A stretch of 64,000 nucleotides of DNA from Paracoccaceae bacterium (lineage in GTDB: Bacteria; Pseudomonadota; Alphaproteobacteria; Rhodobacterales; Rhodobacteraceae): positions 23,851 to 87,850 of the forward strand of contig JAIXPH010000002.1 in NCBI GenBank assembly GCA_027486345.1, in the 5' to 3' direction. Within the stretch, counting starts at the first letter, position 1, and the number at the start of each line of letters is the position of its first letter. The notes beneath the pieces were generated by a model that saw only the letters and a program-made list of their open reading frames with translations, ran no database searches and was not told the DNA's origin. A program made the translations under genes and the position numbers. This document shows positions 1-64,000 of this stretch, piece after piece.

Positions 1-34
1 GTGTGCATTTTGTTCAAAGCAGAGGGAGGCATCG

Positions 35-1072
35 GTGAAAGCAGCAATTCTACAAGCCCCGAATCATATGCATCTTGGCGTCGCCGCCGATCCTGTCACC
101 GAACCGGGGGATCTGATTCTGCGCGTGAAGGCCGCCACGATCTGTGGCACGGACATCCGCGTCTATCGCGGGCGCAAGACCGCCGGCATCCGTTACCCCT
201 CGATCATCGGACATGAGTTTTCCGGTGAAGTGGTGGCGACACACGGACCCTCGCCGTTCACGCCGGGCCAGCGCGTGGGGGTCTGTCCGGCGATTCCCTG
301 CGGGCATTGCGCGCAATGCCTGCGCGGGCGGGAAAACCTCTGCCCCGACCTTCAGGCCATCGGATATGAGATTGACGGCGCTTTCGCGGAACTGATCCGC
401 ATCCCGGCGCGGGCGGTGGAGCTGGGCAATGTCCATCTGCTGCCCGACCATGTCAGCCACGAAGAGGCGGCGATGGCCGAACCCTTGGCCTGCGTGCTGA
501 ACGGACAGAACAAGGTGTCCTTGCGCCAAGGCGATACGGTGGTGATTCTGGGCGCGGGACCGATTGGGACGCTGCATGTCAAACTCGCCCGCCTGCGCGG
601 CGCGGCGCGGGTGATCGTGTCCGAACCCAACGCCGCCCGCCGCGCCGCGGCGCTGGAGGCGGGGGCCGATGTGGTGACCGACCCCACGGCGGGCGACCTG
701 CGCCAGTCGATCCTGAATGAAACCCGGGGTCTGGGGGCCGATGTGGTGATCTGCGCCATCGGCATCCCTGCGCTGGCGACACAGGCCGTCAGCCTTGCCG
801 CCAAGGGCGGGCGCGTCAGCCTGTTCGCCGGGTTCTCAAAGGGTGAGATGGGCAATCTGGACGTCAACGCCATCCATTACGAAGAGCTGCGCCTGACCGG
901 GGCCTTTGGCCTATCGCGCAAGGATTACGAGGATTCGCTGAACATGATCGCCGATGGCCGCATCGACCTGCGCCAGATGGTGACACATCGCTATGGCCTG
1001 AGCGACGTGGATGCCGCATTCTCGATGGCGGAAAGTGGAGCGGCCATGAAGGTGGCAATCGCAGATGCCTGA
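35..1072 (+). CDS. Zn-dependent medium-chain alcohol/polyol dehydrogenase
   Basis: 345-aa ORF with a GTG start at 35 and AGAGGGAGG just upstream. The translation shows GHEFSGEV (catalytic Zn region) and GAGPIG (Rossmann), as in sorbitol/threonine/butanediol dehydrogenase-type MDR enzymes. Confidence 0.85.
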   Translation: MKAAILQAPNHMHLGVAADPVTEPGDLILRVKAATICGTDIRVYRGRKTAGIRYPSIIGHEFSGEVVATHGPSPFTPGQRVGVCPAIPCGHCAQCLRGRENLCPDLQAIGYEIDGAFAELIRIPARAVELGNVHLLPDHVSHEEAAMAEPLACVLNGQNKVSLRQGDTVVILGAGPIGTLHVKLARLRGAARVIVSEPNAARRAAALEAGADVVTDPTAGDLRQSILNETRGLGADVVICAIGIPALATQAVSLAAKGGRVSLFAGFSKGEMGNLDVNAIHYEELRLTGAFGLSRKDYEDSLNMIADGRIDLRQMVTHRYGLSDVDAAFSMAESGAAMKVAIADA

Positions 1073-2657
1073 GATCGCCGAATATGATGTTGTGATCCTT
1101 GGCGCGGGGATCAATGGCTGCGGCACCTTCCGCGATCTGGCCTTGCAGGGCCTGCGGGTCTTGTTGCTGGAGCGGGGCGATTTCTGCCAAGGGGCCTCGG
1201 CCGCGTCCTCGCGTCTGATGCATGGCGGGTTGAAGTATCTGGAAACCGGCGAGTTCCGGCTGGTCAAGGAATCCCTGACCGAGCGCAACATGCTGCTGGC
1301 CACCGCGCCGCATTATGTGCACCCCTTGGAATGCGTGGTGCCGGTGCGGTCGGTCTGGGGCGGGATCATGGGTTCTGCCGCGCGGTTCCTTGGCCTGAAG
1401 GCCAAACTCGACGACCGGGGATGGCTGATCACGGCGCTGGGGCTGCGGCTTTATGATCTTTACGGTCGCGCGCTGAAGGCGATGCCGGATCACCGGATGC
1501 TGGGCCGCAATGGCTTGCGCCGTCTTTTGCCCGACCTGTCGGCGGCGCTGTCCGGGGCGGGGATCTATTACGAGGGCCAGTTATCCCATGCCGAACGGCT
1601 GGGGCTGGAACTGGTGCTGGATGCCGAGGCGGCAAATCCCGCCGCCCGCGCGTTCAATCATGCCGAACTGACCGGCGTTTCGGGCGATGTGCTGACATGG
1701 CGCGATGCGGCGGGGCGGCTGTCGCAGGCACGGGCACGGGTGGTGGTGAATGCAGGTGGGGCGTGGATCGACGCGGTGAACGCGCGGCTTGGCATTCCGT
1801 CGCGTCTGATGGGCGGCAGTCGGGGATCGCATCTGATCGTGGATCATCCCGCGCTGCTGAAGGCGCTGGACGGGCGGATGATCTATTTCGGCACGCCGGA
1901 TGGGCGGGTGAACCTGATCTACCCCTTCATGGGCAAGGTGCTGGTGGGGGCCACCGATATCGCGCAGGCCGACCCCGATACGGCGGTCTGTTCTGCGGAT
2001 GAACAGGCCTATCTCTGCGCCGCCGTCGCCGAAGTCTTCCCCGATCTGCCGATGCGGGCCGAACATGTCGTCCACCGGTTCTGCGGTGTGCGCCCCCTGC
2101 CCCGTGCGGATGGTCCCATCGGCGCGGTGACGCGGGATCATTCCATCGCCTCGCTGACGCTGCCCGGCACCACCGTGCCGGTGCATTGCCTGATCGGCGG
2201 CAAATGGACCACCTTCCGCGCCTTTGCCGAAGTGGCGACGGACTGCGTGCTGGCCGATCTGGGGCGGACGCGGCGGGTCACCACACGCGGTCTGGCCATT
2301 GGCGGCGGGCGGGATTTCCCGCGCGACGGGCAGGCGCGGCGAGAGTATGTGACAAAACTCGCGCTGATGGGCGGTATCACGCCCGCGCGGGCCGAGGCGC
2401 TGTTGTCGCGTTACGGCACCCGCGCCTTGCCCTTTTGCGCCACCCTGCGCGGGCGCAGCGAGACGATGCTGACTGAGGCCCCCGACCACAGCGTTGAGGA
2501 AATTCGCCACATTGCCGCGACTGAAAAGGTCGGCGGGCTGGACGATATCCTCTACCGCAGGACGCTTATCGGGCTGCTGGGCGGGGATAGTCCCGCCTTA
2601 CGCGCCGAACTGGCCTCGGTGCTGGAAGGGGCGCCCGAACGGCGCGAAAGCGCATGA
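1065..2657 (+). CDS. FAD-dependent glycerol-3-phosphate dehydrogenase-like oxidoreductase (GlpD/EryB-like)
   Basis: 530-aa ORF with an N-terminal YDVVILGAGINGCG dinucleotide-binding motif. Its ATG overlaps the upstream stop (ATGCCTGA), indicating an operon with the ADH. Confidence 0.8.
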   Translation: MPEIAEYDVVILGAGINGCGTFRDLALQGLRVLLLERGDFCQGASAASSRLMHGGLKYLETGEFRLVKESLTERNMLLATAPHYVHPLECVVPVRSVWGGIMGSAARFLGLKAKLDDRGWLITALGLRLYDLYGRALKAMPDHRMLGRNGLRRLLPDLSAALSGAGIYYEGQLSHAERLGLELVLDAEAANPAARAFNHAELTGVSGDVLTWRDAAGRLSQARARVVVNAGGAWIDAVNARLGIPSRLMGGSRGSHLIVDHPALLKALDGRMIYFGTPDGRVNLIYPFMGKVLVGATDIAQADPDTAVCSADEQAYLCAAVAEVFPDLPMRAEHVVHRFCGVRPLPRADGPIGAVTRDHSIASLTLPGTTVPVHCLIGGKWTTFRAFAEVATDCVLADLGRTRRVTTRGLAIGGGRDFPRDGQARREYVTKLALMGGITPARAEALLSRYGTRALPFCATLRGRSETMLTEAPDHSVEEIRHIAATEKVGGLDDILYRRTLIGLLGGDSPALRAELASVLEGAPERRESA

Positions 2658-3622
2658 ACATCCGGGGACGTCCGCCCGCCGCCGATGCCGAGGCAGGGCG
2701 CAGGCGATCCTCGCGGCTCCGGCTGCGGGTGGCGTGGATGTATTACGCCGAGGATATGACCCAAGGGGCCATTGCCGAAAAGCTGGGCATCGGGCGGGTC
2801 ACCGTGACGCGCCTCTTGGCCGATGCGCGGGCGATGCATGAAGTGTCGATCGCGCTGTCGCGTGAGATCGCCGAACTGCCCCGTCTGGAACTGGCGCTGG
2901 AACAGCGCTTCGGCCTGCGCGAGGCCATCGTTGCCCCGCTGTCCGACCCCGCCGCCGATCCCACCGTCGCCATCGGCGCGGCCACCGGCGATTTTCTGGG
3001 CGGATTCATGCGCCCCGAAACCCGCATCGGTGTGGGCTGGGGGCGGACGCTGCACAGCTCGCTCGATTTTGTCGAAGGCGGGCAGGCCGATGCCGTCGTC
3101 TCGCTTCTGGGAGGGATATCGGCGGTGGAGCATTACAACCCCGCCGAATTCGCCTGGGCTTTCGCGCGGATGTTCAAGGCCCGCTGCTGGCTGGTCGCCG
3201 CCCCTGCCATCGTGGATGACGCTGACACCAAGCGGCGGCTGATCGACCATTGCGGCATCGGTGAATCCTTTGCCATGACCGACACGGTCGATGCGGTGCT
3301 GCTGTCCACCGGCGGGTTGTCGATGCGCGCCACCGGCAATGCCGACCCGTTTTCCGCCAGCGTGCGCGCGGAACTGGCTGCGGCCGGGGCGGTGGGCAAT
3401 CTGCTGTACAACTTCTTTGACGCGCAGGGGCGGCTGGTCAATCACCCGCTGAACCAACGCGTCATGAGCGCCCCGATCCCTGCCCTTTGCCGCGCGCGGG
3501 AACGTATCCTCGCCTCGGGCGGGGCTGACAAGATCGCGGCCCTGCGCGGGGCCATCGCGCTGGTGCGCCCCACGGTGCTGATCACCGACGAGGTGACGGC
3601 AGAGTCGCTGCTGGACGCCTGA
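2654..3622 (+). CDS. SorC-family sugar-binding transcriptional regulator (EryD/DeoR-like)
   Basis: 322-aa ORF with an ATGA overlap onto the upstream stop. It has an N-terminal HTH (VAWMYYAEDMTQGAIAEKLGIGRVTVTRLL) followed by a sugar-phosphate-binding-type domain. Confidence 0.8.
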   Translation: MNIRGRPPAADAEAGRRRSSRLRLRVAWMYYAEDMTQGAIAEKLGIGRVTVTRLLADARAMHEVSIALSREIAELPRLELALEQRFGLREAIVAPLSDPAADPTVAIGAATGDFLGGFMRPETRIGVGWGRTLHSSLDFVEGGQADAVVSLLGGISAVEHYNPAEFAWAFARMFKARCWLVAAPAIVDDADTKRRLIDHCGIGESFAMTDTVDAVLLSTGGLSMRATGNADPFSASVRAELAAAGAVGNLLYNFFDAQGRLVNHPLNQRVMSAPIPALCRARERILASGGADKIAALRGAIALVRPTVLITDEVTAESLLDA

Positions 3623-3643
3623 CCCACCCTAACCGGAGATGGA

Positions 3644-3678
3644 ACGCCCCGCCCCTGTTGCGGGGCGTGCTGCATTTT
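3644..3678 (+). terminator. Intrinsic terminator after the SorC-family gene
   Basis: ACGCCCCGC (3644-3652) pairs with GCGGGGCGT (3660-3668) across a 7-nt loop. A TTTT run lies at 3675-3678, 22 nt after the stop codon. Confidence 0.6.
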
Positions 3679-3725
3679 GCCATGCCGCGCACGTTACATT
3701 CTAAGTGAACATTTTTAGTTTGTGT

Positions 3726-3754
3726 TTGACAAAAGATCACTTCGCGCATTAGAT
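3726..3754 (+). promoter_or_regulatory. Candidate sigma70-type promoter with overlapping AGATCAC direct repeats
   Basis: TTGACA (3726-3731), 17-nt spacer, TTAGAT (3749-3754), in a locally AT-rich gap about 80 nt upstream of the 3834 start. AGATCAC occurs twice (3734-3740 and 3751-3757), a possible operator. Confidence 0.4.
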
Positions 3755-3833
3755 CACCTCAAGCCCGCCGATCCCGATGGCCCGAGTCTCTCGCCGCCTT
3801 CGTGCATCGGCCCTGCATCGAGAGGAGGATTTC

Positions 3834-5168
3834 ATGCCCATCAATGTCGCCCCCACCGGCCTTGCCCGCGACCTGCGCGAACGCGCCGCAACCGGGCGTC
3901 CCGTCCGCATCGGCCTGATCGGCTCGGGTGAGATGGGCACGGATATCGTCGCGCGTGTCGCCCATATGGAAGGCATCGAAATCGGCGCGATTTCCGAACT
4001 GAACCCGGTCAACGCGCACAAGGCGGTGGACATCGCCTTCCGCGAAAAGGGCCATTCGCGCGATGCATCCAGCGCCGACAGCGTCAATGCCGCGATCGAG
4101 GCGGGCAAGATCGCCGTCACCTCGGACGCCAATGCCATCCTGAACTCCGGCCTGATCGACGTGGTGATTGATGCCACGGGCATTCCCGCCGTGGGCGCAG
4201 AGATTGGACTGCGCGCGATGGAGCACGGCAAGCATCTGGTGATGATGAATGTCGAGGCCGACGTCACCATCGGCGCTTACCTGAAATCCGAAGCCGACCG
4301 TCTGGGGGTGACCTATAGCCTTGGTGCAGGGGATGAGCCGTCCTCCTGCATGGAACTGATCGAATTCGTCTCTGCCATGGGTCACCGCATCGTTGCGGCG
4401 GGCAAGGGCAAGAACAACCCGCTGAACATCGACGCCACCCCGCCTGCATATGAGGAAGAGGCGATCCGCCGTCACATGAACGTGCGGATGCTGGTGGAAT
4501 TCGTGGACGGATCAAAGACGATGGTGGAAATGGCCGCCATTGCCAATGCGACCGGCCTTGTCCCCGATGTCGCCGGGATGCACGGACCGGCGGCGACGCT
4601 GGACCAGTTGAACAAAGTGCTGATCCCCAAGGCCGATGGCGGCGTGCTGAACCGTGTCGGCGTGGTCGATTACTCCATCGGCAAGGGTGTGGCCCCCGGT
4701 GTGTTTGTCGTCGCCGAAATGGACCACCCGCGCATCTGGGAGCGGATGGAAGACCTGAAGATGGGCAAGGGCCCCTACTTCACCTTCCACCGCCCCTATC
4801 ACCTGACCAGCCTTGAGGTGCCGCTGACCTGCGCCCGCGTGGTTCTGTACGGCAAGCCCGACATGGTGCCGCTGGCCAAACCGGTGGCCGAGGTTTGCGC
4901 TGTGGCGAAGAAGGACATGGCCGTGGGCGAACGGTTGGATCAGATTGGCGAGTTTTGCTACCGCGCCTGGGTCATGGAAACCGCCGTCGCGCGGGCCGAT
5001 GGCGCGATCCCCTGCGGCCTGCTCGCCGGTGGCACCGTCACCGCACCGATCCGCAAGGGAGAGTTGATCACCTATGCCAATGCCAAGCCCGCCGACGGCA
5101 GCCGCATCGCCGCTCTGCGCGCGCGTCAGGACGAGTTGGTTTACGGGGTGAAGGAGGCGGCGGAATGA
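3834..5168 (+). CDS. NAD(P)-binding oxidoreductase with C-terminal SAF domain (homoserine-dehydrogenase-like, COG4091-type)
   Basis: I chose the ATG at 3834, preceded by GAGAGGAGGA, over the longer ORF start at 3777. The N-terminus has IGLIGSGEMG (Rossmann). The family call is from overall sequence recall only. Confidence 0.65.
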   Translation: MPINVAPTGLARDLRERAATGRPVRIGLIGSGEMGTDIVARVAHMEGIEIGAISELNPVNAHKAVDIAFREKGHSRDASSADSVNAAIEAGKIAVTSDANAILNSGLIDVVIDATGIPAVGAEIGLRAMEHGKHLVMMNVEADVTIGAYLKSEADRLGVTYSLGAGDEPSSCMELIEFVSAMGHRIVAAGKGKNNPLNIDATPPAYEEEAIRRHMNVRMLVEFVDGSKTMVEMAAIANATGLVPDVAGMHGPAATLDQLNKVLIPKADGGVLNRVGVVDYSIGKGVAPGVFVVAEMDHPRIWERMEDLKMGKGPYFTFHRPYHLTSLEVPLTCARVVLYGKPDMVPLAKPVAEVCAVAKKDMAVGERLDQIGEFCYRAWVMETAVARADGAIPCGLLAGGTVTAPIRKGELITYANAKPADGSRIAALRARQDELVYGVKEAAE

Positions 5169-6169
5169 TCGTTCAGGACAATATCCCCTTTGCCATCCGC
5201 CACTTCGCGCCCGCCCAGTTGCGTGAGGCGCTGCGGAAGATGCATCTCATCCGCCTGTTCGAGGAAGGGGCCGAAGAAAGCTACATGCGCGGCCTGATCC
5301 ACGGCACGATGCACCTCTCCATCGGGCAAGAGGCCAGCGCCGTTGCCACCTGCATGGAACTGACCGACGCCGACAAGATCACCTCCACCCATCGCGGCCA
5401 CGGCCATTGCATCGCCAAGGGTGCGGATGTGGGCCGGATGTTTGCCGAGTTCTTCGGCAAAGAGACCGGCTATTGCCACGGGCGCGGCGGGTCGATGCAC
5501 ATCGCGGATGTGAAAACCGGCAACCTTGGAGCCAATGGCATCGTCGGCGGCGGTCTGCCCATCGCCGTGGGGGCGGCGCTGACCGCTAAACGGTTGGGGC
5601 GTGATGACGTCACCGTCTGTTTCTTTGGCGATGGCGCCAACAACGAAGGCGCCTTCCACGAGGCGCTGAACATGGCCGCGATCTGGAAACTACCGGTCAT
5701 TTTCGTCTGTGAAAACAACAAATACGGCATGTCCACCCCTGCGACCTATGCCACCGCCGTCCCAAACATCGCGGACCGCGCGGCGGCCTATTCCATGCCG
5801 GGGGTGACGGTGGACGGCAACGACTTCTCTGCCGTGGCCGAGGCTTTGCACATCGCCATTGCCCGTGCGCGGGCAGGCGAAGGCCCGTCTCTGGTGGAAA
5901 ACCTGACCTATCGCTGGCGCGGGCATTCCAAATCCGACCGCAACCGCTATCGCACCAAGGACGAGATCGAGGATTGGATGTCGCGCGACCCCATCGCCCG
6001 CTTCCGCGCCGAATTGATCGCGCATGGCGTGCTGGATGCCGCCGGGGCCGAGGCGGTTGAGGCCGAGGCGAAACAGGCCGTGGCCGATGGTGTGGAGTTC
6101 GCCAAGGCCAGCCCCGCGCCGGGCATCGCCGATGTCACGAAATTCGTCCATGCGGAGGAAGCGGCATGA
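5165..6169 (+). CDS. acoA: Acetoin/2-oxoacid dehydrogenase E1 alpha subunit (TPP-dependent)
   Basis: The start at 5165 forms an ATGA overlap with the upstream stop. A TPP-binding motif GDGANNEG...ENNKYGMST is present. The 90 codons of ORF upstream of 5165 overlap the preceding gene and were rejected. Confidence 0.85.
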
Positions 6170-7197
6170 ACGCCCAGACCCAGATCACCGAAGTGACGCC
6201 CAGCGGCGAAACCCGCGAAATGAGCTATGCCGAAGCGATCCGCGACGCGATGGCCATCGCGCTGGACCGCGACCCGACCGTGGTCCTGATGGGCGAGGAT
6301 ATCGGCACCTATGGTGGCGCGTTTCAGGTCACGCTGGACCTGATCGACCGCTACGGCCCCGACCGCGTGATGGACACGCCGATTTCCGAACTCGGCGGCG
6401 CCGGTGTGGCCGTGGGCGCGGCGCTGACCGGGTTGAAGCCGATCTTCGAATTCCAGTTTTCGGACTTCGCCGCGCTGGCAATGGAACAGATCGTCAATCA
6501 GGCCGCCAAGCTGCGCTACATGCTGGGCGGCGAGGCGGCCGTGCCCGTGGTGTTCCGCATGCCCGCAGGCTCTGGCACCGGGGCGGCGGCGCAGCATTCG
6601 CAGTCGTTCGAGGCGTGGTTCGGCCATGTGCCGGGGCTGAAGGTGGTGCAGCCTTCGACCCCTGAAGATGCCAAGGGGCTCTTGCTCGCCGCGCTGGCCG
6701 ATCCCGATCCGGTCATCGTCTTTGAGCACAAGCTCTTGTACAAGATGAAGGGTCAGGTGCCGACGGGCTATTACACCACCCCCATCGGCAAGGCCGCCAT
6801 CCGCCGCACGGGCAGCGACGTGACCATCGTCGCCTCGGCCATCATGGTGCATCGCGCGCTGGAAGCCGCTGCCAAACTGGCCGAGGAAGGGATCGAGGTT
6901 GAGGTGATTGATCTGCGCTCCGTCCGGCCCATCGACCGCGACACGATCATCGCAAGCGTCAAGAAAACCGGCAAACTGCTCTGCGTCTATGAAGGGGTCC
7001 GCACGCTTGGTGTTGGCGCGGAAATCTCGGCCCTGATCGCGGAGAGTGAGGCGTTCGATTACCTCGACGCGCCGATCCAGCGTCTGGGCGGGGCCGAAGC
7101 GCCGATCCCCTATAACCCCGATCTGGAACGCGCCGCCGTCCCGCAAAAGGCCGACATTGAAACCGTCGCGCGCCGTCTGGCCAAGGGCGAGGTCTGA
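6166..7197 (+). CDS. acoB: Acetoin/2-oxoacid dehydrogenase E1 beta subunit
   Basis: 343-aa ORF with an ATGA overlap onto acoA. It shows typical transketolase-like pyrimidine-binding and C-terminal domains (MGEDIG.YGGAF, DLRS..P.D). Confidence 0.85.
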
Positions 7198-7198
7198 G

Positions 7199-8536
7199 AT
7201 GCCCACCGAAGTCATCATGCCCAAGGTGGACATGGACATGGCCACGGGCACGCTCGCCGTCTGGCATGTCGCCGAGGGTGAGGCGGTGAAGAAGGGCGCG
7301 GCCCTCTTCGACATCGAAACCGACAAGGCCGCGATGGAGGTCGAGGCCCCGGCCTCGGGCATACTGCGCCAGATCCTCGCCCAACCGGGTCAGGTCGTGG
7401 CCGTGGGTAGCCCCGTCGCCTATCTTTATGCGGAAGGTGAGGCCGTGGTGGCCCTGCCCGCAGAAACGCCCTCTGCCGCGCCCGCGGTGGTGGCGGTGGC
7501 GGCCCCTGCGGCGGCACCCGCCGCGCCTGCCGCCACCCCGTCACAGACCGTCGCGCAGGTGGCAAACGGCGCCGCCGACCTGCGTGCCACCCCTGTCGCC
7601 CGCCGTTTGGCGCGCGAGGCGGGGTTGGCGCTGTCGAACCTTCTCGGCAGCGGTCCGCGTGGCCGCATCCAGCGGGCCGATGTGGAAACCGCCTTGGCGC
7701 GGCGTGAAGCCGCCGCTCTTGCGGCATCCGCGCCGGTCTTTGCCCCGGCGGTGCAGGCCGCCCCTGATGAGTGGACCGCCCAACCCGGCGATCTGCATGT
7801 CACGACGCGCAAGGGCACGGGCACGCCCCTTGTGCTGATCCACGGCTTTGCGGCGGATTCGACCGGATGGATGGCGCTGGAACGCGCCCTGCCCCGCGAT
7901 CTGCCGCTGATCCGCATCGACCTGCCGTCGCATGGCCGGTCCCCGCTGCGGCGTCTGTCAGGCTTTGCCGATCTGGCGAAAACGGTGGTGCAGGTGTTTG
8001 ACCGCGTGGCGGAAGGGCCGGTGCATCTGCTGGGCCATAGCCTTGGCGGCGCGGTTGCGCTGGCGGTATCGGACATCCGCCCGCGTCAGGTGAAAACCCT
8101 GTCGCTGCTGTCGCCTGCGGGCCTTGGCCCCGAAATCGACGGTGCGGCGCTGAACGGCATCGCACGGGCGAGCACCGCCGACAGCCTTGCGCCCTGGCTG
8201 AAACGCCTGACCGCGCGGCCCGATGGCATCAGCCATGACTATGCCAAAGCAGCAATGCTGGCACGGATTGACCCCGATCTGCGCGCCGCGCAGCAAGAGT
8301 GGGCGCAAGTCCTGTTCCCCGATGGCGTGCAGGCCTTTGACCTGACCGCGGCGCTAGAGCGGGTGACTGCACCAACGCTGATGATCTGGGGCCGGGATGA
8401 CCGTATCTTGCCGTGGAAACAGGCGCTTGCGGCACCCGGAGAGGTCGCCTTGCACCTGCTGCGCGGGGTGGGCCATGTGCCGCATATGGAAGACCCCGAC
8501 ACCGTGGCCGCGCTGCTGGGCCGCCACATGAAATGA
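7199..8536 (+). CDS. acoC: AcoC-type E2 component: lipoyl domain + E3-binding domain + alpha/beta-hydrolase-fold domain
   Basis: The start at 7199 is 1 nt after the acoB stop. Domains in order: lipoyl-lysine motif (IETDKAAMEVEA), Ala/Pro linker, peripheral subunit-binding domain (ATPVARRLAREAGL...GSGPRGRI), then an alpha/beta hydrolase with GHSLGG and a C-terminal GHVPH. Confidence 0.8.
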   Translation: MPTEVIMPKVDMDMATGTLAVWHVAEGEAVKKGAALFDIETDKAAMEVEAPASGILRQILAQPGQVVAVGSPVAYLYAEGEAVVALPAETPSAAPAVVAVAAPAAAPAAPAATPSQTVAQVANGAADLRATPVARRLAREAGLALSNLLGSGPRGRIQRADVETALARREAAALAASAPVFAPAVQAAPDEWTAQPGDLHVTTRKGTGTPLVLIHGFAADSTGWMALERALPRDLPLIRIDLPSHGRSPLRRLSGFADLAKTVVQVFDRVAEGPVHLLGHSLGGAVALAVSDIRPRQVKTLSLLSPAGLGPEIDGAALNGIARASTADSLAPWLKRLTARPDGISHDYAKAAMLARIDPDLRAAQQEWAQVLFPDGVQAFDLTAALERVTAPTLMIWGRDDRILPWKQALAAPGEVALHLLRGVGHVPHMEDPDTVAALLGRHMK

Positions 8537-8622
8537 CCCCCGCCGCCCCGTCCGAAAGGCCGGGGCGTTTGGCCTATCGGGGCGAAAATCCCGGTGCTAG
8601 ACTTTCGCCAAGGAGTCACGCC

Positions 8623-9315
8623 ATGCCCAACCGTTCACCCTTTCCGCTGCCGCGCCTCGATGCCGCGCCGATCAAGGACGTGGCGAGGTCCTTGCGCTTT
8701 GTCGCGGAACGCGGGGGCCGCACGCTGAAACAGGCGCTGCCTTTGGACGCCCTGCCGGAACCTGCCGCCCGCTTGGCCGAAGGCGCCTTTGCCACGGTGG
8801 AACGACTGGGCGCGACCGCCGGGCGCGGGGTTTCGGGGCTGGCGCATAGCCTGTTGGACCCGGACGGACCGCCCCCGCCCCTGACCACCGATGCCGCCGA
8901 TGCCGAGGCACGCTTTGCCACGGCCATGCACGCCGGTCTGACCCGCGCGTTGGCCCAACTGGGCGCGACCGAGGCGCTGGTCAGCGAAGCCGCCGCCGAA
9001 CGGGCGTGGCGGCAGGTCATGGCCGCCGGGCCGGGGGCGGATGAGGCCGCCGCCGCCGCCGCGCTGCATCAGGCGTTGCTGGCGGTGGGTGCGGTGCGCG
9101 AAGTGGACTGGCCAGAGGACGCGACCCTGCCGTTGGCTGACGCGCGGGGTCTGGCGCTCTTTGCGGTCTTGCTGGCGATGCAGGGCGATCCCGGCGACTT
9201 TGACAACCGTGTGGCCGCCGCAACCGACATCGCGCTGGCCCTGCGCGCGGACATCGGCACGGCCGATCCGGCCCGTCTGGCGGCCCTGTTCGCGGAATTC
9301 CATGACCATGTCTGA
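8623..9315 (+). CDS. Hypothetical protein (Ala-rich, no recognised domain)
   Basis: ATG at 8623 with AGGAG 7-8 nt upstream. 230 aa with GC-rich third codon positions. Its last 8 nt overlap the next ORF. Confidence 0.55.
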   Translation: MPNRSPFPLPRLDAAPIKDVARSLRFVAERGGRTLKQALPLDALPEPAARLAEGAFATVERLGATAGRGVSGLAHSLLDPDGPPPPLTTDAADAEARFATAMHAGLTRALAQLGATEALVSEAAAERAWRQVMAAGPGADEAAAAAALHQALLAVGAVREVDWPEDATLPLADARGLALFAVLLAMQGDPGDFDNRVAAATDIALALRADIGTADPARLAALFAEFHDHV

Positions 9316-9919
9316 GGTCCAGTCCCCGCCGCTGCCCGCCACGACCGAACCGCTGCGCGTGGCGATCCGCCGCTTGCGCTGGTTCCGGCAGGCCTTTGCG
9401 CGGCAGTTGGAGCAGATCCGCGCCGAATCCGGGCTGACCCTTGCTGTCGATGACCGCAAGCTCGCCCGCATTTTCGTCGACTGGCTGCGTCAGATCGAGG
9501 CGCAGAAACCCCGCGATCCCACCGCACGTCGGGCGTATTTCGATTTCGTCTCGGCGCTGATGCTGCGCGATCTCTTGCGCGATCTCCCGCTGCGGGCAGA
9601 TCCCCTCCCCGCCCATGCCGACACCGCCTTGCCCGAGTATTTCTGGCCCGAAGGCTTTGCCTGCACCCTGTTCTGCCTGAATATCCGCGCGGCCGTGCTG
9701 GAGCAGGAATTCAACGCCGAAACCGCGCTGGCCCCGGTGTTCTTTGACCTGCGAAGCTGGTGGTCCTTCCGGGAAAATGTGGGCAGCGATGCCAATTCTG
9801 CCATGGGGTTCTTTGACGTCTTCACCGGCCAGAACCCGGATTGGCAGATGCCTGACAGCTTTCGCCACCGGCTGGATCGGGCGCTGGCAGGGGCTGGGGC
9901 AGCGGCGGCGCTAGATTAA
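9308..9919 (+). CDS. Hypothetical protein (no recognised domain)
   Basis: The ATG at 9308 overlaps the upstream stop (ATGTCTGA). 203 aa with a non-repetitive composition rich in aromatic residues (WW, FF, FW pairs). Confidence 0.6.
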   Translation: MSEVQSPPLPATTEPLRVAIRRLRWFRQAFARQLEQIRAESGLTLAVDDRKLARIFVDWLRQIEAQKPRDPTARRAYFDFVSALMLRDLLRDLPLRADPLPAHADTALPEYFWPEGFACTLFCLNIRAAVLEQEFNAETALAPVFFDLRSWWSFRENVGSDANSAMGFFDVFTGQNPDWQMPDSFRHRLDRALAGAGAAAALD

Positions 9920-10326
9920 CCTTTGCGCGGTCTGCCACCCTTTGCGCCATTGGCGCGGGCGGCGGCGGCCTTGGCCTCAGACGTCGCACGACCACCGGCC
10001 CGCGCAAGGGCGCGCTTGGTCCAATCGACCGTGCCAAACACACCTGCGACCAGACCGGGGACGTAGAGATCAACGTCCAATGCGGGCCAGTGCAGGTTGA
10101 ACCCTTCCCCGTCAACATGGATATCCCCCAGCTCATCCGGCGGCGCGTCGGCCAGATCCTGAACCAATCCGACCGGAAAGATGTAGGTGCAGCCGTTGAG
10201 CAAATTGACGCTGACCCGACCCGTCGCCGGATCATAGGCGGCATCGCGCGCGCGTGGCTCTGTGGTCAGGGCGTCTCTGCCCCGTGCTTCGGCCCTGGCG
10301 AAGTCAGCTTCGGTCAATTCGGCCAT
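9916..10326 (-). CDS. DUF2442-domain protein with basic C-terminal tail
   Basis: 136-aa ORF whose core resembles DUF2442, the usual partner of DUF4160. The C-terminus is Ala/Lys/Arg/Gly-rich. Its stop overlaps the stop of the convergent 9308-9919 gene in a shared TTAA (9916-9919). Confidence 0.65.
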   Translation of the reverse strand: MAELTEADFARAEARGRDALTTEPRARDAAYDPATGRVSVNLLNGCTYIFPVGLVQDLADAPPDELGDIHVDGEGFNLHWPALDVDLYVPGLVAGVFGTVDWTKRALARAGGRATSEAKAAAARANGAKGGRPRKG

Positions 10327-10558
10327 GGATAAGCTCCCACGCGGACAGAAATTCGATGCGGTGGTCTTCGATTTCGGCCATCAACCGCGCCATGTCTCCT
10401 CGCTTGATGCCGACCACCTAGACCAACCGGGGCCAATCATCCGGCCCGGTCAGATCAACCTTGGCCTGCCCCGGCCCTGTCACATGGACATAGGCGGGTT
10501 CATGGTCCGAGGTGTAGATGACGATGCGAAAACCAAAGGCACGATGGATAACAACCAT
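10304..10558 (-). pseudogene. DUF4160-family gene interrupted by an in-frame TAG
   Basis: Read by hand, as each piece is under 60 aa and absent from the ORF track. From the ATG at 10558: MVVIHRAFGFRIVIYTSDHEPAYVHVTGPGQAKVDLTGPDDWPRLV, then TAG (10418-10420), then in the same frame VVGIKRGDMARLMAEIEDHRIEFLSAWELIHGRIDRS. The uninterrupted length would be about 84 aa, normal for DUF4160 (the HxPxH-like segment is HEPAYVH). Confidence 0.6.
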
Positions 10559-10600
10559 CTGCGGATGGTAAACCTATCTGTTAGGTTTTCAATTCCCACA

Positions 10601-10634
10601 AAACGAAAAGAGGGCGGGTTTCCCCGCCCTCTTT
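10601..10634 (-). terminator. Intrinsic terminator of the 10.7-14.4 kb ABC transporter operon
   Basis: 12-bp stem (10607-10618 pairs with 10623-10634) with a 4-nt loop. On the minus strand it is followed by TTTTCGTTTTGT. It lies about 50 nt after the permease stop. Confidence 0.7.
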
Positions 10635-10686
10635 CCAGTCCGGCGCTTGCCCCCGACAGGCCCGTCACGGGGGCAGGCTTGCAGCG

Positions 10687-11661
10687 TCAGGCGCCGGGTT
10701 TCTTGCCGAAGGCCACGGCGACGATGATGATGGCGCCCGAGATCATCATCTGTTCGGACACATCCAAGCCCATGATGATCAGCCCGTTGTTGATGGTGCC
10801 GATCAGCAGGGACCCCGCAAAGGTGCCAAGGATGGTGCCCTTGCCGCCAAACAGACTGGTGCCGCCCAGGATCACGGCGGCGATGGCCATCAGCTCCGCC
10901 CCTTCGCCAAAGTTGAAGCGCGCGGTCTGCATCATCCCGGCGTAAAGCATCCCGGCCAGCGCGGCAGCGGCGCCGGACAACAGGAAGGCATAGAACTTCA
11001 CGCGGCGGGTCTTGATCCCGGAATACTCTGCCGCCTGACGGTTGCCGCCGGTGGCCAGGATCTCGCGCCCGAAGCCGGTGTATTTCAACACGACGTGACC
11101 CAGCAGTGCGATCACCACCGACCAGATCAACAGCGACGGCACACCAAACACATAACCCGAACCAAAAAGGCCGTTATAGGTCTGGTTGGTGATCGAGATC
11201 GGGTTGGTGTAGGTCACCCGCATGTCCAGCCCGCGGATGAATTGCATCATCCCCAGCGTGACCAGAAAGGACGGAATCCCGATCATGGTGACAAAGACCC
11301 CGTTCAGCAATCCCACCGCCAGCCCGGACGCAATCGCCGCGACCACGGCCAAGGGCCACGCATAGCCTGCCTGCATCACCAGCGCGCAGACCAAGGCGGC
11401 CAACGCGGTGGTCGATCCCACCGACAGGTCCAATTCCCCGGCCGAGATGATGAAGGTCATCGCTACGGCAATCACCGTGATCATCGCCGTGGTGCGGGCG
11501 ATGTTGAACAGGTTCGTCACCGACAAGAACCCCTTGTCGCCGATCATGACGGCGAAAAAGCCCAGAACGACGACGAAGAAGATGTAGACGACGTAGTTCT
11601 GCCACTGGATGTCAGGCAGGGACGGCATCAACCGCCCGGTGGCCGTGGCCTTGGATTGCAT
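10687..11661 (-). CDS. Sugar (ribose-type) ABC transporter permease
   Basis: 324-aa polytopic membrane ORF of RbsC/AraH type (GGTSLFGGKGTILGT near the C-terminus). The start may instead be the internal ATG at 11628. Confidence 0.85.
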   Translation of the reverse strand: MQSKATATGRLMPSLPDIQWQNYVVYIFFVVVLGFFAVMIGDKGFLSVTNLFNIARTTAMITVIAVAMTFIISAGELDLSVGSTTALAALVCALVMQAGYAWPLAVVAAIASGLAVGLLNGVFVTMIGIPSFLVTLGMMQFIRGLDMRVTYTNPISITNQTYNGLFGSGYVFGVPSLLIWSVVIALLGHVVLKYTGFGREILATGGNRQAAEYSGIKTRRVKFYAFLLSGAAAALAGMLYAGMMQTARFNFGEGAELMAIAAVILGGTSLFGGKGTILGTFAGSLLIGTINNGLIIMGLDVSEQMMISGAIIIVAVAFGKKPGA

Positions 11662-13156
11662 GATGGAGTTCCTCCTCTGACGCCACGGTGCGGCGGTTCA
11701 AGTCCTGGGTGATGCGGCCGCCGTGCAACACAAGGATGCGGTCGCTGATCGCCATAAGTTCTTCTAGTTCGGATGAGATGACCAAGACGGCCATGCCCCG
11801 GTCGGCCATCGCCCGCACCGTCGCCACAATCTCGGACTTCGCGCCGATATCGACGCCGATGGTCGGCTCGTCGAGGATCAGCAGACGCGGATCGCGCGCC
11901 AGCCATTTGCCCAGCACGATCTTTTGCTGATTGCCGCCCGAAAGCAGGCGCGACAGCTTGTCGGGGCCATCGGTCTTGATCTTCAGATCGCGGATGGTGC
12001 CGTTGACTGTTTTCAGCGCCTCACCGTCACGGACAAAGAAATGCCGGGTGAAGCGGGCAAGGTTTGGAAGCAGCACATTGTCCCTCACCGAATGATCCAG
12101 CACGAGGCCCATCTTGCGCCGATCCTCGGGCACAAGGGCAATCCCACGTTCAATCGCGTCAGCCTGCCCGCGCAGGGGTTGGCCGTCAAAGATCACCTCG
12201 CCCGATACCGCCGCGCGGCGGCCAAAGATGGTTTCGGCAATCTCGGTCCGGCCTGACCCCATCAGACCTGCCAGACCGACAATCTCGCCGGGGCGGATGT
12301 CAAAGCTGACATCCTGCACACGCGACGGCAGGCGCAGGTTGCGCACCTGCAGGATGGGTGGGACGGTGGGGCGATCGCCCCGGTCTTGCCATTCAAAACT
12401 GGTGCTGTGGCCTGCGCCCAGCATCGCCTCGACGATGCGCGCAACGGACAGGCCCGCGCAGGGTTCTGTCATCACTGTCTCCCCGTCGCGCATGACGGTG
12501 ACGCGGTCGCAGATGGTCAGGATTTCCGCCATGCGGTGCGAGATATAGACGATGGAGATGCCGCTAGCCTTCAGCTTCCGGACCAGTTCAAACAGCGCCT
12601 CAGTCTCGGCTTCTGACAAAGACGAGGTCGGCTCGTCCATCACCAGAATGCGGGCGCGTTTGGACAGGGCCTTGGCGATTTCCACGATCTGCATGAAGCC
12701 GACGGGCAGACTGCCCACCAGCGCCTCAGGGTCGATATCGACGCCCAACTCCTGCAAGATCAGGCGCGATTGGCGCACCATCGCGGCGTTGTTGATGAAG
12801 GGCGTGCCGGGCAGGCGCGGTTCGCGGCCCAACCAGATGTTCTGGGCGACGGTCAGCGTCGGCACCAATGAGAATTCCTGAAAGATCATCGCGATGCCCG
12901 CGCGTTCCGAGGCGGCGGTATCAGTGATGTCGACGGTCTGGCCGCCGATGCTGATGGTCCCTGCGTCCTTGGTGTAAACCCCGGTCAGGATTTTCATCAG
13001 CGTGGATTTGCCTGCACCATTGCCACCCATCAGGGCATGAACCTCGGCCTTTTGCAGATCAAAGGACACGCGGCGCAGCACCGGGATGTTGCCAAAGCTT
13101 TTGCCGATCTGGGTCATCTGAAGGAACGGGCTGGACATGGCGGCCTCGGGTGGCAA
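11612..13156 (-). CDS. Sugar ABC transporter ATP-binding protein (duplicated ATPase)
   Basis: 514 aa with Walker A GGNGAGKST and signature LSGGNQQK, plus a degenerate second half typical of RbsA/MglA-type proteins. An alternative start is at 13138 (MSSPFLQ). Confidence 0.9.
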   Translation of the reverse strand: MPPEAAMSSPFLQMTQIGKSFGNIPVLRRVSFDLQKAEVHALMGGNGAGKSTLMKILTGVYTKDAGTISIGGQTVDITDTAASERAGIAMIFQEFSLVPTLTVAQNIWLGREPRLPGTPFINNAAMVRQSRLILQELGVDIDPEALVGSLPVGFMQIVEIAKALSKRARILVMDEPTSSLSEAETEALFELVRKLKASGISIVYISHRMAEILTICDRVTVMRDGETVMTEPCAGLSVARIVEAMLGAGHSTSFEWQDRGDRPTVPPILQVRNLRLPSRVQDVSFDIRPGEIVGLAGLMGSGRTEIAETIFGRRAAVSGEVIFDGQPLRGQADAIERGIALVPEDRRKMGLVLDHSVRDNVLLPNLARFTRHFFVRDGEALKTVNGTIRDLKIKTDGPDKLSRLLSGGNQQKIVLGKWLARDPRLLILDEPTIGVDIGAKSEIVATVRAMADRGMAVLVISSELEELMAISDRILVLHGGRITQDLNRRTVASEEELHHAIQGHGHRAVDAVPA

Positions 13157-13204
13157 AGGGAAAAAGGCGCGCGGCAGGGAGCGGTGCCGCGCGCCAATTG
13201 TCGA

Positions 13205-14374
13205 TTATTGCGACAGCGCGTCGGTCATTTCCGAGGGCAGGTCGATCCGGTAGATCGTCTTGTAAGCCTCGGGCAGGACAGCGCGGGTCACTTTCAGCGG
13301 CGGCACCACGACATAGGACGGGGTTGCCTCACCGATCAGCGCCAAAGCACCGATCTTGGCCTCGGCCACGCCTTGGTCATAGGGACGCTGCGACGAGATC
13401 CCGGCGATGAAGCCGTTTTGCGCCATGTTCAGCGCAACGATCTGGTCGAAGTTTTCGTTGACGATCTTGAAGTCAGACGAGGTGCGGCCTGCAACGGTGG
13501 CAGCCGTCACAGCGCCCATCGCCGGGATCGACCACGAGGCATACATGCCGCTGAGGGTGGGGTAGCGCGCCAGAACGCCTTGCGCCACTTCCTGGCCCTT
13601 GTTCGGGTCGTTGTGACCTGCAGCGGCGACCACGTTCAGGTCGGGATACTTGGCCATCACGCGGGCGATGAAGCCTTCGTAACGCAGGTTGGTGACGTAG
13701 AAGTCATTGGCGAAGTACATCGCCGCCACGTCGCCCTTGCCACCCAGCGACTCTGCCAGCGCATCGGCCAGATACATGCCGAGTGCGAGGTTGTCCGACG
13801 ACACGATCGCCGCGTAGTCCTTGCCCGGTTCCATGCCGTCAACGGCTTGGTCGATGAAGACGACCTTGGTGCCGGCCTCTTGGATTTTCTTATAGGCGCT
13901 GGCGGTGGTCTGGCCGTTCAGCGGGATCGACACCAAGAGGTCGGGCTTCAGGACCGAGATCGCCTCGAGGTCAGCAATCTGCTTGGCGTCGTCCCAGTTG
14001 GCGTTGGTTTCTGCCACGACTTCGATGCCGAAGGATTCAAAGGTTTCCTTCAGGCCGATCAACTGCTGGCTGGCCCAGTCATCGCCCAGCCACCCCATCG
14101 AGATGGCGACGGTGAACTTGCCTTCCTTGACCTTGGCAATCTGCGCGTCAGTCAGTTTCAGGTCGGCGGCGGGAAAGCCCGGCTCGCCGCGCTGGCCGTC
14201 CGAGACGACGACGCCATCGATGCTATCCATGGCGGCGATTTCCATCGTCTTGGCCGAGGGCTCTTTGTACCACAGCGGGTGCTGGATATCGGCGGCGATT
14301 TCTGCGACCGCAAGGCCGGGCAGCAAGGCCACGGATGCGGCCAACAAGAAGCTCTTCATGGTCAGGTGTTTCAT
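13205..14374 (-). CDS. Sugar ABC transporter periplasmic substrate-binding protein (type 1 PBP)
   Basis: 389 aa with a signal peptide (MKSFLLAASVALLPGLAVA) and an RbsB-like core after an extra N-terminal segment of about 80 aa. Confidence 0.8.
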   Translation of the reverse strand: MKHLTMKSFLLAASVALLPGLAVAEIAADIQHPLWYKEPSAKTMEIAAMDSIDGVVVSDGQRGEPGFPAADLKLTDAQIAKVKEGKFTVAISMGWLGDDWASQQLIGLKETFESFGIEVVAETNANWDDAKQIADLEAISVLKPDLLVSIPLNGQTTASAYKKIQEAGTKVVFIDQAVDGMEPGKDYAAIVSSDNLALGMYLADALAESLGGKGDVAAMYFANDFYVTNLRYEGFIARVMAKYPDLNVVAAAGHNDPNKGQEVAQGVLARYPTLSGMYASWSIPAMGAVTAATVAGRTSSDFKIVNENFDQIVALNMAQNGFIAGISSQRPYDQGVAEAKIGALALIGEATPSYVVVPPLKVTRAVLPEAYKTIYRIDLPSEMTDALSQ

Positions 14375-14461
14375 TTTGGGTCCTCCTCCAAGGATGTGAC
14401 GGACCCTCCCCCTGAAAGAGGATCGCGCCTAAGGCAGTTGGGATGGGGGATGCGGGGGGCC

Positions 14462-15397
14462 TCAGCGGGCCGCCACGGCACCCTGTTTACGGTTGAGCAT
14501 GAACGCGCAGAGCGTCTCGGCCAGACGGTCCGGGGCTTCCAGCGCAAGGCTGTGGCCGCATTCCTGGAACACTTCGGACCGTTCGACGCCGGTCGAGACG
14601 TTTTCCATCTGACCCTTGACCAGTTCGCCAAAGAATTCCGGCGCGCCGATGGTCAGGATCGGAAGCGACAGCTTGGTCTTCTTCAGTTCCTTGTTGATCC
14701 GGGCATTCTTCAGCCCGGCGCGATAGGTTTCCAGACAGCCGCGCAGACCGCCGGGGGCGGAGAGGCGGGCAATCCATTCGGTGATCGCCTCATCCGAAAT
14801 CGCGTTCGGGTTCCAGGTTTCGGCCTTGATCCAGAATTCCCAGAAGGCGCGCTCACGCCCGGTGATCAGCATTTCCGGCAGATGCGGAATCCAGAAGAAG
14901 GGGATGTGCCAGACCCAGACGCCGCGCAGATCAAACTGCGAGCTGACGTTTTCGGGGGTGAAGTTCGACCATTCCTCAAGTCCCTCGCCCGAGAGCAGCA
15001 TTTCCGCGAAGGACAGGGTCTTGACCCGTGCCCGCTCGGTCGCGGCCAGCGCATAGGCGAATTCCGCGCCCCGGTCTTCGCCATGCAGGTGGAAGGTCTC
15101 ATGGCCCAGATGGGTCATCAGTGCCGCCACGTCCTTGGCATTGGTCAGGCTGTCATAGCCTTCCTCGGCCGGGGGTTTGTCGGTGTCGCCAAATCCGCGC
15201 AGATCGGGGGCGACCACGGTGAAATGCGGTGTCAGCAGCGGGATCAGCTTGTGCCAGTAGAAGTGCGTTTTCGGCGTGCCGTGCAGCAGCAGAAGCGGCT
15301 CACCCTGCCCTGCGGTGACGTAGTGCATGCGGATGCCGTTCACGCGGGCCCGGCCATGCTTCACCGGCTGTCCGGCGTGATCGTAGATTTCGACCAT
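14462..15397 (-). CDS. Alpha/beta hydrolase (epoxide hydrolase / haloacid-dehalogenase-like fold family)
   Basis: 311 aa with an HGTP oxyanion motif (LLLHGTPKT), a nucleophile elbow around HGEDRGA and a C-terminal ECGHS histidine. Confidence 0.75.
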   Translation of the reverse strand: MVEIYDHAGQPVKHGRARVNGIRMHYVTAGQGEPLLLLHGTPKTHFYWHKLIPLLTPHFTVVAPDLRGFGDTDKPPAEEGYDSLTNAKDVAALMTHLGHETFHLHGEDRGAEFAYALAATERARVKTLSFAEMLLSGEGLEEWSNFTPENVSSQFDLRGVWVWHIPFFWIPHLPEMLITGRERAFWEFWIKAETWNPNAISDEAITEWIARLSAPGGLRGCLETYRAGLKNARINKELKKTKLSLPILTIGAPEFFGELVKGQMENVSTGVERSEVFQECGHSLALEAPDRLAETLCAFMLNRKQGAVAAR

Positions 15398-15628
15398 GAT
15401 GCAACTCCTCCACTTGGCTGCACATTTCTTAAATCAAATTTCGCAATGTTCAGAACAAATGTCAACATCGAAGACTGTTTGTTCAAGCAAGGGCAAACCC
15501 ATGATTTCATTGCAAAGCTGTGACGAAATTGTGCTGGTTGCGGGGATTTTCGCGTGAATCGCCCACGGATTCGTCCGAATCACAGCCACTCTGGCGCGAT
15601 CATTCGTGAGGAAAGAGAGTCAGATGAG

Positions 15629-15665
15629 CAAAACAAAAGGCCCCCCAGGCTGCGCCGGGGGGCCT
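15629..15665 (-). terminator. Intrinsic terminator after the BKACE gene
   Basis: AGGCCCCCC (15638-15646) pairs with GGGGGGCCT (15657-15665). On the minus strand it is followed by TTTTGTTTTG, about 20 nt after the stop at 15687. Confidence 0.7.
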
Positions 15666-15686
15666 GTCCGGGCCGATGGGGACCGA

Positions 15687-16634
15687 TCAGGTGATGTTCA
15701 GGATGCGGCGGGCATCGGCCTGCGTGGCGATGGGGCGGCCCACCTCGCGCGCGATGTCCTGCACCTCTTGCAAGAGTTCAAGGTTGGTGGGGTTGCGGTG
15801 GGGGCTGTAGTGCAGCTCCAGCCCGGTTTTCACATGGCCGCCGAGTTCGATGGTGCGGCGGATCAACGGGCGGTAGTCGTAATCGCCTTCGCCCCAGATC
15901 GAGATGAACCACGGCAGCTTGTGCTTGGCCTGCGAAATCATGTCAAGATAGTAGTACAGGCTTTCCAGCGACGGCTCCATCCCGCAGGTGCCGATGGGCT
16001 TTTCGGACGTCAGGCCGTATTTGCCGACAAAGTAGAAATCCCAGTTCGACCCTTTGGTGAACATGCCCCGATCCACATAGTGGCGGGCGACGCGCAGGTG
16101 ACCGGGTTCATAGACGCCCCAGATCATGGCGATGTCGCGTTCGCGGCAGAATTTCACCTGCCGCGCCACCTGCGTCAGGTTCCAGCCATAGGCGCGACCG
16201 ACGGCATTGCCCTCTTCGTCCTCGTCGATGACGAACTGGTCGATGCCGGTATCCACAACGGCGATCTGCACATTGGCGTGCTTGTTCAGGTAATGCACAT
16301 GCTCCAGCCCGCAATCGCCCTCGGCCACGAGGTTGTTGTTGCAAGTGGTGGGATACCAGATCATGTCGGGCCGCGCCTTCAGGATACGGTCCCAGGCCAG
16401 CATGTAATCGTCAAAGGCGGCCTTGCCCAATAGATCGAAGTTGGTGTTGTGGACATGGATCGCCGTGGCCCCGGCATCCCAGCAGCGGATGGCATCTTCC
16501 ACCACTTCGTCATAGGTGACGGGGGTGTTGGGGTTCATCGCCTTGGTGCGGATCCCGTTCTGGTGGGATTCGATCAGCAGCGGCTCATCCCATTGGGGTT
16601 TCATATCGGCAAAACGGTCAAGTGCGGTGGCCAT
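15687..16634 (-). CDS. BKACE-family (DUF849, 3-keto-5-aminohexanoate cleavage enzyme-like) protein
   Basis: 315-aa ORF whose N-terminal region (PLLIESHQNG...TPVTYDEVVEDAIRCWDAGATAIHVH) matches the TIM-barrel BKACE pattern as I recall it. Confidence 0.7.
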   Translation of the reverse strand: MATALDRFADMKPQWDEPLLIESHQNGIRTKAMNPNTPVTYDEVVEDAIRCWDAGATAIHVHNTNFDLLGKAAFDDYMLAWDRILKARPDMIWYPTTCNNNLVAEGDCGLEHVHYLNKHANVQIAVVDTGIDQFVIDEDEEGNAVGRAYGWNLTQVARQVKFCRERDIAMIWGVYEPGHLRVARHYVDRGMFTKGSNWDFYFVGKYGLTSEKPIGTCGMEPSLESLYYYLDMISQAKHKLPWFISIWGEGDYDYRPLIRRTIELGGHVKTGLELHYSPHRNPTNLELLQEVQDIAREVGRPIATQADARRILNIT

Positions 16635-16711
16635 GTCTGTCTCCTCTCAGGTCCGGCCGGGCGTCGGGTCCGATGCCTGACGCCCTGTCTCTGTCCTGCC
16701 CTGCGGCAGGT

Positions 16712-17683
16712 TCACTTCACGATACCATGGCGCGAACGGCTCATGGTAGCGGCGACGGCCACGATCAGGACCGCGCCATAGACGATGCTTTGCGCCTGCG
16801 GATCCACCCCGACCGCCGCCGATCCGACCGGGATCAGCGCGACGAAGAGCGCCCCGAAGACCACGTTCAAGGGGTTGCAGGCCCCGCCAGTGATGGCCGT
16901 CCCGCCGACCAATGCAGCGGCGATGGAGGGCACCAAAAGGTCCGACCCCAACCCGATGGACGAGGCCGCCCCGGCGATGGAAATCACGCACAACCCCGCA
17001 AGGCCCGCGAAAAAGCCTGACAGGCCAAAGGCCAGCACCTTCAGCGCCCGGACGGGCTGGCCCGACAGCGCCGCCGCCCGTTCATTGTAGCCCACCGCGG
17101 CCAGCCCCTGCCCCGGCACGGTGAAGCGCAGGAAGGCCCACAGGACCACGGCCAGCGCCACCGCGATCAGGAAAGCCACAGGCAGCGTCGCCACCTGCAC
17201 CGTGAACAGCCACGCCACCACAGCCATGTTGTCCATGACATAGACCACGTTCGAGCCGGTCACGACCAGCGATGCCGCCTGCATCACCCCCAGCGTGCCC
17301 AGCGTCAGCGCGAAGGACGGGATTTGCGTATAGACAAGGATCAGCCCGTTGATCACCCCGATGGCCGTCACCACCGCAAGGCACAGGACGGGCGAGGCCA
17401 CGCCCAGCGGCCCCAGCGTCAGCGCGGCAAGGATGCAGGCAAAGAGGCCCGTCGCCGCATTGGACAGGTCGATCGAGCCGATTTGCAGCACCACGCATTG
17501 CCCCAGCGCCACCAGCAGGATCGGCGTCGCTTGTTGCGCGATGATGGACGGCCCGCCCCCGCCGAGGAATTCCGGCACCGCCAGCGCCACCAGCGCCAGC
17601 AATGCGACAAAGATGGCCAGCGGACCAAGGACTTAGCGCAGCGCGTCAAAGCGGAGGGGGCTGAGTGTGGCGCGGGCGGTCAT
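16712..17683 (-). pseudogene. Sugar ABC transporter permease with in-frame TAA at codon 17
   Basis: The ATG at 17683 forms an ATGA overlap with the upstream ATPase stop. It reads MTARATLSPLRFDALR, then TAA (17633-17635), then in the same frame VLGPLAIFVALLALVALAVPEF... into the 296-aa ORF 16712-17602. The stop falls just before predicted TM1. Confidence 0.6.
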
Positions 17684-19236
17684 ACCATCTTCTCCAACAG
17701 ATCAAGGGTTGTCGGGTCATCCTCGGCCATGTCGAACCGGGCCGAGATCGCGCCGTCGCGCATCACGATGATCTCGTGGCCAAGATCCAGCGCCTCTTCC
17801 AGCGTGTCGGCCAGCAGCAGCACCGCCGCGCCCTCGGCACAGGCCGCGCGGATGCAGGCGTTGACATTGGCCCCCGCGCCGGGGTCAAGGCCGCGCAAGG
17901 GGTGATCCAGCAGCAGCACGCGCGGGCCAAGAGTCAACCATTTGGCCAACATCACCTTTTGCTGGTTGCCACCGGAAAACCGCTCCAGCGGCTGCCCCGG
18001 CAGGCGGGGCCGGATGTCCAGCTTGTCAAACCACGCCGCCGCCAGCGCCTTGCGCCGCGCGGGCGACAAAAGCCATCCCGCCATGTCGCCAAAGGGCACG
18101 GTCGTCAGGTTGCGCGCCGCCGAAAGCCCCCCGACCGAGGATTCCACCCCCCGCTCGGCCGGCAGATAGGCCAACCCCGCCGCGATGGCCCGGCGCGGGG
18201 TCCAGTCGGTGACGGGCGTGCCGTCCAGTTCAATCGTGCCGCTGTCCGGATCGTCGATGCCAAAGAGCGTGCGGATCAGCGCCTCTCGCCCCGCGCCAAA
18301 GGTGCCGACGATGGCGGTGATGCGGCGGGGATAGAGGGCGATGTCGATGTCCCGGAACGCTGCCGTCTTGCCCAAGGCGCGCGTGCGCAACACCGGCGCG
18401 CCCTGCGCCAGAGGCACGGCCTCGCGCGACCGGGCGTGGCGGTCCTTACCGATCATCAGGCGGTACAGATCGGCCTCTGTCACCTCAGACGTCAGACGAT
18501 CCGCGACGATCTCTCCATCGCGCATGACCACCGTGCGGTCACAGATGCGCAATACCTCTTCCAGCCGATGCGACACGAAGATGACCGAGCCAATCGCGCG
18601 CAGGCGGGCGATCTCGGCCTCCAGCACCTCGGTTTCGGCCTGTTCCAGCACGGATGTCGGCTCGTCCAAAATCACCAGCGGCGCGCCGCCTTGGGCCGCC
18701 GCCGTCTGGCAGGCAAGGTGGATGGTGCGGGCGATCTCGACCATCTGCCGCTCGGCAAAGCTGAGGTCGCCCACCAGCGTGTCGGGGGAAATGCGGCTGC
18801 CGATACGGGCCAGAACCTCTGCCGCCTCGGCCCGGACGGTGGACCAGCGGTAAAGCCCTCCCTTCACCGCCTGCGATCCGGAGCGCCCTGCGCCCATGAC
18901 GATGTTTTCGGCCACCGACAGGTTGGTGAACAGCGACTGTTCCTGATGGACGATCCCCACGCCCTGCGCCGTGGCGTCCAGCGGTCCGCGAAAGCGCACC
19001 TCGCGCCCGTTCAGCATCATCTTGCCCTGATCGACCAGATGCACCCCGGTCAGCATCTTCAGAAGCGTCGATTTGCCTGCGCCGTTCTCTCCGATCAGCC
19101 CCACCACCTGATGGCGTGGAATGGTCAGCGACAGGGGTTTGACCGCGACGACGGGGCCAAAGGCCTTGGACACGCCCTCCAGCGCCAGCACCGCCGGGGA
19201 CAGCGCGACCGCGCGGGGAATCTGCGATTGCATCAT
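17680..19236 (-). CDS. Sugar ABC transporter ATP-binding protein (duplicated ATPase)
   Basis: 518 aa with Walker A GENGAGKST and signature FSGGNQQK. Its start overlaps the stop of the upstream permease by 4 nt (19233-19236). Confidence 0.9.
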   Translation of the reverse strand: MMQSQIPRAVALSPAVLALEGVSKAFGPVVAVKPLSLTIPRHQVVGLIGENGAGKSTLLKMLTGVHLVDQGKMMLNGREVRFRGPLDATAQGVGIVHQEQSLFTNLSVAENIVMGAGRSGSQAVKGGLYRWSTVRAEAAEVLARIGSRISPDTLVGDLSFAERQMVEIARTIHLACQTAAAQGGAPLVILDEPTSVLEQAETEVLEAEIARLRAIGSVIFVSHRLEEVLRICDRTVVMRDGEIVADRLTSEVTEADLYRLMIGKDRHARSREAVPLAQGAPVLRTRALGKTAAFRDIDIALYPRRITAIVGTFGAGREALIRTLFGIDDPDSGTIELDGTPVTDWTPRRAIAAGLAYLPAERGVESSVGGLSAARNLTTVPFGDMAGWLLSPARRKALAAAWFDKLDIRPRLPGQPLERFSGGNQQKVMLAKWLTLGPRVLLLDHPLRGLDPGAGANVNACIRAACAEGAAVLLLADTLEEALDLGHEIIVMRDGAISARFDMAEDDPTTLDLLEKMV

Positions 19237-20237
19237 TTCGCCACCCTCAGTTTCGCCCGCTGCGACCAGCCCGCCGCGATGACCGCGACGACAAGCACCA
19301 CACCCGACACGCCCGATTGCACCTGCGGGTCCACCCCCGCAAGGATCAGGCCGTTGTACAGCGTGGACAGGATCAGGACCCCCATCACCGTGCGCAGCGC
19401 CCCGCCGCGCCCACCGCCCAAGGGCGTGCCGCCAATCACGATGGCGGCCAGCGTCAGGAACAGCATCCCCACGCCCACATTCGCCGCCCCCGCACCAAGG
19501 GCAAGGCTGCCCATGATCCCCGCCAGCGCCGAACAGGCCCCGGCAAAGGCGAAGAGGATGATGACAAAGCGCGTCACGGGAATCCCCGTCATCCGCGCGA
19601 CGGTTTCATTGTTGCCGATGGCATAGGCCGACCGGCCCAGACGGGTGTTGGCTTCCAGGAACCAGCCCAAGGCCACCACGACCAGCGCCAGAAGAAAGCT
19701 GTTGGGCAATCCCAGCGGCGATTGCGTGGGCCATGCGACGATGGCCTCGGACGACAAAAACGGGATCATCTCATAGCCGAACAGCAGCGCCGCGATGCCA
19801 AGGCCCACATACCACATGCCAAGCGAGACGATGAAGGAAGGCACCTTGGCCAGCGCATGGATCGCCCCGGTCAGCGCCCCCAAGCCCGCGCCCAGTGCCA
19901 GCGCGGCAGGCCATGCCAGCCAGCCGATATCCACCGTCTCGCGGCTGTTGGCGGACAAGAGGACAAAGGTCATCCCGGCCGCGCCCATCACGCCCTCGAC
20001 GGACAGGTCGATGCGCCCGGTCAGCACCACGGCGCTGGCCCCGACACCCACCACGATGGGGATCGCGGCATTGTTCAGAATGGTGTGAAGATTGGTCAGC
20101 GTCGGAAAGGACGCCGGGTTCAGGATGGAAAAGATCACGATCAGCGCCAGCAGGATGGCGAGTTCCGCCAATCCCCCGCGCCACGTCAGGACGGCGCGTC
20201 GCGTTCCGGTGCCGCCGGTTCCGGTCATGCTGGCCAT
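19233..20237 (-). CDS. Sugar ABC transporter permease
   Basis: 334-aa polytopic membrane protein of RbsC type (GGTPLGGGRGG near the C-terminus). Confidence 0.85.
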   Translation of the reverse strand: MASMTGTGGTGTRRAVLTWRGGLAELAILLALIVIFSILNPASFPTLTNLHTILNNAAIPIVVGVGASAVVLTGRIDLSVEGVMGAAGMTFVLLSANSRETVDIGWLAWPAALALGAGLGALTGAIHALAKVPSFIVSLGMWYVGLGIAALLFGYEMIPFLSSEAIVAWPTQSPLGLPNSFLLALVVVALGWFLEANTRLGRSAYAIGNNETVARMTGIPVTRFVIILFAFAGACSALAGIMGSLALGAGAANVGVGMLFLTLAAIVIGGTPLGGGRGGALRTVMGVLILSTLYNGLILAGVDPQVQSGVSGVVLVVAVIAAGWSQRAKLRVAK

Positions 20238-20311
20238 CTTCCGCTCCCCATCTGCCAGTTCAATTGCAAAGGCCGCCGCCCGTGTCGGGCGGCGGCGGGG
20301 TCAGTCAGGGA

Positions 20312-21427
20312 TCAACCCTGCGGTTGGGCAACCTTGCCGCCGACGAGGTCCATGAACGGATCGGCGATCAGACGGTCCAGCCAGGTCGGGTCGATCCCGC
20401 CATTGGCCTGGAACTGCGCCGCATTCTTGGGGGTGACGCAATCGATGGCATATTGGCCATGGCGCTGGTCTTCGGTCAGGTCGGCGATGTTGATTTCGCC
20501 CACCGCTGCCTTGTAGGCAATCAGAAGACCCGTCGCCGCCGCCTTGTAGCCGCGATGGAAGGACGAGGCCGCGACGACATCGCCATCGGGCTGGCCGACC
20601 ATCAGGTCCACGACCGGCGGGTAAGCGCCCTCGCCCGAGAACTTCACCTCGCCGATCATCCCGGCCTTCTTCACCGCCTCATAGGCGCCCAGCATCATGC
20701 CGTCATCGGCGGTCCAGACACCGTCGATCTGGTCGCCGTATTTGGCGATCAGTTGCTGGGTGGTCTTCAGCGCGATGGCCTGATCCCAGTTGGCGGGCTG
20801 TTCGTCCAGCAGGGTGATCTCCGGATAATCCTTGATCACGTTCTTCAGACCGGCGACGCGTTCCTGGCTGACGGTGCTGTCCAGCACGCCCGGCAGCGCG
20901 ATGATGCCGCCCTTGCCGCCCATCGCCTCGACCAGCGCCTTGGCGCCGCATTCCCCGGCCGTGATGCCGTTATAGGTGCCGAAGGACACAAAATGGTCGC
21001 CCACATCGGCGGGTTCCATGTTCGGGGGCATGTTCCACCACACCACCATGTAACCGCCGTTCTGCTTGACGGTGTTGGCGATGGCGGGCACGTCCGACGC
21101 GGCCAGCGGGTTGGTCACGAGGACGATCTTCTTGCCCTTGGCGGCCAGCGCCTGGATCCCGGCGATCTGGGTTTGCGAGCTGCCGTTGGATTGCACGATC
21201 TCGACCGGCAGGCCCAGCTTTTCGCCCAGCGCCTTGGACCCTTCGATCCACGAGGCCATGTAGGGGTTGGTGGCGTTGATGACGGTCGTCACCAGCACCA
21301 GATCGGACTTGTCATAGGTGGGTTGCGACACCTCGGCCAGGGCGCCGCCGACCGACGCAAACGAGACAAGCGAGGCCACTCCGGCACAGAGCTTGGCCCT
21401 GATGCCGGTCTTGAAGACCATATTCAT
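20312..21427 (-). CDS. Sugar ABC transporter periplasmic substrate-binding protein
   Basis: 371 aa with an N-terminal signal-like segment (AGVASLVSFASVGGALA) and a type 1 PBP core. Confidence 0.8.
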   Translation of the reverse strand: MNMVFKTGIRAKLCAGVASLVSFASVGGALAEVSQPTYDKSDLVLVTTVINATNPYMASWIEGSKALGEKLGLPVEIVQSNGSSQTQIAGIQALAAKGKKIVLVTNPLAASDVPAIANTVKQNGGYMVVWWNMPPNMEPADVGDHFVSFGTYNGITAGECGAKALVEAMGGKGGIIALPGVLDSTVSQERVAGLKNVIKDYPEITLLDEQPANWDQAIALKTTQQLIAKYGDQIDGVWTADDGMMLGAYEAVKKAGMIGEVKFSGEGAYPPVVDLMVGQPDGDVVAASSFHRGYKAAATGLLIAYKAAVGEINIADLTEDQRHGQYAIDCVTPKNAAQFQANGGIDPTWLDRLIADPFMDLVGGKVAQPQG

Positions 21428-21485
21428 TGCGATTCCTCCCAGAATGACGACTGAACATATGTAAATCGTCTTCGTAACTTGTGCA

Positions 21486-21519
21486 CGAACATTTGGCGCG
21501 GTGTCAACATAAATGTTCG
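21486..21519. promoter_or_regulatory. Inverted repeat in the promoter region of the 16.7-21.4 kb transporter operon (candidate operator)
   Basis: CGAACATTT (21486-21494) and AAATGTTCG (21511-21519) are perfect 9-bp inverted arms with a 16-nt spacer. They lie 60-90 nt upstream of the SBP start, and a TetR gene is adjacent. Confidence 0.3.
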
Positions 21520-21720
21520 CTTCGATGCGGCGTGAGGGTTTGCGTCCGTGTCAGCCTGCCGAAAGGCTGACACGTGCAGGGCAGCGTTTGCAACATTTTC
21601 AGGCGGTGTTTGGGCGGGCGTCGGCTTCCCGCGCCGTTGCAGGGCTCTGCAAGGCACCTCAACCGTGACTGGTGCTCCTGCCGCCATCAGACGATGGGGG
21701 TCAGGTCGGGTGGTCGGGGA

Positions 21721-22359
21721 TCAGGGCGACTCGGGCACGAAATCGTGCTGGGCGTGGAAACGGGCGATCTCCCGCGCGGGGGGGACGATGCCGGTGAAGA
21801 TCTGCACATAGGACGGAATCCGCGACATCCGCACCGCCAGCGGTTCTTGCACCCGCATCGAGATATAGCCGATCTGGGTCAGATAGACCGTCCGCGCCCG
21901 CGTTTCGGCATCCACGCCCTCATGGCCCCAGCGGTGGAACATCTGCACCAAGGCCTCGATGCGGATCAGGTCTTCGCGGTGCAGGCGGGCCATGATCTGC
22001 GGATCGCTTTGCGCCCAGGACCGGATGGCGAATTCCAGCGGGCTGTCAAAGGCCTTGTCGCCCAGAAAGCAACTGATGACATTCAGCATCGCCTCGGATT
22101 CCGTTTCGGCAAAGGCCTTGCAGGCGGCGATCAACCCGTCACTGGTGCGAGAGGCCCAACGGTCGGCCAGCGCCGTCAACAGCGAGTGGCGATCCACGAA
22201 ATGCCAGTAGAAGCTGGTCCGCGCGATCTTGAGCCGTTTCGAGAGGCTCTGGATCGTGACGCTTTCCACCCCCGACAGCACAAGCAATTCATGCGCGGCC
22301 TCAAGCCAGACCTCGCGCGAGCCCCGCCAACCGGATTCTGGACGTTCACCATTGCTCAT
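21721..22359 (-). CDS. TetR-family transcriptional regulator
   Basis: 212 aa with an N-terminal HTH (VTIQSLSKRLKIARTSFYWHF). Confidence 0.85.
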   Translation of the reverse strand: MSNGERPESGWRGSREVWLEAAHELLVLSGVESVTIQSLSKRLKIARTSFYWHFVDRHSLLTALADRWASRTSDGLIAACKAFAETESEAMLNVISCFLGDKAFDSPLEFAIRSWAQSDPQIMARLHREDLIRIEALVQMFHRWGHEGVDAETRARTVYLTQIGYISMRVQEPLAVRMSRIPSYVQIFTGIVPPAREIARFHAQHDFVPESP

Positions 22360-22433
22360 CTGGCTTGGTCTAAGGTCATTCTGGCCACTGGGAAAGCGGT
22401 ATCTCTGGCGCGCGGTCGCGGTGGTGGATCGGA

Positions 22434-23246
22434 TCAGCCTTTGCCTTGGGCGGTTTTGTCCAGACCCAGCCGTGCCGAGAACCCGTCCAGACCCTTGACC
22501 ATATCCGCTTTGGCCCTGGCCATCGCGGCGCGCAAGGTGGCGTTCACCCCCCCCTCAGTGGACAGGTTGCGCAGGGCGCCCGCCAACTCCCCACCGGTGG
22601 CGCGTTCGGGCAGATAGGCGCGGATCATGGCGGCGACATAGGCCTCGGCCGATGCAGGATCGCCGGTGTGGCCTGCCAGCCAACCCGCCGCCGTCAGCAA
22701 CTGGTCCAGCATGGTCGCGCTGATCCCCGAGACCGCCAGATGTGCGGCCAAGGCGGTCTCGCTCTCCAGCGTGATCACCGGATTGCGCGCGCCAAACAGC
22801 GCCTCCAGCGTGGGCGAGGCCGGATAGACCGGCAGCGGGCATCCCCCCTTGGCGATCGGGGGCAAGGGGATGGTCAGGGCGATATCGGTCGCCGGGGCGC
22901 AGAGGTGGCGCAGCTTGTCCAAAGGCGCGTCCACCATGACCGAAATCACGCGGTGATCGGTGCGGAAGGGAAGCCCCGGCACCACATCCACCGCCACGCG
23001 GGCCAGAAGGCACAGGAACACCACATCGGACCCCGCCACCACCTCTTCGTTGCTGGCGATGGAGACACCCGGAATCTCTGCCGCCAAAGCAGCGGCGATG
23101 GTCGCGTTGCGGGGAGAGATCAAGATCTGGTGCCCCTGCCCGGCCAAGCCGCGCACCATGGCACGGGTGATGTCACCTGTGCCGATAAAGCCCAGGCGCA
23201 TCGGGTGCGTGCCGGTGCTGGCAGTATCTTGTGCCGAAAGGGTCAT
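22434..23246 (-). CDS. Pyrroline-5-carboxylate reductase-like NADP-dependent oxidoreductase
   Basis: 270 aa with MRLGFIGTGDITRAM (Rossmann) 15 residues in, so the true start could be 23201. ProC/F420-type NADP oxidoreductase pattern. Confidence 0.65.
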   Translation of the reverse strand: MTLSAQDTASTGTHPMRLGFIGTGDITRAMVRGLAGQGHQILISPRNATIAAALAAEIPGVSIASNEEVVAGSDVVFLCLLARVAVDVVPGLPFRTDHRVISVMVDAPLDKLRHLCAPATDIALTIPLPPIAKGGCPLPVYPASPTLEALFGARNPVITLESETALAAHLAVSGISATMLDQLLTAAGWLAGHTGDPASAEAYVAAMIRAYLPERATGGELAGALRNLSTEGGVNATLRAAMARAKADMVKGLDGFSARLGLDKTAQGKG

Positions 23247-23347
23247 GGTGGCCTTGCCTCAAGCGTTGCAACGCAAAGCGCGTCGTCGCGTCATCGACAG
23301 TGCACAGCAATGGGCCGACAGGCGCAAGACCCGTCGGCCCAAAGGGA

Positions 23348-24802
23348 TCAGACGCGGAACAGGTCTTGGGCGACCCCGGCCTTGTCCAGCAGGTAATCGC
23401 GGCTTGCCTCGATCTCGGTCCGCAGTTTTGCCATGTCGTGCCCCAGCATCGCGCCCTGCCATTTGCGCACTTGGCCCGCGCAGATCACCGTGGCGACGTT
23501 TGAGCGTTCCATCAGCGTGACCACGGCCCCCGGCACGTGGTTCAGCGGGGCCACGTTCAGCGCGGTGGCGTCCAGAAGCACGATATCGGCTTCTTTGCCC
23601 GGCGTCAGGCTGCCGGTCTTGTGGTCCAGCTTCAGCCCCTTGGCCCCGCCCATTGTCGCCATGTTGATCACATCGACCGCCGACAGCAGCTTGGGATATT
23701 CCGCGCCGCGCAGGGCAAGGTCGTTGGCAAACATGCGCTGCAAGGTGATGGCAGAGCGCATCTGCGTGAACGGGTCCGCCGTCATGGTGCATTCCACGTC
23801 CGACGACAGCGAGGGCAGCATGCCAAGGTCCAGACATTTCTGGATCGGCGGATTGCCGTGCCGCATCTGCATCTCGATCGGGACCGACAGCGACACATGC
23901 GCGCCCGCGTCGGCGGCCTTTTGCCAGGCCATGTCAGACATGCCGGTCATGTGGATAAAGATGCAATCCGGCCCGAATTGCCCCGCCGTGGCAAGCGCGT
24001 CAAAGGTGGGGGCCATGCCGAAAGTGCCGACGATATGCATCGCCAGCGGCAAGCCAAGCTCGCGTCCCGTGGCCCAGGCTGCTTCATACCCCGGCAGGTA
24101 GATTTCTGCGCCCATCACCATCGACAGCAACTGGTCGTCGCTGGCGAAGTGCTGCGCCTTGATGCGGCGGGCGTCGGCGGGATATTGCGCCTTTTCGCCC
24201 CAGCCTTCGAAATAACCAAACACCGCGCGGCGGCCTGCATCGTGCAGCGCCTGAATCACGGCGTCGGAATGTTCGGGGCTGTGGTGGATCTGGCTGACAT
24301 CCATCACCGTGGTCACGCCCGCATCAATCTGGCTGATCGAACCGAAGAGTTCCGAGATATAGACATCCTCGGGCCGGTAATGCAGCGAGAATTTCTGAAG
24401 CATCCACTCATAGTAATTGGCCCCGCTTTCGGGACGCCCATCATTCACCAGAATCGCATCGGCCAGGACCGAGCGCAGCGCCGTTTCGAACTGGTGGTGG
24501 TGGGTGTCGATGAAGCCCGGCATCACCACATGGCCCGTCGCGTCGATCACCGCGGCATCAGGGGCATCGATATGGGCTGCGATGGCGAGGATCTTCTTGC
24601 CCTCGATCAGCACGTCGCCCTTGGCGAAATTGCCGATGGACGGGTCCATCGACAGCACATGGCCGCCGCGGATCAGGGTCTTGCGTCCGGCTTGGCCGAT
24701 CCCGGCAGGCAGGGCCGAGGCGGCGGCGCGGCTGGAGGCGCCACCGCTGTCGGCGGGGGCGCGGGTCAGGGTCGGGCGCGTGGCATCACAGAATTTGCAC
24801 AT
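23348..24802 (-). CDS. Amidohydrolase-superfamily metal-dependent hydrolase/deaminase
   Basis: 484 aa with a PGFIDTHHHQFE metal-binding HxH motif. The N-terminal 40 aa are Ala/Ser/Arg-rich, so this could be a Tat-like leader or an over-called start. Confidence 0.75.
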   Translation of the reverse strand: MCKFCDATRPTLTRAPADSGGASSRAAASALPAGIGQAGRKTLIRGGHVLSMDPSIGNFAKGDVLIEGKKILAIAAHIDAPDAAVIDATGHVVMPGFIDTHHHQFETALRSVLADAILVNDGRPESGANYYEWMLQKFSLHYRPEDVYISELFGSISQIDAGVTTVMDVSQIHHSPEHSDAVIQALHDAGRRAVFGYFEGWGEKAQYPADARRIKAQHFASDDQLLSMVMGAEIYLPGYEAAWATGRELGLPLAMHIVGTFGMAPTFDALATAGQFGPDCIFIHMTGMSDMAWQKAADAGAHVSLSVPIEMQMRHGNPPIQKCLDLGMLPSLSSDVECTMTADPFTQMRSAITLQRMFANDLALRGAEYPKLLSAVDVINMATMGGAKGLKLDHKTGSLTPGKEADIVLLDATALNVAPLNHVPGAVVTLMERSNVATVICAGQVRKWQGAMLGHDMAKLRTEIEASRDYLLDKAGVAQDLFRV

Positions 24803-24854
24803 GTCTTGTCTCTCCTCCCAGATGGATCGTGTTCTTGTTCTGCATCAGTGGTGG

Positions 24855-25655
24855 TCATGGCCGGGTCAGCAGGGCCGACAGCGCCGGAATACGGGCCGTG
24901 GCAGCGGACAGACGGCTGGCGGCAGCCCGCAGGTCGGGCAGGCGGTCGGCCACCATCTTCTCCGGCGTGACCAATCCCGTGTAGCCCGACGAATTCAGCG
25001 CCGCGACGACCTGCCCATCGGCGGCCCGGATCGGCACGGCAAGCGCGGTGATGCCGTAATCCAACTGGTCCAAGGTTGTGGCATAGCCTGTGGCCCGCGC
25101 GTCAAGGATCAGGCGGCGCAACTCGGCCTTGTCGGTGACCGTGCGGGTGGTCAGGGCGACCGGGGCCATCGCGTCCATCGCAGCCTCCAGCGCGTCATCC
25201 GGCAGACCGGCCAGCAAGACGCGCCCAAGGCTGGTGGCATGGGCCGGATAGCGCGCCCCCACCACGGCGGAGGCCCGGCGCGCCCGCTGGGTGGAATGAT
25301 GCGCGATATAGATCACGTCCGTGCCATCCAGCATCGCCACGGAAGAGGCGTCGCCATGCGTTTCCACGATCTGCCGCAGTTCCGGCAGCATGAATTCATC
25401 GATCCGTGCGGCGAAATAGAACCCCGACCCCAGCGCCATCACCTTGGGCCGCAGATGGAACCGCTTGCCGTTGCGCCCGACATAGCCCAGCGCTGCCAGC
25501 GTGATCAGGCTGCGCCGCGCCGTTGCGGGTGAGAGGCCGGTGCGGCGGGCAATGTCTGACAGGGTCATGTCGGGGTGGGCGGGATCAAAGCATTCCAGCA
25601 CCGCCAGCCCCGTGGCGAGCGCCTCGACGAATTCTGCCGGACGGTCTGTCGCCAT
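24855..25655 (-). CDS. IclR-family transcriptional regulator (PcaR/PobR-like)
   Basis: I chose the start at 25655 (MATDRPAEFVEALATGLAVL...), which sits 1 nt from the stop of the upstream dioxygenase gene. wHTH (LSDIARRTGLSPATARRSL) plus an IclR effector domain. Confidence 0.8.
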   Translation of the reverse strand: MATDRPAEFVEALATGLAVLECFDPAHPDMTLSDIARRTGLSPATARRSLITLAALGYVGRNGKRFHLRPKVMALGSGFYFAARIDEFMLPELRQIVETHGDASSVAMLDGTDVIYIAHHSTQRARRASAVVGARYPAHATSLGRVLLAGLPDDALEAAMDAMAPVALTTRTVTDKAELRRLILDARATGYATTLDQLDYGITALAVPIRAADGQVVAALNSSGYTGLVTPEKMVADRLPDLRAAASRLSAATARIPALSALLTRP

Positions 25656-25656
25656 C

Positions 25657-26517
25657 TCAGCCCGCCGGGGCCAGCACGAAGTCAAAGGCGCATTTGGCAT
25701 CCGGCTTCTTGTCGGTCGGCGGCAGGATGTCGGTCTTCTTGACCGTCTCCAACTTGGTGATCAGCGACCGGCGCACACCAAAGACGGCATCATTGTCCAG
25801 ATAATCGGTAGCCTCGAAGAACATCTCGGTCGTGATGGCGCGATAGCCTTCGGCGCGGATGATGTAATGCAGGTGCGAGGCCCGCCATGAATGGCGCTGG
25901 CCTGCGCGCAACAGCCGCCCCACCGGGCCGTCATAGGGCACCGTATAGGGTTTGGGCAGCACGGTCGTGTACCAGTATTTGCCCTTTTCGTTGGCCGTGA
26001 TGATGGCGCGCAGGTCGAACTTGTCCTGCCCGCTGGCCTGTTCCTGAATGGGATAAGTGCCCGCCGCATCGGCCTGCCATGTGTCGATCACCGCGCCGGG
26101 GATCGGATTGCCCAGCGTGTCACGCACCTGCCCCTGCACCAGCAGCACCGCGCCGTCGCGGCCCTTGCCCAGATCACCACCCAGCGCCATGCGCGGGGCA
26201 TCGTCCAGATAGAAGGGCCCAAGGTTCGACCCTTCGGTCGCGCCGCCGCGCGTGTTGATCATGTCCACCAGCGCGGAAAAGCCCAAGACATCCGACAGCA
26301 GGATGAATTCATGCCGTTCTGGGGTGGAGATTTGCCCGCAGTCATACAGGAAATTCAGCACCCCGATCCATTCGTCATGGGTCAGGTTCACCTCACGCGT
26401 GTAGTCGTGCAGATGGTCGATGAAGGCTTCGAGCAGGAATTTCAGGCGGCTGCCCTCGGCCGTTTTGAACGAGGCCTTGACCGCTTCGGTGATGGTGAAC
26501 TGGTTGATATCGCGCAT
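25657..26517 (-). CDS. Intradiol ring-cleavage dioxygenase (hydroxyquinol/catechol 1,2-dioxygenase family)
   Basis: 286 aa with an N-terminal helical linker domain and a catalytic core (GPFY, TVPYDGP, WRASHLHY). Confidence 0.8.
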   Translation of the reverse strand: MRDINQFTITEAVKASFKTAEGSRLKFLLEAFIDHLHDYTREVNLTHDEWIGVLNFLYDCGQISTPERHEFILLSDVLGFSALVDMINTRGGATEGSNLGPFYLDDAPRMALGGDLGKGRDGAVLLVQGQVRDTLGNPIPGAVIDTWQADAAGTYPIQEQASGQDKFDLRAIITANEKGKYWYTTVLPKPYTVPYDGPVGRLLRAGQRHSWRASHLHYIIRAEGYRAITTEMFFEATDYLDNDAVFGVRRSLITKLETVKKTDILPPTDKKPDAKCAFDFVLAPAG

Positions 26518-26613
26518 GGGTCAGCCTCCCTCGCATTTCCCGTTGACGTGAAGCTAGGGCGGCCCATATCTTTCGGCAAGAGAATTTATTTTCGCTGTGC
26601 GAAAGGAAGTGGC

Positions 26614-27402
26614 ATGCGGATCGGCAAACAGGACAACGCCTTTACGGCCATCGCCACCTCGGACGACCAGTCGATCACGGTGCGCGGGCATGATCTGGTG
26701 AATGATCTGATCGGGCAGATCGACTTTACCGATTACTTCTGGCTCTTGGTCTGCGGTCATCGCCCGACCAAAACGCAGACCGCGATGATGAACGCCTGCC
26801 TTGTGGCGATTGCGGAGCATGGGCTTGTGCCATCCGTGCAGGCCGCGCGCATGACCTTGGCCGCAGCGCCTGAGGCTTGGCAGGGCGCAATGGCGGCGGG
26901 TCTTTTGGGCATGGGCACTGTCGTTGCCGGATCGACTGAGGTGGCGGGACGGTTTCTGGCCGAAGTGGTGGCCGCTGGCGGCGACGAAGCCGCCGTCGTG
27001 GCCGCTTTGGAGCGTGTGAAAGCCGCCAAGCAAAAGGTGCCCGGCCTTGGCCATCCCCAGCACACGGCGGGCGATCCGCGGGCCGACAAATTGCTGGCCA
27101 TCGCCGATGATCTGGGGATTTCCGGGGCGCATGTCGCCGCCTTGCGCCATCTGGGGGCCAAGGCCCCGGCATTGATGAACCGACCCTTGCCGATCAACGT
27201 CTCTGGCGCGATTCCGGCGGTGATTTTGGATGCGGGCTGGCCGCTGGCGGCGTTAAAGGCCGTGCCGATCCTTGCCCGTGCGGGCGGATTGGCGGCGCAT
27301 CTCTATGAGGAATCGCAACGCCCCATTGGCTTTATCCTGTCCAACCATGCCGATCAGGCGATCACCTATGACGGGGCCAAGGCCGGGGAGAGCGCCCAAT
27401 GA
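26614..27402 (+). CDS. Citryl-CoA lyase-like protein (short citrate-synthase-family member)
   Basis: ATG at 26614 after GAAAGGAAG. 262 aa with the citrate-synthase-family signature GLGHPQHTAGDPRA. The 241-codon ORF extension upstream is antisense to the dioxygenase gene and was rejected. Confidence 0.7.
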   Translation: MRIGKQDNAFTAIATSDDQSITVRGHDLVNDLIGQIDFTDYFWLLVCGHRPTKTQTAMMNACLVAIAEHGLVPSVQAARMTLAAAPEAWQGAMAAGLLGMGTVVAGSTEVAGRFLAEVVAAGGDEAAVVAALERVKAAKQKVPGLGHPQHTAGDPRADKLLAIADDLGISGAHVAALRHLGAKAPALMNRPLPINVSGAIPAVILDAGWPLAALKAVPILARAGGLAAHLYEESQRPIGFILSNHADQAITYDGAKAGESAQ

Positions 27403-28535
27403 AGCCGCTTCGCAGTCTGCGCGTGGTGGAGATGGGCACCTATATCACCGGTCCCGCCTGCGCGATGCAATTGGCCGATCTGGGGGCCGATGTGATCAAG
27501 GTGGAACGCCCCGGCGAGGGCGATCCCTTCCGCGCGTTCAAGGGCGGTCTCTATTCCCCGCATTTCCAGACTTACAACCGCAACAAACGTTCCATCGCAC
27601 TGGACACCAAGAAGCCCGACGATCTGGCGGTGTTCAACGCCCTGATCGCGCGGGCCGATGTGTTCATCCAGAACTTCCGCCCCGGCGTGGCCGAAAAACT
27701 GGGCGCGGGCGAAGACGATTTGCGCGCCATCAACCCAAAGATCATCTATTGCGCGATTTCGGGCTTTGGCACATCCGGCCCCGCGCGGGACCGACCGACC
27801 TATGACACAGTGGCACAGGCGGCGTCGGGGTTCCTGCGCCTGATGACCCCGCCCACCAATCCACGGGTCATCGGCCCCGCCATCGCCGATGCCGTCACCG
27901 GCCATTACGCGGCGACGGGCATCCTTGCCGCCCTGATCGAACGCGGGGTGACGGGTCAGGGGCGGCGGCTGGATATTTCCATGCTCGAGGCGATGTGCCA
28001 CTTCAACCTCGACAGCTTTACCCACTATTACAGCGTGGGTGAGGTGATGGGCCCCCTGTCGCGCCCCGTGGTCAGCCAATCCTACACCTTTGAATGCGCC
28101 GATGGCCAATGGATCGCCATCCACATGTCCAGCCCGCCGAAGTTCTGGACCGGGTTCCTGTCGGCGACGGGTCAGGACCATCTGGCCACTGACCCGCGCT
28201 TTGCCGAACGGTTGGAGAGGATCAAGCATCAGGACGACCTGATTGACATCATGACGCCCATCTTCCGCACCCGCCCCTTGGCGGATTGGTGTGCGGCGCT
28301 TGAGGCGGCAGAGGTGCCCTATTCCCCCGCCTATGACAGCGACACCGCGCTGGAAGATCCCCAAGCCGTGCATCTGGGCATCAAGGTCAGCGCGGATCAT
28401 GCGGCGATGGGCCAATTCACGACCGTCCGCGCGCCCTACAATTTCGACGGCAAGGCGGATGGGGATGTGCGCCCCCCGCCGATGCTGGATGAACATGGCG
28501 CGGAAATCCGGGCGGAACTGGCGGCTGCGGGATAA
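27399..28535 (+). CDS. Family III CoA-transferase (CaiB/BaiF type)
   Basis: 378 aa with an ATGA overlap onto the upstream gene. The N-terminus is LRVVEMGTYITGPACAMQLADLGADVIKVE. Confidence 0.85.
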   Translation: MKPLRSLRVVEMGTYITGPACAMQLADLGADVIKVERPGEGDPFRAFKGGLYSPHFQTYNRNKRSIALDTKKPDDLAVFNALIARADVFIQNFRPGVAEKLGAGEDDLRAINPKIIYCAISGFGTSGPARDRPTYDTVAQAASGFLRLMTPPTNPRVIGPAIADAVTGHYAATGILAALIERGVTGQGRRLDISMLEAMCHFNLDSFTHYYSVGEVMGPLSRPVVSQSYTFECADGQWIAIHMSSPPKFWTGFLSATGQDHLATDPRFAERLERIKHQDDLIDIMTPIFRTRPLADWCAALEAAEVPYSPAYDSDTALEDPQAVHLGIKVSADHAAMGQFTTVRAPYNFDGKADGDVRPPPMLDEHGAEIRAELAAAG

Positions 28536-28540
28536 CGCTG

Positions 28541-29353
28541 TCAGCTTGCGCCCGTCGCCCCAGCCCCCAAACGGGTTGAGATGGTGGCGGCCATCGCCAG
28601 CACCTCTTCGCGTGCAGCGTCCAGCGAGACCGTGTTCGTGCCGGACAGGCGGCGGACAAAGGGAATGGTCACCGCCGCCACCACCCGCCCGGTCATATCC
28701 CGGATTGGGGCCGAGATATTGGTCACACCGGCAATGGTGAAGGACGGGTTCTGCGCGTAGCCCAAGTCGCGCACCGTGGAAAGATCGGCCACAAAGGCCG
28801 TCTGTCGACCCTCGGCACCCGGCCCCGCCACGGCCAGCAGCAGCGCCAGCGCCTCCGGGTCCATCCATGCTGCCAACACCCGCCCGGAGGAGGTGTCATA
28901 AAGCGGGATTTGCGCGCCCAACCGCACGGCGGTGATGTTGTTGTCGCTGCAATCGACCTGCGCGATCACCAGAACCTTGCCAGAATGCAGGATGGCTAGG
29001 TGCATGGATTGATTGATGCGATTGGCCAAGCGCTGCATCGCCTCGCCCGCGATGCTGGTCAGGCGGCGGATCGGCGGGTGGCGATGGGCGATTTCGAACA
29101 ACTTGGTGGTCAGGCTGTAGCGGTCATCCTCGTCGTTCAGGCTGACATAGCCGCGCTTGCGCAGGACCATCAGCATGCGGAAGATTTCCGATGTGGTGCG
29201 CCCCAGCGTCTTGGCGATGTCGGCCTGTGTCTGTCCATCCGCCTCGGACGCCAGAAGTTCAAGGATATCCAGACCCTTGGACAGGGCCGGGGCGCGGTAC
29301 TTGTCGTCGGACCCGTCCGCTTCGTCCTCGTCGTCACGGATCACGCGTGCCAT
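28541..29353 (-). CDS. IclR-family transcriptional regulator
   Basis: 270 aa with a wHTH (QADIAKTLGRTTSEIFRML) and an IclR effector domain. Confidence 0.8.
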   Translation of the reverse strand: MARVIRDDEDEADGSDDKYRAPALSKGLDILELLASEADGQTQADIAKTLGRTTSEIFRMLMVLRKRGYVSLNDEDDRYSLTTKLFEIAHRHPPIRRLTSIAGEAMQRLANRINQSMHLAILHSGKVLVIAQVDCSDNNITAVRLGAQIPLYDTSSGRVLAAWMDPEALALLLAVAGPGAEGRQTAFVADLSTVRDLGYAQNPSFTIAGVTNISAPIRDMTGRVVAAVTIPFVRRLSGTNTVSLDAAREEVLAMAATISTRLGAGATGAS

Positions 29354-29440
29354 CAGCCACCTCTTTTTGCTGATGATATACCGGGTTCACATCTGAAATC
29401 AAACCGCGGCGCGGGGGCTGCTTTGGCCCCCGCTGGCACG

Positions 29441-32400
29441 CTACCCTGCCAACAAGGCCGCGTTGCCGCCTGCCGCCGTTGTGTCCACGCACAGATGCCG
29501 CTCATGCGCGACATGGGCCTGATCGGGCAGCGCGGTGATCAAAGGCACGATGGCCCCATCCCGGTCCGCCAGGGCTTGCGCCAAGGCGCGGCCTTCGGTG
29601 GCATCCCCCCACCATAGCGCGGCGGAGAACCCGTCAAGGCTGGTCAGGGTTTCGGCGGTGATGTGACCCTCGGCCGATATTGCGACACCGCCCAAGCCCT
29701 CCACCGCCGCCTTTTGCGCCGCCGCTGCATCGAAACCGGGGCCAAGGCACAGCACGGGTGCGCGAGCGTGCAGGGTCAGGCGGTTCAACTCTCCGGTTGG
29801 GCCGGGCATGACCCGTTCGGCAATCTGCCGCGCGACGTGCTGTTGCAGGGTCTGGGTCAAGGCCGCCACATTGGCCCGCCCAAGCCACGGATTGGGCGTC
29901 ACGGCAGAGGTTTGCGGCGCAAAGAACCGTGTCAGATAGTTGGGCCCCCCCGCCTTTGGCCCAGTGCCCGAAAGCCCCTCACCGCCAAAGGGTTGGCTAC
30001 CCACCACCGCGCCGATCTGGTTGCGGTTGACGTAGATGTTGCCAGCGTGGATCGCCCCGGCAATCTCTTGCACCCGCGAGTCGATGCGGGTGTGCAGGCC
30101 AAAGGTCAGGCCAAACCCCTTGGCGTTGATCGCGGCGACCACCTCGGGCAATGCGTCAGCCTTGAAGGTAGCGATGTGCAGGATAGGGCCGAAGATTTCA
30201 CGCTCCAACGCCTCGATCCCCGGCACGCGGATCAGGGTGGGCGCGATGAAGGTGCCGACAAGGGGTGCGGTCCGCTGATGCAGGATATGGGCGCGCTGTT
30301 CGGCCAGATAGTCGGTGATGCTGGCATGGGCGCGGGCGTCGATCACGGGGCCGACGTCCGTGGTCAGGTCAGAGGGATCGCCCAACACTAACTCATCCAT
30401 CGCGCCCTTGATCATCTCGATCACATGCGGGGCGATGTCTTCTTGCACATACAGACACCGCAAGGCCGAACACCGCTGACCGGCCGAGCGGAAGGCAGAG
30501 GCCACGATATCTCGCACCGCCTGTTCGGGCAGCGCGGTGGAATCCACGATCATCGCGTTCAAGCCGCCGGTTTCGGCGATCAACGGCGTGCCGGGGGCAA
30601 GGTGGTCGGCCATGTTGCGCGCGATGGTCTGGGCGGTGGCGGTTGAACCGGTAAAGACCAGCCCCGACACGCGCGGATCGGAGGCCAGCGCCGTGCCCAC
30701 CACCGTGCCGCGCCCCGGCAAGAGTTGCAGCGCCGTGACGGGAACCCCGGCCTGATGCAGCAGGCGCACGGCGAGCGTGGCGATGATCGGCGTCGCCTCT
30801 GCCGGTTTGGCCAGCACGGCATTGCCCGCCATCAAGGCCGCCGCAATCTGGCCGGTGAAGATGGCCAGCGGAAAGTTCCACGGGCTGATCGCCGCAACAA
30901 TCCCGCGCGGCGTGCCGGTGGCCGTTTCGCCCTCGGTCGCGTAATAGCGCAGGAAATCAACGGCCTCGCGCAATTCGCCCACGGCATCGGGCAGGGTTTT
31001 CCCGGCCTCGCGCGTCAGGGCGGCGAAGAGGGGGCCGAAGTGATCTTCATAAAGGTCCGCCGTGCGGCGCAGGACGGCAGCGCGGGTGGCGGCGGGGACG
31101 TCCCATGTTTGCGCGTCGTCGATGGCGCGGGTGACGGTGGCGGCATCGACAAACAGCGCCTCGGCAAAGGGTTCGCCGGTCGCGGGGTTGATGACGGGAT
31201 GCGCGGTGCCGGTCGCCGGGCGCAGGGTCAGCGCCTGCGCATCGGGCAAGGCACCCTGCCCGGCCGCCATAATCTGGGCGAGTGTCCCGGCATCGGTCAG
31301 GTCGAACCCCTTGGAGTTCACGCGCCCTTCCCCGAACAGCGCCTGCGGTGCCACCAAGGACGCCGGGGCGCGGGCAGTGGACAGCGCGGCAAATGGATCG
31401 CGCGCGACCTCTTCAGGTGCGATGCTTTCATCCACGATCTGATGCACGAAGGACGAATTCGCGCCATTTTCAAGCAACCGCCGCACCAGATAGGCCAGCA
31501 GATCCCGATGTGCACCGACGGGGGCATAAATCCGGCAGCGGCCCTGCGTTTCGGTCAGCACGATGTCATGCAGCCTCTCGCCCATGCCATGCAGGCGCTG
31601 GAATTCGAACGGCACGCCGCCCGCCATCTCAAGGATGGCGGCCACGGTCTGGGCGTTGTGGGTGGCGAATTGCGGATAGATGCGGTCAGCGTAACCGATC
31701 AGCTTTTTCGCGTGGGCAATATAGCTGACATCGGTCGCGGTCTTGGAGGTGAACAACGGGAACCCCGGCAGGCCTTCGACCTGCGCGCGTTTGATCTCCG
31801 AGTCCCAATAGGCCCCTTTCACCAACCGCACCATGATCTTGCGATCCAGCCGCGTGGCGGTGGCGTAAAGCCAGTCGATCACCAGACCGGCCCGCTTGCC
31901 ATAGGCCTGAACCACCACGCCGAACCCGTCCCAGCCCGCCAGCGACGGATCGGCCAGCACCGCCGCGATCACCTTCAGAGACAGCACCAGACGGTCCTGC
32001 TCTTCGGCGTCGATGTTCATCCCCATCCCTGCCGCCTTGGCGGCTTGCGCCAGTTTCAACACCACGGGCACCAGTTCGGCCATGACGCGGGCCTCTTGCG
32101 CCACCTCATAGCGGGGATGCAGCGCCGAGAGTTTGATGGAGATACCGGGGTTCGCCTCAACCGATCCTTTGTCACAGGCCCGCGCGATGGCAGCGATGGC
32201 CTTAGCATATTCGCGGGCATAGCGGGCGGCATCGGCGCGGGTCATCGCAGCCTCGCCCAGCATGTCGTAGCTGTAGGTAAACCCTTGGGCTTCGCGCTTT
32301 TTCGCGCGGTCAAGGGCGGTATCGATGGTCTGACCCAGCACGAATTGGCGGCCCATCTCCTTCATCGCGCGGCCAACGGCGGTGCGGATCACGGGTTCGC

Positions 32401-32842
32401 CCAGCCGTTTGACCATGCCGCGCAGGGTGCCTGCGATGCCGGGTTGGTCAGCCTCCAGCACCTTACCCGTCAGCATCAAGGCCCATGTCGAGGCGTTGAC
32501 AAGGCTGGACGATGCCTCGCCCAGATGGCGGCCCCAGTCAGAGGGGGCGACCTTGTCTTCGATCAGCGCGTCAATGGTCAGCTTATCCGGCACGCGCAGC
32601 ATGGCTTCGGCCAGACACATCAGCGCCACACCTTCGCGGGTGGACAGGCCGTATTCCGACAGAAAATGTTCCATCAGCGTGGGCTTGGCTTCGGCCCGGA
32701 TACGGCGGACCAGATCGGCCCCCTTGGAGGTGATGCGCGCGCGCAAGGCGGGGTCCAGCGCGGCCTCGGCCACCAACTGATCCAACAGGGCGTGTTCCGG
32801 GGCGAATTTCGCGCTCAGGTCGAAGTGGGAAAGATCGGTCAT
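29441..32842 (-). CDS. putA: Bifunctional proline dehydrogenase / L-glutamate-gamma-semialdehyde dehydrogenase
   Basis: I chose the ATG at 32842, preceded by GGAGG, over 32899. About 1133 aa, with a PRODH barrel followed by an ALDH domain (EETGGLNAMIVDSTAL; catalytic Cys region GQRCSALR). No N-terminal RHH DNA-binding domain. Confidence 0.9.
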   Translation of the reverse strand: MTDLSHFDLSAKFAPEHALLDQLVAEAALDPALRARITSKGADLVRRIRAEAKPTLMEHFLSEYGLSTREGVALMCLAEAMLRVPDKLTIDALIEDKVAPSDWGRHLGEASSSLVNASTWALMLTGKVLEADQPGIAGTLRGMVKRLGEPVIRTAVGRAMKEMGRQFVLGQTIDTALDRAKKREAQGFTYSYDMLGEAAMTRADAARYAREYAKAIAAIARACDKGSVEANPGISIKLSALHPRYEVAQEARVMAELVPVVLKLAQAAKAAGMGMNIDAEEQDRLVLSLKVIAAVLADPSLAGWDGFGVVVQAYGKRAGLVIDWLYATATRLDRKIMVRLVKGAYWDSEIKRAQVEGLPGFPLFTSKTATDVSYIAHAKKLIGYADRIYPQFATHNAQTVAAILEMAGGVPFEFQRLHGMGERLHDIVLTETQGRCRIYAPVGAHRDLLAYLVRRLLENGANSSFVHQIVDESIAPEEVARDPFAALSTARAPASLVAPQALFGEGRVNSKGFDLTDAGTLAQIMAAGQGALPDAQALTLRPATGTAHPVINPATGEPFAEALFVDAATVTRAIDDAQTWDVPAATRAAVLRRTADLYEDHFGPLFAALTREAGKTLPDAVGELREAVDFLRYYATEGETATGTPRGIVAAISPWNFPLAIFTGQIAAALMAGNAVLAKPAEATPIIATLAVRLLHQAGVPVTALQLLPGRGTVVGTALASDPRVSGLVFTGSTATAQTIARNMADHLAPGTPLIAETGGLNAMIVDSTALPEQAVRDIVASAFRSAGQRCSALRCLYVQEDIAPHVIEMIKGAMDELVLGDPSDLTTDVGPVIDARAHASITDYLAEQRAHILHQRTAPLVGTFIAPTLIRVPGIEALEREIFGPILHIATFKADALPEVVAAINAKGFGLTFGLHTRIDSRVQEIAGAIHAGNIYVNRNQIGAVVGSQPFGGEGLSGTGPKAGGPNYLTRFFAPQTSAVTPNPWLGRANVAALTQTLQQHVARQIAERVMPGPTGELNRLTLHARAPVLCLGPGFDAAAAQKAAVEGLGGVAISAEGHITAETLTSLDGFSAALWWGDATEGRALAQALADRDGAIVPLITALPDQAHVAHERHLCVDTTAAGGNAALLAG

Positions 32843-32969
32843 GCTGGCCTCCGCTGGATAGCATGGGGATACAGCATCAGCCTTGGGCCATGTCACCAAA
32901 CAGGGGCGACATGGCAGACGGTTGGACCAAAATCAGGCGCGAAAACAGGCTGAAGGGGCGAAAAGCCCC

Positions 32970-33719
32970 TCAGGCGTAGATATACCCGCCCGAGACGATG
33001 ATGTTTTCGCCCGTCATATAGGTGTTGCGCGGACCACCCGCCATCAGCACCCATTCGGCCATCTCTTCCGGCTCTCCACCCCGGCCCAAGGGGCTGGCCT
33101 TGGCGAGTTCGTCCAGAAACCCCGACGCCCGCGCCTTTTCGGTGGCCATCCCGGCGGGGGCGACCGAGTTGACCAAGATGCCATCGGGGGCCACCGCATG
33201 GGCCATGCTTTTGGTCAGGCTGACCACGGCCGCCTTGGTCGCGGCGTAATGGGCGTTCTGCGGGTGGGCTTTGAAGGCATCAACGGAAGTGATGTTGACG
33301 ATCCGCCCGCGCACGCGGCCCACCAAATCCTGCGTCTGCATGTGGCGGATGGCGGCGACCATCATGTGATAGGTGCCCTTGACGTTGATCGCGTTCGAGG
33401 CGTCCCAATCGTCATCCGAAATCTCAAGGATCGGGCGGCGCGGATAGATCGCGGCAGAGTTCACCAGCGTATCGACCCGGCCCAAGGCCTTGGCCACGGT
33501 GTCAAAAGCGGCATGGGCGGCGGGGGCGGTGCGGATGTCGCAGGCGGCAAAGGCGGTGGGCAGACCGGCGGCGCGGGCGGGGGCGAGCGCTGCCTCGGCC
33601 GCATCGCCGTTCAGGTCGATGATGCCGATGGCGCGAGCACCTTCCGAGACGCACATCTGCGCCAAAAGCGCCCCCAGACCCGCACCACCCCCGACGATGA
33701 CGACTGACAGACCTTTCAT
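32970..33719 (-). CDS. SDR-family oxidoreductase
   Basis: 249 aa with a glycine-rich N-terminus ([11 protein letters not shown]) and a YAATK active-site motif. Confidence 0.85.
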
Positions 33720-34453
33720 TTCTTGCCCCCCGCGGCGGCGACTTGCGCCATGACGGGTTGGCGTGCGGGCAGGATGTCAAAGCGCGAGACGTTGACGTGC
33801 TGCGGCATCGCATGCACCGCCAACACCATCGCGGCCACGTCATCCGGCTGGACCGCCGTTTGCCCGGCATACATCGCGGCGCGTTCGTCCAGCGTCAGCA
33901 CATCCTTGTAGAGCGGGCTTTCCACCCGCCCCGCGACGATCTCGGTCACGCGCACACCGTAAGGCGACAGGTCCAGCCGCAGGCTTTGGGCAAAGCCCCC
34001 AAGTGCTGCCTTGGTCGCCGCATAGACCGCCATGTTGGGATAGGGCGTGTGCCCCGCGATGGAGCCGGTGAAGAAGATATGCCCCGCCCCCCGCGCCCGC
34101 ATCCCCGGCGCGATGGCACGCGAGACAAGGATGGCTTGCGTCAGGTTGGTGGCAATCTGGCGGTGGATATCGCCTTCGTCCATGTCGCAGAAATTGCCCG
34201 GCGCCGCGACCATCCCGGCATTGTTGACCAGCACATCCGGTACGCGGCCCGCAAGGACGGTGGCCAGCCGGTCCGACAGACCCGCCACGTCACCAAGGTC
34301 CATCGGCACAGGCGTCAGGCCCAGCGCGCCAAGCCGCGCCAAGGCGTCAGGATCACGACCCATCGCCGTGACCCGGTGACCGGCCCCGTGAAAGGCCAGC
34401 GCAATGGCCTGCCCGATCCCGCTTGTCGCGCCCGTGACCAAAACCTCTGCCAT
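33716..34453 (-). CDS. SDR-family oxidoreductase
   Basis: I chose the start at 34453 ([14 protein letters not shown]); the ORF extends to 34480. YAATK motif present. 4-nt overlap with the downstream SDR gene. Confidence 0.85.
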
Positions 34454-34584
34454 CCCGTCCCCCTGCCCCGTCCCCTGCATTGCCGGTCAGGCTGTACCAT
34501 TTCGGCACGGGGCCAAATCAAGAAATTCTTCGGACGGGAAAGATTTTCTTGGCCGTCTTGTCTGTGCGCCTCCGGCTGCCGCCT

Positions 34585-35562
34585 TCAGGCAGAGGGGTTG
34601 CGGCGGGGAATGGCGTGCTGTTTCAGCCAAGCCAGCACCTCGGACTGGCGGGACCGGGCGGTCTTGACCGTCTCGCCGTCGCGGGTGTGGACAAGGATGT
34701 CCACGCCCTGCCGCTGGAACGACTCCAGCTCACCCACGGCCAGCCAGAGGGAGCGGTGCAGCAAGAGGCCGTCGGAGCCCTCCATCTGCTGCAAGACAGA
34801 GCGCATCGTCGCCTGCACGAACAGCTTGTCCGCCTGCAAGGTCACGTCCAGATAATTGCCCGCCGCCCGGATGACCCGCAGTTGGTGCTTTGGCACTTTC
34901 TTGCCGCCGATCACCACCTCTGCCGCCCCCCGCGCGCCGGGAGGGGTAGCGGGTCCGACCTCCGGGCCGGTGACGGGCGCATCATCAATGTCGAGGCCAA
35001 GGACAGGGCTGCCCACACTGGCGGGCTCCGCGAGGGCCAGTCTGCTGTCGCGCGGCTCTGGCCGGGGGGGAAGGCGGATGTCGGTCAGGATCGTGGGCAG
35101 GAAGAAGGTCATGACCAGCGCACCGACCAGCTCTGTCAGCACAAGATGCAGGACACCGTAGATGAAGATCGTGACGGGATCGACCTGCAACACCCCGGTG
35201 AACGCCCAGAAACAGCCGACGATCAAAAAGCAGCCCAACTGGGTGGCCAGCAGCACCACAAGACTGATGTAGACGGTGGGCAGCGCCCTGCGCCTTTGGG
35301 CGCGCGCCACGAGTCCGACCATGACGGGCAGCGACAGGATGATCACCGCCTGGGACAAGAGAAAGATCAGAATCTCCCGCCAAACGTCCAGATAGGGCAC
35401 GTCCGGGCGGAAGCGGATCGGATAGACCCCCGCCCAGCAGATGAAATATGTGATGACGACAAGGCGATGACGCAGGGCGATGATCAGTTCGTCAAGGGTG
35501 ATCCTGATAGACCCCCAAGTCATCAATTTGATGTCTATCTCGTCACTTCGCACCTGACGCAC
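34585..35562 (-). CDS. Membrane-anchored LytTR-domain DNA-binding protein
   Basis: 325 aa. The N-terminal two thirds has about 4-5 hydrophobic helices, followed by a Pro-rich linker. The C-terminal 100 aa or so is LytTR-like (IRAAGNYLDVTL...LLLHRSLWLAV..). An alternative start is at 35523. Confidence 0.7.
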   Translation of the reverse strand: MRQVRSDEIDIKLMTWGSIRITLDELIIALRHRLVVITYFICWAGVYPIRFRPDVPYLDVWREILIFLLSQAVIILSLPVMVGLVARAQRRRALPTVYISLVVLLATQLGCFLIVGCFWAFTGVLQVDPVTIFIYGVLHLVLTELVGALVMTFFLPTILTDIRLPPRPEPRDSRLALAEPASVGSPVLGLDIDDAPVTGPEVGPATPPGARGAAEVVIGGKKVPKHQLRVIRAAGNYLDVTLQADKLFVQATMRSVLQQMEGSDGLLLHRSLWLAVGELESFQRQGVDILVHTRDGETVKTARSRQSEVLAWLKQHAIPRRNPSA

Positions 35563-36296
35563 CCCCTAAGAGCTTGCAACTTAAGTCAACGTGACAGGGC
35601 GTGTGATCTGTTTTCCAAGCACTCGAATACATCCCGGTCATGTGCCACGCAAGCCCGCGCAGGCATCCGTCACACAAGGACGGCGGCGGAAGCGGAACTG
35701 TTAGGGGCTTGTTTTATCGACGTGTCTGGTCATGCCCAGCGGGGGCGAGGGGTGATCCGGACAGATGCAAACCCGCCGTCAGCCAAGGCTGCGCGGCCCT
35801 GTTCAGGTATGAGGTATTCCATGGCTGCCCCCTTTGCGACCGATCCGCGACCATGTCATTTTGATCCGTCACCAGCCCGTGACCCCTTGGACGAGGCCTG
35901 CTTGCCGATGCAGCAGATGCCGCCAGCGCCGGATGCGCGCGACGCGGTCCACCTGACAGGTCTGCGCCAGCGCGCGTGGTCCCCGATGCCCACCCCCGCA
36001 AGAGAGCCCCGGTCAGGATCGGGCATCCGGGCGTGGCCGCGGAGCGCGACCGCCGTCTGACCCTCTGCGGCAGAGAGAGCGCTGGACGGTGACAGGCCGG
36101 TCCGGCCCCCAGTTTTACCCATTTCGCTTCGGGAGTTTTCCGATGGCCAGGTTTTTCATTGCCGGCACCCCCCACCTTGGCAGCGCCACGCGCCACGCCG
36201 CGGCCACCGCGCCGATGCATCCCGCCTTCTCCGTTTCCCCGTGTCGCGCAGGGCACCGCCCTGCGTCCGTGACCATTTTCCAGAAGGACCTGTGCC

Positions 36297-39200
36297 ATGC
36301 CCGATAACAAGGTCGACGGAACCGACGCCTCCGAGAACCTCGCGCCGGGGGTCACCGATGCCCAGGGCGATCAGATCGGCGCGGGCAATGATCTGGTCTA
36401 TGGCAATGGCGGGGCGGACACGATCACGGGCGGCGGCGGGGATGACACCCTCTTTGGCGGTCTGGGGCGCGACTACATCTATGGTGGGACGGGCAACGAT
36501 TATCTGGACGGTGGCGCGGATTACGACTTTTTCTATGGCGGGTCCGGCAATGACACGATCCTGATCTCGCCCATCGGGGAATCCGCCTTTGGCGAGGCCG
36601 ATGCCGATACGTTCATCGTCGTGCCTGACGCGATCGGCTTCATCCCCGGCGGGTCGCTGCACGTGAACGGCGATTCCACGGGCATCGACATGGACACGCT
36701 CGATCTGTCGCAGATGGCGGCGGATGGCTGGACCATCACCTCGACCACGCAGGCGACGGATGGGCAGGACAGCCCCTTCGTGGCCGGGAACGGCGGCTTC
36801 AACGGCACCTTCACCCTGACCAAGGCAGGGTTCCAGAGTTTCATCGTCAATTACGTCGATATCGAATCCTTCAAGCTGACCGCGCCCGGTCCCGTCGATG
36901 GCACGGCCGGATCGGACAGGATGGACCCGGGCTACACAGACGCACAGGGCGACGAGATCGATGGCAGCGATGGCCTGAACGACACGATCCTTGCCGCGGC
37001 AGGCGATGACGTGGTCGATGCCGGTCTGGGGGACGACACGGTCAAGGGCGGTATCGGCAACGATGTGCTGCAAGGCAATGTCGGCAATGACGCGCTGGAG
37101 GGCGAAGGCGGCGCTGACAGCCTTGTCGGCGGTGAAGGGACCGACAGCCTGATCGGCGGCGACGGGTCGGACACGCTGGTGGGCGGCCTCGGGGCGGATA
37201 CGCTGGCCGGCGGGGCGGGCGATGATGATATTGCTTTAAGTGGTGCCGATGTTGTTTCGGGCGGGTCGGGGGATGACGTCTTCGCCCTCGACCCAACCGA
37301 TTCCGCACCGGACATCGCCGCCACGGTGGATGGCGGAACGGATGCGACAGCCGGAGCACCGGATGATGCGGCTAACGGCAACGCGGGCGATGTGCTGGAC
37401 CTGTCCTCGGCCACCGCGCCGTTGACGGTGGTGCTGGGCGCGAACCCGGAAAGCGGCACGGTCAACGGTCTGGATGCTGACGCGGGCACCGACATCACCT
37501 TTGCCGAGATTGAACGGCTGCTGACCGGCTCCGGCAATGACACGCTCGCGGGTGGTGCCGCGACCGGCCCGATCTGGGCCGACACCGGCGCGGGCAACGA
37601 CAGCCTCACCGGCGGCGCGGGCAATGACACGCTGGCGGGCGGCGATGGCGCGGACACGCTCGCGGGCGGGGCGGGCAACGACAGCCTGATCGGCGGCGGG
37701 CAGGATGACATCTTCGTCCTCGCGCCGGGCTTTGGCACCGACATCGTGCTGGGTGGCGAGACCGGTGAGACCGTGGGCGACACGCTCGACGCGCGCCCGC
37801 TGACCGAAGGCGTGGCCGTGACCCTGACCGGGCCGGAGGCGGGCACGCTGACCGGACCCTCGGGCACCGTCGCCTTTGCCGAGATCGAGTCCATTCTCCT
37901 CGGCGCAGGCAATGACACCGTCACCGGGGGCAGCGGCAACGACAGCGTCGATGGCGGCGCGGGCAACGACAGCCTCACCGGCGGCGCGGGCAATGACACG
38001 CTGGCGGGCGGCGACGGCGCGGACACGCTCGCGGGCGGGGCGGGCAACGACAGCCTGATCGGCGGCGCGGGGGATGATGATTTCACCCTCGGCGCGGGCG
38101 ACAGCGCCTTGGGCGGCGCGGGCGATGACGAGTTCCGGATCGACCCCTCCCTGACCGGAACCGCGGGCATCACCGTGGTTGGCGGCGAGACGGCGGAAGA
38201 AGCCGTGATCGACCCGACCAACAATCCCGCCGGACGCATCGGCGACGTGCTGGACCTGCGTGGATTGACCGGCGTGGTGGTGACCTACACCAACCCCGAC
38301 CCGATCACCGGCACCTCCGAGGCCGGGACGGCCACCTATCTGAACGCAAGCGGCCAGCCCGTCACCATTACATTCAGCCAGATCGAGACGGTGCTGCTGG
38401 ACCGTGATGGCATCGTGGATGGCACGGCGGGCGGAGACCTGATGACGCCCACCAGTGGGCCGGGCGGCCTGCCCTATGCCGACGCGCAGGGTGACCAGAT
38501 CGACGGCACCGACGGCATCGCCGACTCGGTCCTCGGGGGTGCTGGCAACGACACCATCGATGCGGGACTCGGGGATGACACCATCGATGCGGGCAGCGGC
38601 GATGACTCTGTCGCCGGTGGCACGGGCAATGACCGGCTGCTGGGCAATGACGGCAATGACACGCTGGCCGGTGGAGATGGCGCCGACAGTCTGGCGGGCG
38701 GGGCCAATGACGACAGCCTGACCGGAGGCATTGGCGGCGACACGCTGGAAGGCGATCTGGGCGAGGACACGCTGCGCGGCGAGGACGGTGCCGACACGCT
38801 GACGGGCAATGCCGGGAATGACAGCCTCGATGGTGGCGCGGGGGATGACTCCGTGATCGGGGGGGACGGGCGGGACACCGTCGATGCCGGTGAAGGGGAT
38901 GATTTCATCAACACCCGCGCCACGGCAGCGCGGCCGGATGCGGGCTTTCCGGGCTTTGGTCCGGTGCCCGCGATCCCGACCGATACCGACCCGACCGACG
39001 ACCGCGACGTGGTCACCGCGGGGGCGGGCAATGACACGATCCTCACCGGAGACGATGCCGACCTGATCGATGCGGGCAGCGGGGACGACACCGTTGACGC
39101 GGGCGTGGACAATGACACCGTGCTGGGCGGCGACGGCGCGGACACCATCACCGGCGGCGAAGGACGCGACAGCCTCGACGGTGGCGTGGGCGATGATGTG

Positions 39201-40454
39201 ATCGACGGGGGTGATCCGACCCTCCCGCAGGCCGATATTGCCGACACGCTGGGCGATCCCTTGACTGGCAACAACGCCGATACATTGTCGGGCGGCGACG
39301 GCGACGACACGTTGCGGGGTGGCGATGACGGCGACATTCTGTTGGGCGGGGCGGACCGAGACCTGCTGGATGGTGGTGTCGATCATGACACGCTGGACGG
39401 GGGCACCGGGGCGGACAGCCTGATCGGCGGTCAGGGCAATGACTCTCTGGTTGGCGGCGCGGGGGATGACACGCTCGACGGCGGCGACGGGCGCGACACG
39501 CTGGTCGGCGGGACCGGCACCGACCGTCTGAACGGCGGGCTGGGCGCGGATGTCTTTGTTGCCGATGGCAGCACGCCGGATGTCATCACCGACTTCGATG
39601 CGGTGACGGGCATCAGCACCGGCCAGTCGGGGGCTGCGCAGGATGACAATGACTTCGTGTCGCTCGCCTCGTTCTACAATGCCGCGAGTTTGGCGGCGTG
39701 GAATGCGGCCAATCCCGGCCAACGCTTTGACTCGGCGCTGGACTTCCTGCGCGCCGATCAGGCCGACGGCATCCTGCAGCAGGCGGGCGGACTGGTTGTG
39801 CAAAGCGGCGGTGCGGCCGTGGCGGCGGCGCTGCTCAACACCGAAAACACCGGCGTCGTCTGCTTCACCCGTGGCACCCGCATCCTGACCGCCGATGGCG
39901 AGCGTCCGATCGAGACGCTGTCCTCCGGTGATCTGGTCCTGACGCTGGACCATGGCTATCAGCCGATCCGCTGGATCGGGTCCACCACGGTTGCGGCAGA
40001 GGGAAAGTGCGCCCCCATCCGGATCGAGGCGGGTGTCTTGGGCAACCACAGCCCGCTGCGCGTCAGTCCCCAGCATCGGATGTTGCTTGCGGGCTGGGAG
40101 GCCGAGTTGCTTTACGACGCGGCCGAGGTGCTCGTGGCGGCCAAGATGCTGGTCAATGATCAGACCATCCGCCGCGATGAGGGTGGCATGGTGGAGTATT
40201 TCCACATGCTCTTCGATGGCCATGAGGTGATCTATGCCGAAGGCGCGGCCTCGGAAAGTTTCCATCCCGGTCAGGTCGGCTGGGGCGCTTTGGCCGAGGA
40301 GGCACGGGCCGAGATCCTGTCGCTGTTCCCGCTGCTGGCAACCGGGGGGCTGGAGGCTTATGGACCCAGCGCCAGACGCGGCCTGACCGCGATGGAAGCC
40401 ACGGTGGCGGCGGAGTTCTTGCTGCGCCCCTGCCCGGCGGCGGCGGCGGAATAA
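36297..40454 (+). CDS. Large RTX-repeat (hemolysin-type Ca-binding GGxGxD) protein with C-terminal Hint (Hedgehog/intein-like) domain
   Basis: 1385-aa ORF carrying dozens of GGxGxDxL/I nonapeptide repeats in three modules. From Cys1189 (TGC at 39861) it reads [21 protein letters not shown]...[20 protein letters not shown], the Hint_2-type domain common in Rhodobacterales. No N-terminal signal peptide. Confidence 0.9.
   Translation: [1385 protein letters not shown]
37587..37698 (+). repeat. Intragenic direct repeat, copy 1 (112 bp)
   Basis: Matches 37956-38067 at 111 of 112 positions; the single difference is GATGGC versus GACGGC. The offset of 369 bp keeps the frame. It encodes [37 protein letters not shown]. 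Confidence 0.9.
37956..38067 (+). repeat. Intragenic direct repeat, copy 2 (112 bp)
   Basis: See copy 1; compared base by base by eye. Confidence 0.9.
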
Positions 40455-40460
40455 GCCCAC

Positions 40461-40517
40461 GGCAGCCCGGGCTTTCCGCCGGGCTGCCCGTCTTGGCCCT
40501 GCGCGCGGGGCCAAGAC
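40461..40517. terminator. Two adjacent GC-rich hairpins between convergent genes
   Basis: GGCAGCCCGG (40461-40470) pairs with CCGGGCTGCC (40479-40488), and GTCTTGGCC (40490-40498) pairs with GGCCAAGAC (40509-40517). They sit between the RTX-Hint stop (40454) and the VWA gene stop (40569). There are no clear U-tracts. Confidence 0.45.
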
Positions 40518-40568
40518 CGGCATTGGTCCAGACGGGCATGGGGCCGCACAAGGACACCCAGCGTCCCC

Positions 40569-41792
40569 TTACCCCAGTCGTCCCGGCAGGGTCACCAGAC
40601 GGCCGAAGGGCGGTGTGGCGGGGGCGTCCGGCACGGCCCAGATCACCGGACAGCGTGGCGCGGGGGGCACGGGCGCATCGAGATCGGTCAGGATCACCAG
40701 AATGGACGGGGTGAGAGTGTCCGCCTTGGCCAGCAGATCGGCGTAATCCGTGCCACCGCCCTGCCGCAGCGGCAGGTCGCGCAGCCCGCCCCAGGCCTGC
40801 GGGTCCAGCCGGTGATGCAGCGACACCGTGGTGTCAAAGGCCAGCAGATGCGCCTCTGCCCCGGTCCGGCGGGCGATGGATTCCGCCTCAGCCATCAGCA
40901 TGTGCAGCGTCAGCCGGTCGATGCTGGACGAGGTGTCCAGCCCGATCACCAGCCGGGGCCGATGGTCCAGCCGCGCCCGGCCCGGCTGGAAGGCGGGTGT
41001 CGGGCCGCCGGTCCGCGCCGCCTCGGCCAGACGGGCGATCCATGGGCGGGCGGGGCGACGCCACGTGTCGCGCGGCCGGTCGGTCAACGCCTGCGCCAAA
41101 AGACCCCGAAGATGCACCTCCCATGGCACGGCGCCGGGCAACAGGTCGGCAAGGATGGCGCCCAAGCGCCCGATCCCCGCGCCCGCCTTGCGCCCGGCCT
41201 CCAGCGCCCGCAGCATCTGGTTGCGCCAATCGGCGGCGGTCTGGGCCGTGCCGTCGGGGTCGGTCTCGCCTGCCGCCACATCCGGGGTGAACCCCCGCGC
41301 CCGGCCCCAGTCCCGCACCCGTCGCGCCCGTGCCGGATCGGCGTGCAGCGCCAGCGCCAGACGGTCGGCATCCCAATCAGTCAGCGCCGCAATGGCGGAG
41401 TCGCAGGCTAGTCCCGCCTCGGCCAGCACCTCGGTCAGCAGGATGGCGGGGCGCGGCAGGGCGTGACCGGCCAGCGCCAACGTTTCGTTCACGATGCCAT
41501 CGGCCGCCAGACCGAACAGCGTGGGGTCAAACTCCGGCCCCAGCCGTTCGGCCAGCGCCGCCGCCCGCGCGGAATGGCGCAAGGCGACATGCAGCACATG
41601 ATGCGCCACGGTGCCCACCTGTTCCGGCAGGCCCAGCGTGTCAAATCCGGGGGCGTAGGTGATCACCTCGCCCGCCGTGCGCGTCGCCTCCCCGTCGCGG
41701 TGGCGGCACCACAGCGACAGGACGGCCAGCGCCGGGTCCACCTCGCCCAGATGCGCCAGTGCACGGTTGGCGCGGCACGGCGCTGCGCTCAT
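40569..41792 (-). CDS. Zincin-like (DUF2201_N-type) + VWA domain protein, HHxxH variant
   Basis: I chose the start at 41792, which forms an ATGA overlap with the upstream AAA+ stop. The N-terminal part has AHHVLHVALRH ... LAADGIVNE. The C-terminal part is a VWA domain with MIDAS residues DTSSS, GGGTD and TDLD. Confidence 0.75.
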   Translation of the reverse strand: MSAAPCRANRALAHLGEVDPALAVLSLWCRHRDGEATRTAGEVITYAPGFDTLGLPEQVGTVAHHVLHVALRHSARAAALAERLGPEFDPTLFGLAADGIVNETLALAGHALPRPAILLTEVLAEAGLACDSAIAALTDWDADRLALALHADPARARRVRDWGRARGFTPDVAAGETDPDGTAQTAADWRNQMLRALEAGRKAGAGIGRLGAILADLLPGAVPWEVHLRGLLAQALTDRPRDTWRRPARPWIARLAEAARTGGPTPAFQPGRARLDHRPRLVIGLDTSSSIDRLTLHMLMAEAESIARRTGAEAHLLAFDTTVSLHHRLDPQAWGGLRDLPLRQGGGTDYADLLAKADTLTPSILVILTDLDAPVPPAPRCPVIWAVPDAPATPPFGRLVTLPGRLG

Positions 41793-42883
41793 GGCAGGCC
41801 CAGCGCCTGACGGTCGCGCGCATAATCGGCATAGGCGGCAGAGGTGGCGAAGACCGCCTCCCACCCCTGCGCCAAGGCCCGCCCGATCAAAAGCTCAAAC
41901 CCGAAGGTCGCCAGTTCCGCAACGGGCAGGCCCGTCACCGGCAGGGTCCGCAGATCGGCAAGGATTTCGATCCCCGCAGGCAAGGTTTCCCGCGTCACCG
42001 CCCCCGTCAGGCCATAGACCAGCGCCGACAGCCCGTGCAGCGAGCGCGGATACATCCTCGCGCGTTCCGCCCGCCCTGCCGCGAGCATCGCCGCGACCTG
42101 CACGGTCGCCGCAATCTCATCCGCCACCAGCGCGAATTCCGCCGCCGGGGCCAGCCCCACCGTCCCCGCGATCATCACCTGCCGCTGTGCGCGGTCGGGG
42201 ATGGCCTGCATGATCCTGCTCACCCGGCTCCAGCTGCGCGGGGTGCAGGCGATCATCTGGCCGCGCCGCAGCGCGTCTTCGGTCGTGTCCAGCAGATCCG
42301 GCCGGGTGCGGATGAAGGCCGCGACAGCGGGATGGATGCCCGCAGGCAAGGCGTAATTCCGTAGCCAGTCTTCCGCATCGGCCTGCACGGTCATGTGGAT
42401 CAGGCGGTCGGACAGGGCGCTGCCCATGTCATAGGCAATCGCGCCATCCTCGATCCGGTTGCCCGCCGCGATGACCATGACCGTATCAGGCAGCCGATGC
42501 CGCCCCACGCGGCGTTCCTGCAACAGCCCATAGACCGTGGGCTGAAGCGAGGGCGCGGCGGCGGTCAATTCATCCAGAAACAGGATGGCCGGGGCATCGC
42601 CATCGGGCAAATCCTCGGGCCGATACCAGACGGTCTTTGCCTGCGCGTGATCGTAATAGGGCAGACCGCGCAGGTCCTGGGGTTCGATGGTGGTCAGGCG
42701 CAGGTCGTAAAGCACGGCACCGATGCGCGCGGCAAGGGTCTGGACCACTTCGGTCTTTCCCACACCGGGGCGGCCATGCAGCATCCATGACGCGGTGAGT
42801 CTGCCCGACCGCTGGGCCTCCCACCCGGCGGTCAGGACGCGCAGCGCCTCTCCGGCAGATACGGTGGCGGCGTTGACGGTCAT
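41789..42883 (-). CDS. MoxR-type AAA+ ATPase
   Basis: 364 aa with Walker A GRPGVGKT, Walker B ILFLDELT, sensor-1 IAAGN and an Arg region (SALSDRLIH). Its start forms an ATGA overlap with the upstream gene. Confidence 0.8.
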   Translation of the reverse strand: MTVNAATVSAGEALRVLTAGWEAQRSGRLTASWMLHGRPGVGKTEVVQTLAARIGAVLYDLRLTTIEPQDLRGLPYYDHAQAKTVWYRPEDLPDGDAPAILFLDELTAAAPSLQPTVYGLLQERRVGRHRLPDTVMVIAAGNRIEDGAIAYDMGSALSDRLIHMTVQADAEDWLRNYALPAGIHPAVAAFIRTRPDLLDTTEDALRRGQMIACTPRSWSRVSRIMQAIPDRAQRQVMIAGTVGLAPAAEFALVADEIAATVQVAAMLAAGRAERARMYPRSLHGLSALVYGLTGAVTRETLPAGIEILADLRTLPVTGLPVAELATFGFELLIGRALAQGWEAVFATSAAYADYARDRQALGLP

Positions 42884-43569
42884 GCGCCCACCGCCTTTGC
42901 CGCCAGTGCCGCCGCCAACCGGGCATGGGCCGAGACCGCCCGCGCCTCTTGGCCGATGTCGCGCAGATACAGGCTGTCGCGGTGGTTGACGGCCAACAGG
43001 TCACGCTCGGTCAGGTCGCGGTCAAACAGGCCCGCCTGCAGGAGGGCGCGATCCTCTCCGGACAACGACAGCAGGCGTGGTTCGGGACGGTCCGTCTGGA
43101 CCGAAACAAAGGTCAGGGGCGGCAGACGCGCCAGTTCGGATTGTTCGATGACCAAGCGCAATTCCCCTTCCATGATGCCCTGCCGGGCGGCGATGCCCCG
43201 CAGACAGGCCCGCGCGCGGAACACCAGCGTATCCAGTCGGCGGGCCGCCTGATCCGGCGTGGCCTGCCGGGCGCGCGCGGCCTTGGTCAGGCGCAAGAGC
43301 CTGAGTTCGACCAGCGCGATCACGATCAACATGATCAGCGGCGCCTGCGAGATGGTTAGCGCCATGTCCCGCCGCATCAGCGGCACCAGCATGAACGGGG
43401 CCAGCGCCAGCATGTAGCGCAGGAACTGGATCTCCGCGATCAGGCGCAGCCACAGGCCGACACCGCCCCGGCGCGGGATCAGCATCGCCCGGCCAAAGAA
43501 TCGCTTCGGCAGGCTGCGCGTCTCCAGCACGCCCCGGTTGACGATGGTCGCATCAGTGATGATCAGCAT
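42880..43569 (-). CDS. Hypothetical membrane protein (two predicted TM helices), first gene of the MoxR/VWA operon
   Basis: 229 aa with hydrophobic segments FLRYMLALAPFMLVPLM and APLIMLIVIALVELRLL, followed by an Arg/Leu/Ala-rich soluble C-terminal half. I recognise no motif. Confidence 0.6.
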   Translation of the reverse strand: MLIITDATIVNRGVLETRSLPKRFFGRAMLIPRRGGVGLWLRLIAEIQFLRYMLALAPFMLVPLMRRDMALTISQAPLIMLIVIALVELRLLRLTKAARARQATPDQAARRLDTLVFRARACLRGIAARQGIMEGELRLVIEQSELARLPPLTFVSVQTDRPEPRLLSLSGEDRALLQAGLFDRDLTERDLLAVNHRDSLYLRDIGQEARAVSAHARLAAALAAKAVGA

Positions 43570-44041
43570 GGCATCCTGTCCGTTTTGCCCAAGCTAGTCC
43601 CCGCGACCCGGATGGCAAACGGCGCGGCGGCCAAGCCTTGTGCGGCCGTCGGAAAGGGCAGCCCGCCTTGCGGCACCGTCAGCGGCGCGGGCACGCGGGC
43701 GAAAGGAAGGTTCGGGCCGCTGGGTCGGCCTGCAAGACAGGGCGGAACCCGACGATTCGTCCGATGCGACGGGTGGGCGTACACCGGTCCCCGCCCCGAT
43801 GGCGCGCCAGAGCCGCCCACCCCCGCCCGTTGGGCCGCAATCCCGCGCATCACCCGGAATGCCACATCGGTCGGGCGGACTGTGTGGCCCAAGCCTGCGG
43901 ACGCTGACAAGAAGGTGTGAAGGTCCAGCTCGCAAGGCCGGTCCGCCAGTCGCCGCACCTGCGCCCCGCCATCCAGCGGCAGGCGCAATGACAAAAGCCC
44001 CAACATCGTTGAGGGTGCCACAATCGCGATCAGGTTTATGT

Positions 44042-44117
<76 letters not shown>

Positions 44118-44183
44118 ACCGGGTTATCGAAGCATCATGGGTGTTTCGCTTCGATGCCGGGTGTTTATGCGGGGGCGCGGCGG

Positions 44184-44211
44184 GGTGCAAGAGGTAATTT
44201 GCACCTTTTTT
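44184..44211 (+). terminator. Plus-strand intrinsic terminator with no plus-strand gene upstream
   Basis: GGTGCAA (44184-44190) pairs with TTGCACC (44199-44205) across an 8-nt loop, followed by TTTTTT (44206-44211). On the minus strand the hairpin has no U-tract after it. Confidence 0.5.
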
Positions 44212-44230
44212 CACGCCCCGGCAAAACCTG

Positions 44231-44566
44231 TCAGACTTCCTCTTCGTCGCCTGCGACATCTGCCAGATCGTCGAGCGAGACGTTGTCATCCGCGTCGTCT
44301 TCCAGCAGATCATCATCCAGTTCCGCGTCATCGGCGACGCCGGTTTCCAGCAGATCGTCGTCGGCTTCCAGATCGTCGACCAGAACGTCGTCGTCCTTTT
44401 CCGGCAAGACACGGCTGATGACCGCGGCGGCCATCTTGCGACGGGCAGTTTCGATATCGACCACTTCGCCGGTGTAGGGCGAAACGATCGGCGAGCGGTT
44501 CAGGTCATAAAAGCGCTTCCCGGTCGTCGGGCAAATGCGCTTCGTGCCCCATTCTTCCTTGGGCAT
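44231..44566 (-). CDS. FYDLN_acid (TIGR02300-type) zinc-ribbon protein with acidic tail
   Basis: I chose the start at 44566 (MPKEEWGTKRICPTTGKRFYDLN...). The C-terminal half is an Asp/Glu/Leu-rich acidic repeat region. Confidence 0.8.
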   Translation of the reverse strand: MPKEEWGTKRICPTTGKRFYDLNRSPIVSPYTGEVVDIETARRKMAAAVISRVLPEKDDDVLVDDLEADDDLLETGVADDAELDDDLLEDDADDNVSLDDLADVAGDEEEV

Positions 44567-44723
44567 GTCGGTCCCCTCAAGGCTGGCGGTGTCCAGAATT
44601 GCAGTCGCTTGCCACAAGCATGGGCGGGTGTCAAAGGCTTTCGGTGCCACAACAGTGGCCCTTATCGACTGGCAAGTGTCGTCAGCAATTGGCTATGCTG
44701 CGCCTGATTTGCAAGAGGTTTCG

Positions 44724-45422
44724 ATGCCCGTCCTGCCCGGATCGTCCCCAGACCTGCCCCCGGTCGAGATCACGCTGCGCCGGTCGGCCCGGGCGCGGCG
44801 GTTTTCGCTGCGGGTGTCGCGGCTGGATGGGCGGGTCACGCTGTCCCTGCCGCTGCGCGCGCGCGACTCCGAGGCGATGGCCTTTGCCCGCGCGCAGGAG
44901 CGTTGGATTCGCGACACCCTCGCCCAGATGCCGCGACAGGCGGGGGTGGGTCTGGGTGTGACAGTTCCGGTGGAGGGGCGGTTGCTGACGCTGGTGGCCG
45001 GGCCGGGACGTGGCGTGCGGATCGACGGGGACCGGATGCTTGTGCCCGGCGATCCGGCGCAGGCTGGGGTACGGGCGGGGGCGTTCCTCAAGGCACTGGC
45101 GCGGGAGCGTTTGGTGGCGGCATCGGACCGCTATGCCGCACTGATCGGGCGCAAGGTCACGCGGGTGACGCTGCGGGACACGCGGTCACGCTGGGGGTCC
45201 TGCGCGCATGACGGGGCCTTGATGTATTCGTGGCGGCTGGTGATGGCCCCGCCATCCGTGCTGGATTACGTCGCCGCGCATGAGGTGGCGCATATGCTGG
45301 AGATGAACCACTCCGCCGATTTCTGGGCGGTGGTGGAGCGGCTCTATCCACGCTGGCAGCCGCAGCGCAAATGGCTGCATGATGAGGGTCAGGCGCTGCA
45401 CGCCTATCGCTTCGGGGATTGA
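44724..45422 (+). CDS. YgjP-like (DUF45) metal-dependent hydrolase
   Basis: I chose the start at 44724 (MPVLPGS...). An HEVAHMLEMNH zincin motif lies near the C-terminus. Confidence 0.8.
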   Translation: MPVLPGSSPDLPPVEITLRRSARARRFSLRVSRLDGRVTLSLPLRARDSEAMAFARAQERWIRDTLAQMPRQAGVGLGVTVPVEGRLLTLVAGPGRGVRIDGDRMLVPGDPAQAGVRAGAFLKALARERLVAASDRYAALIGRKVTRVTLRDTRSRWGSCAHDGALMYSWRLVMAPPSVLDYVAAHEVAHMLEMNHSADFWAVVERLYPRWQPQRKWLHDEGQALHAYRFGD

Positions 45423-45453
45423 TAATCGCCGCGCGGGGTGGTTGGCTTGCCCC

Positions 45454-46104
45454 ATGCCGATCACACCCCGCCTGACCGACCCCAACGCCGCCGCGCATGA
45501 GCGCGTCTATCGCACGCTGCGCCAGCAGGTGATGCACGGCGAACTGCCGCCCGGCCACGCCATGACGCTGCGCGGCATCGGCGCGCAGTTTGACGTGTCG
45601 ATGACCCCGGCACGCGAGGCGGTGCGGCGCTTGGTGGCTGAGGGCGCGTTGACGCTGTCCTCTTCGGGGCGGATCTCCACGCCGGAACTGACGCCGGAAC
45701 GGATCGAAGAGTTGGCTGCGATTCGCGCGATGCTGGAACCGGAAATGGCCGCCCGCGCCCTGCCCCGCGCGCATTTCGCGCTGATCGAACGCCTTGCCGC
45801 GATCAATGCGCTGAACGCGGAGGCCGTGGTGAAGCAGGACGCCATCGCCTATGTGCGGACCAATCTGGAGTTTCACCGCACGCTCTATCTGCGCGCCCAG
45901 ACGCCGGCGATGCTGGCCTTGTGTGAAACGGTCTGGCTGCAACTCGGCCCCACGATGCGGGCGCTTTATTCCAAGCTGCGCCGCAAGGAACCGCCGCAGC
46001 ATCACCGCATGATTCTGGCCGCGCTGAAGGCGGGGGATGAACCGGGGTTACGGCTGGCGGTCCGGACGGATGTGACGCAAGGCTTGCGCCATCTGGCCAG
46101 TTAG
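45454..46104 (+). CDS. GntR-family transcriptional regulator (FCD-type effector domain)
   Basis: I chose the start at 45454 (MPITPRL...). wHTH: TLRGIGAQFDVSMTPAREAVRRLVAEGAL. Confidence 0.8.
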   Translation: MPITPRLTDPNAAAHERVYRTLRQQVMHGELPPGHAMTLRGIGAQFDVSMTPAREAVRRLVAEGALTLSSSGRISTPELTPERIEELAAIRAMLEPEMAARALPRAHFALIERLAAINALNAEAVVKQDAIAYVRTNLEFHRTLYLRAQTPAMLALCETVWLQLGPTMRALYSKLRRKEPPQHHRMILAALKAGDEPGLRLAVRTDVTQGLRHLAS

Positions 46105-46817
46105 AAGGCGTTCAGGATCGCGAAGATCGCGATCTTGGCCAAAGCCCAGACCACGCCCCAGACGATCACCAGCGAAAGCGCGCCCACCAGCGCCCCGCCG
46201 ATCACCCAGATGCCATCCCGTTCCAGCACCCCTAGCGCCATCATGCTGATGGCAATCGCGGGCAGCATGTTGCCCAAGGGGATGGGCAGGGCCAGCACGA
46301 GGGCCAGCAGCAGGCAGAAGCCACCGATCACCCGCTCGCCCAAGTCGCCGGTGATGAACAGAAGGCGCGGCACCAGCAGCCGTTCGGCCCGCGCCAAAAG
46401 CGGTGAGACTCGGCGCACCAAACCGCTGTAATCTTCGCGCGTCATCGATCTGTCGGCGATGAGGCCGGGCAGCCATGGCAGCTTGCCCAGCATCATCTGC
46501 GCACACAGATACAGCAGCGGCAGCCCCAGCACGGCGGATGTTCCCGGGATCGCCGGAAGCGCGTTGGGCAAGGAAAAGAACAGGATCAGGGCGGCAACCG
46601 CCCGCGCCTCCATCGCGCGCATCAGGTCGGTGATCGACACCCGCTCACGCCGATTGTCGGCGGCGACATCGTCAAGGATCTGGGACACGCGTTTCTTTGA
46701 CTCGGGCGTGGGCTGGTTCAGTTTGCGGAATTTGTGCCGGTTCGGCCTGCCCTTGCCCATCTCGTCCCGTTCCCTCGCGTCTTGGCCCAACCTGTCCGCT
46801 TGGCGCAGGATAGGCAA
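46101..46817 (-). CDS. exoD: ExoD-family exopolysaccharide synthesis membrane protein
   Basis: Contains LPNALPAIPGTSAVLGLPLL...LGKLPWLPG, typical of ExoD. The start may be the internal ATG at 46760. 4-nt overlap with the convergent GntR gene end. Confidence 0.7.
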   Translation of the reverse strand: MPILRQADRLGQDARERDEMGKGRPNRHKFRKLNQPTPESKKRVSQILDDVAADNRRERVSITDLMRAMEARAVAALILFFSLPNALPAIPGTSAVLGLPLLYLCAQMMLGKLPWLPGLIADRSMTREDYSGLVRRVSPLLARAERLLVPRLLFITGDLGERVIGGFCLLLALVLALPIPLGNMLPAIAISMMALGVLERDGIWVIGGALVGALSLVIVWGVVWALAKIAIFAILNAF

Positions 46818-46853
46818 GGTCTATGCCCGGAATGTGAACATAGGCGGACGGCT

Positions 46854-48560
46854 TCAGGGCAGCACTTCGAAGCGGTCCACATCCACCATACCGTGATCGG
46901 TGATCTTCAGATGGGGGATCACCGGCAGGGCAAGGAAGGCGAGTTGCAGAAAGGGTTCTTCCAGCACCACGCCCAGCGAGGCCGCCGCCGCGCGCAGGGC
47001 GACAAGGCGGTCGCGGACATGTTCAAAGGACTCAAGGCTCATCAGCCCCGCGACGGGGAGCGCGAGTTCGGCCAGAACCTTGCCGCCTTCGACCACGACG
47101 AAGCCGCCTTCGATCTGGCCCAGACGATTGGCGGCCAGCGCCATGTCAGCATACTCCGCGCCCACGACGGCAATGTTGTGGTGATCGTGGCAAACCGTGG
47201 AGGCAATGGCCCCGCGTTTCAGGCCAAAGCCCTGCACGAAGCCCGTGGCGCGGTTGCCGTTCTTGCCGTGGCGTTCGATCACCGCGATGCGGATCAGGTC
47301 GCGGCTCAGGTCCGGGCGCTTGTCGCCATCGACGGGGGCGATGTCATAGGTCATGTGTTCGGTGATGATCTTTCCGGGCAGGATGCCGATGACGGGCGTA
47401 TCGACCCGGTTGCCGCCACAGCGGAAGTGGTGGGGTTCGACGGTCGGGGCCTTGACCGATTGACGTGCGACGGGGGGGATCGTTTGGCGCGCGGTAAAGG
47501 CGGCGTCGGTGACCTGCACGCCACCGGCAAAGACCATCGCGGCGTGGCAACCCTCCAGGCTGTCGATCACCGCGATATCGGCGCGCTTGCCCGGCGCGAT
47601 CAGGCCACGATCCTTTAGCCCGAACGCCTCGGCCGCCGAAAGGCTGGCGGCGCGGTAGACGGCCAAGGGCGGGCAGCCAAGGCCGATGGCGGTGCGGATC
47701 ATGTGATCGAGGTGCCCGTGTTCGCCAATGTCCAAGGGGTTGCGGTCATCGGTGCAGAGGCAAAGGTAGGGCGAGTGCCGTTCGGTCAGGATGGGAGCAA
47801 GGGCGTGCAGGTCTTTGGACACCGACCCTTCGCGGATCAAGACACGCATCCCCTTGCGCAGTTTCTCCAAGGCTTCTTCGGCAGTCGTCGCCTCATGTTC
47901 CGTGCGTATCCCGGCAGAGAGATAGCCGTTCAGATCCATCCCGCGCAAAAGGGGTGCGTGGCCGTCGATGTGGCGGCCCTGCCAAGCCTCTAGTTTCGCC
48001 ATGCAGCCGGGGTCCTTGTGCAGGACACCGGGGAAGTTCATGAACTCGGCCAGCCCGATCACGCGCGGATGGTCCATCAGCGGGATCAGGTCCGCCGCTT
48101 CCAGCCGTGCCCCCGCCGTCTCCATATGGGTGGAGGGCACGCAAGAGGACAGTTGCACCCGGATATCCATCAGCGTGCGGGTGGAGGCATCAAGGAAGTA
48201 ACCGATCCCCTCCAACCCGCAGACATTGGCGATTTCGTGGGGGTCGCAGATGCAGGTGGTGATGCCGCGCGGGGTGACGCAGCGGTCAAACTCGAACGGG
48301 GTCACAAGCGAGGATTCGATATGCAGATGCGTGTCGATGAAACCGGGCACGAGGATTTTCCCGGTCACGTCGATTTCCTTACGCCCGGTATAGGTGCCGA
48401 AGGTGCCGACGATGGTATCGCCACAGATCGCCACATCGGTGTGCACCAATTCGCCCGTGATCAGGTCAAACACCCGCCCGCCTTTCAGCACCAGATCGGC
48501 GGGGGCAACCCCGCGCCCTTGGTCGATGCGATCTGCCAGTGGGGCCGAAGGTTTGGTCAT
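46854..48560 (-). CDS. ade: Adenine deaminase
   Basis: I chose the start at 48560 ([13 protein letters not shown]...), giving 568 aa. [13 protein letters not shown] metal site present. The 116 extra N-terminal codons of the ORF have no support. Confidence 0.85.
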
Positions 48561-48675
48561 GTGCTCACCCGTAATTGTCCCCTGCATGGAACCTGAAGTG
48601 CCGGGCGCCGTCCAGCCCGCCTTGCATCGCGGCGGCGGGAGTGGTTGAACCAATTGGCAGAGTTGAGGGATTTTC

Positions 48676-49596
48676 ATGCATCCGCTGCGCGGCATCGGCT
48701 TCAAACTGGCCTCGGTTCTGGTGTTCATCGTGATGTCGGCGATGATCAAGACCACGGCCCAGCATGTGCCCGCGGGACAGGCGGTGTTCTTCCGGTCCTT
48801 CTTTGCGATCCCTGTCATTCTGGTCTGGCTGGTCTGGACGCATGAATTTCCGAAAGGTCTGCGAACGGCCAACCCCTTGGGCCATGTCTGGCGCGGCTTT
48901 GCGGGCACCTGTGCGATGGGGATGGGCTTTGCGGGGCTCGGCTATCTGCCGCTGCCCGAGGTGACGGCGATCGGCTATGCCGCGCCTTTGCTGACGGTGA
49001 TCTTCGCCGCGATGTTCCTGAACGAGGAGGTGCGGCTCTTCCGCCTGACCGCCGTGGCGCTGGGGCTGGCGGGGGTGATGATCGTGCTGTCGCCACGCCT
49101 GACGGTGGTCAGCGACGGCGCGGGGCACCAAGAGGCGTTCGGCGCGATGCTGGTGCTGGGCGGCGCGGTTTTTGCCGCTTTGGCGCAGGTTTTCGTGCGC
49201 AAGCTGGTGGCGGGGGAAAAGACCGCGACCATCGTGTTTTACTTTTCTGTCACGTCCACATTGCTGTCGCTGGTGACGATCCCCTTTGGCTGGGTCATTC
49301 CCACGCCGGTTGAGGCGGCGACACTGGTCGCGGCGGGGCTTTTGGGCGGGGTGGGGCAGATCCTGCTGACCTCCAGCTACCGGTTCGCCGATGCGTCGGT
49401 CGTGGCGCCGTTCGACTATGCCTCGATGCTGTTCGCGCTGGCGTTTGGCTGGTTCATCTTCGGCGAATTGCCGACGCTGACCATGCTGGCGGGCGCGGCG
49501 CTGGTGGTGACGGCGGGGCTGTTGATCATCTGGCGCGAGCGGGCCTTGGGGCTGGAGCGGGCCCGGCAAAGGAAGGCGATGACGCCGCAGGGATGA
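48676..49596 (+). CDS. DMT-superfamily (EamA-type) transporter
   Basis: 306 aa with about ten hydrophobic helices in two EamA-like halves. GAGGG lies upstream of the ATG. Confidence 0.8.
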
Positions 49597-49617
49597 GGGG
49601 TCCAAGGGTGCTAGGAA

Positions 49618-49648
49618 CGATCAAACTCTCCGGGGGAGAGTTTGATCG
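49618..49648. repeat. Perfect 14-bp-stem palindromic hairpin
   Basis: CGATCAAACTCTCC-GGG-GGAGAGTTTGATCG, located 22 nt after the DMT stop. No U-tract. A second hairpin lies at 49740-49762 (GACCGGGAC-TTTGG-GTCCCGGTC). Confidence 0.7.
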
Positions 49649-49807
49649 TGACGCCATAGGTCTGCGTGCAGACCGCAGGGCTAAGCGCCTCTGGCGCGCA
49701 GCCCCCCGTTACGAAGCTGGGCGGGGCGGGCTGCGCGCGGACCGGGACTTTGGGTCCCGGTCCGATCCTAAGCGTTGTGTAAATCCAAGACCAAAGCAGC
49801 GCCGCCC

Positions 49808-50539
49808 TCACACATGCTGCGCGCCGTTCACCTCTAGCTCCGCACCCGAAATGTAGCTCGACTGGTCCGAGCATAGGAACCAGATCGCATCGGCCACCTC
49901 GCGCGGCTGGCCCAGACGCTGCATCGGTAGTTTCTCGACGATCTTATCTGTCCCCGGCGACAGGATGGATGTCTCGATCTCCCCCGGCGCAATTGCATTC
50001 ACCCGCACGCCCAAGGGGCCGAAGTCATGCGCCATTTCCCTTGTCAGCGCCGCCAAAGCGGCCTTTGACGTCGAATAGGCCGCCCCGGCAAAGGGATGCA
50101 CCCGCAGCCCGGCAATCGAGGTGACGTTGACCACCGATCCTTTGGCCGCCGACAACTCATCCTTCAACCCCCGCGCCAGCACGATGGAGGCGAAGAAGTT
50201 GACGTGGAACACCTGCCCCCATGTCCTCAGGTCCGTCTCCAGCGTGTTCAGGCGGCTGCCCCCCGGCCCCTTGGGGCTGATCCCGGCGTTGTTGACCAAG
50301 GCATCCAAACGCCCGTTGATCTTTTCCTTGATCGTGGCGATGGCGGCGATGGTCTTGTCCGGACTGGCAAGGTCAATCTGGATGTGGTTCTCCTCGCCCC
50401 CCGGCCAAGGGCAGCGCGGATCGAAAGGTTGGCGCGAACAGGTCAGCACGCGCCAGCCTTCGGCGGAAAAGCGTTTGACCGTGGCATGCCCGATCCCGCG
50501 AGAGGCCCCGGTCAGGACGATGGTTTTCTGCTCAGACAT
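49808..50539 (-). CDS. SDR-family oxidoreductase
   Basis: I chose the start at 50539 ([17 protein letters not shown], with GGAG upstream); the ORF extends to 50563. YSTSK active-site motif present. Confidence 0.85.
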
Positions 50540-50692
50540 CGCGGTCTCCATTTTCTGACTCATTTAGTAAGTTATCTTTCGCCACAAGGGAAGCCCGTCT
50601 CAACCCGCACCCGCCTTTTCGTCACAAAATCCTCGCTTGGCATGCATGGCCATAGGCCTTACGAAAGGCCACCCGCAAAAAAGGGCCACCTC

Positions 50693-51592
50693 ATGAAACC
50701 GCAGACCAGCACCATGTCCGACGCCGCCTCGACCGCCAAGATGCTTTCCGAAGCCCTGCCCTATCTGCAACGCTATTCCGGCGCGGTGGTCGTCGTGAAG
50801 TTCGGCGGCAATGCGATGGGCGATGATGCGGCGATGGCCGAATTCGCCCGCGATATCGTGCTGATGCGGCAGGTGGGGGTGAACCCCGTTGTTGTCCATG
50901 GCGGCGGGCCGATGATCAATGAGATGCTGACCAAACTGGGCATCAAATCCGAATTCGTGCGTGGCAAGCGCGTGACGGACAAGGCCACGGTGCAGGTCGT
51001 CGAGATGATCCTGTCGGGTCTGGTGAACAAGCGGATCGTGCAGGCGATCATGGATGCCGGGGGCCGCGCTGTCGGTATTTCGGGCAAGGATGACGATCTG
51101 ATGGTCTGCGAGGCGGACGATCCCGAACTCGGCTACGTTGGTCGTCCGGTTGAGATGAACGTTCAGGTGCTGCGCGATCTGTACAATGCCGGGATCATCC
51201 CCGTGGTGGCCCCTGTTGCCACCGGCATGGCGGATAATGAGACGTTCAACGTCAATGGCGACACCGCCGCCGGCGCGATTGCCGGGGCGCTGAAGGCCGA
51301 CCGCCTGCTCCTCTTGACCGATGTGGCGGGCGTCAAGGGCGCGGATGGCGTGGTGATGACCCAGATCACGCCGGAGGAAGTGCGCGAGATGACCGCATCC
51401 GGCATCATCGCAGGCGGCATGATCCCCAAGACCGAGACCGCGCTGAAAGCGCTGGATGAAGGCGTGCGCGCCGTGACGATCCTTGATGGCCGTGTCGCCA
51501 ATGCCTGCCTCATGGAATTGTTCACCGACCATGGTGCCGGGTCACAAATCCGCTCCACCATCCCGCGCGTCACACCCCGCGTGAAGCGGTGA
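50693..51592 (+). CDS. argB: Acetylglutamate kinase
   Basis: I chose the start at 50693, with an alternative at 50714. Contains [17 protein letters not shown] and TDVAGV motifs. Confidence 0.9.
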
Positions 51593-52233
51593 GCCTGTCC
51601 GACGCGCTGGCCGCGCATCAGCTGACTGTGTTGGGCGGGTTTCATCCGACCGATGAGGATGCCACACCGCCCGGCACCCAGACCTTGCTGCTGCTGGGTC
51701 CGGCAGAACCGGGGTTTTGGGCGCATGTGACCGCCGAGCCGGAATGGCAGGACGGTGAGGCTGATCCCTTGGACCGCTGGTCGCGGCGGGTGATCGGGCG
51801 CATGGCCTGTGATCTGGGCGGAAAGGCGCTGTTTCCATTTGGCGGGAAGCCCTATCATCCGTTCCATCGCTGGGCTTTGCGGACGGGGCGCATCTGGGGC
51901 AGTCCGGTGCATCTGCTGGTCAGTGCCGATCAGGGGCTGATGGTCAGCTTTCGCGGCGCCCTGGCGCTGAAAGAGCGGCTGGACCTCCCGGCCCCCGTGG
52001 CAAAGCCCTGCGACGCTTGCGAAAAACCCTGCCTGACCGCCTGCCCCGCCGGGGTTCTGGGGGCGCAGGGCTATGACGTGCCAGGCTGCCACAGCTTCCT
52101 TGACACCAATGCGGGCGCGGATTGCCTTGGCGCGGGCTGTCAGGTTCGGCGCGCTTGCCCCGTCTCACAGGGCTATGCAAGACTTCCCGAACAGTCGGCC
52201 TATCACATGAGCCGATTCCACAGGGTGGAATAA
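51589..52233 (+). CDS. Cys-rich putative Fe-S (ferredoxin-like) protein
   Basis: 214 aa with a GTG start overlapping the argB stop (GTGA). The C-terminal part has a cysteine cluster ([13 protein letters not shown] ... CHSF ... [13 protein letters not shown]). Confidence 0.6.
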
Positions 52234-52258
52234 ACCGCCCTGCCACAGGGGGGAAATC

Positions 52259-52762
52259 ATGAAGCGGCTGATCCTGACGCGCCACGCGAAATCCAGCTGG
52301 GACGACCCGCTGACCCCGGACCACGACCGGCCGCTGAACGAACGCGGCAAGGCGGCGGCGGCGGACCTTGGGGTCTGGCTGTGCTCGCGCGGCTATGTGC
52401 CCGATGAGGTGCTCTGTTCCGACGCCCTGCGCACCCGCAAGACATGGAGCGGGATCGCCCCCGCCCTGCCCGGCACCCCGGTGCTGGAGTTGAAACCCTC
52501 GCTTTACCACGCCGGACCGGATGTGATGCTGGCAGTGTTGAAACATGCCAAGGGCGACACGGTGATGATGATCGGCCACAATCCGGGCATCTCTGAATTC
52601 GCAGCCCGTCTGGTGGCCCGCGCCCCCTCGCATGCCGAATTCGCGCGCTATCCGACCGGGGCCACGCTGGTCTGCGATTTCGCGGTGGAGGCTTGGGATC
52701 AGGTCACCTGGGGCACGGGCGTGGTGGATGATTTCACCATCCCGCGCGAGGTGGTGGTTTAA
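52259..52762 (+). CDS. Histidine phosphatase family protein (SixA-like)
   Basis: 167 aa with an N-terminal LILTRHAKS catalytic motif and a later GHNP. Confidence 0.8.
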   Translation: MKRLILTRHAKSSWDDPLTPDHDRPLNERGKAAAADLGVWLCSRGYVPDEVLCSDALRTRKTWSGIAPALPGTPVLELKPSLYHAGPDVMLAVLKHAKGDTVMMIGHNPGISEFAARLVARAPSHAEFARYPTGATLVCDFAVEAWDQVTWGTGVVDDFTIPREVVV

Positions 52763-52900
52763 GCATTTCAAGCGCGACGGCTGGTGTTGCCCCGATGCCC
52801 AAAGCATCGGGGCGCGCCCGCACCGCCCCCACGGGGCGGGCGCACGTATACGTGCACCCACCCCGCGGTGCGTGCGCGCCCCTCCCTCGAACGCTGTGAA

Positions 52901-52939
52901 TCAAAATAAGATTGGCCGCGCCGAAAATGCGCGGCCAAG
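52901..52939 (-). terminator. Intrinsic terminator of the aap/bzt-type operon
   Basis: TTGGCCGCGC (52913-52922) pairs with GCGCGGCCAA (52930-52939). On the minus strand it is followed by TCTTATTTTGAT, 15 nt after the ATPase stop. Confidence 0.7.
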
Positions 52940-52953
52940 CCCTGTGCAAACGA

Positions 52954-53721
52954 TCAATGCCCCAGAATCTGCGACAGGAACAGCTTCGTCCGGTCGCTTT
53001 TCGGGTTGTTGAAGAACTCGCGCGGTTCGTTCTGTTCGACGATCTGGCCCTGATCCATGAAGATCACCCGGTTCGCCACGGCTTGGGCAAAGCCCATCTC
53101 GTGGGTCACGCAGAGCATGGTCATCCCCTCTTCGGCCAAGGCGATCATGGTGTCGAGGACTTCCTTGATCATCTCGGGGTCAAGGGCCGAGGTCGGTTCG
53201 TCAAACAGCATGATGCGCGGCTTCATGCACAAGGACCGCGCGATGGCTACGCGCTGCTGCTGACCGCCGGACAACTGGCCGGGATACTTGTGCGCCTGTT
53301 CCGGGATTTTCACCTTTTGCAGGAAGTGCATCGCGGTTTCTTCCGCCTCACGCTTGGGAACCTTGCGGACCCAGATCGGGGCGAGCGTGCAGTTTTCCAG
53401 AATGGTCAGATGCGGAAACAGGTTGAAGTGCTGGAACACCATCCCGACCTCGGACCGCACCTTGTCGATGTTCTTCAGGTCTGATGTCAGTTCCGTCCCG
53501 TCCACCACGATCTGGCCCTGCTGGTGTTCCTCCAGCCGGTTGATGCAGCGGATCAGGGTGGATTTGCCCGACCCCGACGGCCCGCAGATGACGATCCTTT
53601 CGCCCCGGTTCACCGTCATGTCGATGTCGCGCAGGACGTGGAATTGGCCATACCACTTGTTCATGCCCGCGATGCGGATGGCGACCTCGTCCGAGATTTG
53701 CATTTTCTGTGCTTCTGCCAT
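52954..53721 (-). CDS. aapP: Polar amino acid ABC transporter ATP-binding protein (AapP/BztD type)
   Basis: 255 aa with Walker [10 protein letters not shown], signature LSGGQQQR and Walker [13 protein letters not shown]. Confidence 0.9.
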
Positions 53722-53730
53722 GATGTTCCC

Positions 53731-55227
53731 TCAGCGATGGTCGGTCTTCAGCTTGCGCTCCAGATACATGGAATAGCGCGACATGCCGAAGCAGATGACA
53801 AAGAAGATGGCACCGACAAAGATGTAGGGCTCCCAATAGATGCCCTTCCAGTCGATGTCGGCGCGAACGATTTGGGTGACGCCTTTCAGCGGGTCCATCA
53901 GGCCGACAAAGGCGACCAGTGTGGTATCCTTGAACAGGCCGATGAAGGTGGAGACGATGGCGGGGATCGACACTTTCAGTGCCTGCGGCAGTATGATGAA
54001 CCGCTGCGCCTGCCAGTAATCCAGCCCCAAGGCATCCGCCGCCTCATATTGCCCGCGTGGTAGGGCGGCAAGACCGCCCCGGATCACCTCGGCCAGATAG
54101 GCGGCGGCGAAGAGGGTCACGAGGATGATGACGCGCAGGATGATGTCGAAGTTCGTCCCCGGCGGCAGGAAGTATTGCAGCAGAAGCGAGGCGGTGAACA
54201 AGAGCGTGATCAGCGGCACGCCCCGGATGAATTCGATGAACCCGACACAGAGGGTTTTCACGATCAGCATGTCGGACTGCCGCCCCAGCGCCAGCAAAAT
54301 GCCGACGGGCAGGGAGAAGGTGATCGCCGTCACGCCGATGGTGATGGCCAAGAGGAAGCCGCCGAATTCGTCCGATTGCACCGAGGTCAGGCCAAAGGGA
54401 ATGGCGTCGTTCAGAGCCACCGTCACCGGCGCGTCGATGAACAGCCACCAGACCAGCGCCACGATCAGGCCAAGGCCCGCCGCCATCCCCGGCCCCGCGC
54501 GTTTGAGCAGGGACGAATAGACCACCGCCAGCAGGACAAAGCCGAACAGCGCGCCCAGCGGCACCCAGATCGGCCCGCCCCAGAGCAGCCAGAAGCACAG
54601 CGCCGGATAAAGGCCGGTGAACCACAATAGCTTGCCCGATCCCGCCGCCGTCAGCGCCATCATCGCGCCAATCGTCAGCAGGGACAGCGCCAGCGCCAGC
54701 TTCCAGACGAAGGGCGCATCGGTCTGGCCCGGAACCTCATTCGGGACGGCAGAGGCCGCCAGTGTGACAAGGATCAGGATCATGGCCACCACGGCGCCCA
54801 GCAGGATCAACAGCTTGCGCTTTTGCCCGGCAAAGAGCACCGGCCCCATCGCGGCGAACAGCAGGCAGAAGGCCAGAACCGGACGCCACCACAGATCCAC
54901 CGGGTAGAAGCCGAAGATGAATTGGTGCCAGCGCTCGCGCACCACGGCCCAGCAGGCGCCGCTTGCGCCCTCACCCGCCGTTTTGGCGATGATCTCGCGG
55001 CATTCGCCCAAAGACCCGGCCGTCCAGACGCCGTTCAGCCACCATGGCAGGGCGGAACTGACCAGAAGCCAGATCACCACCAGACCGAACAGCGTGAGGA
55101 TCGTGTTGAACCAGCCCGAGAACAGGTTTTCCCGCAGCCACCGCACCACCCCGGCCTCCCGCAGGGGCGGGGGCGACGGGGGCAGCATTTGGGTGCGGAC
55201 GAAATTGGTTTGCGAAGGCTCTGACAT
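53731..55227 (-). CDS. aapM: Amino acid ABC transporter permease (AapM/BztC type)
   Basis: 498-aa polytopic protein. The C-terminal HisM/GlnP-type core carries the EAA loop (EAADALGLDYWQ). Confidence 0.8.
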   Translation of the reverse strand: MSEPSQTNFVRTQMLPPSPPPLREAGVVRWLRENLFSGWFNTILTLFGLVVIWLLVSSALPWWLNGVWTAGSLGECREIIAKTAGEGASGACWAVVRERWHQFIFGFYPVDLWWRPVLAFCLLFAAMGPVLFAGQKRKLLILLGAVVAMILILVTLAASAVPNEVPGQTDAPFVWKLALALSLLTIGAMMALTAAGSGKLLWFTGLYPALCFWLLWGGPIWVPLGALFGFVLLAVVYSSLLKRAGPGMAAGLGLIVALVWWLFIDAPVTVALNDAIPFGLTSVQSDEFGGFLLAITIGVTAITFSLPVGILLALGRQSDMLIVKTLCVGFIEFIRGVPLITLLFTASLLLQYFLPPGTNFDIILRVIILVTLFAAAYLAEVIRGGLAALPRGQYEAADALGLDYWQAQRFIILPQALKVSIPAIVSTFIGLFKDTTLVAFVGLMDPLKGVTQIVRADIDWKGIYWEPYIFVGAIFFVICFGMSRYSMYLERKLKTDHR

Positions 55228-55228
55228 C

Positions 55229-56491
55229 TTAGCGCACCTTCAACTGAACGGATTTGTTGTAGAAGTTCATCAGGGTCGAGATGGTCAGGCTAAGCGTCAG
55301 ATAGATTGCCATCATCAAGAGCATGCATTCCAACTCGCGCCCCGTCTGGTTCAGCGAGATGCCGCCCAGCGTGCCGCGCAGGTCCAGATAGCTGACCGCG
55401 ATGCCCAGAGAGGTGTTCTTGGTGATGTTCAGGTATTGGCTGATCAAGGGCGGGATGATGACCCGCAGCGCCTGCGGCAGGATCACCAGTTGCATCGTGC
55501 GACCGGGACGCAGGCCAAGGGCAAAGGCGGCCTCGGACTGGCCCTTGCTGATGGCAAGGATACCGGCGCGGACGATCTCCGCGATGAAGGCCGATGTGTA
55601 CAGCGTCAGCGCCACCAGAAGCGCGGTGAAGGAATGGGCGACAAGGATGCCCCCCTTGAAGTTGAAGCCCGCCAGCGCCGGGATGTCCCAATGCAGGCCC
55701 AAGGCCAGCGACAACGCGATCACCGGAACGAACAGCACGAGCAGGGACTTCCACCATGTGGTCGGACGGTCCCCCGTCGCCTCTTGCTTAAGGCGGGCGG
55801 CGGTCAGGATGCGGGCATTGGCCCAGAACGACGCCACGATCACCGAGATGAAGGCCAGGACGGTGAAGTTCACCGGGATGCCGCCGATCTCGAACCCGCC
55901 GAGGGGATGATCGACCATCGGCGCAGGGATGTTGGTGCCCCGATTGGTGATGGCGACCGTGCCGCCCAGCACCATCGACGCGGCGGGTTCCACCCCCTCC
56001 GCCGCCTTGAAATCGCGGGGCGAGGGCGTCACCTCGGACAGGATCACATAGGCCAGCAAGATCCACAATAGCACGGGAACGTTGCGGAACATCTCGACAT
56101 AGACGGTCATCAGGCGACTGACGAGCCAGTTCTTGGACAGGCGCAGCACGCCGATCAGCACACCCAGGATGGTGGCGAAGATGCAACCCAGCGCGGCGAC
56201 CGCCAAGGTGTTCAGCAAGCCCACCAGAAGTGCGCGGAAATGCGTGCTGTCATTGGTGTAGGGGATCAGTTGCTGGCCGATGTCATAGCCCGCACGCTGC
56301 CACAGGAAGCCGTAGTTGAACTCCTTTCCCCGGATCGCGAGGTTTTCGATCGTGTTGTTCAGCAGCCATGCAAAAAAGGCCGCGACAAGGATCAGAACGA
56401 AAACCTGAATCGTGACCGCACGATAGCGCGTATCATAGATGAGCATCGAGAGCCGAAAGCTGTCCTTCGGCGCGTCATGGGCAAGTGCCAT
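55229..56491 (-). CDS. aapQ: Amino acid ABC transporter permease (AapQ/BztB type)
   Basis: 420 aa with the EAA loop (SEAAFALGLRPG). It lies 1 nt from the downstream permease start. Confidence 0.8.
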   Translation of the reverse strand: MALAHDAPKDSFRLSMLIYDTRYRAVTIQVFVLILVAAFFAWLLNNTIENLAIRGKEFNYGFLWQRAGYDIGQQLIPYTNDSTHFRALLVGLLNTLAVAALGCIFATILGVLIGVLRLSKNWLVSRLMTVYVEMFRNVPVLLWILLAYVILSEVTPSPRDFKAAEGVEPAASMVLGGTVAITNRGTNIPAPMVDHPLGGFEIGGIPVNFTVLAFISVIVASFWANARILTAARLKQEATGDRPTTWWKSLLVLFVPVIALSLALGLHWDIPALAGFNFKGGILVAHSFTALLVALTLYTSAFIAEIVRAGILAISKGQSEAAFALGLRPGRTMQLVILPQALRVIIPPLISQYLNITKNTSLGIAVSYLDLRGTLGGISLNQTGRELECMLLMMAIYLTLSLTISTLMNFYNKSVQLKVR

Positions 56492-56626
56492 TGCGAATTT
56501 TCCCCTGTGAAGTCGCGCGGTTGGGTCGCGCAGCCCCGGTTATCCGGGTGCTTTTCCTTCGGCCATCGGCCGGAAGGCCGGAAAGGAAACGGGGGCACCC
56601 GCTGTGGGCGCCCCCGTCAGATCAGA

Positions 56627-57646
56627 TCAACGGAACGGCGGAGCGTATTGCAGACCACCTTGGGTCCACAGCGCGTTCAGGCCGCGTGCGAGGTTGATCG
56701 AGGTGCCTTCGCCGATGTTGGCAGCGAAGATTTCGCCATAGTTGCCGCCGGCAAGGATGGCGCGCTTGAACGCGTCATTGTCCAGACCGAACTTGACCGC
56801 CATTTCGCCCGACAGGCCGAGCAGACGCTTGACTTCCTCGTCATTCGTGGAAGCAGCGACTTCTTCGACATTGGCTTTGGTGATGCCTTTTTCTTCGGCG
56901 ATCAGCAGCGAGTAGTAGGTCCAGCGGACGATGTCGCCCCAGTTGTTGTCGCCATGGCGCACGACCGGGCCGAGCGGTTCCTTGGAGATGATCTCCGGCA
57001 GGATGATGTGGTTTTCAGCATCCGGCAGGGTGGCGCGGCTGGCGGCCAGACCCGAAGCGTCGGTGGTGTAGGCGTCGCAGGCACCTGCCAGATACTGGCG
57101 CTGACCTTCGGCGTCATCCGCAATGGTCACCGGCTGATAGGTGATGTTGTTTTGCTTGAAGAAGTCGGCAAGGTTCAGCTCGGTCGTGGTGCCGGTCTGG
57201 ATGCAGACGGTCGCGCCGTCCAGTTCCTTGGCCGAGGAAACGCCGAGGTCCTTCTTCACCATGAAGCCCTGACCGTCATAGTAGTTGACGGCCACGAAAT
57301 CGAGCGCGAGCTCGGAGTCGCGGCTGGCGGTCCAGGTGGAGTTGCGGATCAGCACGTCCACTTCGCCCGATTGCAGGGCGGTGAAGCGGGTTTCGCCGGT
57401 GGTCGGGACGAACTTCACCTTGGTGGCATCGCCCAGAACGGCGGCGGCGACAGCGCGGCACAGGTCCACGTCGAAACCGGCCCAGTTGCCATTGGCATCG
57501 GGCGCACCAAAGCCGGTCAGACCGGTGTTGGAGCCGCAGATCAGCTCGCCACGGGCTTTCACCGCTTCAAGCGTCGCTTGCGCCGAAGCGGCACCGGCGA
57601 CCATGGTTGCGGCGGCAATCGCGCCGAGCAGATAGGTTGTCTTCAT
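56627..57646 (-). CDS. aapJ: Amino acid ABC transporter substrate-binding protein (AapJ/BztA type)
   Basis: 339 aa with a signal peptide (LLGAIAAATMVAGAASA) and a type 2 PBP core. Confidence 0.85.
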   Translation of the reverse strand: MKTTYLLGAIAAATMVAGAASAQATLEAVKARGELICGSNTGLTGFGAPDANGNWAGFDVDLCRAVAAAVLGDATKVKFVPTTGETRFTALQSGEVDVLIRNSTWTASRDSELALDFVAVNYYDGQGFMVKKDLGVSSAKELDGATVCIQTGTTTELNLADFFKQNNITYQPVTIADDAEGQRQYLAGACDAYTTDASGLAASRATLPDAENHIILPEIISKEPLGPVVRHGDNNWGDIVRWTYYSLLIAEEKGITKANVEEVAASTNDEEVKRLLGLSGEMAVKFGLDNDAFKRAILAGGNYGEIFAANIGEGTSINLARGLNALWTQGGLQYAPPFR

Positions 57647-57782
57647 TCTTTCCTCACCCGTTTATCGGTTTGGCCCCGGACATCTGACCGGCGGGGCTTC
57701 GGTCCGTAACGCGTCTTCAACCTCTTGGCGGGTCGTCCGGTCGCATTGCCCGAACGGCCAAGATAACGGAAGTGCCGTGATG

Positions 57783-57797
57783 GCATCGCATATGCCA
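57783..57797 (-). promoter_or_regulatory. Candidate sigma54 (-24/-12) promoter upstream of aapJ
   Basis: The minus strand reads TGGCAT-ATGCG-ATGC, with the GG and GC dinucleotides at the consensus spacing of TGGCAC-N5-TTGC. It lies about 140 nt upstream of the aapJ start. The element is itself palindromic, so the match is weak evidence. Confidence 0.3.
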
Positions 57798-58060
57798 ACC
57801 GTGCATGATGCGGGGAAGGATAGCCTGCCGGTTGGAAAGGCAAGAGCTGATCCTGACTGCCACTCTGGCGATCCCCCACTTCATCCGCCCGCGAAAGGGC
57901 GCGCCACATCGGAGACGGGCTCCAATGTCCCAAGTTTCCCGAAAGCGGTTTGGATGGTCAAGCCTCGACGCTACGGAAAGAAAAAAGTGCCTGTTCGCAG
58001 GTCATTAGCTGGAAATTTCAGCACCCGGACCGGGGATTGGGCAGAAAAGGCGGCGGATTG

Positions 58061-58768
58061 TTACCCGCACAATCCATAGAATCGGGCGGCTTGCAGAAAG
58101 GCGGCCTGCTTGACGGCCGTCAGTTCGGCGGCCTCTTCGTCCTCGCCCCATTCCTCGATCTGCCAGTCCTCGTCGATGCGCGACAGACGCCAGGCCGTGT
58201 CGGGGTCCAGCCGCCCGTGAATCACCGCCAGCGCGAGCACCAGCGATCCGGACAGCGCGACGAGGTCGTGGAAGGCGGCCAGTTGGAACGGGTTGAGCGC
58301 CGCCACCAGCGCATTGGCCCGCGCGAGGGCAGCTTCGGGCTGGGCCACATGCATGATCCCGGCGGTCACCGTCAGATGCAGGTCCAGCGATTGCGCCGCC
58401 CAAGCCAGCAGCGGGTCCCACGCCGCCGCCTGACGCGCGACCAGCGGTTCGGGCCCGGTGGCGCGGTAGCACAGGTGGTCCGATCCGCCATAGGCCGACA
58501 GCATCGTGGCGACATCGTCAAATTGCACCGCGACCTTGTCGATGGCCGAATTGGCGGTGCGGGTATAGGGCATGGAGTCGGGCTTTATCTCGCCCTGTTG
58601 TGCGTCCCATTCGGCGGCGATGGCCTGCGCCAGCGCTTCGGTCGGGACCACCAGCAGTGTCTTGGCCGGGGTTTTCACCGGGCGGCCATCCAGTTGCACA
58701 GTCCAGCCCCCGTCAACCGAGACAATGGCAGAGGCGGACCAGAAGCGTTTTGGCTTCCATGCGCTCAC
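58061..58768 (-). CDS. ATP12-family F1-ATPase assembly chaperone
   Basis: 235 aa. The pattern KRFW......GG..V.LDGRPVKTPA....VP...LA.AIAAEW is typical of alphaproteobacterial ATP12. Confidence 0.8.
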   Translation of the reverse strand: MSAWKPKRFWSASAIVSVDGGWTVQLDGRPVKTPAKTLLVVPTEALAQAIAAEWDAQQGEIKPDSMPYTRTANSAIDKVAVQFDDVATMLSAYGGSDHLCYRATGPEPLVARQAAAWDPLLAWAAQSLDLHLTVTAGIMHVAQPEAALARANALVAALNPFQLAAFHDLVALSGSLVLALAVIHGRLDPDTAWRLSRIDEDWQIEEWGEDEEAAELTAVKQAAFLQAARFYGLCG

Positions 58769-59811
58769 TTGAACACCTCGAACGGGTCGGCGGGGACGTC
58801 ATCCTCTTTCCAGTCCAGCGTCTTCCATGTCCGGGCCATGTGGTCCGGCAGGGGCGCGGTGAAGGTCATCAACTCCTTGGTGATGGGATGTTCCACCTTC
58901 AGCATCCGCGCATGCAGATGCAGCTTGCGGCTGACATCGCCACCCACGGTGGCCCCCCAGCCATCCCCGGCGTTTTCCGCCTCGGACCCACCATATTTGC
59001 CGTCGCCAACGATGGGATGGCCGATTTCGGCCATATGGGCGCGCAACTGGTGGGTGCGGCCGGTGATGGGTTCCAGCGCCATCCACGACAGACGCGTGCC
59101 AAGGAACCAAAGCGTGAAGTAATCGGTCTGGGCGCGCTTGGCGTCCGGGTAATCGCCCACCTTGCCGGGGTGGATGCACATCATCTTTTCACCCTCGCCG
59201 CGCTTGCCATGGCCGGGGGCCTTCATCAGCGCGTATTTGATCGAGCCTTTGCGCGGATGCGGCACGCCTGCGACGACGGCCCAGTAGATCTTGCGCGTGT
59301 TGCGGTGGCGCAGGGATTCGGACAGGCCGCGCGCCACGCGGTCGGTGCGCGCCAGCATCAAGAGGCCAGAGGTGTCCTTGTCCAGACGATGGACCAGTTT
59401 GGGCCGATCCTTGTAGCCGAATTTCAGCGCCTCGGTCAGGCCATCGACGTGGCGATCCCCCTGCCCCGATCCGCCCTGCGACGGCAGGCCCGCCGGTTTG
59501 TTCAGCACGATCATATGATCGTCCATGAACAGGATGCAGTCCTGGATCATCTTGGCATCGGCATGGCTCACACCATCGGGGCGCGGGCGCGAGGGGGCCT
59601 CGGTCTCCGGCAGGGGCGGCACGCGCACGGTCTGGCCGGGGATGATGCGGTCGGACGCCTTGGCCCGCGCGCCATCGACGCGCACCTGACCGGTGCGGCA
59701 CATCTTTTCCACCGCCCCTTGGGTCAGTTGCGGAAAGCGGCGCTTGAACCAGCGGTCAAGGCGCTGTTCGCCTTCGTCTTCCGAGACGGTCAGTGTCTTT
59801 ACGCCGCTCAT
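58765..59811 (-). CDS. RluA-family 23S rRNA pseudouridine synthase (RluC/D-like)
   Basis: I chose the start at 59811 (MSGVKTLTV...). It has an S4-like N-terminus and the catalytic HRLDKDTSGLLMLA. 4-nt overlap with the ATP12 gene. Confidence 0.85.
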   Translation of the reverse strand: MSGVKTLTVSEDEGEQRLDRWFKRRFPQLTQGAVEKMCRTGQVRVDGARAKASDRIIPGQTVRVPPLPETEAPSRPRPDGVSHADAKMIQDCILFMDDHMIVLNKPAGLPSQGGSGQGDRHVDGLTEALKFGYKDRPKLVHRLDKDTSGLLMLARTDRVARGLSESLRHRNTRKIYWAVVAGVPHPRKGSIKYALMKAPGHGKRGEGEKMMCIHPGKVGDYPDAKRAQTDYFTLWFLGTRLSWMALEPITGRTHQLRAHMAEIGHPIVGDGKYGGSEAENAGDGWGATVGGDVSRKLHLHARMLKVEHPITKELMTFTAPLPDHMARTWKTLDWKEDDVPADPFEVFK

Positions 59812-59812
59812 G

Positions 59813-60175
59813 TCAGAGGCTCCGGGCAAGGGCCGCGCCAAGGGCGACGGCAAGAAGGGAAAGGCCGACCGAAGCCGCCACATATGCCGCCGCCTGCACG
59901 GGTTGCCCCGATTGCCACAGCTTCAGCGCGTCCAGTGAAAAGGCCGAGAAGGTGGTGAACCCGCCAAGGATGCCGGTCATCAGCAAGGGCGAAAGCTGGG
60001 TCCGCTGGGCAAGGGTGACAAACAGGACCCCCATCGCGAAACATCCGATGATGTTGACGGCCAGCGTGCCCCACGGCCAGCCCGGCGCGATCCGCGCGGC
60101 GGCGGTCACGGTCAGGACGCGGGCCACGGAACCGATGGCTCCGCCCAAGGCGACAGGGATCAGGCTTTGGATCAT
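59813..60175 (-). CDS. crcB: Fluoride ion channel CrcB
   Basis: I chose the start at 60175 (MIQSLIPVALGGAIGS...), giving 120 aa. GGFTTFSAFS motif present. Its stop is 1 nt from the RluA-family start. Confidence 0.85.
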   Translation of the reverse strand: MIQSLIPVALGGAIGSVARVLTVTAAARIAPGWPWGTLAVNIIGCFAMGVLFVTLAQRTQLSPLLMTGILGGFTTFSAFSLDALKLWQSGQPVQAAAYVAASVGLSLLAVALGAALARSL

Positions 60176-60271
60176 GGGGGTTCCATTGCCCCTTGGGCCG
60201 CGAATGTCAACGGGGGAAGGGAAACGCACGCCTCTGCGCGGGCCGGTTTGGCCGAAGCCCCCTCACCCTGA

Positions 60272-60294
60272 CCCTCTCCCCCGGGGGGAGAGGG
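60272..60294. repeat. GC-rich perfect palindrome between the ALDH gene and crcB
   Basis: CCCTCTCCCCC-G-GGGGGAGAGGG, about 40 nt downstream of the ALDH stop (60334) on the minus strand. It probably acts as a terminator or stabiliser hairpin. No U-tract. Confidence 0.6.
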
Positions 60295-60333
60295 AATGGC
60301 ACCCGGTTCGGCGGCGTGGACAGCGGCCCAGAC

Positions 60334-61767
60334 TCAGCCGTGCTTGATCATCACATGGCGGACGACGGTGTAATCCTCCAGCGCGTAGCTGGACATGTCC
60401 TTGCCATAGCCTGACTGTTTCAGCCCGCCATGCGGCATTTCGTTGACCAGCATGAAATGCGTGTTCACCCAAGTGCAGCCATAGCGCAACCGGGCCGAGG
60501 TCGCCATGGCGCGACCCACGTCCCGCGTCCAGACCGACGAGGCGAGGCCATAGTCGCTGTCATTGGCCCAATCCACCGCCTGATCCACATCCGAGAACGG
60601 TGTTATCGATACCACGGGGCCGAACACCTCACGCCGCACGATCTCATCCTCCTGTCGCGCACCCGCGATCACGGTGGGGCGGTAGTAGAACCCGTGGTCC
60701 ATCACGGCGCCGCCCGTGGTCACTTCGATATGCGGCAACTCGCGCGCGCGGTTGACGAAACTGGCGACCCGGTCGCGCTGGCGCAGGGAAATCAGCGGCC
60801 CGATCTCATTCGTCGTGTCATCCTCATGGCCCAGCGCGATGGTGGACACGGCTGAGGTCAGGTCCGCCACCAGACGATCATAGACCTTCTTCCCGGCATA
60901 GATGCGGCAGGCGGCGGTGCAATCCTGCCCTGCGTTGTAATAGCCGAATGCGCGCAGGCCATCGACCACCTCCCCGACATCGGCATCATCAAACACGATC
61001 ACCGGGGCCTTGCCGCCCAGTTCCAGATGGGTGCGCTTGACCGTCTTGGCGGCTGCGTCCAGCATCTTCTTGCCCGTCGCCACGTCCCCGGTCAGGGAAA
61101 TCATATCCACGCCCGGATGGTTGATGAGATAGCTTCCCACCGTCTGGCCGCGCCCGGTGACGATGTTGACCACGCCTTCGGGCAGTTCCTCGGCCAGTAT
61201 CCTTGCAAAGCGCAGCGCAGACAGCGGGGTCTGTTCGCTGGGCTTGAACACCACCGTATTGCCGCCCCCGATGGCCGGAGCCAGTTTCCATGCCATCATC
61301 ATCAAGGGATAATTCCATGGCGCGATCGAGGCGATCACCCCCACCGCATCGCGGCGGATCATGCTGGTGTGTCCGGCCATGTATTCGCCCGCGACTTGCC
61401 CGTGCTGGGTCCGCACGGCACCGGCAAAGAAACGATAGCAATCCACAATCGCCGGGATTTCGTCATTGCGCGCGGCGTTGATCGGCTTGCCGCAATTGAG
61501 CGCCTCAAGGGCCGCCAGCGTATCCGCCTCGGCCTCAATCCGATCCGCGATCCGCAACAGCGCGGCAGAGCGTTCGCCGGGGGTCGTCCGGCTCCACGAT
61601 CCAAAGGCACGGCGGGCGGCGGCGACGGCGGCATCGACTTGCGCGGTGGACGCCTCGGGCAGGTTCAGGATCAACGCCCCGGTGCGCGGGTTCAGGATGG
61701 GTTCCGCCGCCTCTTGCCCCTGTTGGAAGTCATTGCCGATCAAAAGCGCGGTGTCGAACTGGGTCAT
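60334..61767 (-). CDS. NAD-dependent aldehyde dehydrogenase (aminobutyraldehyde dehydrogenase-like)
   Basis: 477 aa with the ALDH Glu motif (LELGGKAP) and Cys region (GQDCTAACR). Co-oriented directly downstream of Pot-type transporter genes. Confidence 0.8.
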
Positions 61768-61777
61768 GGTCTCTCCC

Positions 61778-62584
61778 TCATTTGCCCGCGCCGGCGGTGT
61801 GGTCGCCGTCGCGGGTCAGGTAATAGGCGGCAAGGATGGGCAGGAAGGTCACGGCAAAGACCACGATGGCCACGACGTTGGTGACCGGGCGTTGGCGCGG
61901 GCGCACCAGTTCGGACAGCATCCAGATGGGCAAGGTGGTCTGTTGGCCAGCGGTGAAGGTGGTCACGATCACCTCATCAAAACTCAACGCGAAGGCCAGC
62001 ATCCCCCCGGCCAGCAGGGCGGAGCCAAGGTTGGGCAACAGCACATGCCGGAACGTCTGCCAGCCGTTGGCACCAAGATCGGCCGAGGCCTCCATGATCC
62101 CGCCATGCAGGCGGCGAAAGCGGGCGACGGCGTTGTTGTAGACGATCACGATGCAAAAGGTCGCGTGACCCAGAATGATGGTCCAGACCGAGAACGGGAT
62201 ATCCATCACCGAGAAGGCCGAGCGCAGCGCCATCCCGGTGATCACCCCCGGCAGCGCAATTGGCAGCAGGATCAACAGGCTGATCTGGTCGCGCCCGAAG
62301 AACCGGCTTTGCGCCATCGCCGCCGCCACCAGAGTGCCAAGGATCATCGCAATCAGCGTCGCCAATCCCGCCACCTGCAACGACAGCCACAAGGGCGGCC
62401 AGATATCGGCGCGGTTCCACGCGACGCCAAACCACTGCAGCGTCAGCCCGGGGGGCGGAAAAGCGTAGCTTTTTTCCTCAGTCGTGAAGGCGTAAAGGAA
62501 GATCAGCAGGATCGGCAGATGCAGGAAGGCCAGCCCCAGCCCCGCCGCGATCTTCAACCCGGTGGAGGCACGCTCAGAGGGCAT
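61778..62584 (-). CDS. Polyamine-type ABC transporter permease (PotC/PotI-like)
   Basis: I chose the start at 62584 (MPSERAST...), which overlaps the upstream stop by 11 nt. EAA-like loop: [15 protein letters not shown]. Confidence 0.8.
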
Positions 62585-63515
62585 CGAACGCCCCCATCCT
62601 CTTGGCAATCGCCAGATAGATCAACATGATGACGATGGGCACGACGGCAAAGGCCGCCGCCAGCGGCAGGTTCCCGGCGGTGCCTTGGAACTGATAGACC
62701 GCCAATCCGATGAAGCGTGCGGAATTGCCGATGATCTGCGGGATGATGTAATCGCCCAAGGTCAGCGAAAAGGTGAAGATAGACCCCGCCACGATCCCCG
62801 GCAACGCCAAGGGAAAGATCACCGTGCGGAAGGTCTGGGCACGGGTTGCCCCCAGATCGGCAGAGGCCTCCAGCATTGATCCCGGCACCCGCTCTAGCGC
62901 GGCCTGCATCGGCAGGATCATGTAGGGCATCCAGATATAAACAAAGACGATGAAGGTCCCGACCGGAGAGGTGGACAGCGACGATCCGCCAAACCACTGC
63001 TCCTCCAGCGCCCGGGCCATCAGCGGGCCTGCCCCGATATGATCGGCGAACCAGGTCACGATGCCTTCCCGCGCGAGGATCAGTTTCCACGCATAGACCT
63101 TGACCAGATAGGACGACCACAGCGGCAGCATCACGCCCAGATAGAACACCGCCTTCCACCGTCCCCGCGCAAACCGCGCGGCATAATAGGCGATGGGAAA
63201 GGCGATGATGGCCGAGGCCACTGTCACCAGTGCCGCCATCAACAGCGTGCGCAGGATGATGTCCAGATTCTGGGCGCGGACGAGTTCGGCATAGGTTTTC
63301 AGGGTAAGTTCCTGCTTCACCACGCCCGAGAATTCATCAATCGAGAAGAAGGATTGCAGCAGAAGGGCGGAGAGTGATCCGAGGTAAACCACGCCGAGCC
63401 ACAGCAGCGGCGGTGCCAGCAGCACAGCCAGCAACAGGCGCGGATGCCGCCAGAAAGTGGCCGTCAACCGGTCGGCAAGGCCCCGTTCGGGAAGGATGGC
63501 GGGACGGCTGGTCAT
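62574..63515 (-). CDS. Polyamine-type ABC transporter permease (PotB/PotH-like)
   Basis: I chose the start at 63515 ([11 protein letters not shown]...). EAA loop: [15 protein letters not shown]. Confidence 0.8.
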
Positions 63516-63555
63516 GGTGTGACGGTCCAGAATGCGCGAGGCAGAGGACCAACGC

Positions 63556-63728
63556 GGAAACGTCCAGTGGACGTTTCCGACGGTCCGATTGTGGCTGAGG
63601 TCACGAAGCCACAAGGGGTGTTCAGCAGTCGCTTTCCTATCAGGCACGGGGCGCGGCCGCCCGGGTGGGCGCGTTTACGCGCCCGCCAAGGGGCGGGCGG
63701 GCGCGGCCCGTGCGTTTGGCGCACGGGC
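63556..63728. repeat. Cluster of GC-rich palindromic hairpins (REP-like) inside the Pot-type operon
   Basis: Hairpins at 63556-63578 (GGAAACGTCCA-G-TGGACGTTTCC), 63667-63684 (GGGCGCG-TTTA-CGCGCCC), 63680-63699 (CGCCCGCC-AAGG-GGCGGGCG) and 63706-63728 (GCCCGTGCG-TTTGG-CGCACGGGC). Confidence 0.7.
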
Positions 63729-63807
63729 GGGACAGCGGCAGGCCGGTCCCTCAACGCGCGGGTCGCGTGCCCCGCGCTTCCGGCCGATGGTGCGAGAAAG
63801 AAGCCAC

Positions 63808-64000
63808 TCACCCCTCGCCCCCCATCACATGCAAGGCCGCCGGATCAAAGGCCAAGCCGACCGTGGCCCCCACCGTCGGCACCGCCTGCCCCGATGGCAC
63901 CAGTGCCGCCACCTCAGCCCCGCCCAGCGCCACGGTCACCCGCGATCCGGCCCCCAGATAGCGCAGCGCCGTCACGGTCCCCGACAGCGCCACCCCATCC
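63808..64000 (-). CDS. ABC transporter ATP-binding protein, C-terminal (TOBE-like) end only; gene continues beyond the window
   Basis: The open frame runs to the window edge. The C-terminal sequence (...GSRVTVALGGAEVAALVPSGQAVPTVGATVGLAFDPAALHVM) is typical of PotA/MalK-type regulatory domains. Confidence 0.6.
   Translation of the reverse strand, partial: DGVALSGTVTALRYLGAGSRVTVALGGAEVAALVPSGQAVPTVGATVGLAFDPAALHVMGGEG

Follow-up and report, generated by a model that had tools for sequence, protein, structure and literature searches.

The window, a 64,000-nucleotide stretch of a Paracoccaceae contig, carries three consecutive open reading frames on its minus strand, here called genes A, B and C, which encode proteins of 229, 364 and 407 amino acids, respectively. 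At both the A/B and the B/C junction, the stop codon of one gene overlaps the start codon of the next in an ATGA, as read directly from the sequence. This three-gene layout, already described in a first-pass annotation of the DNA, was borne out by both the ORF coordinates and the sequence. Related loci show the same 4-nt overlap at 58 of their 78 A/B junctions and at 57 of the 71 junctions between B and C, and its recurrence shows that the arrangement is not due to chance. A, B and C are translationally coupled and occur together throughout. The features of the locus, in the direction of transcription, are as follows:

43591..43618, minus strand: promoter-like element TTGCCA-N16-TAGCTT, read from the sequence, about 22 nt upstream of the start codon of gene A
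43574-43577, minus strand: AGGA ribosome-binding site of gene A
42880..43569, minus strand: gene A, whose 229-aa product belongs to an unclassified family and comprises an N-terminal segment that is conserved, a hydrophobic hairpin of two helices and, at the C-terminus, an alpha/beta domain
43372..43440, minus strand: first hydrophobic helix of A, residues 44-66, including R51 (Kyte-Doolittle 19-residue peak 1.58)
43294..43362, minus strand: second hydrophobic helix of A, residues 70-92, including E88 (Kyte-Doolittle peak 2.33)
41789..42883, minus strand: gene B, encoding a 364-aa predicted MoxR-like AAA+ ATPase, a homologue of the phage N4 gp24-type ATPases
42752..42775, minus strand: Walker A motif GRPGVGKT, B residues 37-44; G[RK]PG[VI]GK[TS] in all related loci
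42569..42586, minus strand: Walker B motif ILFLDE, B residues 100-105; LFLDE invariant in related loci
40569..41792, minus strand: gene C, encoding a 407-aa DUF2201 protein whose N-terminal domain (residues 6-272) is zincin-like and is followed by a VWA domain at residues 281-402
41574..41603, minus strand: HHVLHVALRH, C residues 64-73, an HExxHx4H motif in which Glu65 is replaced by His (HHVLH at 41589-41603)
40923..40937, minus strand: MIDAS motif DxSxS, here DTSSS, C residues 286-290, completed by T348 and D370

The B protein scored above the Pfam cut-offs for AAA_5 (43.6 bits; cut-off 22), AAA_3 (37.5; cut-off 27) and bpMoxR (33.3; cut-off 27), and also passed the generic Pfam AAA model with a similar score (33.6). 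In addition to the Walker motifs, the sensor 1 motif AAGN and the Arg-finger motif SDR (SDRL in the window) were intact and kept across all related loci, so that sequence and Pfam agreed with the earlier reading of B as a MoxR/AAA_5-like protein. Among the PHROGs, B matched phrog_1297 with an E-value of 8e-67. The closest PDB sequence matches were classical, VCP-like AAA proteins rather than MoxR structures, and the "MoxR-like" label consequently rests on the Pfam scores and on the pairing with the VWA-domain protein C, which B adjoins through a 4-nt overlap that is kept in related loci. We therefore have moderate confidence that B would be placed as MoxR-like within the AAA+ superfamily.

When C was searched against Pfam, the DUF2201 domains alone were matched, DUF2201_N with an E-value of 2.4e-66 (224.6 bits) and the DUF2201 VWA domain with an E-value of 2.9e-30 (105.3 bits), both above the cut-off. 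Together with the MIDAS residues, this agrees with the previous description of C as a zincin-like N-terminus followed by a VWA domain. The MIDAS residues D286, S288, S290, T348 and D370 were invariant both in the clade of C proteins linked to A and in the out-group. C also matched phrog_1314 (E 5.9e-34), and a PDB sequence search with C yielded nothing meaningful. An AF2 model of C had a pLDDT of 84. When the full-length model was searched with Foldseek, only VWA matches were found, to the CLCA1 VWA domain (6pyx), NorD in the NorQD complex (9qhe_G, E 2.7e-4) and vWF A3, and none for the zincin-like domain.

The first-pass annotation had pointed out that the second position of the zincin motif is occupied by His instead of the expected Glu. 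Alignment of the motif showed that HExxH is indeed the family consensus and that the Glu-to-His change is fixed throughout the clade: HHxxHx4H was present in C of all 77 A-linked loci, and HH in 119 of 120 close clusters of C, whereas all 120 out-group proteins had HExxHx4H and each of ten diverse plasmid and phage members had HE, bringing the total with Glu to 130/130. Out-group proteins also served as rows for structure prediction. A tblastn search of plasmids with C gave zero matches at an E-value of 1e-5, and the diverse plasmid DUF2201 members were reached only with a phage homologue as the query. The clade keeps H64, H68, H73 and D98; H73 and D98, both invariant, are candidate third ligands, and D98 and N102 are conserved in the family. 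E103, in the GIVNE sequence, was considered as a thermolysin-like third zinc ligand and rejected, since the family does not conserve this residue. The RPxRR linker motif, near-invariant elsewhere, is absent from the A-linked C clade. Zincins with substituted HExxH sites are generally deemed inactive (PMC3650047). Judged from its sequence, the site suggests that the zincin-like domain of C may no longer be a conventional peptidase. The retention of the conserved site residues other than Glu strengthens the original proposal that C is either a non-proteolytic scaffold or has altered metal chemistry, which appears to be a reasonable interpretation.

No match to A was found in Pfam, NCBIfam, PADLOC or PHROGs, nor did A together with 27 relatives match anything in Pfam. 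HMM searches of the whole trio, proposed as a check on the initial assignments, thus led to AAA_5/AAA_3 for B, DUF2201_N and DUF2201 for C, and nothing for A. A has 411 homologues, and 88 representatives at 50% identity were obtained from 1.84 billion proteins. By hydropathy, residues 47-65 and 69-92 are hydrophobic, and two charged residues within the helices, R51 and E88, were invariant (R51 in 28 representatives); E142 is a further invariant acidic residue. K/R-rich segments lie on both sides, a positive-inside pattern which indicates an N-in/C-in topology. Insertion of A into the membrane is a prediction from hydropathy, for which the first helix is marginal. The AF2 model of A had a pLDDT of 96 and a pTM of 0.89. 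Foldseek searches of this model against the PDB and the BFVD viral models gave best E-values of 1.6 and 0.18, respectively, with TM-scores below 0.3. A is a small protein in which a hydrophobic hairpin of two helices is joined to a soluble domain without a recognizable fold.

The A family was found only in Rhodobacterales, in 213 species; strains of Rhodobacter, Gemmobacter and Roseicyclus are among the carriers. An alignment of 28 A sequences contained no stretch conserved enough to serve as a query for related loci, and the scan was run with closer sequences. A adjoins B and C in all of the approximately 77 related loci with enough sequence; in locus L074, the B–C pair is inverted relative to A. 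This conservation with the pair across Rhodobacterales loci supports the view of the 229-aa protein with its two hydrophobic helices as a dedicated partner. The trio did not turn out to be a core cluster of known function, the zincin consensus was not other than HExxH, and the 229-aa ORF was not unconserved, these being the three outcomes that the first-pass annotation had named as counting against its interpretation.

The genes flanking the trio differ between genera and are stable housekeeping genes within genera. PutA, SDRs, GntR, a YgjP-like protein and an RTX-Hint protein are encoded around the trio in the window. Across the ~77 loci, no other gene was consistently linked to the trio, neither the window locus nor the annotated related locus is flanked by phage genes, and no defense or mobile genes were found near the trio. 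A was not found in 2.9 million viral contigs, and close relatives of C were likewise absent from viral contigs. The sequence identity of B among related loci ranges from 62 to 94%, which, together with the uniform architecture, suits vertical descent. The position between the RTX-Hint gene and a tRNA gene had been taken as a sign of an accessory system, an argument that did not hold: neither neighbor is conserved in related loci, and the trio adjoins a tRNA in only a few of these, the tRNAs differing. The tRNA and RTX-Hint neighbors are incidental. A genomic island at the tRNA was also considered and rejected, since a search of the 30-44 kb region for a directly repeated tRNA-Ala 3' end found RTX repeats only.

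The B–C pair has homologues in phages. As in the trio, a phrog_1297-type AAA+ ATPase adjoins a protein with DUF2201_N and DUF2201 (VWA) domains in the gp24/gp25 pair of phage N4, and the MIDAS and H..H....H..D..N residues are common to both. However, the phage proteins keep HExxH and have no A-type gene, whereas the trio is chromosomal and includes A. The phage proteins were 24-30% identical to C over its C-terminal part. Gp24 and gp25 belong to the core gene set of N4-like Schitoviridae, including roseophages. A pair of MoxR and metallopeptidase-vWA proteins is also present in group 2.2 jumbo phages, where Iyer et al. propose a role in virion assembly (PMC7824862).

Plasmids and integrative and conjugative elements (ICEs) carry similar systems. 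In Burkholderia, Rhodovastum and metagenomic contigs, these are trios of an ATPase, a 288-299-aa protein and a DUF2201 protein, located among conjugation, partition or toxin-antitoxin genes, while Synechocystis pSYSA has two-gene MoxR–DUF2201 pairs. They share with our trio the DUF2201 adaptor and an orthologous ATPase, 35-36% identical to B, and often have a clade-specific third gene. In contrast to C, their DUF2201 proteins keep both HExxH and RPxRR. The gene for the third protein of the plasmid trios sits between the other two, and this protein has no relation to A; homology between them was tested with hhalign and rejected (probability 0.1).

An AAA+ motor is likewise combined with a MIDAS-bearing VWA adaptor in NorQ/NorD, CbbQ/CbbO, CoxD/CoxE and RavA/ViaA, although B matches the ATPases of these pairs at the Pfam-family level only. 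In NorQD, a finger of the VWA domain occupies the AAA+ pore, and the MIDAS engages acidic residues on NorB, which is the membrane client (PMC13036017, PMC9976466). The VWA domain of NorD resembles that of C structurally, and both the membrane client and the motor–adaptor arrangement offer a parallel to the trio, but NorD has no zincin-like domain. Moreover, pairs of the NorQ/NorD type are encoded beside their client, whereas no client gene is linked to the trio. The CLCA proteins likewise unite a zincin domain with a MIDAS VWA domain in one chain, and their VWA domain is structurally similar to that of C. CLCA lineages also provide a precedent for conserved, non-random substitutions in the HExxH active site (PMC3650047). 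CLCA proteins are, however, secreted, eukaryotic-type and without an AAA+ partner, and the likeness to the zincin-like part of C is an analogy.

The reading that we favor, and that we consider to have an even chance of being correct, is that the trio is a membrane-associated AAA+/VWA remodeling module, self-contained, chromosomally inherited and specific to Rhodobacterales. By analogy with NorQ/NorD and other MoxR–VWA pairs, B would form a hexameric motor, and C would dock onto it by way of the VWA domain. With its MIDAS metal, C would capture an acidic residue on a client, and ATP hydrolysis by B would then remodel C and the client. A might anchor the machine to the inner membrane on the cytoplasmic side, or might itself be the client or a regulator, and the zincin-like domain of C would be a metal- or peptide-binding module rather than a conventional peptidase. 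B and C may descend from the pair of ATPase and active-peptidase–VWA protein common on phages and plasmids, to which this clade would have added A and in which it would have replaced the Glu. Against this model, no client and no consistently linked gene beyond the trio were found, and the His at the Glu position might in principle itself serve as a general base.

A more far-reaching interpretation, possible but considerably more tentative, is that a lineage of Rhodobacterales domesticated an AAA+/peptidase-VWA pair from a mobile element, turned its peptidase site into a His-rich metal site, lost RPxRR and linked the pair with a membrane hairpin protein, A, of unseen fold; this would have given rise to a new membrane-tethered, ATP-driven machine for metal handling or protein remodeling, or alternatively to a new membrane-acting immunity module.

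The trio could instead be a chaperone of the NorQD, CoxDE or CobST kind that inserts a metal cofactor into a membrane enzyme encoded elsewhere, with HHxxHx4H holding the metal and A docking the machine. Established MoxR–VWA pairs do insert metals (PMC13036017, PMC9976466), and the resemblance of the C VWA domain to NorD fits this idea. The Glu-to-His change would provide a potential fourth His ligand while the remaining site residues are kept, and it is atypical, since substituted zincins carry mostly Gln (PMC3650047). His65 is also invariant, suggesting that its side chain has a function and that the site has not simply decayed. On the other hand, known insertion chaperones are usually encoded in the operon of their client, and none of the ~77 loci had a linked candidate; nor does the out-group with the active HExxH have a known role in metal insertion. 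We consider this explanation unlikely.

A connection to MoxR-vWA conflict systems had also been raised. In an anti-phage system of this "ternary" type, B and C would set a threshold, and A would be a membrane-disrupting effector that is released or activated on infection. A would be a small membrane protein with two helices, a common kind of abortive-infection effector. In addition, phages, plasmids and ICE-like contigs carry relatives of B and C, B scores above the bpMoxR cut-off, and the restriction to only 213 species with flanks that vary between genera would suit a defense system. Like the trio, the ternary systems have one more conserved gene with the MoxR-vWA couple; this third component is VMAP, an inactive STAND (iSTAND) NTPase, FtsH or a vWA-fused beta-propeller, and there are variable effector domains (Kaur et al. 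2020, PMC7159879). However, none of these third components or effector domains is present in the trio. PADLOC-DB 2.0 gave no match for A or C, and for B only P-loop-level matches to IetA/TRIP13 over ~35 residues, with E-values of at least 3e-4. The housekeeping flanks that are stable within genera, the signs of vertical descent and the absence of A from the viral contigs scanned also argue against this explanation, as does the lack of nearby defense or mobile genes. The proposed link was thus not sustained, and a conflict system seems to us decidedly unlikely.

It is very improbable that C is an active metallopeptidase with His65 as the general base, making the trio an ATP-dependent, membrane-associated protease with A as its substrate or anchor. 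The conserved site residues and the surrounding helix are strongly constrained, and His acts as a general base in other hydrolases, but all 130 out-group members have kept the Glu, and the RPxRR motif was lost from the clade as well; in zincins, such substituted sites are generally seen as inactive (PMC3650047). Least probable of all is a domesticated remnant of an assembly chaperone of a phage or gene-transfer agent, which the strong phrog_1297 and phrog_1314 matches, the core status of gp24/gp25 in N4-like phages, including roseophages, and the assembly role proposed for the jumbo-phage pair (PMC7824862) would favor, but which is opposed by the low identity of C to the phage proteins, limited to its C-terminal part, by the flanks of the window locus and of the annotated related one, which are free of phage genes, by the absence of close relatives of A and C from viral contigs and by the loss of the catalytic Glu that proteolytic processing requires.

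DUF2201/COG3864 proteins, annotated as predicted metal-dependent peptidases, and their AAA+ partners are widespread, being part of the N4-like phage core and carried by many plasmids and chromosomes, although a function has been demonstrated for none of them. AAA+/DUF2201 pairs are known; what is new is the Rhodobacterales trio, in which the Glu is an invariant His and A is a dedicated partner. The trio amounts to a natural experiment within the DUF2201 family, the catalytic Glu having been exchanged while the other site residues were kept and a membrane partner is present. It offers a tractable entry point to the role of a non-cleaving zincin, the ligand of the MIDAS and the action of MoxR–VWA modules at the membrane, and A adds a confidently modeled protein family for which Foldseek found no structural relative in the PDB or BFVD.

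Upstream of gene A, the TTGCCA-N16-TAGCTT element presumably represents a match to the alphaproteobacterial sigma-70 consensus, with a GCTA-type -10 region. It was not called by a consensus promoter scan, and an Rfam search for regulatory RNAs between the tRNA and gene A returned the tRNA as the sole match. The TTGCC and CTA blocks upstream of A are kept in relatives that have different upstream genes.

In the window, three minus-strand genes encode a 229-aa predicted membrane protein (A), an AAA+ ATPase (B) and a DUF2201 zincin-like/VWA protein (C):

42880-43569, minus strand: gene A, ORF of 229 aa
41789-42883, minus strand: gene B, ORF of 364 aa
40569-41792, minus strand: gene C, 407 aa counted from the ATG at 41792
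41574-41603, minus strand: HHVLHVALRH of C, from the translation
41043-41057, minus strand: residues 246-250 of C, linker segment equivalent to RPxRR in the out-group alignment

The window sequence has an ATGA overlap at both junctions (A/B and B/C). B carries GRPGVGKT, ILFLDE, AAGN and SDRL and scored above the cut-off for Pfam AAA_5, AAA_3, bpMoxR and AAA, while C carries the VWA motifs DTSSS, GGGTD and TDLD and matched DUF2201_N (E = 2.4e-66) and the DUF2201 VWA domain (E = 2.9e-30). The window sequence and Pfam thus confirmed the ORF positions, overlaps and motifs of the first-pass annotation. Long antisense ORFs across the trio (e.g., 40812-41411, 41659-42213 and 42925-43359; window 40500-43600 and related loci) were rejected as artefacts, appearing "conserved" in dozens of loci because they shadow real genes in high-GC DNA.

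Neither A nor 27 of its relatives matched a family model, A having been compared with Pfam, NCBIfam, PADLOC and PHROGs. A collection of 5.8 billion proteins yielded 411 homologues, the 120 listed all being ≈228-229 aa, and an exhaustive HMMER search of 1.84 billion representatives returned only 88 clusters; the family is therefore small. When one genome of each species was scanned, relatives of A appeared in 213 species, and all named ones belong to the Rhodobacterales, including Roseicyclus, Rhodobacter, Tabrizicola, Cypionkella, Gemmobacter, Roseivivax, Rhodosalinus, Palleronia and Marivita. No gene A turned up in 2.9 million viral contigs. In the 80 loci retained, A is followed by B and C on every contig of sufficient length. 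ORF clustering found the three genes in 77, 77 and 73 loci, and beyond them no real gene broadly common to the loci. A 4-nt start/stop overlap is possible at 58 of 78 A/B and 57 of 71 B/C junctions, and nearly all the others have gaps of ≤10 nt. Gene A is thus real and tied to the B-C pair. Two loci depart from this layout: in L074 the pair is inverted relative to A, and in L079 gaps of ≈450-500 nt separate the genes.

B and C have wider relatives, matching phrog_1297 (E = 8e-67) and phrog_1314 (E = 5.9e-34), respectively. By tblastn, the relatives of C are "gp25-like" proteins of N4-like phages, adjoining "gp24-like" AAA ATPases; gp24 and gp25 are N4-like core genes without assigned function (PMC4193335). 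Three such gp25-like proteins contained only DUF2201_N and DUF2201 VWA by Pfam, and the name "HNH endonuclease" that N4 gp25-like proteins carry in RefSeq phage records (H3, H4, H7, H9, H12 and others; loci L085 and L087) and in phrog_1314 therefore looks like a propagated misannotation. Plasmid and ICE-like modules, whose ATPases are 35-36% identical to B, have the order ATPase, 288-299-aa protein, DUF2201, and adjoin conjugation, partition or toxin-antitoxin genes; their middle protein is unrelated to A. Two-gene ATPase/DUF2201 pairs also occur on plasmids, in either order. The out-group trios on conjugative plasmids and ICE-like contigs (L089, Burkholderia pBcn842-1; L088; L095-L097) have neighbors including VirB type IV secretion genes, ParB, zeta toxin, reverse transcriptases and a giant SNF2-type helicase protein. 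Almost nothing on DUF2201 was found in the literature searched. The trio is a real finding, a known but uncharacterised type of system in variant form.

In the zincin-like motif, HH[VI]LH was present in 119 of the 120 closest homologues of C, and HHxxH in all 77 A-linked loci, at C identities down to 43%. HExxHx4H, in contrast, was found in three N4-like phage proteins, in seven plasmid proteins (Alpha- and Betaproteobacteria, Cyanobacteria, Actinomycetota, Deinococcota, Bacillota and Bacteroidota), and in all 120 proteins retrieved with a profile built from these ten. Since every member examined outside the clade has Glu, as the first-pass annotation had supposed, the DUF2201 consensus is, from the aligned sequences, HExxH, and HHxxH is a derived character fixed in the A-linked clade. 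Column-by-column comparison with the out-group showed that the clade keeps H64, H68, H73, R76, D98, N102 and all MIDAS residues, while Glu65 is replaced and the interdomain-linker RPxRR, near-invariant in HExxH members, is lost. The zincin-like domain has lost the general base but keeps its other conserved site residues; the best reading is that it binds metal or peptide and is not a peptidase, and the invariance of His65 argues for a role of its side chain. According to a survey of zincins, HExxH is often substituted, in a non-random way, Gln mostly taking the place of Glu, and such proteins have unknown roles (PMC3650047). E103, initially proposed as a thermolysin-like ligand, varies within DUF2201 and was dropped. 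Given the joint loss of RPxRR and the catalytic Glu, ancestral proteins might have processed themselves, or a bound segment, at the linker.

The AF2 model of A was very confident (pLDDT 96, pTM 0.89), with short N-terminal strands, four helices across the hydrophobic region, a long helix and a small alpha/beta domain. In Foldseek searches it had no neighbor among PDB structures (best E = 1.6) or viral models (best E = 0.18). Two hydrophobic segments, residues 47-65 (hydropathy 1.58) and 69-92 (2.33), have RRDM between them and K/R-rich stretches on either side, which fits an N-in/C-in hairpin, membrane insertion being predicted from hydropathy; in such a hairpin R51 and E88, both invariant, would be close to the cytoplasmic helix ends. 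In the model of C (pLDDT 84), the VWA part resembled those of CLCA1, NorD (NorQD complex) and vWF A3, and the N-domain had no match by Foldseek with the full-length model. The best PDB sequence matches of B were VCP-like AAA domains (E ≈ 1e-5), so that the label "MoxR" depends on Pfam scores and on the pairing with a VWA protein.

The window trio lies between a convergent RTX/Hint_2 gene and a tRNA gene:

36297-40454, plus strand: RTX/Hint_2 protein, 1385 aa, 11 matched RTX calcium-binding repeat stretches, C-terminal Hint_2 domain
43591-43618, minus strand: TTGCCA-N16-TAGCTT, just upstream of A
43998-44014, minus strand: terminator-like hairpin with T-run, after the tRNA
44042-44117, minus strand: tRNA-Ala(GGC)
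44231-44650, minus strand: FYDLN_acid protein gene
44535-45422, plus strand: YgjP-like metallopeptidase (HEVAHMLEMNH), longest ORF, overlapping the FYDLN_acid gene

Other neighbors are PutA, two SDRs and a GntR/FCD regulator. The Pfam match of the YgjP-like protein starts well downstream, so its true start is probably near 44727. The 27-nt periodic repeats of the RTX/Hint_2 gene dominated the repeat search. Because of the hairpin, the tRNA and the trio seem to be transcribed separately. In the metagenome contig L002, whose gene A is identical, the region upstream of A also contains this tRNA's 3' end and the sequence that follows it.

The first-pass annotation had argued from the RTX/Hint_2 and tRNA neighbors for an accessory system. 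The RTX/Hint_2 linkage was seen in no related locus, the tRNA adjacency was not conserved, and none of the window's flanking genes recurred in other trio loci. A tRNA-linked island was considered and rejected, there being no tRNA-derived repeat. Flanks are steady within genera: for example, 24 Roseicyclus-type loci have a phosphoglucomutase-family gene upstream, and a GMC oxidoreductase gene and an aldehyde dehydrogenase gene are each found downstream in 23 loci. Together, these observations fit vertical inheritance with ordinary rearrangement, not residence in a defense island. The earlier interpretation therefore stands in part, without its positional argument and its link to defense; the trio did not prove to be a ubiquitous core cluster of known function, the consensus was not other than HExxH, and the 229-aa ORF was not unlinked.

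In NorQ/NorD, a finger of the VWA domain inserts into the pore of the AAA+ hexamer, and NorD needs its MIDAS to act on the membrane client NorB, though not to bind NorQ (PMC13036017, PMC9976466). By analogy, B would be the motor and C its adaptor, the MIDAS gripping an acidic residue of a client, while A might tether the machine to the membrane or itself be client or regulator. A metal-insertion chaperone, which the retained site residues of C would suit, is a minor possibility. That the trio is a conflict system whose membrane effector is A is rather unlikely given the steady flanks. That C is still an active peptidase, with its histidines kept and Glu65 gone, is very improbable. Least probable is an assembly factor domesticated from a phage or GTA. 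A MoxR and metallopeptidase-vWA pair was noted in jumbo phages, with a proposed virion-assembly role (Iyer et al., PMC7824862).

A sigma-70 consensus scan did not call the element upstream of A. A TTGCC(A)...(G)CTA block lies ≈20-55 nt before the A start in many loci, L005-L008 among them, recurring in varied form even where the upstream genes of the relatives differ. The element may serve the operon as a housekeeping-type promoter of its own, or may be a site for a regulator.
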